DNA of 32,000 nt from Halomicronema hongdechloris C2206 (GCF_002075285.3 NZ_CP021983.2:2220001-2252000), one strand, 5' to 3'; positions 1 to 32,000 are shown, numbered from the stretch's first letter. Translations and numbers: made by a program. Notes: generated from the letters alone by a model not told the origin.

Positions 1-219
1 TTATTCTTTCGAGTTTGTGTATTAATTTTGATTTAATGCAGCGGGATGATATAGGGCTATCGACTGTGATTGAGGGAATAGAGAGAATGTAAAAGCTTTT
101 TAAGCTGGTCGTAACAATGGTTGAGCTAGCTAATAGTTAAATTAATCGTTTCCAGAGAAATAAAACCGCTCCGTCCTGGGCCTAAAGGCTAGCCACATAA
201 GCATCCTTTCCTAGAGAGG

Positions 220-250
220 CACCCCAGACCTACATCGGCCTGGGGTGTTT
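220..250. terminator. GC-rich stem-loop (CACCCCAG ... CTGGGGTG) followed by TTT on the + strand; possible terminator near the 3' end of the IsiA-like gene
   Basis: 8-bp perfect arms at 220-227 and 240-247 plus 2 inner pairs. The T-run is on the + strand only, so which transcript it terminates is unclear. Confidence 0.3.
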
Positions 251-289
251 GGCTGACACCAGCTCCCTAACCTGAAGGTTTAGTCATGT

Positions 290-1879
290 TTAGTCATCTG
301 CTTCAGGGGTATTCGCTTGCGCTTCACTTGCTTCATGGGAGCCGTGGTCAGCATCATCTTGGTCAGCATCATCTTGACTAGAGGCAACTGCAACCCCAGG
401 GTCAGAGCCACGCTGACTGGCCCCAGTGACGCTCCCAAAGTGATGACCATTGCCTTGGCTAGGCTCATACATCACCGGGTCAATCGGACTCGGGTAATTT
501 AGCTGTTGGTGAGGTACTTTGGGCTGCTCATATATTCTCTGGGTGGTTCGCCCTCCATAGCCGCCAAACAGCGCCTTGGCCTCTGCTTCAGCCGGCGGAT
601 GATAAAACGTCAGTTTACGGGGATGGAAGGTGGTTTCATATAGCGTCGTTCGTACCCCCTTGACCTCGGCCAGGCTAGGTGCATGCTTCCCTAGCGAGGG
701 AGGATGGTACAGGTAGTCTTCGGGGATATATTCCTGCTTGAGAAGTGAGCCAGGTCTTACCTGAGGGGCTTCGTATTGGACCTCTAACAAGGGCTGGGGG
801 CTGGGGTGAACTGGGTTTTGATAGACCAGAGTGGGGTTATCGCTAGCTTCGGCGAGGTTCTGCCGCCAAGTCTGTACAACCTTGTTAATGTCGAGGCCCG
901 TGGCTATCTGATAGTGCCAGAGCCCTCCCTGCAGGAAGAAAAAGGCCAAATAGAAGTGGGTATTAGCTAGCCAAGTACGAGACGTATACCCCTCAGTTAG
1001 AGTGGCATTGGGATCAAAGTAAGCCGGCAAAAAGGCAGACTTGAGTTCCAGCGTTGGCCCGTAAAACTCGACTGGATAGGCCAGGCTACTAAAACCACAG
1101 TAGTAGGAAGCCGCAAACCCAGCCAGCGCAATGCCGAATAGAGAATAGGCCAAAATGCCATTGGCAGAAAACAGAAACAGTTGTCTGACCCACTTAAAGG
1201 GGGGCACTAGGATGTGCCAAGCTCCTCCTAGCACCAGCAGGACTGCCACATAGATGTGACCACCCACCAGATCCTCGAGGTTATTCACATCAAACAGGTG
1301 GGTACGGTAGCTAAAGATGGTGCCTACGTCTAAGGTGGGATCGCTAACTACGCGCACTTCCCCCAGAGTGGCATCATACAAGCCGCCGAAGAACATCGCC
1401 TTAGCGACTAACAACAGAGCTCCTAAACCAAGAATGGCCAGATGGTGCCCTAAGATGAAGCCCAGCTGCTTGGGATCATCCCAGTTGAAATGAAACTTGC
1501 TAGCGTTACCGCGTTCCATATCGAGATTGGGGGAAAGGCGGGTGCGATGGAAATAAGCGCCCCCCGCCAATACTCCTGCAGCCACAATATGGATGGCACC
1601 AATTGCTAGGAAGGGAAACGTATTTGCGATGGCCCCATTGGCGCCTACTCCCCAACCTTGGGTAGCCAAATGGGGCAATAGAATCAGCCCCTGAGCATAC
1701 ATGGGCTGAGTGGGAGAATAAACCGCGAGTTCGAACAGGGTAAAGACCCCGGCCCAAAGCATGATCAAGGCCGCCTGGGCAACATGGGCCACGATAAACG
1801 TATTGGATAAATCAATGAATCGGGCATTACCAGCCCACCAGGGATACCGCTCCTGGGTTTTGTTGACAGCGTACATCAT
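290..1879 (-). CDS. IsiA/CP43'/Pcb-family chlorophyll-binding antenna protein (IsiX-like) with a hydrophilic C-terminal extension of about 190 aa
   Basis: The first ~340 aa resemble IsiA/CP43 (WWAGNARF, FIVAHVAQAALIMLWAGVFTLFE, multiple His-containing hydrophobic helices). The start is taken as ATG 1879, because the ORF-track start at 1909 is a TTG. The tail is Pro/acid-rich. Confidence 0.85.
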   Translation of the reverse strand: MMYAVNKTQERYPWWAGNARFIDLSNTFIVAHVAQAALIMLWAGVFTLFELAVYSPTQPMYAQGLILLPHLATQGWGVGANGAIANTFPFLAIGAIHIVAAGVLAGGAYFHRTRLSPNLDMERGNASKFHFNWDDPKQLGFILGHHLAILGLGALLLVAKAMFFGGLYDATLGEVRVVSDPTLDVGTIFSYRTHLFDVNNLEDLVGGHIYVAVLLVLGGAWHILVPPFKWVRQLFLFSANGILAYSLFGIALAGFAASYYCGFSSLAYPVEFYGPTLELKSAFLPAYFDPNATLTEGYTSRTWLANTHFYLAFFFLQGGLWHYQIATGLDINKVVQTWRQNLAEASDNPTLVYQNPVHPSPQPLLEVQYEAPQVRPGSLLKQEYIPEDYLYHPPSLGKHAPSLAEVKGVRTTLYETTFHPRKLTFYHPPAEAEAKALFGGYGGRTTQRIYEQPKVPHQQLNYPSPIDPVMYEPSQGNGHHFGSVTGASQRGSDPGVAVASSQDDADQDDADHGSHEASEAQANTPEADD

Positions 1880-1911
1880 GAATTTAACTTTGATAAAGTT
1901 TGTCAACAATG

Positions 1912-1960
1912 ACCTATCTTAGGCGAGTACATGAGTCCTCGCCTAAGCAGTAAGATAGGT
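1912..1960 (-). promoter_or_regulatory. Intercistronic stem-loop between the apcB-like and IsiA-like genes (attenuator, partial terminator or mRNA-stability element)
   Basis: 10-bp perfect arms CTTAGGCGAG (1918-1927) and CTCGCCTAAG (1938-1947), extended by outer arms ACCTATC (1912-1918) and GATAGGT (1954-1960). Confidence 0.4.
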
Positions 1961-1982
1961 ACGCGAATCTGACAATGTAGCC

Positions 1983-2468
1983 TTAGCTAAGGCCTGAGAT
2001 GATGTGGTCTAAATAGACATCCATCTCTTGACCAGCATCGGCTCCTACCCGTTGGGTCACCACTTCTTTCATGGCCTGAATAGCCTGAATGGTGGGCTCA
2101 ATGGGAACGCCTAAAGATAGGTAAGTTTCTCGCAGTCCATTCAGGACCCGCTCATCGATGATCGAGGCATCTGCGGCTAGCATGGCGTAGGTGGCATAGC
2201 GTAAGAAGTAGTTTAAATCTCGTAGACAGGCCGCATAACGACGCCAGGGATACATGTTGCCCCCCGGTTCGGTAATCGTTCCATAGAGCAAACTCTTCCT
2301 GACTGCGTCGCTGATGATGCTGGCAGCACTATTCCCAATTTGGGTGGCCGCTTTTAACCGTAATGTTCCGCTCTGATAATATTGCCTCAGCTTTTCTAGA
2401 CTGGAATCTTCCAAGTAAGCACATCGCTCATCAGCGGGGTTAATGGCGGCAGTAATGATATCTTGCAT
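1983..2468 (-). CDS. apcB: Allophycocyanin beta-subunit family phycobiliprotein (ApcB paralog, possibly ApcB3-type)
   Basis: 161 aa. Near-colinear with canonical ApcB: [33 protein letters not shown] (chromophore Cys), [26 protein letters not shown]-terminus. Confidence 0.9.
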
Positions 2469-2562
2469 GGTTTTTCTTAACTAAACTTGAGTACAACAGT
2501 GAAAGAATCAGGACTGAGAAACAAGGTCTCCGATGTTCTAGAGACTAACAATGTTTCAAAAC

Positions 2563-3039
2563 CTAAAACGCACGAATCAATTGATCAAAATAGGGGGCTA
2601 CCAGAGCTCCTTCCTCAGCGGTCAAAATTTCCATAGCAACCTCCTTGATGCAACGATATGCCACCTTGTGGTACGACAGAGGCAGAACTCCCAGTGACAC
2701 ATAACTCTCGCGTAGACCTTCAATCCCGAGATCTTCCATTGGCTTACCGTTACCTGCCAAAACGCAGTAACTTATAATACGGATGTACCAGCCCTGATCG
2801 CGTTGGCAATTAGCAGTTTTTTGAGGGTCGCCGCTGTTGCTGGGGGCGTCCGGACACTGAGCCCAGTAACGCTTGCTGCCTTCATCGACAAGTTTTTGCT
2901 GGTTTGCTGCAAGCTTCTGTGCTGCGCTAATGCGCACTGCTCCATCTTTAAAGAAGTCCTGGAGCTTATTGAGCTCAGCGCTACTAAGGAATCGATTGGC
3001 TTCGTCGGATTGAGCAATCACTTTGGCAACGATACTCAT
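2563..3039 (-). CDS. Divergent allophycocyanin alpha-subunit family phycobiliprotein (ApcA/ApcD paralog, possibly ApcD4-type)
   Basis: 158 aa from ATG 3039 (MSIVAKVI...). It has the phycobiliprotein alpha layout and a chromophore-region Cys in TANCQRDQGWYIRIISYC. It lies directly upstream of the apcB-like gene. Confidence 0.8.
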   Translation of the reverse strand: MSIVAKVIAQSDEANRFLSSAELNKLQDFFKDGAVRISAAQKLAANQQKLVDEGSKRYWAQCPDAPSNSGDPQKTANCQRDQGWYIRIISYCVLAGNGKPMEDLGIEGLRESYVSLGVLPLSYHKVAYRCIKEVAMEILTAEEGALVAPYFDQLIRAF

Positions 3040-3838
3040 GATCAAAAAACTCCTAAGTTAAGGTACAGACAGTGGGTCGGGTTGGTAAGGTACTGATACA
3101 TGGCCGATAAACCTATCGACCCAGCAATCCTTCAATTGATATCGATCGGGGCAGAGCCTGACTCAAGCAACCACAATATAACTACCATTAATCACCCGAG
3201 TTAAAGCCTATTATTTTGGTTTTGGCATTCTAACTGCAACCTGGTGACGATAGTAATTAGGCTCTATGGGTTGCATTAAGTTGTCGCAAAGGCAGAAATT
3301 AATCCTCGATGAAAGGAAAATTTCTACGTGTCCATAAACCAAATCATTCGCTCCAGACAAGTCAACTCAACGAGTTACCCACCTTTAGAAGATAAAAGCT
3401 TTGTGTCACTCGCTGATCATTCTCTTCAAGAAGCTTACACATAATTTTAAGGATGTTTACCTACAGAAAAATAATTTCTTCTCAGCGGCTCAAAAGTACC
3501 CTGCCTGGCTCAGCTCTGGCTAAACTAATGACAATCTTTATTGATAAATCCTGGTAGCGGACAGCCCATAGCCGACCGTCTGCAACCAAGTCTCAGCCAC
3601 CGCCGATTAGTCTACGACGCCCTCCTGATAGGGTTCGAGCTAAGCAACCACCGACTGAGGCAACGTCGATGCGATCGCAGCATGGCTCAACCATAGGCCG
3701 TCGGTCTACGATTGTTAGTAATGCGGATGGGGGTTAACAACGATGGCTACGCGGCTCATCACCGTGTACAAGGCAACCCATTGAAATTGCCCAGAACCTC
3801 AGAGAGCTTAATCGCCATGGGGCTGATGTTGATATTCA

Positions 3839-4192
3839 CTAGCGACGACTGTGCCACCAATCCTGTAGCTGTGGATCTAGCGACACAGTATACAGCGTCG
3901 TCACGAAAGGAGCGGTTCGATAGCTCTGGCCAAGAATTTCAACACAGTAGGAAGGATAGCGTTTAGTGGCAATATCGGCCACGAAGCGACGCCCAATCCG
4001 CCGCCAGCTGGGTTCTTTACTGTGCCACTGCAGCCGACAACAGGGCCAAGGCAATGTCTCGCGATCAAACAGACGGCAGCAGGGACCAATCACCCGATAG
4101 GTGAGATGGGCACCGGGACTCTGAAAAACATGGCCAGATGGCCAAGGGTGCTCAGCACTGGCAACTGAGGGCGGTATCATCGAAGCAGTCAT
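3839..4192 (-). CDS. Hypothetical Trp/Cys-rich protein, divergent from the DUF2470 gene
   Basis: 117-aa ORF with no family recognised. Position and ATG start are plausible, but the composition could also be a non-coding frame artefact. Confidence 0.3.
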   Translation of the reverse strand: MTASMIPPSVASAEHPWPSGHVFQSPGAHLTYRVIGPCCRLFDRETLPWPCCRLQWHSKEPSWRRIGRRFVADIATKRYPSYCVEILGQSYRTAPFVTTLYTVSLDPQLQDWWHSRR

Positions 4193-4224
4193 CTCATTTT
4201 TTGATGTAGTCTACGCCATCCTTT

Positions 4225-4503
4225 ATGTCTGAGCCAATTACGACTGCTGTGAGCGATCGCATCTGCAAGCATATGAATGAAGATCATGCAGACGCCCTAG
4301 TTCTCTATGCTCAAGTGTACGGCAAGACCCCAGGAGTCACAGCGGCTGCCATGGAGTCTATCGATCCGGCAGGGATGAATCTGATGGCCACGGTCAACGA
4401 TCAAGCGGTTCCTGTCCGCGTGACGTTTGACCATACTTTAGCCGATGCCGAAGATGCCCACCACACCCTAATCGATATGCTGAAGCAAGCTCGCCAAGGC
4501 TGA
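4225..4503 (+). CDS. DUF2470-family protein (HugZ/heme-utilisation C-terminal-like domain)
   Basis: The motif ICKHMNEDHADALVLYA is typical of DUF2470. 92 aa. Confidence 0.7.
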   Translation: MSEPITTAVSDRICKHMNEDHADALVLYAQVYGKTPGVTAAAMESIDPAGMNLMATVNDQAVPVRVTFDHTLADAEDAHHTLIDMLKQARQG

Positions 4504-4514
4504 TAGATTTGACC

Positions 4515-4757
4515 ATGAGTATCTCAGTTCGATTTTTACCCGATGACGTGTCGATTCAGGCCGAGGTTGGGGAACCATTACTACAGGTGGCGGAACGAGC
4601 CGGGGTAACTATCCCCACCGGGTGCTTGATGGGCTCCTGCCATGCCTGTGAAGTCGAACTCAATGACCAGGAGGACCCAATCTGTGCCTGTATTACGGCG
4701 GTTCCCTCAGGGCAGTCTAGTCTCACGATTAATCTGTATGTCGATCCAACCTGGTGA
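4515..4757 (+). CDS. Small 2Fe-2S ferredoxin-like protein
   Basis: Cys pattern GCLMGSCHACEV ... CAC and ferredoxin-like size (80 aa from ATG 4515). Confidence 0.7.
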   Translation: MSISVRFLPDDVSIQAEVGEPLLQVAERAGVTIPTGCLMGSCHACEVELNDQEDPICACITAVPSGQSSLTINLYVDPTW

Positions 4758-4994
4758 GGCTTTTGGAGCAGCATCAACGGTTAGCAATCGCATCAGTTCT
4801 AGCCTCTGCCCTCAGGTAAACCACAACTCCCTGAGTTCGGTTCTGCCCACCTACTCTGGGAATCGTCATTGTTACAGTATTTGTAGACATTATTGACTCC
4901 CAACATCTGCGCCTACACGCACTAGCGGTAGTACCAGCAGTAAATGTCCACGTATTTCGTTGTATTTCGTTGCTAGCCGAGTGAGGCAGTCATT

Positions 4995-5339
4995 GTGAAA
5001 GACCTATCTGGCCATACTCCTGAATTTTTCAATCACCGCAATGGTACTGAGCTCCCTAACACGTTGCTGCAGTACGTGCAATCCATGAGCCCTGAGACCA
5101 TTGCTCAGTTGTCTAAGCCGGCCTCGTCTGAGGCCCTCCAGGCTATGGAGCATAACATCATTGGACTGCTAGGGGGCTTGCCATCTCAGCATTTCGACAT
5201 CGAAGTAACCACTAGTCGCGAACACCTAGGACGGCTGCTAGCCTCTGCCATGATGAGTGGGTACTTCCTGCGGGGAGCAGAGCAGCGTCTGGCCTTTGAA
5301 CAGACTCTGGCCGGAAGCGATGGTGCCGACAGCGAGTGA
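4995..5339 (+). CDS. DUF760-family protein (conserved in cyanobacteria and plastids)
   Basis: LLQYVQSMSPETIAQLSKP ... GLLGGLP ... TSREHLGRLLASAMMSGYFLRGAEQR matches the DUF760 pattern. GTG start. The stop overlaps the mutY start. Confidence 0.7.
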   Translation: MKDLSGHTPEFFNHRNGTELPNTLLQYVQSMSPETIAQLSKPASSEALQAMEHNIIGLLGGLPSQHFDIEVTTSREHLGRLLASAMMSGYFLRGAEQRLAFEQTLAGSDGADSE

Positions 5340-6532
5340 GCCGTCGTTCATCGCCCCAGCGTAACCGTAGCCCCCGGGCTAAAGCTGCGATCGCAGCTTA
5401 CATCGCTGACATTGACTCAACGAACTCGGCAGGTTCAGCTAGTAACTTGCCGAGTTTTGTCGTGCAGCAACTCCGTCAGGCCTTACTAAGTTGGTATGCC
5501 CACCAGGGGCGAGATTTACCCTGGCGTCATAGTCGAGATCCCTACGCCATTTGGATCTCAGAGATCATGTTGCAGCAAACCCAGGTAACCACCGTCATCC
5601 CCTACTACCGGCGCTGGTTGCAACGCTTCCCCAATGTCGATAGCCTAGCTGCCGCAGATCTACAAGATGTGCTAAAAACCTGGGAAGGGTTGGGCTACTA
5701 TGCCCGTGCCCGCAACCTGCATCGCGCCGCCCAAACCATTGGGCAGCAACACGGTGGGCGATTTCCCCAGCAATTCGACCAAGCCCTGGCCCTGTCCGGC
5801 ATTGGCCGCACCACCGCCGGTGGCATTCTCAGCGCCGCCTTTAATCAGCCCTGGCCCATCCTAGATGGCAACGTCAAACGGGTATTGACTCGCCTCATCG
5901 CCCTAGACTGTCCCCCCAGCCAAGCCCTGCCAGAGCTATGGGACCTATCTACCACGCTGCTGTCACCCACTCAGCCCCGCGACTTCAACCAAGCTTTGAT
6001 GGATCTCGGCGCCACCCTCTGCACCCGCCGCCATCCCAATTGTCAGCAATGCCCTTGGCAACCATACTGTCGAGCGTACAATCTGAATGTACAGTCGGAG
6101 TTGCCCATGTCAGAAGCTCGTGGTCCCTTACCCCATAAACACATCGGCGTCGCTGTCATCTGGAACGATCAGCAGCAAATCCTCATCGACCGGCGTCGGC
6201 CGCAGGGGCTGCTGGGGGGACTCTGGGAATTTCCAGGCGGCAAAATCGAGGCCGGTGAAACGGTGGAAGCTTGCATCCAGCGGGAGGTGCAAGAGGAACT
6301 GGGCATTCATGTGGAAGTGGGGAAGCAACTCACCACGGTGGATCATGCCTACAGCCATTTCAAAGTCACCCTCAACGTCTACCACTGCCGCCATCGGCAA
6401 GGGGAGCCGCAACCGCTAGAATGCGATGAAATTCGCTGGGTTACTCTAGAGGAAATCAGCCAGTTTCCCTTTCCCAAGGCCAACCTGCAAATTATCGCAG
6501 CATTGCAGCAGGCTCACCACCTGCCGACTTAA
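5336..6532 (+). CDS. mutY: A/G-specific adenine DNA glycosylase MutY with a C-terminal Nudix domain
   Basis: PWR..RDPY.IW.SEIMLQQTQV, LGYYARARNLH, an HhH-GPD region, and the 4Fe-4S cluster loop CTRRHPNCQQCPWQPYC. The C-terminal domain has GLWEFPGGK. The start (GTG 5336) is uncertain. Confidence 0.9.
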   Translation: MSRRSSPQRNRSPRAKAAIAAYIADIDSTNSAGSASNLPSFVVQQLRQALLSWYAHQGRDLPWRHSRDPYAIWISEIMLQQTQVTTVIPYYRRWLQRFPNVDSLAAADLQDVLKTWEGLGYYARARNLHRAAQTIGQQHGGRFPQQFDQALALSGIGRTTAGGILSAAFNQPWPILDGNVKRVLTRLIALDCPPSQALPELWDLSTTLLSPTQPRDFNQALMDLGATLCTRRHPNCQQCPWQPYCRAYNLNVQSELPMSEARGPLPHKHIGVAVIWNDQQQILIDRRRPQGLLGGLWEFPGGKIEAGETVEACIQREVQEELGIHVEVGKQLTTVDHAYSHFKVTLNVYHCRHRQGEPQPLECDEIRWVTLEEISQFPFPKANLQIIAALQQAHHLPT

Positions 6533-6610
6533 GTCTGTTTTAAGCAAGGGCCAATAAAGGAATCGGTCTGGAGCAAGCCAGATATGGACACCATTGCAGA
6601 GGAGTAAACC

Positions 6611-7702
6611 GTGGCCAGGGTTAGGTTAGAAGGGATTACCCAACGGTTTGGAACCGCGACTGCCATCCAAGATATTACCCTCGCCATACCGGATGGCGAG
6701 TTTTGGGTACTAGTGGGTCCCTCCGGTTGCGGTAAATCTACGATCCTGAGAACTATTGCTGGCCTAGAGCCTGTGCAGGAAGGGCGTCTTTACATCGGCG
6801 ATACCCTGGTTAACCAGATCCGAGCCCGTCAGCGGGATGTGGCCATGGTGTTCCAGAATTATGCCCTGTATCCCCATATGACCGTGGCTGAAAACCTAGC
6901 CTTTGGCCTGCGCATGCGCCATAGGCCTATTCACGAACGTCAGGAGCAGGTGCATAAAATTGCCCGGTCTCTAGATATTGCCCATCTGCTAGATCGAAAG
7001 CCCAGGAAGCTTTCCGGCGGCCAGCAGCAGCGGGTAGCCCTAGGGCGGGCCATCGTCCGCAAACCCCAGGTTTTTCTCCTAGACGAGCCCCTATCTAACC
7101 TAGATGCCCAATTGCGAGATGATACCCGAGCTGAACTGAAGCAACTGCATCGGACCTTTGGCATCACCACCATCTACGTCACCCACGACCAAGTCGAAGC
7201 CATGACCCTAGCCGACCAAATCGTGGTGCTTCATCAGGGGCGTATTCAACAGATTGCCACCCCCCAAGCCGTCTATGCCCATCCAGCTAATTGCATGGTG
7301 GCTGCTTTCATGGGCAGTCCCCCGATGAATCTCCTAGAAGCCACCGTTGAAGCCAATGGCTTAAGGATCGATGGTCAGCGGGTTCCCCTTCCAGCTCTCG
7401 ACAGCCAGTCGACTGTCTCGGTGGGGCAACGAGTGATTGTCGGCCTACGGCCAGAACATCTACAGGTGAGTAGCGAATCCCAGGCAAGCTTAGGGGTCAC
7501 GGTGACTGTCGTCGAACCCCTAGGCCGTGAAACCCTGGTGCGCACCGTGCTACCCGATGCCCATCGTACCTTGCCCCAGTCGCTAAATTTACAGGTCTCC
7601 GGTAAGCTGTTACCGCAACCGGGGGAGCGGCTATGGGTGCAGTTAGACCCCGCTGAGATCTTTCTCTTCGATCCCATTACTGGCAATCCAGTGCAGCCTT
7701 GA
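6611..7702 (+). CDS. ABC transporter ATP-binding protein, MalK/UgpC-like (carbohydrate-type importer ATPase)
   Basis: Walker A GPSGCGKST, Q-loop, signature LSGGQQQRV, Walker B FLLDEPLSNLD, H-loop TH, and a C-terminal TOBE-like regulatory domain. Confidence 0.9.
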   Translation: MARVRLEGITQRFGTATAIQDITLAIPDGEFWVLVGPSGCGKSTILRTIAGLEPVQEGRLYIGDTLVNQIRARQRDVAMVFQNYALYPHMTVAENLAFGLRMRHRPIHERQEQVHKIARSLDIAHLLDRKPRKLSGGQQQRVALGRAIVRKPQVFLLDEPLSNLDAQLRDDTRAELKQLHRTFGITTIYVTHDQVEAMTLADQIVVLHQGRIQQIATPQAVYAHPANCMVAAFMGSPPMNLLEATVEANGLRIDGQRVPLPALDSQSTVSVGQRVIVGLRPEHLQVSSESQASLGVTVTVVEPLGRETLVRTVLPDAHRTLPQSLNLQVSGKLLPQPGERLWVQLDPAEIFLFDPITGNPVQP

Positions 7703-7792
7703 CGAACTGTCGTAAAAGTTAATCGGTAGCACCTATCCATCGATAGGGGTTCAGGGCTATGGTAACCATCACTCTCCTTGGTAGATCCCCCC

Positions 7793-8824
7793 ATGGTTCC
7801 TATGGATGCACCTCAAGTATCGATGACTCTGCCAGAAACCCTGACTCAAATGGCCACAGGTCACTGGTTGGCCCAGTCTATCTACGTTGCTGCCAAGTTA
7901 GGCCTGGCCGATTACTTAACCGACGGACCGCAAGCCTACCAAGCCTTGGCAACGGCAACGACAAGCCATGCTCCCTCCCTATATCGCCTACTGCGGGCTC
8001 TAGCCAGCGTCGGGATTTTTGTGGAACAGGATCCTGGTGAGTTTGCCCTCACCCCCCTGGCCTATTATTTGCGCAGCGATGTCCCAGACTCGCTGCGGGC
8101 CATGGCCCTGATGAACGGCGAAGAACACTACCAAGCCTGGGGCAATCTACTGCACAGTATTCAAACCGGTGAGAGTGCCTTCACGTCAATGTATGGCATG
8201 CCCGTATTCCAGTATCTTGGCCAGACCCCAGCGGCGGCAGCCGTGTTTGATCAAGCCATGATCAGCTACTCGTCCATGGAAATTCCGGCGGTTCTAGATG
8301 CCTACGACATGGCTGGGGTGACCACCGTTGTCGATGTGGCCGGAGGTCGAGGCGGATTTCTGGCGGCGATCCTAGCCCGGTATCCCCAGATCCAAGGCAT
8401 CCTTTTTGATCAGCCTGGTGTCGCCAGCGGTGCCCAGGCCTATTTGGCTGAGCGAGGGGTACACGACCGAGTGCAATGGGTAGGTGGTGATTTCTTTGAG
8501 GCCGTACCAACCGGCGGCGATATTTACCTGCTGAAGCATATCCTCCATGACTGGGGCGATGCTGACTGTGGCAGAATCCTGCGAACTTGCCATCAGGCCA
8601 TGGCCAAGACGGCCCGCTTGTTAGTGGTAGAAATGGTGATTCCCGGGGGAAATGCCCCCCATCCTGGTAAGTTCCTAGACTTGAACATGCTAGTCATGTG
8701 CGACGGCGGCCGCGAGCGCACGGCTGCGGAATACCGGCAATTATTGGAGACCACTGGATTCCAACTAGGTCAGATTCTGCCCACCCAGGCTCCTGTCAGT
8801 GTGATTGAGGCTGTCCCCGTTTAA
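7793..8824 (+). CDS. Class I SAM-dependent O-methyltransferase (Methyltransf_2 type with an N-terminal dimerisation domain)
   Basis: VVDVAGGRGG SAM-binding motif, HILHDW motif, and an N-terminal winged-helix dimerisation region. ATG 7793 is preferred over the TTG at 7778. Confidence 0.8.
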   Translation: MVPMDAPQVSMTLPETLTQMATGHWLAQSIYVAAKLGLADYLTDGPQAYQALATATTSHAPSLYRLLRALASVGIFVEQDPGEFALTPLAYYLRSDVPDSLRAMALMNGEEHYQAWGNLLHSIQTGESAFTSMYGMPVFQYLGQTPAAAAVFDQAMISYSSMEIPAVLDAYDMAGVTTVVDVAGGRGGFLAAILARYPQIQGILFDQPGVASGAQAYLAERGVHDRVQWVGGDFFEAVPTGGDIYLLKHILHDWGDADCGRILRTCHQAMAKTARLLVVEMVIPGGNAPHPGKFLDLNMLVMCDGGRERTAAEYRQLLETTGFQLGQILPTQAPVSVIEAVPV

Positions 8825-9120
8825 ATTCCACTGGCTGACAAACGGGCCTGAAACGCCTCCCAGGTTAGGTTACGCTCTAGGTACTGGGGGTTGTCGGGGG
8901 TATAGGGCCCCTGGAGACGATCGATGCAGCGGATCTTGGCATCGACAGGAATCACGGGTACCTCTGGATTGGCAGCGGTGGGACGTACCAGGGAGCTGGA
9001 GAAGCCACGGAAGATAACGATTTCGTCAGTGGCGCCGTCGATATCAGCCGTGACGAGTAGCACTTCCTGGGGATGCTTGAGGGTATAGTCTTCTAGACGT
9101 TTTCCGGGTGAAGCAACCAT
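8821..9120 (-). CDS. Conserved hypothetical protein
   Basis: 99-aa ORF with ATG start and a coding-like composition. It converges on the methyltransferase gene and overlaps it by 4 nt. Family not recognised. Confidence 0.5.
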   Translation of the reverse strand: MVASPGKRLEDYTLKHPQEVLLVTADIDGATDEIVIFRGFSSSLVRPTAANPEVPVIPVDAKIRCIDRLQGPYTPDNPQYLERNLTWEAFQARLSASGI

Positions 9121-9226
9121 GGTTGTTTATGGTGGAGAACTAGGACTCTGCGACAGGCGCCTCATTGACTAGTCGTCGGCCAGGCTGACGTTGGCCGCTA
9201 TAGATGGAGAGCCTGCGGAATTGATA

Positions 9227-9826
9227 TTAATTGACTGCCTGCCGCCCCTGTTTTCCTAGGCGCACAAACACAAAATAGGCCAGATAGGCCATATAGATCA
9301 CGAGCCCTAGAATGCCGAAAAAGCCTAGGAACCCGTTGGTGTAGTTGGCATGGAAGTACTCCTTGTAGAGCAACGGCGGCTGCAGCCAGAACTGGCACTG
9401 GTCAGTGGCAAATTGACTGGGGGAGAAGGCACAGGGGATGAAAACCAGTTGGATCACAGTGCCCAGAATGCCGTATACGGTCATGGCCCAGCGCCAGGCT
9501 GTAAACCCAAGTCTTAGAGAGTTATGAGGCTGCTCGCGAATTTCTTCGTTGAGATCTGCCCAAAACCACAGCCCTACTGGTATCAGTACCTGTGCCATCA
9601 GAGACGAGATAAAGCTGATGCTGAACCCCCCGATCATGAGATAGACGGTAATGGCCAGTAGGCTGGAGACTTTCCAGTAAATCGTTAATAGCTGCTGGAT
9701 GGGCTCTGCTTTCTTGACAAATGCCCAGATCAGTAGGGTGAGAGGGATGAAGACGGAAAAGAGAAGTGCCAGCCGATAATCGGTCCAGACCAAGGCACGT
9801 AACAGAGAGGGTTGCAGTTCCAGCAT
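9227..9826 (-). CDS. Integral membrane protein, unknown function
   Basis: 199 aa with about 5-6 hydrophobic helices. Confidence 0.6.
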   Translation of the reverse strand: MLELQPSLLRALVWTDYRLALLFSVFIPLTLLIWAFVKKAEPIQQLLTIYWKVSSLLAITVYLMIGGFSISFISSLMAQVLIPVGLWFWADLNEEIREQPHNSLRLGFTAWRWAMTVYGILGTVIQLVFIPCAFSPSQFATDQCQFWLQPPLLYKEYFHANYTNGFLGFFGILGLVIYMAYLAYFVFVRLGKQGRQAVN

Positions 9827-9859
9827 GGAGTGTGAATATAGGCAGTCCGGTGATCCATT

Positions 9860-10045
9860 ATGGCAGGGGCTGGGGGCATCGGCGACTTTTCTGCCCGCTA
9901 CACGTTTACAGATCCCCAGGGTATGGAGCTAGGGGCCATTAAGCGCCGCGGTTGGCGCTCGATCTGGCGAGCCCGCTATGACATTTTTGACGGTGACGCG
10001 GTGATCTTTACTATTCAAGAGGAGAATCCCTGGGGGATGAATTGA
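9860..10045 (+). pseudogene. Probable fragment of a scramblase/LURP-one-like (tubby-C-like) protein gene
   Basis: 61 aa carrying the repeated Y.F.D..G / Y.IFDGD....I.EENPW pattern. It has neither the N- nor the C-terminal parts and is squeezed between two genes. Confidence 0.3.
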
Positions 10046-10053
10046 ATCCCTAC

Positions 10054-12843
<2,790 letters not shown>

Positions 12844-13216
12844 GTGTCAAGGAACGAAGACGGCTAATGGCTGGCGGTCCAGCGAGGTGAGTCAGGGAAT
12901 GCTCAGATAATTGTGAGCCCCGTCTGATGGCACAACCATCCGGAGGCATCAGAGATGAGTCTGATCTCTCCAACACTCCCCAGTGAAACGTATTCTGTCA
13001 GGTCCAACAAGACCCGCAAAATCCGCTTTTTTATCCTATCATTCATGGTTTGGGCCGTTGCGATCGCATCTCGATTCGGACATCCTCACTGGCATGCCTG
13101 CGCTCAGGACGTCCAGGAATCATTACCTAGGCAAATTCTCGGGATCCATCTCGCTTGAGATGGGCCTATGCTGGGGGAATATGTTATGACAATGGCACCT
13201 AATCTAGGGAGGGTTC

Positions 13217-13678
13217 TTGGCCACGATGGATTGTCGTCACATCCAGTTCCAATATATTGATCAGCTTGATGATGCTGCCCTGGGGCAGCTGCAGACCTTG
13301 TTTCAAGCCGCCGCATTTTGGGCTCAGGATCGACGACGCGACGATCTGGCCGTTGCCATTACCCATAGCCACCCGGTGGTCATTGCCTGGGATGGGGCCC
13401 AGTTGATCGGCTTTGCCCGAGCCACTTCCGATGGGGTCTATCGAGCAACGCTCTGGGATGTGGTTATCCACCCCGATTACCAGGGCGGTGGCCTGGGCCG
13501 CAAATTGGTGGAGACGGTTTTGGGCCATCCCCACATGAGCCGGGTGGAGCGGGTCTACTTGATGACCACCCACCAGCAGGGGTTTTACCAACGCATCGGC
13601 TTCGCCGAAAATTCCAGCACTACCCTGGTCCTCCACAACCAGCCCTTTAGAGCTAACCCCATCTCTAGTCACGGCTGA
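13217..13678 (+). CDS. GNAT-family N-acetyltransferase
   Basis: The acetyl-CoA binding motif V.HPDYQGGGLGRKLVE and the ending FYQRIGF. Confidence 0.85.
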   Translation: MATMDCRHIQFQYIDQLDDAALGQLQTLFQAAAFWAQDRRRDDLAVAITHSHPVVIAWDGAQLIGFARATSDGVYRATLWDVVIHPDYQGGGLGRKLVETVLGHPHMSRVERVYLMTTHQQGFYQRIGFAENSSTTLVLHNQPFRANPISSHG

Positions 13679-13981
13679 GTGCTCAACGGCGGGATAAGCA
13701 TAGCCCTGTGCGTTACCCGATGGCGATGTGCTGTAGATCTCAAAACGAGATGACTCCGTCGCACTCTGGAGCCCATCGGTCAGGGTACAAAGATGGACCG
13801 CTCTAGGTTTGAGTGAGACCCGATCAATTTATTGCCAGGCTGAGGGAAATCAGCTGGGCGCCTGCTGGCCCCAGCGTGGGAGCGGATCTTGATTGTGGAA
13901 CTTTTTTGAAGTCTCTATAAAAAGCCTTGAGGGACTCTTTCACGTTGCCGGAATCGCGATAAACCGGAGAGAAGTGTGTTC

Positions 13982-13999
13982 GGGAGCATCTATGCTCCC
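13982..13999. promoter_or_regulatory. Near-perfect palindrome GGGAGCAT-CT-ATGCTCCC upstream of the WYL regulator/cas operon; candidate operator
   Basis: 8-bp inverted arms separated by 2 nt, about 140 nt upstream of the WYL start codon. A second inverted repeat, AACCCGG(11 nt)CCGGGTT, lies at 14072-14096. Confidence 0.3.
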
Positions 14000-14136
14000 A
14001 GGGGGTTGCCCAGGACAGCAGTCTAGAGGCCGGGCTGCCCCCCAGAAATCATTAATTTTTTAACGGTCACTAACCCGGAAGCTTTTTTGCCGGGTTGGTT
14101 GCTTAGGATAGTCGCCAAGTCAGCTGAGGAGTTTCC

Positions 14137-15126
14137 ATGTCGCGCCTGCAGCTAGAGCGGTTACTCAAAATTGATGCCCTGATCCGTCGTCCTCAGAGGC
14201 AGACGGCGCTGACGCTGGCAGCAGAACTGGAAGTGAGTGAGCGCACCATTCGCGATGACTTAGCCTTTCTGCGAGATCGCTTTCACGCTCCCCTAAAGTT
14301 CACTCGCAATCAGGGGCATCACTACACCGATGCCGAGTGGCGGCTGCCGACGGTGCCGTTGACCAAGGGCGAACTGTTTGCCCTCACCCTGGGGGCCAGG
14401 ATGCTGGAGGCCTATGCCGGGTCGACCTATGCGGTGGAGTTGCGATCGGCGGTGAATCGATTGGCGGAGCGCTTACCGGAGCAGGAGTGGCTGGATCTGC
14501 AACAGCTGGCCGATGATCGGTTGATCTTTCGTTCTGGGGCGGAGAGCAACCTCGACCTGGAGATCTGGCAGCAGCTGGAGGATGCTTGCCGGGACTCGCG
14601 GCAGGTATGGATGCGCTATTACACCGCCAGTCGGGATGATGTCTCGGAGCGGCAGCTGGATCCCTATCTGTTGCATATCTATCGGGGCACTAATCCCTAT
14701 GTGATTGGCTGGTGCCATCGTCGCCAGGGGATCCGCTGGTTTCGGGTGGATCGGATTCAGGCGCTGCGGTTACTGGAATCTCACTTTGAGCGGCGGCCTG
14801 ATTTCAATGCCCGGGAACATCTGGAGTCGATTTTTCAGCATGAGGTGGGGGGCACACCAGTGACGGTGCGGATTTGGTTTGCTGCCCAGGTGGCGCCCTA
14901 TGTGCGGGAGCGGCGCTGGCATCGCAGCCAGGTGTTGCAGGAGCATCCGGATGGGGCGGTGACGCTGCAGATGACGGTAGGAGGGCTGAATGATGTGAAG
15001 CGGTGGGTGTTGGGCTATGGGCAGGGGGCCAGGGTGCTGGCCCCGCCGGAGTTGGTGATGATGGTGGTGAAGGAAGTGGAACGGATGAACTATAATTACT
15101 CAAATTCTTTTGGAGGTGAGAGCTGA
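14137..15126 (+). CDS. WYL-domain transcriptional regulator (N-terminal wHTH, WYL, C-terminal WCX-like); CRISPR-associated by position
   Basis: HTH region LAAELEVSERTIRDDLAFLR. WYL-domain core R.LDPY.L.......YVIGWCH.R...R.FRVDRI. The stop overlaps the cas6 start (TGATG). Confidence 0.85.
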   Translation: MSRLQLERLLKIDALIRRPQRQTALTLAAELEVSERTIRDDLAFLRDRFHAPLKFTRNQGHHYTDAEWRLPTVPLTKGELFALTLGARMLEAYAGSTYAVELRSAVNRLAERLPEQEWLDLQQLADDRLIFRSGAESNLDLEIWQQLEDACRDSRQVWMRYYTASRDDVSERQLDPYLLHIYRGTNPYVIGWCHRRQGIRWFRVDRIQALRLLESHFERRPDFNAREHLESIFQHEVGGTPVTVRIWFAAQVAPYVRERRWHRSQVLQEHPDGAVTLQMTVGGLNDVKRWVLGYGQGARVLAPPELVMMVVKEVERMNYNYSNSFGGES

Positions 15127-15800
15127 TGCTAGCGAGCGACCGGCAGAAGACGACAAGTGAATTGATGGCAAAACCATTTGTGGAGTTGAGTTTTGGGGTG
15201 CTTGGAGAAACATTGCCTGCGGATCATGGATATGGGTTATATAGCGCGATCGCGCATCTCTGCCCTGACATCCACGAACAAGAAGGATTGAGCATTCTTA
15301 CCATTCCAGGCGAACCGGATCGCCAGGGAAAAATTCACCTTAGCCAGTCTTCTCATCTCAAAATTCGCTTACCTTACGAGCCCGCAAGGTTGGCTTTGGT
15401 GCTGCCATTAGCAGGGCAAACGCTGACCATTGGTAAGCATTCAATCCAGCTCACAATTCCTCAGATCCATCCTTTAAGACCTGTCGATAAGCTGCGATCA
15501 CGCATCGTCACCATCAAAAAGTTTCAAGATCCTGAGCCTTTCAAAGAAGCAGCCCAGCGCCAGTTAGATGCTTTGGGCATTCAAGGAAATCTAATTTTGC
15601 CGTTGAATGAGGAAGGAGAACCCAGTCGTAAGGCCATCAAGATCAAAACCTATTTTGTAGTTGGCTTCAGCTTGATCGTGACTGACCTCAACGAAGAAGA
15701 CTCGCTCAAGCTGCAACAACATGGACTAGGCGGCAAGCACCGCATGGGTTGTGGAATTTTTACACCCTTCCCTCGTGCCTGGAGGTTCTATGATTCCTGA
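15126..15800 (+). CDS. cas6: Cas6-family crRNA endoribonuclease (Cmx6-like, type I-MYXAN-type)
   Basis: About 220 aa. Glycine-rich C-terminal loop GLGGKHRMGCGIF typical of Cas6/RAMP proteins. It is the first gene of the cas operon. An alternative start lies at 15165. Confidence 0.75.
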   Translation: MLASDRQKTTSELMAKPFVELSFGVLGETLPADHGYGLYSAIAHLCPDIHEQEGLSILTIPGEPDRQGKIHLSQSSHLKIRLPYEPARLALVLPLAGQTLTIGKHSIQLTIPQIHPLRPVDKLRSRIVTIKKFQDPEPFKEAAQRQLDALGIQGNLILPLNEEGEPSRKAIKIKTYFVVGFSLIVTDLNEEDSLKLQQHGLGGKHRMGCGIFTPFPRAWRFYDS

Positions 15801-18198
15801 ACTTCCTGATCAACTACTAGCCAAAAGTCCAAGACCTGGCAGAAAGCCTGTCACTCTGGAAGAACACCTGCAAGATACTGCTGTCTGTGCCGCCCAAATC
15901 TTTCGCTTGAATGGACGGTGGGGACAAAACTGGTGCCGTTTCTTTCAAATCTCGACAGCCGAAGAGCAGTTTCTTCTGAATCTTCAAGTGGCAGCGCTGT
16001 TCCATGATTTGGGCAAAGCAAATGAAGACTTTTATGCTGCTGTCTCTCAGCCAGGATTTACGCAGCAAACGATCCGCCATGAACATCTCAGTGCATTAAT
16101 GCTGTGCTTGCCAGAGGTGCGTAACTGGCTGTCACAGGATTCCAGATTAGATGCGAACATTATTACAGCAGCAGTTTTGTCCCATCACCTCAAAGCCTTT
16201 GATGATTCAACATCTGTCAAAGACAAGGAAAGAAGTGAACGAATTAAGAACTACCGTTGGGGGCACGTTCAAACTCTCAAACAGTCGGTTGTGCTATATC
16301 TTCAGCATGAAGAGGTTACAGCAACTCTGCAACGAATTGTAGACTTAACTGATCTACAAGAAATTCCCAGTCTCCCCAAAACAGCCTGGAGACCGGCATC
16401 AGAGTGGGAGCAGGCTTGGAGAAAAGGGAAAAAACAATTCGCTCCTTCTTTTAAGCGGGATTTACGAAAAAATACTCAGCGGCGATCGCTCTTAATAGCT
16501 GTCAAAGCTGGCTTAATTTTGTCGGATGCTGCTGCCTCTGGTCTAGTGCGCGAGGGGTATGACATTTCTGACTGGATTGAGGCGATTGTCCATTCCGAGG
16601 CGATCGCTGCTAACGAAATCTCTGAGAAGATTCTGCTCCCTTGGATTCAGCAAATTGAGCAACGTACTAAGAAACCGTTTAAGTTCCACGCTTTTCAGGA
16701 ACAAGCGGCTGAGCAGGGAAAGAAAGCCTTGCTGCTAGTGGCTTGTGGGGGTGGCAAAACCCTGGCGGCTTGGAAATGGGCAGAGCAGCAGACCCAAAAA
16801 TACAACATCGGTAAAGTAATTTTTCTGTATCCCACTAGGGGAACTGCTACTGAGGGATTTCGGGATTATGTGGGCTGGGCACCGGAAGCGGATGCTGCAT
16901 TAGTGACAGGTACCGCTAAATATGAACTGGAAGCAATGGCGGAGAATCCCAGTGAGTCCATCGCCGACAAAGTCTTCCGCACCGAAGCCGATGAGCGGCT
17001 TTATGCTTTGAGCTTTTGGTCAAAGCGGTTCTTTAGCGCCACCGTTGACCAGTTTCTCAGCTTTATGGAGCACAGCTATCAGAGCTTATGTTTGCTGCCT
17101 GTTCTAGCCGATAGCGCGGTCATTATCGACGAAGTACACAGCTTTGACCGCTCTATGTTCGATATCTTGATCAGCTTTTTGAATACGTTCCATATTCCAG
17201 TGCTCTGTATGACCGCGACCTTGCCCCAATCTAGGCGAGATGAGCTGGTCAAAGCAGGATTGAAGGTTTTTCCGACAGCCACTGATCGCGCCAGTGAGGC
17301 ACTAGCAGATTTGAAGGAACTCGAACAGGCTGATCGCTATTGGTTAGAGCCTGTGGCTGATTTCAGTGTGGCCTTTGACAAAGCGGTAACTGCTTACCAA
17401 GCAGGGCTGCGGGTTTTGTGGGTCGTGAATACCGTTGATCGCTGCCTAGCGATCGCTCAAAAACTGGAAGCAGTCTTGGACGGGGGTGTGCTGACCTATC
17501 ACAGCCGCTTTCGTCTACGCGATCGCCAGAAAGTTCATGCAAACACAGTAAAAGCCTTCTCATTCTCTGAGGGAGATGTGCCTAAACGGGCAATCGCGGT
17601 CACAACCCAGGTTTGCGAAATGAGCTTGGATCTGGATGCCGATGTTTTGATTACCGAAATTGCCCCGGTGTCTTCTCTAGTGCAGCGCTTTGGGCGTGCC
17701 AATCGACATCTAAAACGCTCTTTTGCAACTCTGCATCCCTACATGCCACCGGCCAATCTGCCGTATCAAAGGAATGACCTGGAAACCGCAAATGCGTTTC
17801 TGGAAAGCTTTGAGACTGAGCTAGTCAGTCAACTGCAACTGGCAACGGCCCTAGAAATCTATGCCCGACCTGAGCGGGATGCCGATGGGAGTAGTTCATT
17901 CCTGAACAGTGGCTACTACGCCGTGCCCGGTTCCTTTCGAGATACGGATGAGTTCGCAATTCCCTGCATTCTGGATTCTGACTTGGATGCCATTGAGTCA
18001 TTGGTCAAAGATCGCCAACCCTACGACGGGTTCATTGTGAATGTCCCGCATAAATGGGCAAAAGCCTGGTTAGAAGATGGCAATCCGCGACCTGAGTGGT
18101 TGCCGAAGTACCTGAACGTGGTGAGCGGTGCCGCAGACCGATACCAAGTAAATCGAGGATTTATCACCAAATCACCAGAGGAGGTGGAACTTGGATAA
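15790..18198 (+). CDS. cas3: Cas3 nuclease-helicase (N-terminal HD domain fused to an SF2 helicase)
   Basis: HD motifs FHDLGKA, RHEHLS, LSHHLK. Helicase motif I ACGGGKTLAA, motif II IIDEVHSF, motif III MTATLP, motif VI QRFGRANR. ATG 15790 is preceded by GGAGG and overlaps the cas6 end. Confidence 0.95.
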   Translation: MIPELPDQLLAKSPRPGRKPVTLEEHLQDTAVCAAQIFRLNGRWGQNWCRFFQISTAEEQFLLNLQVAALFHDLGKANEDFYAAVSQPGFTQQTIRHEHLSALMLCLPEVRNWLSQDSRLDANIITAAVLSHHLKAFDDSTSVKDKERSERIKNYRWGHVQTLKQSVVLYLQHEEVTATLQRIVDLTDLQEIPSLPKTAWRPASEWEQAWRKGKKQFAPSFKRDLRKNTQRRSLLIAVKAGLILSDAAASGLVREGYDISDWIEAIVHSEAIAANEISEKILLPWIQQIEQRTKKPFKFHAFQEQAAEQGKKALLLVACGGGKTLAAWKWAEQQTQKYNIGKVIFLYPTRGTATEGFRDYVGWAPEADAALVTGTAKYELEAMAENPSESIADKVFRTEADERLYALSFWSKRFFSATVDQFLSFMEHSYQSLCLLPVLADSAVIIDEVHSFDRSMFDILISFLNTFHIPVLCMTATLPQSRRDELVKAGLKVFPTATDRASEALADLKELEQADRYWLEPVADFSVAFDKAVTAYQAGLRVLWVVNTVDRCLAIAQKLEAVLDGGVLTYHSRFRLRDRQKVHANTVKAFSFSEGDVPKRAIAVTTQVCEMSLDLDADVLITEIAPVSSLVQRFGRANRHLKRSFATLHPYMPPANLPYQRNDLETANAFLESFETELVSQLQLATALEIYARPERDADGSSSFLNSGYYAVPGSFRDTDEFAIPCILDSDLDAIESLVKDRQPYDGFIVNVPHKWAKAWLEDGNPRPEWLPKYLNVVSGAADRYQVNRGFITKSPEEVELG

Positions 18199-18202
18199 CG
18201 TC

Positions 18203-20876
<2,674 letters not shown>

Positions 20877-20905
20877 TTTATAAAAACTTTCTTTGAGGTT
20901 ACATC

Positions 20906-21784
20906 ATGCATAAAAATCTTTTCGCTACTGTTCTAACGTATCCGGCTCCCAGTTCAAACTACCGGGGAGAAAGTGAAGAAAACCGCACCGTACTACAAAA
21001 AATCGCTAAAGGACGACAAGAATACACGGTCATCAGTCCAGAATCCATGCGGAATGCTCTGCGGGAGATGCTGCAAAAGACTGGCATACCTTGTAATCGA
21101 TCTCGGCTACAGGACGAAGACCAACTCGCTGTAGAGTTTAAAGAATTTCCCAATGCAGAAAAATATGCTGATGACTTTCTATTTGGTTTTTTAGTCGCTG
21201 ACAAAGAGGCGATCAAAAAGAACAAGGGGCTACCAGCTAAGCGTGATAGCGTGCTTCGGATGAATATGGCAGTTGCTCTAACGCCTTACCGGTTTGATGC
21301 AACTTTCCATCAATCTCCACTCAATGCAGGTAATAGTCCCTGGAAAAATTCATCTACGTCTGCTCTCTTACATCGCGAAGTCGCTCATACGGCCTACCAG
21401 TATCCCTTTGCATTGGCCTATTCAGATTGTAAAGCCAAGCCGGAATGGACAAAGGCACTATTGCAAGCGATTTCCCAGCTCTCTGATGTAGCTGGAGGTC
21501 ATGCCCGCAGCTACTACGAAATGGCTCCTAAGAGCATCGTGGCTCGTTTGACCCCTAGTCTGATTGCCGGATTCGATACCTACGGATTTGATGAGCAAGG
21601 CAAGTTTTCAGAGCTTGCCCGCATCCATGACAATGACCTACCTGCGGATGAGTTTTGGATTGGTGGAGAACTTTCTCGAAATATGGATGAAACCCGCAAG
21701 GAGGAATTAGCTCAGGTCGGAGTCAAGTTTTACGACAACCCGCAAACACTGCTTGCCGACCTAGCTGAAGAGTTTTTGAAATAG
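20906..21784 (+). CDS. cas7: Cas7 backbone subunit (RAMP)
   Basis: N-terminal pattern VLTYPAPSSNYRGESE ... VISPESMRNALRE parallels the Cas7 LNRDD ... ISSQSLKRA.R motif. GAGG lies before the ATG. Gene order is cas8-cas7-cas5. Confidence 0.85.
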   Translation: MHKNLFATVLTYPAPSSNYRGESEENRTVLQKIAKGRQEYTVISPESMRNALREMLQKTGIPCNRSRLQDEDQLAVEFKEFPNAEKYADDFLFGFLVADKEAIKKNKGLPAKRDSVLRMNMAVALTPYRFDATFHQSPLNAGNSPWKNSSTSALLHREVAHTAYQYPFALAYSDCKAKPEWTKALLQAISQLSDVAGGHARSYYEMAPKSIVARLTPSLIAGFDTYGFDEQGKFSELARIHDNDLPADEFWIGGELSRNMDETRKEELAQVGVKFYDNPQTLLADLAEEFLK

Positions 21785-21796
21785 GAGGCCACCTAT

Positions 21797-22537
21797 ATGG
21801 ATAATCTTTGGCTACGGATTCGAGCCCCTTTTGCGGCATTCCGAGGCTTTCAAGCTGGAGTTTACCGAGCAACGGCTCCTGTTATGCCACCCTCAGCAGC
21901 TTTTGGTCTAGTACTGAATCTGGCCGGAATTGAGATGCGGGATAGCAAGCAGGAACCAACGACTTTAATTCGACAGGATCTACCGTGTTTGCGTTTAGCG
22001 ATCGGAGTTCCTAACAAACAATTACCTAATGGTGAAGCAGTTCCTGAAACCGAGAGTGAAGTCTGTTCTCTGTACCAACAATTGCACAGCTATCCTGTCG
22101 GCAGTTCAGGCAAAGAACTCAGGAAGCGAACGCATGGTGCTAAGTATTGGATTGTGCCAGTGCGTCGAGAATTTCTAGTCGGCTTTGACATCATGCTGGG
22201 GATTCAGACGCAAGCATCCGATCTTCTGGAGAAGGTCATTCAAGGGTTACGGGGTGACTTCAATGAATCTCGTTACGGTCTTCCATTTGCCGGAGATAAC
22301 AACTTTCTGTTTGACCGTATTGATGTTGTCGATTCTCCCCCTCCTACACTTTGGTATGTTCAGATGCAACCGGATGATCCACCTTTGCGGGGGTCGTACC
22401 GACTGACGGTTGGGATTGATCGCGCTGACAACAGTAAAACGACTAGCCATCTCTATGCTCCGCTAGAGGAGGCAATCACTGAACCACCTGAACTAGCATG
22501 GACATGGACACCTAAAGAGCCAGTACGAGCCGCATAA
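21797..22537 (+). CDS. cas5: Cas5 subunit (RAMP; DevS/Cmx5-like)
   Basis: The N-terminus LWLRIRAPFAAFRGFQAGVYRATAPVMPPSAAFGLVLNLAGIE is the canonical Cas5 N-terminal motif. AGGAGG precedes the ATG. Confidence 0.85.
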   Translation: MDNLWLRIRAPFAAFRGFQAGVYRATAPVMPPSAAFGLVLNLAGIEMRDSKQEPTTLIRQDLPCLRLAIGVPNKQLPNGEAVPETESEVCSLYQQLHSYPVGSSGKELRKRTHGAKYWIVPVRREFLVGFDIMLGIQTQASDLLEKVIQGLRGDFNESRYGLPFAGDNNFLFDRIDVVDSPPPTLWYVQMQPDDPPLRGSYRLTVGIDRADNSKTTSHLYAPLEEAITEPPELAWTWTPKEPVRAA

Positions 22538-22789
<252 letters not shown>

Positions 22790-22895
22790 ACCATTAGCTG
22801 AGAAGAAAGCCAGGAAAACGAGGCGATCTTCTAAGAAAAGCTGACTAACAGTCATTCGAGTTTGAACCTTGAAAACTGAATACTATGTCAATTCG

Positions 22896-22932
22896 CATAG
22901 AAACCACCGATGCCGTTAGGCGTTTTTCTTTT
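22896..22932 (+). repeat. Solitary degenerate CRISPR repeat (psiR3) with its hairpin followed by a T-tract; candidate terminator or Cas6 site between the interference and adaptation modules
   Basis: CATAGAAACCACCGATGCCGTTAGGCGTTTTTCTT matches the consensus at 22/35 (20/24 in the core). The stem arms are kept and the loop is GTTA. The 3' handle is replaced by TTTTTCTTTT. It shares its deviations from consensus with psiR2. Confidence 0.6.
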
Positions 22933-23100
22933 CCTAATACATGTGAATTGGCGATCGGATGATCTTTAGAGATCCTACCGAGATGGCAACATCTTGGAGT
23001 CAAAAAATAGCGATTATTACGGAATCATCTACCCTGTAATAAAATTGCCGACTTCTGTAGTCATAGTTGGAGTATCCACACGCAGTTGGGAGATCCAATC

Positions 23101-24768
23101 ATGACTACATCTCTGATTAAACCAGCCATAAACTCTCGAGACACGATTCGAGTCAATGCTCTCCACGCTCTAGCCTACTGTCCCCGCCTGTACTACTTGG
23201 AAGACGTGGAAGAACTCTATACCCAAGATGCAGCCGTCTTTGCGGGGCGTCGCCTACATGTGGAACTAGAAAAGGGGGAAGACGAAGAGTGGGTTCATCT
23301 GGTGCTAGAGAGTGCCGACCTGGGTTTGCGGGGCAAGGTTGATGCCCTAAAAACTCGAAATCGTCAGACCATTCCCTACGAACACAAGCGAGGACGCTGC
23401 TATCGGGACAGAGACAACAAACCCCAGCCATGGCAGAGCGATCGCATCCAGATTCTGGCCTATGCCTGTCTGATTGAGGCGGCCCTAGGTATCACCGTTC
23501 CCGAGGGCCGTATTCGCTACCATGCCGATAATGTGTTGGTTCATGTTCTTCTAGACGATCAGGGGCGCCAGGAGGTTAGGGAAGCAGTCGCCCGTGCTTG
23601 GCAATTGCGCCAATCCACCCAGCGACCTCCCGTCACCTCTAATGAGCGGTTATGTGCCCGTTGCTCCCTGGCCCCTGTTTGTTTACCAGAGGAAACACGA
23701 CTGGTACAAGGGCAGTCACATCAGCCCAGACGCCTATTTCCAGAAGATGACGAGCGCAAAATCATCCATGTCACCGAGGCGGGTACCCGCATTAGTAAGA
23801 GCGGTGACCAATTCAAAATCACGAAGCGCGATGGTGACGCCACAGCTATTCCCTCTCGCCAGGTAGGGCAACTGGTGCTCCACAGCTATGCTCAGATCTC
23901 GACCCAGGCCATCTACTTCTGTGCCGACCAAGAGGTGGGCCTACACTTTATCTCAGGGGGTGGGCGATATCTGGGTAGCTTCGATACTCGCCAAGGGAGT
24001 ATTCAGCGGCGTATCCGACAGTATGAAGCCCTGACCCAGCCTGAGGTTTGTCTGAAATTAGCGCGTCAGCTGGTGGTCTGTCGAGGCCAGAGCCAGCGTA
24101 AGTTCCTGATGCGAGGGCAACGCAGTTTAGAGGTAGCCAATCATGCACTAGAACAGGCGATTGATCAGATGCAGCGGACCTTGAAACAAGTGCCCAAGGC
24201 AGAGTCCGCGACTTCGCTGCTGGGTCTGGAGGGTAATCTAGCCGCCCTTTACTTCGGAGCATTGCCCCACTTAATCGCTGAAAATGCGGTGGCTGACTTT
24301 CAGTTCGATGGCCGCAACCGTCGCCCTCCCAAGGATCGCATCAATGCCATGCTCAGCTTTGGCTATGCCCTGCTACTAAAAGATGTCATGAACGCGATTT
24401 TGACCGTCGGTCTAGAACCAGCTCTAGGCTTCTACCATCAGCCCCGCACCCAAGCTCCACCCCTGGCCCTTGATTTGATGGAGATCTTCAGAGTGCCGCT
24501 GGTGGACATGCCTGTGATGGCCTCGGTGAATCGGAATCAATGGGATATCGCCGATGATTTTATCCGTCGCGGTGAGCAGGTATGGCTCAGCGATTCAGGG
24601 CGCCGTAAGTTCATCAGCCTGTACGAGCGCCGCAAGGAGGAAAGCTGGAAGCACCCAGTCACCCACTATTCCCTGACCTATCGTCGTCTGATTGAGCTGG
24701 AGGTGCGCCTACTCGAAAAAGAATGGATGGACGAAGGCGGATTGTTTGCTCAGCTTGTGATTCGATGA
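23101..24768 (+). CDS. cas4-cas1: Cas4-Cas1 fusion protein (adaptation)
   Basis: The N-terminal Cas4/RecB nuclease has YCPRLYYL, GKVDAL...YEHKRG and CARCSLAPVC. The C-terminal Cas1 has LLGLEGNLAALYF, NAMLSFGYALL and PALGFYHQPR...LALDLMEIFR. GGGAG precedes ATG 23101. Confidence 0.95.
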   Translation: MTTSLIKPAINSRDTIRVNALHALAYCPRLYYLEDVEELYTQDAAVFAGRRLHVELEKGEDEEWVHLVLESADLGLRGKVDALKTRNRQTIPYEHKRGRCYRDRDNKPQPWQSDRIQILAYACLIEAALGITVPEGRIRYHADNVLVHVLLDDQGRQEVREAVARAWQLRQSTQRPPVTSNERLCARCSLAPVCLPEETRLVQGQSHQPRRLFPEDDERKIIHVTEAGTRISKSGDQFKITKRDGDATAIPSRQVGQLVLHSYAQISTQAIYFCADQEVGLHFISGGGRYLGSFDTRQGSIQRRIRQYEALTQPEVCLKLARQLVVCRGQSQRKFLMRGQRSLEVANHALEQAIDQMQRTLKQVPKAESATSLLGLEGNLAALYFGALPHLIAENAVADFQFDGRNRRPPKDRINAMLSFGYALLLKDVMNAILTVGLEPALGFYHQPRTQAPPLALDLMEIFRVPLVDMPVMASVNRNQWDIADDFIRRGEQVWLSDSGRRKFISLYERRKEESWKHPVTHYSLTYRRLIELEVRLLEKEWMDEGGLFAQLVIR

Positions 24769-24777
24769 GGCGAAACC

Positions 24778-25071
24778 ATGGCTGAGAGCAAGAACTACTA
24801 CCTCATCTGCTACGACATCCGCGATCCCAAGCGTTGGCGTAGGGCTTACAAGCTGCTGAAAGGCTATGGTGAAACGATTCAGTATTCCATCTTTCGAGTG
24901 CGGTTGAATCAGCGTGAGCGGGAACAACTGCGATGGAAGTTGGAGAAGATTCTCACGGAGGAGGATAGCTTGCTGATTGCGGGGCTCTGTCAACGTTGCG
25001 TTGAGCGTATTGAAGCCTGTAATCGTCCAGAGTCCTGGGAGGTCGAGCACGACATGCACCAGATTCTCTGA
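24778..25071 (+). CDS. cas2: Cas2
   Basis: 97 aa. YLICYDIRDPKRWRRAYKLLKGYGETIQYSIFRVRL is the canonical Cas2 N-terminal pattern. Confidence 0.95.
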   Translation: MAESKNYYLICYDIRDPKRWRRAYKLLKGYGETIQYSIFRVRLNQREREQLRWKLEKILTEEDSLLIAGLCQRCVERIEACNRPESWEVEHDMHQIL

Positions 25072-25319
25072 TGCAAGGATCTCTGATTGTCGAGAAGTAT
25101 CCGGCTGCTCGTGTCCTCAGAGCCCTGTTCAGGTCGGTCATTATGGCCGGTTGATTGATGTTTGAGGTGCTTGCAGGAGGCAAAAGCCTTATGAAATGGA
25201 CTTTCTGAACGATACGCAGTCGGATAAAATAGACAGTAAGGTTTAGCGATCTAAAGATCATGGTCTACCTTGCAAAACCAGTTGGGAGCGCTTGTGTAGT
25301 CAGGGTTTTCGAGGTCGCA
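25072..25319 (+). promoter_or_regulatory. CRISPR leader
   Basis: Non-coding stretch between cas2 and the first repeat. The degenerate repeats lie at the opposite end of the array, which places the leader here. Confidence 0.65.
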
Positions 25320-27367
25320 CCGCCAAACCTCTGATGCCGCAAGGCGTTGAGCACGTTGAGGGCGCATCAGTCAAAACTGATCGAGGTCGCCGCCAAACCT
25401 CTGATGCCGCAAGGCGTTGAGCACCGAAGCCGCTAAACAGGGTACTGCAACGGGTATCCAGCCGCCAAACCTCTGATGCCGCAAGGCGTTGAGCACAGTT
25501 TTGGTCACGGTCCAGGGTACTGGCCCAGCCCCGCCAAACCTCTGATGCCGCAAGGCGTTGAGCACTCCATCCAGTTCCCCTTCTCTGGCAATGCCAGCCT
25601 CCGCCAAACCTCTGATGCCGCAAGGCGTTGAGCACGGGATGGTCGTCAGGGTGATGATAGCACCAATCCAGATCCGCCAAACCTCTGATGCCGCAAGGCG
25701 TTGAGCACGGGGGCAGTGTCCCGGGACGTTCTACGACATAAGGGCCGCCAAACCTCTGATGCCGCAAGGCGTTGAGCACATATAGCGCAATTCGATCGGG
25801 CGCTTCTTCGAGGCCGCCAAACCTCTGATGCCGCAAGGCGTTGAGCACTCTTTCAACTCCGATCGGATTTCGGGCTTCAACCTACCGCCAAACCTCTGAT
25901 GCCGCAAGGCGTTGAGCACTCCGTGCCAGCAAAAGAAATTGTCACATTTCTGTCCGCCGCCAAACCTCTGATGCCGCAAGGCGTTGAGCACTTTATCTCC
26001 TTGTCTAGGTTCTGTTGAGCCCCCTGAGACCGCCAAACCTCTGATGCCGCAAGGCGTTGAGCACTTTTCCCCCACCGCCTCCGCCTCCACCCCCTCCACC
26101 TCCGCCAAACCTCTGATGCCGCAAGGCGTTGAGCACATGTCCCGATTAACTCAGTGGCTACGTCGCCACCTGCCGCCAAACCTCTGATGCCGCAAGGCGT
26201 TGAGCACCGTGTGTTTTCCGTGGTTGATGGCGTAGGGCAGCCCCGCCAAACCTCTGATGCCGCAAGGCGTTGAGCACCCCTGCGTTCTCAAGCTATCCTG
26301 TTCTTTTTTGCGGCCGCCAAACCTCTGATGCCGCAAGGCGTTGAGCACCCATCGTAGGCATCCCGAGAAATGTCCTTAGACGACTCCACCGCCAAACCTC
26401 TGATGCCGCAAGGCGTTGAGCACATATAGCGCAATTCGATCGGGCGCTTCTTCGAGGCCGCCAAACCTCTGATGCCGCAAGGCGTTGAGCACTCTTTCAA
26501 CTCCGATCGGATTTCGGGCTTCAACCTACCGCCAAACCTCTGATGCCGCAAGGCGTTGAGCACTCCGTGCCAGCAAAAGAAATTGTCACATTTCTGTCCG
26601 CCGCCAAACCTCTGATGCCGCAAGGCGTTGAGCACTTTATCTCCTTGTCTAGGTTCTGTTGAGCCCCCTGAGACCGCCAAACCTCTGATGCCGCAAGGCG
26701 TTGAGCACGAAATTACTGTGAAAGACACAGAGGGAAAGTCCTATACCGCCAAACCTCTGATGCCGCAAGGCGTTGAGCACGACAATCGGCCTCTGCACGT
26801 TCAGTGGCGGTGGCACCCGCCAAACCTCTGATGCCGCAAGGCGTTGAGCACATGCTTTTCTCGTGGACCGTAAACGCTAGGCCCAACCGCCAAACCTCTG
26901 ATGCCGCAAGGCGTTGAGCACAATCAGTAATGCCCAATTGTTCACTACCTCTTGGGTCCGCCAAACCTCTGATGCCGCAAGGCGTTGAGCACGCACGGAT
27001 GGTACTGCGATCGCCCGAAACACTGGGCCCGCCAAACCTCTGATGCCGCAAGGCGTTGAGCACTGAGAACTTCATCGTACCAATGTTTCTTAGTCATCCC
27101 GCCAAACCTCTGATGCCGCAAGGCGTTGAGCACTAGTCCTCATCCACGTACCACTCAGGGGCGCACGTACCGCCAAACCTCTGATGCCGCAAGGCGTTGA
27201 GCACCTCCCGGGCGAGAACAGCGCGTCTACTGTTTTCTGCCGCCAAACCTCTGATGCCGCAAGGCTTTGAGCACGAAGAACAATTCAAAATTCAAAACTC
27301 AAAACTCATCGCCAAACCTCTGTTCGCGAAGCGTTGCCGCAGGCAATAGCCGCAAGGGCTTGATCAC
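25320..27367 (+). CRISPR. CRISPR array: 28 intact 35-nt repeats plus a decayed terminal repeat; 28 spacers of 34-40 nt, 24 of them unique
   Basis: Repeat CCGCCAAACCTCTGATGCCGCAAGGCGTTGAGCAC begins at 25320, 25390, 25462 ... 27240. Repeat 28 carries G to T at 27266. The last copy (27310-27367) is split and degenerate. The stem GATGCC/GGCGTT with a GCAA loop needs G.U pairs, so it forms only in the + strand transcript. Confidence 0.98.
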
Positions 27368-27410
27368 ACTTCGATTGCATCAGTAAACTTCAAAAGTCCT
27401 GGAGAATGCC

Positions 27411-27809
27411 ATGAAAATCATTTATGACCCAGAAGTTGACGTACTGAGAATCTTGTTTCGAGAAACCCCCATCAGCGAAAGCGATGCAGATGAGTCCGGC
27501 ATTATTTTCGACTTGGATGCCCAAGGCAACGTAGTGGGTTTAGAAATTCTGGATGCCTCTCAACGCATCGACGATCCTACATCCGTTAGTTACAGGGTTG
27601 CCAAGCTTACTGAGGCTGAGGTCGCTTCAGCAGAAGACACCCTGCAAAATCTGCTGATGGATCCAGATGCGGGTAAACCCGTCAAAGAAGCGATTCAGCA
27701 ACAGCTACTGCAGATGCGTGGGCGCCGTGAAAAACGCACACTATCCCTAGAAAACGCTATGGAAGCGCTGAGCTTGCCGTCTGATTCAGATATTCCTCCC
27801 GAATCATGA
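27411..27809 (+). CDS. DUF2283-domain protein with a C-terminal extension
   Basis: The N-terminus MKIIYDPEVDVLRILF ... NVVGLEILDAS is the DUF2283 pattern. The last 48 codons lie inside the 290-bp duplicated segment. Confidence 0.65.
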   Translation: MKIIYDPEVDVLRILFRETPISESDADESGIIFDLDAQGNVVGLEILDASQRIDDPTSVSYRVAKLTEAEVASAEDTLQNLLMDPDAGKPVKEAIQQQLLQMRGRREKRTLSLENAMEALSLPSDSDIPPES

Positions 27810-27952
27810 CGAAGACATTAGCCAGCTCTCGCTGGGCAACCTCAGGGGTTTGCCCCCAGGCATGACAGCCGGGAATGGCGGGAACATAAGCCACAAAGGT
27901 GCCGTTATCGTCTGGCTGCAACACGATAGTGTCATCAGGGTGCGATCGCATC
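27663..27952. repeat. 290-bp direct repeat, copy A
   Basis: Identical to 30396-30685 except at 27671 and 27680. Confidence 0.95.
27757..27951 (-). CDS. HicB-like (UPF0150) antitoxin-domain protein, copy A
   Basis: The 64-aa core GTFVAYVPAIPGCHAWGQTPEVAQRELANVFVMIREEY is typical of the HicB N-terminal domain. It is identical to copy B. The longer ORF to 28071 is not supported by copy B. Confidence 0.65.
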   Translation of the reverse strand: MRSHPDDTIVLQPDDNGTFVAYVPAIPGCHAWGQTPEVAQRELANVFVMIREEYLNQTASSALP

Positions 27953-28122
27953 GAGGTTTCCTCAATTGTCGGGGTCTCTGACCTTACTCGTTTCTCGTTG
28001 TCCCCACACCCGTGGGGGTGAACTGCCAGATGAGGACCGCAGGATTTGCAAGGGTTGGCGTTGTTCCCCAATGAATTGGGGCAGGCACAATTGCCGAGAC
28101 TCCTTATGGAAGAAAGCTAATA

Positions 28123-29269
28123 TAGCAATCCCAGTTGATTTATGAACAAGGTGAATATTCTTCTATTTTAGAAAAATCGAACTTTTGATGATCTATAAAG
28201 AACTCAAACAGATACTTTACAGCGGGGAAAGAACGACACAACCTCCAAAATCTTCTCAATGAATTTTTGGCTTGTAACCAAACATCTTCCACTGGATTTT
28301 GTTCTGGTGAATTGGGTGCAAATAGAATACATTTGAATTGCCATTCTGTCTCTTCCTTCCCATGATTGACTGTAGCTAAAAAATCTTTGATCTCTTGTGA
28401 CTTATGATAACTAGCGCCATCCCAAATTAATGCGATTTGCTTCCCAGGATTTTGTTCCTGCAAGTACTTCATAAAAGCAACTGTATTCTCTCCATTCCCT
28501 TTCTCGTAAGGATGCAAAATAAATTCTTTTGTTTGATAGTTTAATGCGCCATAATATGTTTGCCTGATTCTCTCGTTTGTAATAGGGATTTCGATTCGCA
28601 TATCTGTCTTGCCCCAGACATATCCACAAACATCACCCCAAAGGAGATGACACTCATCCAAAAAAAGTACAATCAATTCCCCAGACTCAATTTTGAACTG
28701 GTTTTGACGGATAAATCCTTGGATTTCTTCTCTTTTTTTTTGACTAGAGCTGGATCAGATTTCGGGTTGGTTTTTTGAGATTTCTTCCAACTAATACCTG
28801 CTTCCGAAAAAAGTGTATAGTAGCTTTGCTTAGACTTGTAAATCACATCATAATGTTCATCTAAATATGAAACTAATTCATCAAAGTTCCAGTAGTTTCT
28901 GGTTCTCAGCCACGAGATAATTTCTGTACGATCATCTGGGGTTAGGTAACTTTTTGATCCTTGGTAGCCGAGTTTAATACCTTCAATGCCTTGTGCTTCG
29001 AATCTGTTCTTCCAATATGTAATAAAAGACTTGTTTATTCCCAGAAATTTGGTAATCTTAAAATATGGCTCACCCTCCAATGCCATTTTTACAGCCAATG
29101 CTCGCTTAAGCTCTCTTGAATCAGGATTACTACTTATAAAGTCTGATAGAATAGCACGATTATCTACTTTTTGTTGGTGTTCTAATTGAAAACTATTCAT
29201 GAGTACAACTGTATTGACAGCTTGATGATATTTATATACTACCCATTCTAAACTCATTTAGGGTTGCTA
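28123..29269 (-). mobile_element. IS630-family insertion sequence (about 1147 bp) flanked by a TA duplication
   Basis: Imperfect terminal inverted repeats TAGCAATCCCAGTTGA (28123-) and TAGCAACCCTAAATGA (reverse complement of -29269). TA is present on both flanks (28121-28122 and 29270-29271). A DDE transposase lies inside. Confidence 0.8.
28140..29200 (-). CDS. IS630-family DDE transposase, two frames joined by a -1 frameshift at an A9 run (T-run 28733-28741 on the + strand)
   Basis: The upstream frame encodes HTH domains. The downstream frame has LFLDECH, IWDGASYHKS and PNSPEQNPVEDVW (DDE_3). Shifting -1 in the A9 run gives ...VKKKREEIQGFIRQNQFKIESGELIVLFLDECH. Confidence 0.85.
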
Positions 29270-29438
29270 TAGCCTTAAAGGGGAAAGAGTTACCGTAGAG
29301 TTCAAGCAGCGATCGCCCAAGCCAAACAGCCGCTAAGCATTTACAACAAAGCCGATCGAACTGCTGCCCTAATTGCAGGCTTCACCGCCCATCTGCGAAA
29401 AACTTAAACGCAGCACTCCGTACCTTTAGGAGATTTCT

Positions 29439-29684
29439 ATGGTTCAAGTCACCGTCAATGTGCCTGAGGAGTTTTTAGCCAACCGCGACGCCGACACCTT
29501 TGCTCGGCAGATGCAACTGGCCGCCGCCATCTACTGGTATGCCCGTGGCGAAGTCTCGATGGGCAAAGCCGCTGAGTTTGCCGGACTCAACCGCCCGGAG
29601 TTTCTTGACATCCTAGCCCACGAAAAAATTGACGTTTTCCAGGTCGATTTTGACGACTTAGAACGAGAGCTATCCCGTGACTGA
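29439..29684 (+). CDS. UPF0175-family antitoxin
   Basis: LAAAIYWYARGEVSMGKAAEFAGLNRPEFLDILAHEKI matches the UPF0175 pattern. It overlaps the downstream PIN-like gene by 8 nt. Confidence 0.7.
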   Translation: MVQVTVNVPEEFLANRDADTFARQMQLAAAIYWYARGEVSMGKAAEFAGLNRPEFLDILAHEKIDVFQVDFDDLERELSRD

Positions 29685-30180
29685 CGCTGCTTTGCCTCCG
29701 ATAATCAACACCTCACCCCTGATTTTTCTCACTAAGGCAGACTTGCTCTCTCTGTTGCAAATTCGCTACGCCACTGTTCTGGTACCCGATATTGTCGTCC
29801 AGGAAATTCGGCAATACGGACCGCTCGACAATACCGCCCAGATCCTTCAGAAAACTGATTGGCTCACTGTGGTCGAAACACCGCCTCCACTCTCCCCTGA
29901 TCTGCAAGCCTGCAACCTTGATGCCGGAGAAGCTTCTGTCTTGGCCTGGGCCTGCGCCCATCCCCCCACCGAAGCTATTTTGGATGACCTGGCGGGCCGT
30001 CGCTGTGCCCATAAACTTGGCATCCCGATTCGGGGTACCCTGGGTCTGGTGCTCGCCGCTAAGCAGCAAGGCCACATTCCCGCAGCCAAACCCGTGATCC
30101 TCAAGCTTCGCGAAACGGGCATGTATTTGAGCGATCGGGTCATCAACAAAGCCCTCGCCCTAGTGGAGGAAACCCTATGA
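29677..30180 (+). CDS. DUF3368/PIN-like nuclease toxin partner of UPF0175
   Basis: INTSPLIFL..., DAGEASVLAWA and RGTLGLVLAAKQQG are typical of the DUF3368 PIN-like family that pairs with UPF0175. Confidence 0.7.
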   Translation: MTDAALPPIINTSPLIFLTKADLLSLLQIRYATVLVPDIVVQEIRQYGPLDNTAQILQKTDWLTVVETPPPLSPDLQACNLDAGEASVLAWACAHPPTEAILDDLAGRRCAHKLGIPIRGTLGLVLAAKQQGHIPAAKPVILKLRETGMYLSDRVINKALALVEETL

Positions 30181-30395
30181 GCCTCCCTTCCTGGCATCGG
30201 CTGAAGCCAATTAGTCGGGATAGAAGGAGAAACCTTGGGAACAGTGGGTAGCCGCAATCAAGTAGACTTTTTTCCCTAACAGCTCATGCAAGATGGTGAG
30301 ACATTAAGCTTGGTCGAGAAACTGATCCGCGAATTAGGCGGTTCAGATTGCAAATTTAAGCGTGCCGTCATTGTCGCGATCGCCGATTCTAATGC

Positions 30396-30685
30396 CCAGA
30401 TGCAGGTAAACCTGTCAAAGAAGCGATTCAGCAACAGCTACTGCAGATGCGTGGGCGCCGTGAAAAACGCACACTATCCCTAGAAAACGCTATGGAAGCG
30501 CTGAGCTTGCCGTCTGATTCAGATATTCCTCCCGAATCATGACGAAGACATTAGCCAGCTCTCGCTGGGCAACCTCAGGGGTTTGCCCCCAGGCATGACA
30601 GCCGGGAATGGCGGGAACATAAGCCACAAAGGTGCCGTTATCGTCTGGCTGCAACACGATAGTGTCATCAGGGTGCGATCGCATC
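30396..30685. repeat. 290-bp direct repeat, copy B
   Basis: See copy A. Here the + strand tail ORF is cut off by a TAA at 30390-30392, so this copy contains only a gene fragment plus hicB. Confidence 0.95.
30490..30684 (-). CDS. HicB-like (UPF0150) antitoxin-domain protein, copy B
   Basis: The 64-aa product is identical to copy A. Confidence 0.65.
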   Translation of the reverse strand: MRSHPDDTIVLQPDDNGTFVAYVPAIPGCHAWGQTPEVAQRELANVFVMIREEYLNQTASSALP

Positions 30686-30792
30686 TCTACTACGTAACTG
30701 GATTCCAGATAGCGGGCTTAGCATAAAGCTTTTCTGGCAGGCATCGCGATCAAGATTCTAGAGGACACCAGCGCTGAACCAGGGCTATGTGC

Positions 30793-31137
30793 TCAGGACG
30801 CAGTTCGCTCATAGAGGATTTTCCCGTCACGCAGGGCAGGCCGCAGGATGGTGCCAACCAGCTGCCCGTACACCTCGATATCTTCAGGCGTAGTCACTAC
30901 AATATCCTTGCTGACAGGCAAATCAGCCAAAACCTGGCCAATCTCAACGGCCTTTCGTCGTTTGCTGGTCACAGTTGGCATAACCACCAGCAGATCGATA
31001 TCACTATCAGCCGTTGCCTCACCTCTGGCATAGGAGCCAAACAGAATGATTTTGAGGGGCTGAAACCGCTCAACGATGCGATTGATCATAACGTTGAGCC
31101 AATGGGCTACAGATAGATCCGGTGCAATCTTGCTCAT
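30793..31137 (-). CDS. Minimal nucleotidyltransferase (MNT/MntA-like, Pol-beta superfamily)
   Basis: ILFGSYARGEATADSDIDLLVV nucleotidyltransferase motif. 114 aa from ATG 31137. No HEPN partner ORF is adjacent. Confidence 0.8.
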   Translation of the reverse strand: MSKIAPDLSVAHWLNVMINRIVERFQPLKIILFGSYARGEATADSDIDLLVVMPTVTSKRRKAVEIGQVLADLPVSKDIVVTTPEDIEVYGQLVGTILRPALRDGKILYERTAS

Positions 31138-31348
31138 GTGAGGGTAGGAACCGTGAAGAATGGGTCCCAGCATCCTAGGGACCTTTTTCAATCAGTGTGC
31201 TGTCATTCTAGGTCATTCGCCCGCCAGCAAATAAGGCTCTTAAGGGGACACGACTGAGCATGACAACCAGAGATAGATGGCAGGCAATCGCCCTATTCCA
31301 CCCAGCCACCTCTCCTAAAATAGAAGCAGCCGACCCATTCATCTTCCC

Positions 31349-31921
31349 ATGGTCAATACCACCACCCAACCACTCACCTTTGAGGAGTATCTGACCTATA
31401 GTGACGGCAGCGATAACCGCTATGAGCTGGTGGATGGACAGTTAGTACTAATGAATCCACCCCGCACAGAACACTTGCTGATCACCAAATTCTTAGAAAA
31501 GCAATTCGATACTGAAATTCAGCGTCTCAGCTTGTCCTGGGTGACTTTTCGGGAGGCGGGGGTTAGAACTGGATTCAATAAATCTCGCCTCACCGATCTC
31601 TGTATCGTGACGAGAGAACAAGCCAGAGAGCTACTAGGACAGTCCGCCGTATTTCAAACGGCTCCGCAACTCATCGTCGAAGTGGTGAGCCCTGACTCGA
31701 TCACCCGCGACTACCGCTATAAACGATCAGAATATGCCGCTTTGGAAGTGCCTGAGTATTGGATTGTTGATCCGCTAGAAGCCAAAGTAACCTTGCTACG
31801 GTGGGAAGAAGGTCTCTACGAAGAAACTGTTTTTACAGGTGAGCAGGCAATCACCTCCCCCAACCTCCCCGGACTGCATCTAAACGTCACCCAGGTATTA
31901 GACGCTAGCACCCTTTCCTAA
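31349..31921 (+). CDS. Uma2-family (DUF820) restriction-endonuclease-like protein
   Basis: T.EEYL......RYELVDGQL..MNPP...H, PQLIVEVVSPDS and EYWIVDP are the classic cyanobacterial Uma2 pattern. Confidence 0.85.
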   Translation: MVNTTTQPLTFEEYLTYSDGSDNRYELVDGQLVLMNPPRTEHLLITKFLEKQFDTEIQRLSLSWVTFREAGVRTGFNKSRLTDLCIVTREQARELLGQSAVFQTAPQLIVEVVSPDSITRDYRYKRSEYAALEVPEYWIVDPLEAKVTLLRWEEGLYEETVFTGEQAITSPNLPGLHLNVTQVLDASTLS

Positions 31922-32000
31922 GCCTTCTACCCTTGATCTTTCACCCTTCCCCCCTTACCTATAAAGGAAAATCACTCTCCATCCGGTTGGTCTTCCGTGA

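Follow-up and report, generated by a model that had tools for sequence, protein, structure and literature searches.

The junction between the interference and adaptation genes of a type I-MYXAN CRISPR-Cas locus of Halomicronema hongdechloris C2206 carries a solitary, truncated derivative of the CRISPR repeat, psiR3, whose hairpin is conserved in sequence, position and strand upstream of cas4-cas1 in most related cyanobacterial loci. From sequence comparison, psiR3 is best read as a boundary hairpin recognised by Cas6 on the RNA of the Cascade operon, with terminator-like character in this genome, a reading that is given a probability of about one half.

The window, the whole stretch of 32,000 nucleotides that was analysed, holds the locus with all genes and the array on the + strand. 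Its components are the following.

14137-15126, + strand: WYL/HTH-like gene.
15126-15800, + strand: cas6/cmx6.
15751-18198, + strand: cas3.
18757-18848, + strand: CreR-like mini-array in the cas3/cmx8 gap, composed of psiR1, a pseudo-spacer and psiR2.
After the mini-array gap and before cmx8, + strand: ORF of 85 aa.
About 19200-20876, + strand: cmx8.
20906-21784, + strand: cas7.
21797-22537, + strand: cas5 of the Cmx5/DevS type (NCBIfam TIGR02586), the final Cascade gene.
22544-22789, + strand: antitoxin-like ORF of 81 aa (orf81), between cas5 and psiR3.
22790-23100: non-coding gap of 311 bp that holds psiR3.
23101-24768, + strand: cas4-cas1 fusion gene (NCBIfam TIGR03983 and TIGR00372).
24778-25071, + strand: cas2, with the leader next to it.
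25320-27274, + strand: CRISPR array of 28 repeats, whose repeat CCGCCAAACCTCTGATGCCGCAAGGCGTTGAGCAC is the reference for the repeat sequence.

The length of 311 bp given to the gap by the first-pass annotation holds provided that cas4-cas1 starts at the ATG at 23101. The Cas5 of the window is 76-79% identical to its counterparts in loci L016 and L276 and 67% identical to that of L279; psiR3 is found 69 nt past cas5 in L016 and 14 nt past it in L276. The element directly follows the cas5 stop codon in relatives, and the 81-aa ORF lies in between here. A family search with orf81 returned no match. Its product is 73-80% identical to that of the ORF preceding a ParE toxin gene in the cas7/cas5 gap of L001 and L004, and orf81 is a homologue of the antitoxin of this ParE pair.

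Direct reading of positions 22896-22930 yields CATAGAAACCACCGATGCCGTTAGGCGTTTTTCTT, as claimed in the first-pass annotation, and its counts of identity to the array repeat are reproduced: 22 of 35 positions overall and 20 of 24 across AAACC..GGCGTT. Both arms of the stem, GATGCC and GGCGTT, are intact around the loop GTTA, and the T-tract comes next. Two parts of the element are annotated.

22901-22924, + strand: psiR3 core, with the 5' flank AAACCACC followed by the hairpin GATGCC-GTTA-GGCGTT at 22909-22924 (CM R1, 39.6 bits).
22923-22932, + strand: T-tract TTTTTCTTTT, in place of the repeat's GAGCAC, which would be part of the crRNA 5' handle.

The 22/35 score is weak on its own, since a best match of at least this value is reached in 52 of 300 dinucleotide shuffles of the non-array window. 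For the 16-nt stem-loop core, 0.02 matches at 14/16 or better are expected per window; two sites outside the array reach this level, at 18827 (psiR2) and 22909 (psiR3), both on the + strand and in cas intergenic gaps. The 5.58-Mb genome contains 31 occurrences of the pattern GATGCCNNNNGGCGTT (GATGCC-N4-GGCGTT), of which 27 are in the array, one each in psiR2 and psiR3, and two at unrelated places. The Rfam family CRISPR-DR33 matches psiR3 weakly (21.9 bits). The element is intergenic within the cas locus, outside the array and on the same strand as the array and the cas genes; its GATGCC and GGCG segments are identical to those of the cognate repeat and the flank AACCNCN is kept. Judged by these matches, psiR3 is a derivative of the repeat and not a chance match.

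The loops of psiR1, psiR2 and psiR3 (GCAA, TCT, GTAA and GTTA) and the deviations AACCAC and GATGCCGT common to psiR2 and psiR3 are as described in the first-pass annotation. The further claim that the shared AACCAC proves the copies inside the operon to be related to each other does not stand: AACCAC is also present in true array repeats, as in L001, and in the psiR elements of further loci, and it is therefore no proof that psiR2 and psiR3 descend from one another. The signature of the psiR3 family is CCTCA ahead of the stem combined with a GTYA loop.

Loci for comparison were gathered as relatives of the Cas4-Cas1 protein in GTDB genomes. A homologue at E <=1e-200 is encoded by 71 of 401 sampled cyanobacterial genomes (63-82% identity), and 46 distinct loci, each with at least 300 nt of upstream sequence, were kept after removal of duplicates. 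A PSSM built from 22 psiR3 copies and applied to the 1.5 kb upstream of cas4-cas1 detects a + strand copy in 26 of the 46 loci with scores of 23-40, whereas no site on the opposite strand scores above 13; one extra copy with a 1-nt insertion, in L282, brings the count to 27. The strict pattern [AG]ATGCC-N4-GGC is found upstream of cas4-cas1 on the + strand of 23 loci and on the opposite strand of none. psiR3 is present in 24 of the 30 loci that have cas5 upstream on the same strand versus 3 of the 16 that do not, and it starts 13-156 nt past the cas5 stop; about 20% of cas5/cas4-cas1 junctions are without it. It follows two Cascade gene sets whose Cas5 proteins share only about 22% identity, one of the Cmx5/DevS type (window, L016, L276, L279) and one of a 'cyanobacterial' type (L018, L019, L275, L278 and others). 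Within the cas4-cas1 coding sequence the hairpin motif has three scattered, non-homologous matches, which is chance level. The counts overstate independence because the loci are relatives, but the strand bias and the position of psiR3 are unambiguous despite this kinship. The comparison shows that psiR3 belongs to a conserved family rather than being a one-off scar. Both its placement at the junction of the two modules and the conservation of its hairpin in related genomes, raised in the first-pass annotation, are borne out.

The pattern of constraint in this family points to Cas6. The 22 copies have the consensus AACCTC(A/T) GATGCC GTYA GGCG N T, and the tail past it is rich in T or in pyrimidines. 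Of the stem pairs, the inner U.G, G-C, C-G and C-G are retained by 20-22 copies and the outer A-U pair by only 9, while the loop takes forms such as GTCA, GTTA, GTCT, GTCC, TTTA, ATGA, CTCA and AGCA. No compensatory stem change was found among the 22 copies, and information content collapses immediately past GGCG. Array repeats of all these loci, and of loci from Acidobacteriota, have this stem without variation, while their loops differ. psiR3 retains the 7-nt flank AACCNCN and GATGCC-N4-GGCG, which is the crRNA 3'-handle portion of the repeat, and the family is uniformly devoid of the 8-nt 5'-handle part. If the 5' handle is taken to be 8 nt long (TTGAGCAC), as in other type I systems, the Cas6 cut would be expected between GGCG and TT. 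A stem whose sequence is constrained without covariation is as predicted for a Cas6 that reads sequence and not for a terminator defined by structure only; the lack of covariation also means that an RNA structure is not provable from the sequences. Selection on a Cas6-type hairpin, which had been proposed from the few copies in the window, agrees with the invariant stem and varying loops of the 22 homologous copies. The family has marks of its own, an A before the stem and a pyrimidine at loop position 3 where arrays have A, and is thus an old lineage that was not repeatedly copied anew from arrays.

In a rival reading psiR3, though descended from a repeat, would be an ordinary Rho-independent terminator of the Cascade operon with no role for Cas6. 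In the window it has the form of an intrinsic terminator, with a same-strand 6-bp stem and an adjoining U5CU4 tract 119 nt past the last stop codon, a form that is weak by usual standards. A terminator scan lists the hairpin with the tail TTTCTTTTCC, and the upstream AGAAA is able to pair with the U-tract in the predicted fold. The family as a whole is enriched in T past the stem: T makes up on average 0.50 of the 10 nt that follow GGCG, and 13 of 22 copies have at least four T in the first 6 nt. However, constraint on structure alone should permit compensatory changes in the stem, 9 of the 22 copies lack a T-run, and among the ten copies folded the hairpins of the nine relatives have -3.6 to -5.8 kcal/mol and mostly 3-4 bp, against -7.1 kcal/mol here. 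The number of hits of the terminator scan in the region is also at chance (8 versus 6.6 expected), and several copies lie 37-92 nt before cas4-cas1, which leaves no or little room for a new promoter. The short weak hairpins of the relatives and their frequent lack of a T-run speak against termination as the general function of the element, and a plain terminator is considered a rather unlikely account of psiR3.

The loci with short spacing are informative in their own right. Seven compact loci (L287, L292, L295, L296, L297, L008 and L281) have psiR3 37-92 nt before the cas4-cas1 start. The 6 nt past GGCG contain at most two T in four of them, three in L008 and four in L297, and L281 has a T5 run. 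This spacing and the paucity of T suggest an intercistronic processing site and not only a terminator. Loci organised like the window have, after psiR3, a conserved region of 190 nt with AGATCA-N3-TGATCT, AATAAAAT, CTTCTGTAGTCATAGTTGG and a ribosome-binding site, which looks like a separate promoter and 5' UTR. Two of its parts are annotated in the window.

22953-22964, + strand: GATC-N4-GATC palindrome (AGATCA-N3-TGATCT in relatives), conserved in the window, L006, L018 and L019, possibly an operator or a small hairpin.
23007-23100, + strand: conserved region 5' of cas4-cas1 in a five-locus alignment, with AATAAAAT, CTTCTGTAGTCATAGTTGG (23052-23070) and a ribosome-binding site; presumably the promoter and 5' UTR for the adaptation genes.

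The 23007-23100 region is similar to the end of the CRISPR leader (6/300 shuffles). Taken together, the Cas6-type hairpin looks like the common denominator of the family, and the U-tract like an addition in those loci where the adaptation genes probably have their own promoter.

In the window, RNA folding gives -7.1 kcal/mol for the psiR3 hairpin with its 6-bp stem, compared with -7.7 kcal/mol for the array repeat. The comparison with shuffled controls proposed by the first-pass annotation came out clearly: the segment 22880-22956 folds at -22.8 kcal/mol, with a z value of -4.08 and none of 200 shuffles reaching it. The flanking direct repeat reported at 22879-22896 and 22936-22952 has the sequences described, and its significance is marginal, as 36 of 2000 shuffles reach its score. 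These segments are better described as a complementary pair, which in this genome would be able, by its sequence, to enclose the hairpin. The following features are concerned.

22877-22900, + strand: linker between the motif termed block A and psiR3, with a conserved TGAATAC start and a variable remainder.
22887-22898, + strand: GTCAATTCGCAT, left arm of a predicted long-range stem enclosing psiR3, inside the left direct repeat.
22941-22952, + strand: ATGTGAATTGGC, right arm of the predicted long-range stem, inside conserved block C (CTAATACATGTGAATTG).

The linker of the window contains a small hairpin, CTATGT..GCATAG. Two further interpretations of these segments were dropped. The long-range outer stem as a family feature was rejected because it is strong here and absent from the RNAalifold consensus of four homologues. 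The direct repeat as a guide and its target was set aside as well: its copies differ by an indel, their mismatches are spaced 5 nt apart and not 6, and no co-variation is seen in L006, L018, L019 and L016.

The favoured boundary hairpin can be formulated as a sequence of events. The cmx8-cas7-cas5(-orf81) message would carry psiR3 as its untranslated 3' end, and the Cas6 of the locus (Cmx6) would bind the hairpin and probably cut at its 3' base. The downstream U-tract would add terminator-like character in this genome. The Cascade message might thereby gain a defined, protein-capped 3' end, and cas4-cas1-cas2 would be uncoupled from it and expressed from the conserved region just downstream. 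The sequences show the repeat origin, conservation, position, strand and pattern of constraint of the element; binding or cleavage by Cas6, termination and an effect on expression are what we infer. Among the functions offered by the first-pass annotation, the Cas6 site and the terminator fit best, and the retention of the element by many cyanobacterial families makes a pure scar unlikely. The model leaves block A, a motif that many loci conserve at a fixed spacing from the hairpin, without an explanation.

A broader proposal, possible but less likely than not, is that Cas6 also serves to process the mRNA of the operon that encodes it. The cas4/1-cas2 message would be bracketed by psiR3 and the first array repeat and the Cascade message by psiR2 and psiR3, and cleavage would divide the long transcript of the locus into pieces that are stabilised independently. 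Cas6, together with competition from crRNA precursors, would then influence how much interference protein is made relative to adaptation protein, and through this the uptake of spacers.

The position of psiR3 invites a different explanation, namely that it is an inert relic, either the last repeat or leader-repeat junction of an older array or a recombination scar left by exchange of the effector cassette. Two unrelated Cascade gene sets join homologous adaptation modules exactly at psiR3, so that exchange does take place at this seam. The leader motif ACCTTGCAAAAC is matched by block A at 11 of 12 positions, and mobile genes insert around or into the element, as do Uma2 in L001 and L002/3 and orf81 here. 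Uma2-family genes are found at the seam in L001, L002/3 and L008, and in L001 the hairpin is split by a Uma2-type insertion with a 15-nt duplication. Against an inert relic, psiR3 has been retained, its stem unchanged and its loop free to vary, in many cyanobacterial families between which the rest of the intergenic sequence does not align, and it is strictly strand-specific. It is this conservation that makes a pure scar unlikely, and the relic reading as a whole is viewed as quite unlikely. A leader origin for the sequence upstream of psiR3 was discarded, as an nhmmer profile of 15 leaders misses that sequence and only the repeat part is matched.

The seam could also matter at the DNA level, with psiR3 serving as a docking site for the Cas4/1-Cas2 integrase or, together with psiR2, as a homology patch for swapping the cas8-cas7-cas5 cassette. 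psiR2 and psiR3 have 21 of 23 core bases in common, are directly oriented and flank the Cascade cassette, and two cassette types are found between equivalent elements. The repeat ends read by integrases are, however, the non-conserved parts of psiR3, and 23 bp is marginal for homologous recombination. Support for such a role is purely circumstantial and it is regarded as highly improbable.

Block A brings in the possibility that psiR3 belongs to a guide RNA.

22862-22876, + strand: block A, TTGAACCTTGAAAAC, companion motif about 32 nt 5' of the hairpin.

This motif is near-identical in L016, L018, L019, L006, L002/3, L278, L280, L281, L283, L284 and L004; it was not found in L276, L279 and six of the seven compact loci, the exception being L281. 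It would allow for a second gene of the CreR/CreA type, with psiR3 as its downstream repeat and a crRNA-like product that represses some promoter through Cascade. In such an RNA the end of block A, TTGAAAAC, would be a degenerate 5' handle, the next 19 nt a short guide and psiR3 a 3' handle bound by Cas6, with termination at the T-tract.

Activity of this kind has a precedent 4 kb upstream, where psiR1-psiR2 is a genuine mini-array of the CreR/CreA type. At the end of psiR1 stands a perfect GCGTTGAGCAC, a pseudo-spacer of 30 nt (TGAGCCGCGCGGTAT...) comes next and psiR2 closes the unit. The spacer matches the site ATG followed by TGAGCGGCGCGATAT at 18907-18921, with mismatches at positions 6 and 12, and this site lies just past a promoter-like TTGGCA-N16/18-TAGTAT. 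Equivalent mini-arrays in L001, L003 and L004 have different spacers, each matching its own nearby site adjoining ATG. These targets make ATG the probable PAM and supply a positive control for target searches.

Several traits of psiR3 are compatible with a guide of this sort. The last 8 nt of block A match the crRNA 5' handle at 6 of 8 positions, and the distance from block A to the hairpin is fixed at 29-33 nt in most loci and 43 nt in L006 and L002/3. psiR3 also degenerates in the manner of psiR2 of the mini-array, as in the GGCGAT of psiR2 in L004, and Cascade clearly uses such RNAs, given the different pseudo-spacers present after cas3 in four loci, each matching its own ATG-PAM target. 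Yet block A is not preceded by a GATGCC..GGCG hairpin for Cas6, and psiR3 itself is without GAGCAC; lacking that hairpin, the 5' handle would have no known route of formation. More generally, no second Cas6-type hairpin was found within 100 nt of psiR3, where block A ends in the handle-like TTGAAAAC. Searches for an ATG-flanked seed match in cis gave none in 14 loci. Targets with periodic mismatches, sought in the whole window for every possible spacer start, were only at chance level and none had an ATG PAM. A genome-wide search for ATG plus a 9-nt seed yielded two sites, both inside long open frames, where about 2.7 are expected by chance. The start of the presumptive guide, TGAATAC, is conserved and has no co-varying partner, and block A was not found in most of the compact loci, L276 or L279. 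The known creA with a single repeat retains the opposite half of the repeat, on the 5'-handle side (PMC8501985). A guide function for psiR3 is accordingly viewed as quite unlikely.

Other properties of block A are recorded here. The sequence after it spans 16-20 nt in most loci and 30 nt in L006 and L002/3. In about half of the loci, block A itself is able to fold into a small A/U hairpin, AGUUUU-GAACCUUG-AAAACU. Pairing of block A with the U-tract was tried and rejected, being a perfect 9 bp in L016, suggestive in L019 and absent in most loci. Scans of metagenome and viral contigs with the block A pattern were swamped by chance matches and gave no locus bearing the hairpin.

Several known systems resemble the boundary hairpin proposed here. 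Standalone repeat-like sequences, or single repeat units (SRUs), are reported in cas loci, enriched near cas3, cas8 and cas6 (bioRxiv 10.1101/2023.03.03.530964). Like them, psiR3 appears to be single, resembles the cognate repeat, lies in a long intergenic region inside a cas locus and is conserved among related loci. The reported SRUs are near-identical full repeats with no assigned function, whereas psiR3 is truncated to the 3'-handle half and fixed at the cas5/cas4-cas1 junction; I-MYXAN and cas4 do not figure in the SRU paper, and no site ahead of cas1 was found described there (bioRxiv 10.1101/2023.03.03.530964). CreR elements are reported for types I-B, I-E and V-A and noted for I-C, I-D, I-F and I-U. 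Together with CreA they share with psiR3 the presence of degenerate repeats inside cas operons, a downstream repeat that keeps the Cas6 hairpin or 3' handle and, often, a terminator next to it (Liu et al. 2023, bioRxiv 10.1101/2023.03.10.532045; Cheng et al. 2021, PMC8501985). They need a 5'-handle repeat and a pseudo-spacer for a PAM-flanked promoter site, however, and neither was found for psiR3. RNA anti-CRISPRs (Racrs) of phages consist of solitary repeats, and, as with psiR3, a lone repeat-like RNA is expected to bind Cas6 or Cas proteins without guiding (Camara-Wilpert et al. 2023, PMC10651486). Racrs are encoded by viruses and inhibit immunity, while psiR3 is chromosomal, located in a cas operon between cas5 and cas4-cas1 and vertically conserved.

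Intrinsic terminators have in common with psiR3 a G+C-containing hairpin and a U-tract downstream of the operon in this genome; psiR3 differs by its short and weak stem, by conservation of the stem sequence rather than of pairing and by the many homologues without a U-tract. To our knowledge, the repeat-derived elements inside cas loci known so far are guides, namely CreR/CreA, scaRNA and a tracr-derived autoregulator. Unexplained solitary repeats are also on record. The literature searched yielded no report of a conserved half-repeat located where the effector and adaptation modules meet. psiR3 is such a lone half-repeat, present at about 80% of the Cascade/adaptation seams of a widespread cyanobacterial lineage and behind two Cascade sets. 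Should it be only a terminator or a relic, its use would be limited to a helpful rule for annotating these loci. If Cas6 cuts or caps the RNA there, the expression of interference versus spacer-acquisition genes would be under a control independent of guides.

The closest parallel to the latter is synthetic. Qi, Haurwitz, Arkin and colleagues reportedly engineered, in 2012, Cas6/Csy4 hairpins as insulators between cistrons, in which the cut separates the cistrons and leaves a protein-capped 3' end. We know of no natural Cas6-hairpin insulator described inside a cas operon. psiR3 would be a putative counterpart of the Csy4 insulators in nature and, if the favoured reading is true, a natural and testable model of Cas6-based transcript insulation.

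Comparison of the Cascade genes of the window (15126-22537) with those of L001, L003, L004 and L006 and of L013, L016 and L276, all collected as loci encoding relatives of the Cas4-Cas1 protein, revealed two highly divergent gene sets whose identity is ~22% for Cas5, ~33% for Cas7 and ~28% for Cas3. The adaptation modules attached to these two sets are 72-82% identical. The window set is nearer to those of L016, L276, L279 and the Acidobacteriota locus L013 (55-76%). Four features of the window have the following coordinates:

18757-18921: psiR1 - pseudo-spacer - psiR2 mini-array (two degenerate repeat copies bounding a pseudo-spacer) with its target; L001 1900-2110, L003 2030-2170, L004 1940-2090
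22544-22789: 81-aa antitoxin-like ORF, 3' of cas5; counterparts at L001 4783-5291 and L006 5696-6025
22953-22964: palindrome between psiR3 (the lone truncated repeat hairpin) and cas4-cas1, GATCGGATGATC in the window and AGATCA-N3-TGATCT in relatives
23052-23070: near-invariant block CTTCTGTAGTCATAGTTGG between psiR3 and cas4-cas1, conserved in five loci

Relatives carry a ParE toxin gene between cas7 and cas5, and the ORF ahead of it shares 73-80% identity with the 81-aa ORF. In the window the antitoxin-like gene has no toxin partner and is placed after cas5, not between cas7 and cas5.

The surroundings of psiR3 have been a site of insertion. In L001 the hairpin itself is interrupted by ~700 bp carrying a Uma2-family gene (L001 5987-6030 and 6703-6740), with one copy of the 15 nt CCTCAGATGCCGTCT on either side. 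Uma2 genes are found between psiR3 and cas4-cas1 in L002 and L003, and upstream of psiR3 in L008. The junction copies of L288 and L282, ~67 and ~780 nt upstream of cas4-cas1, respectively, retain more of the repeat 3' end, with GTTGAACA at the position of the array repeat's GTTGAGCAC, and are therefore less truncated than other members of the psiR3 family.

Block A, the conserved motif upstream of the psiR3 hairpin, could form with its flanks (22858-22880 and homologues) a small A/U-rich hairpin, AGUUUU-GAACCUUG-AAAACU. In several loci it is also readable as a candidate frame of five codons ending in TGA or TAA.

The palindrome, conserved in four loci, and the block CTTCTGTAGTCATAGTTGG are probably operator and promoter elements of the adaptation genes. 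The segment just 5' of the cas4-cas1 start (23007-23083) aligns with the final ~80 nt of the CRISPR leader (25243-25323) in the pattern TAGCGAT..TCTACC.TG.AA.AA..CTT.TGTAGTCA.., with a score of 40 (shuffles, 28 +/- 4.6; reached by 6 of 300). This likeness may stem from a duplication, or from a regulator site or promoter common to both. The array itself holds an exact 300-bp duplication of four spacers and their repeats (25745-26044 and 26389-26688).

The pseudo-spacer of the mini-array that follows cas3 is different in each of the four loci (window, L001, L003 and L004), and each matches its own nearby site flanked by 5'-ATG, so that spacer and target covary. This pattern points to ATG as the probable PAM of this Cascade.
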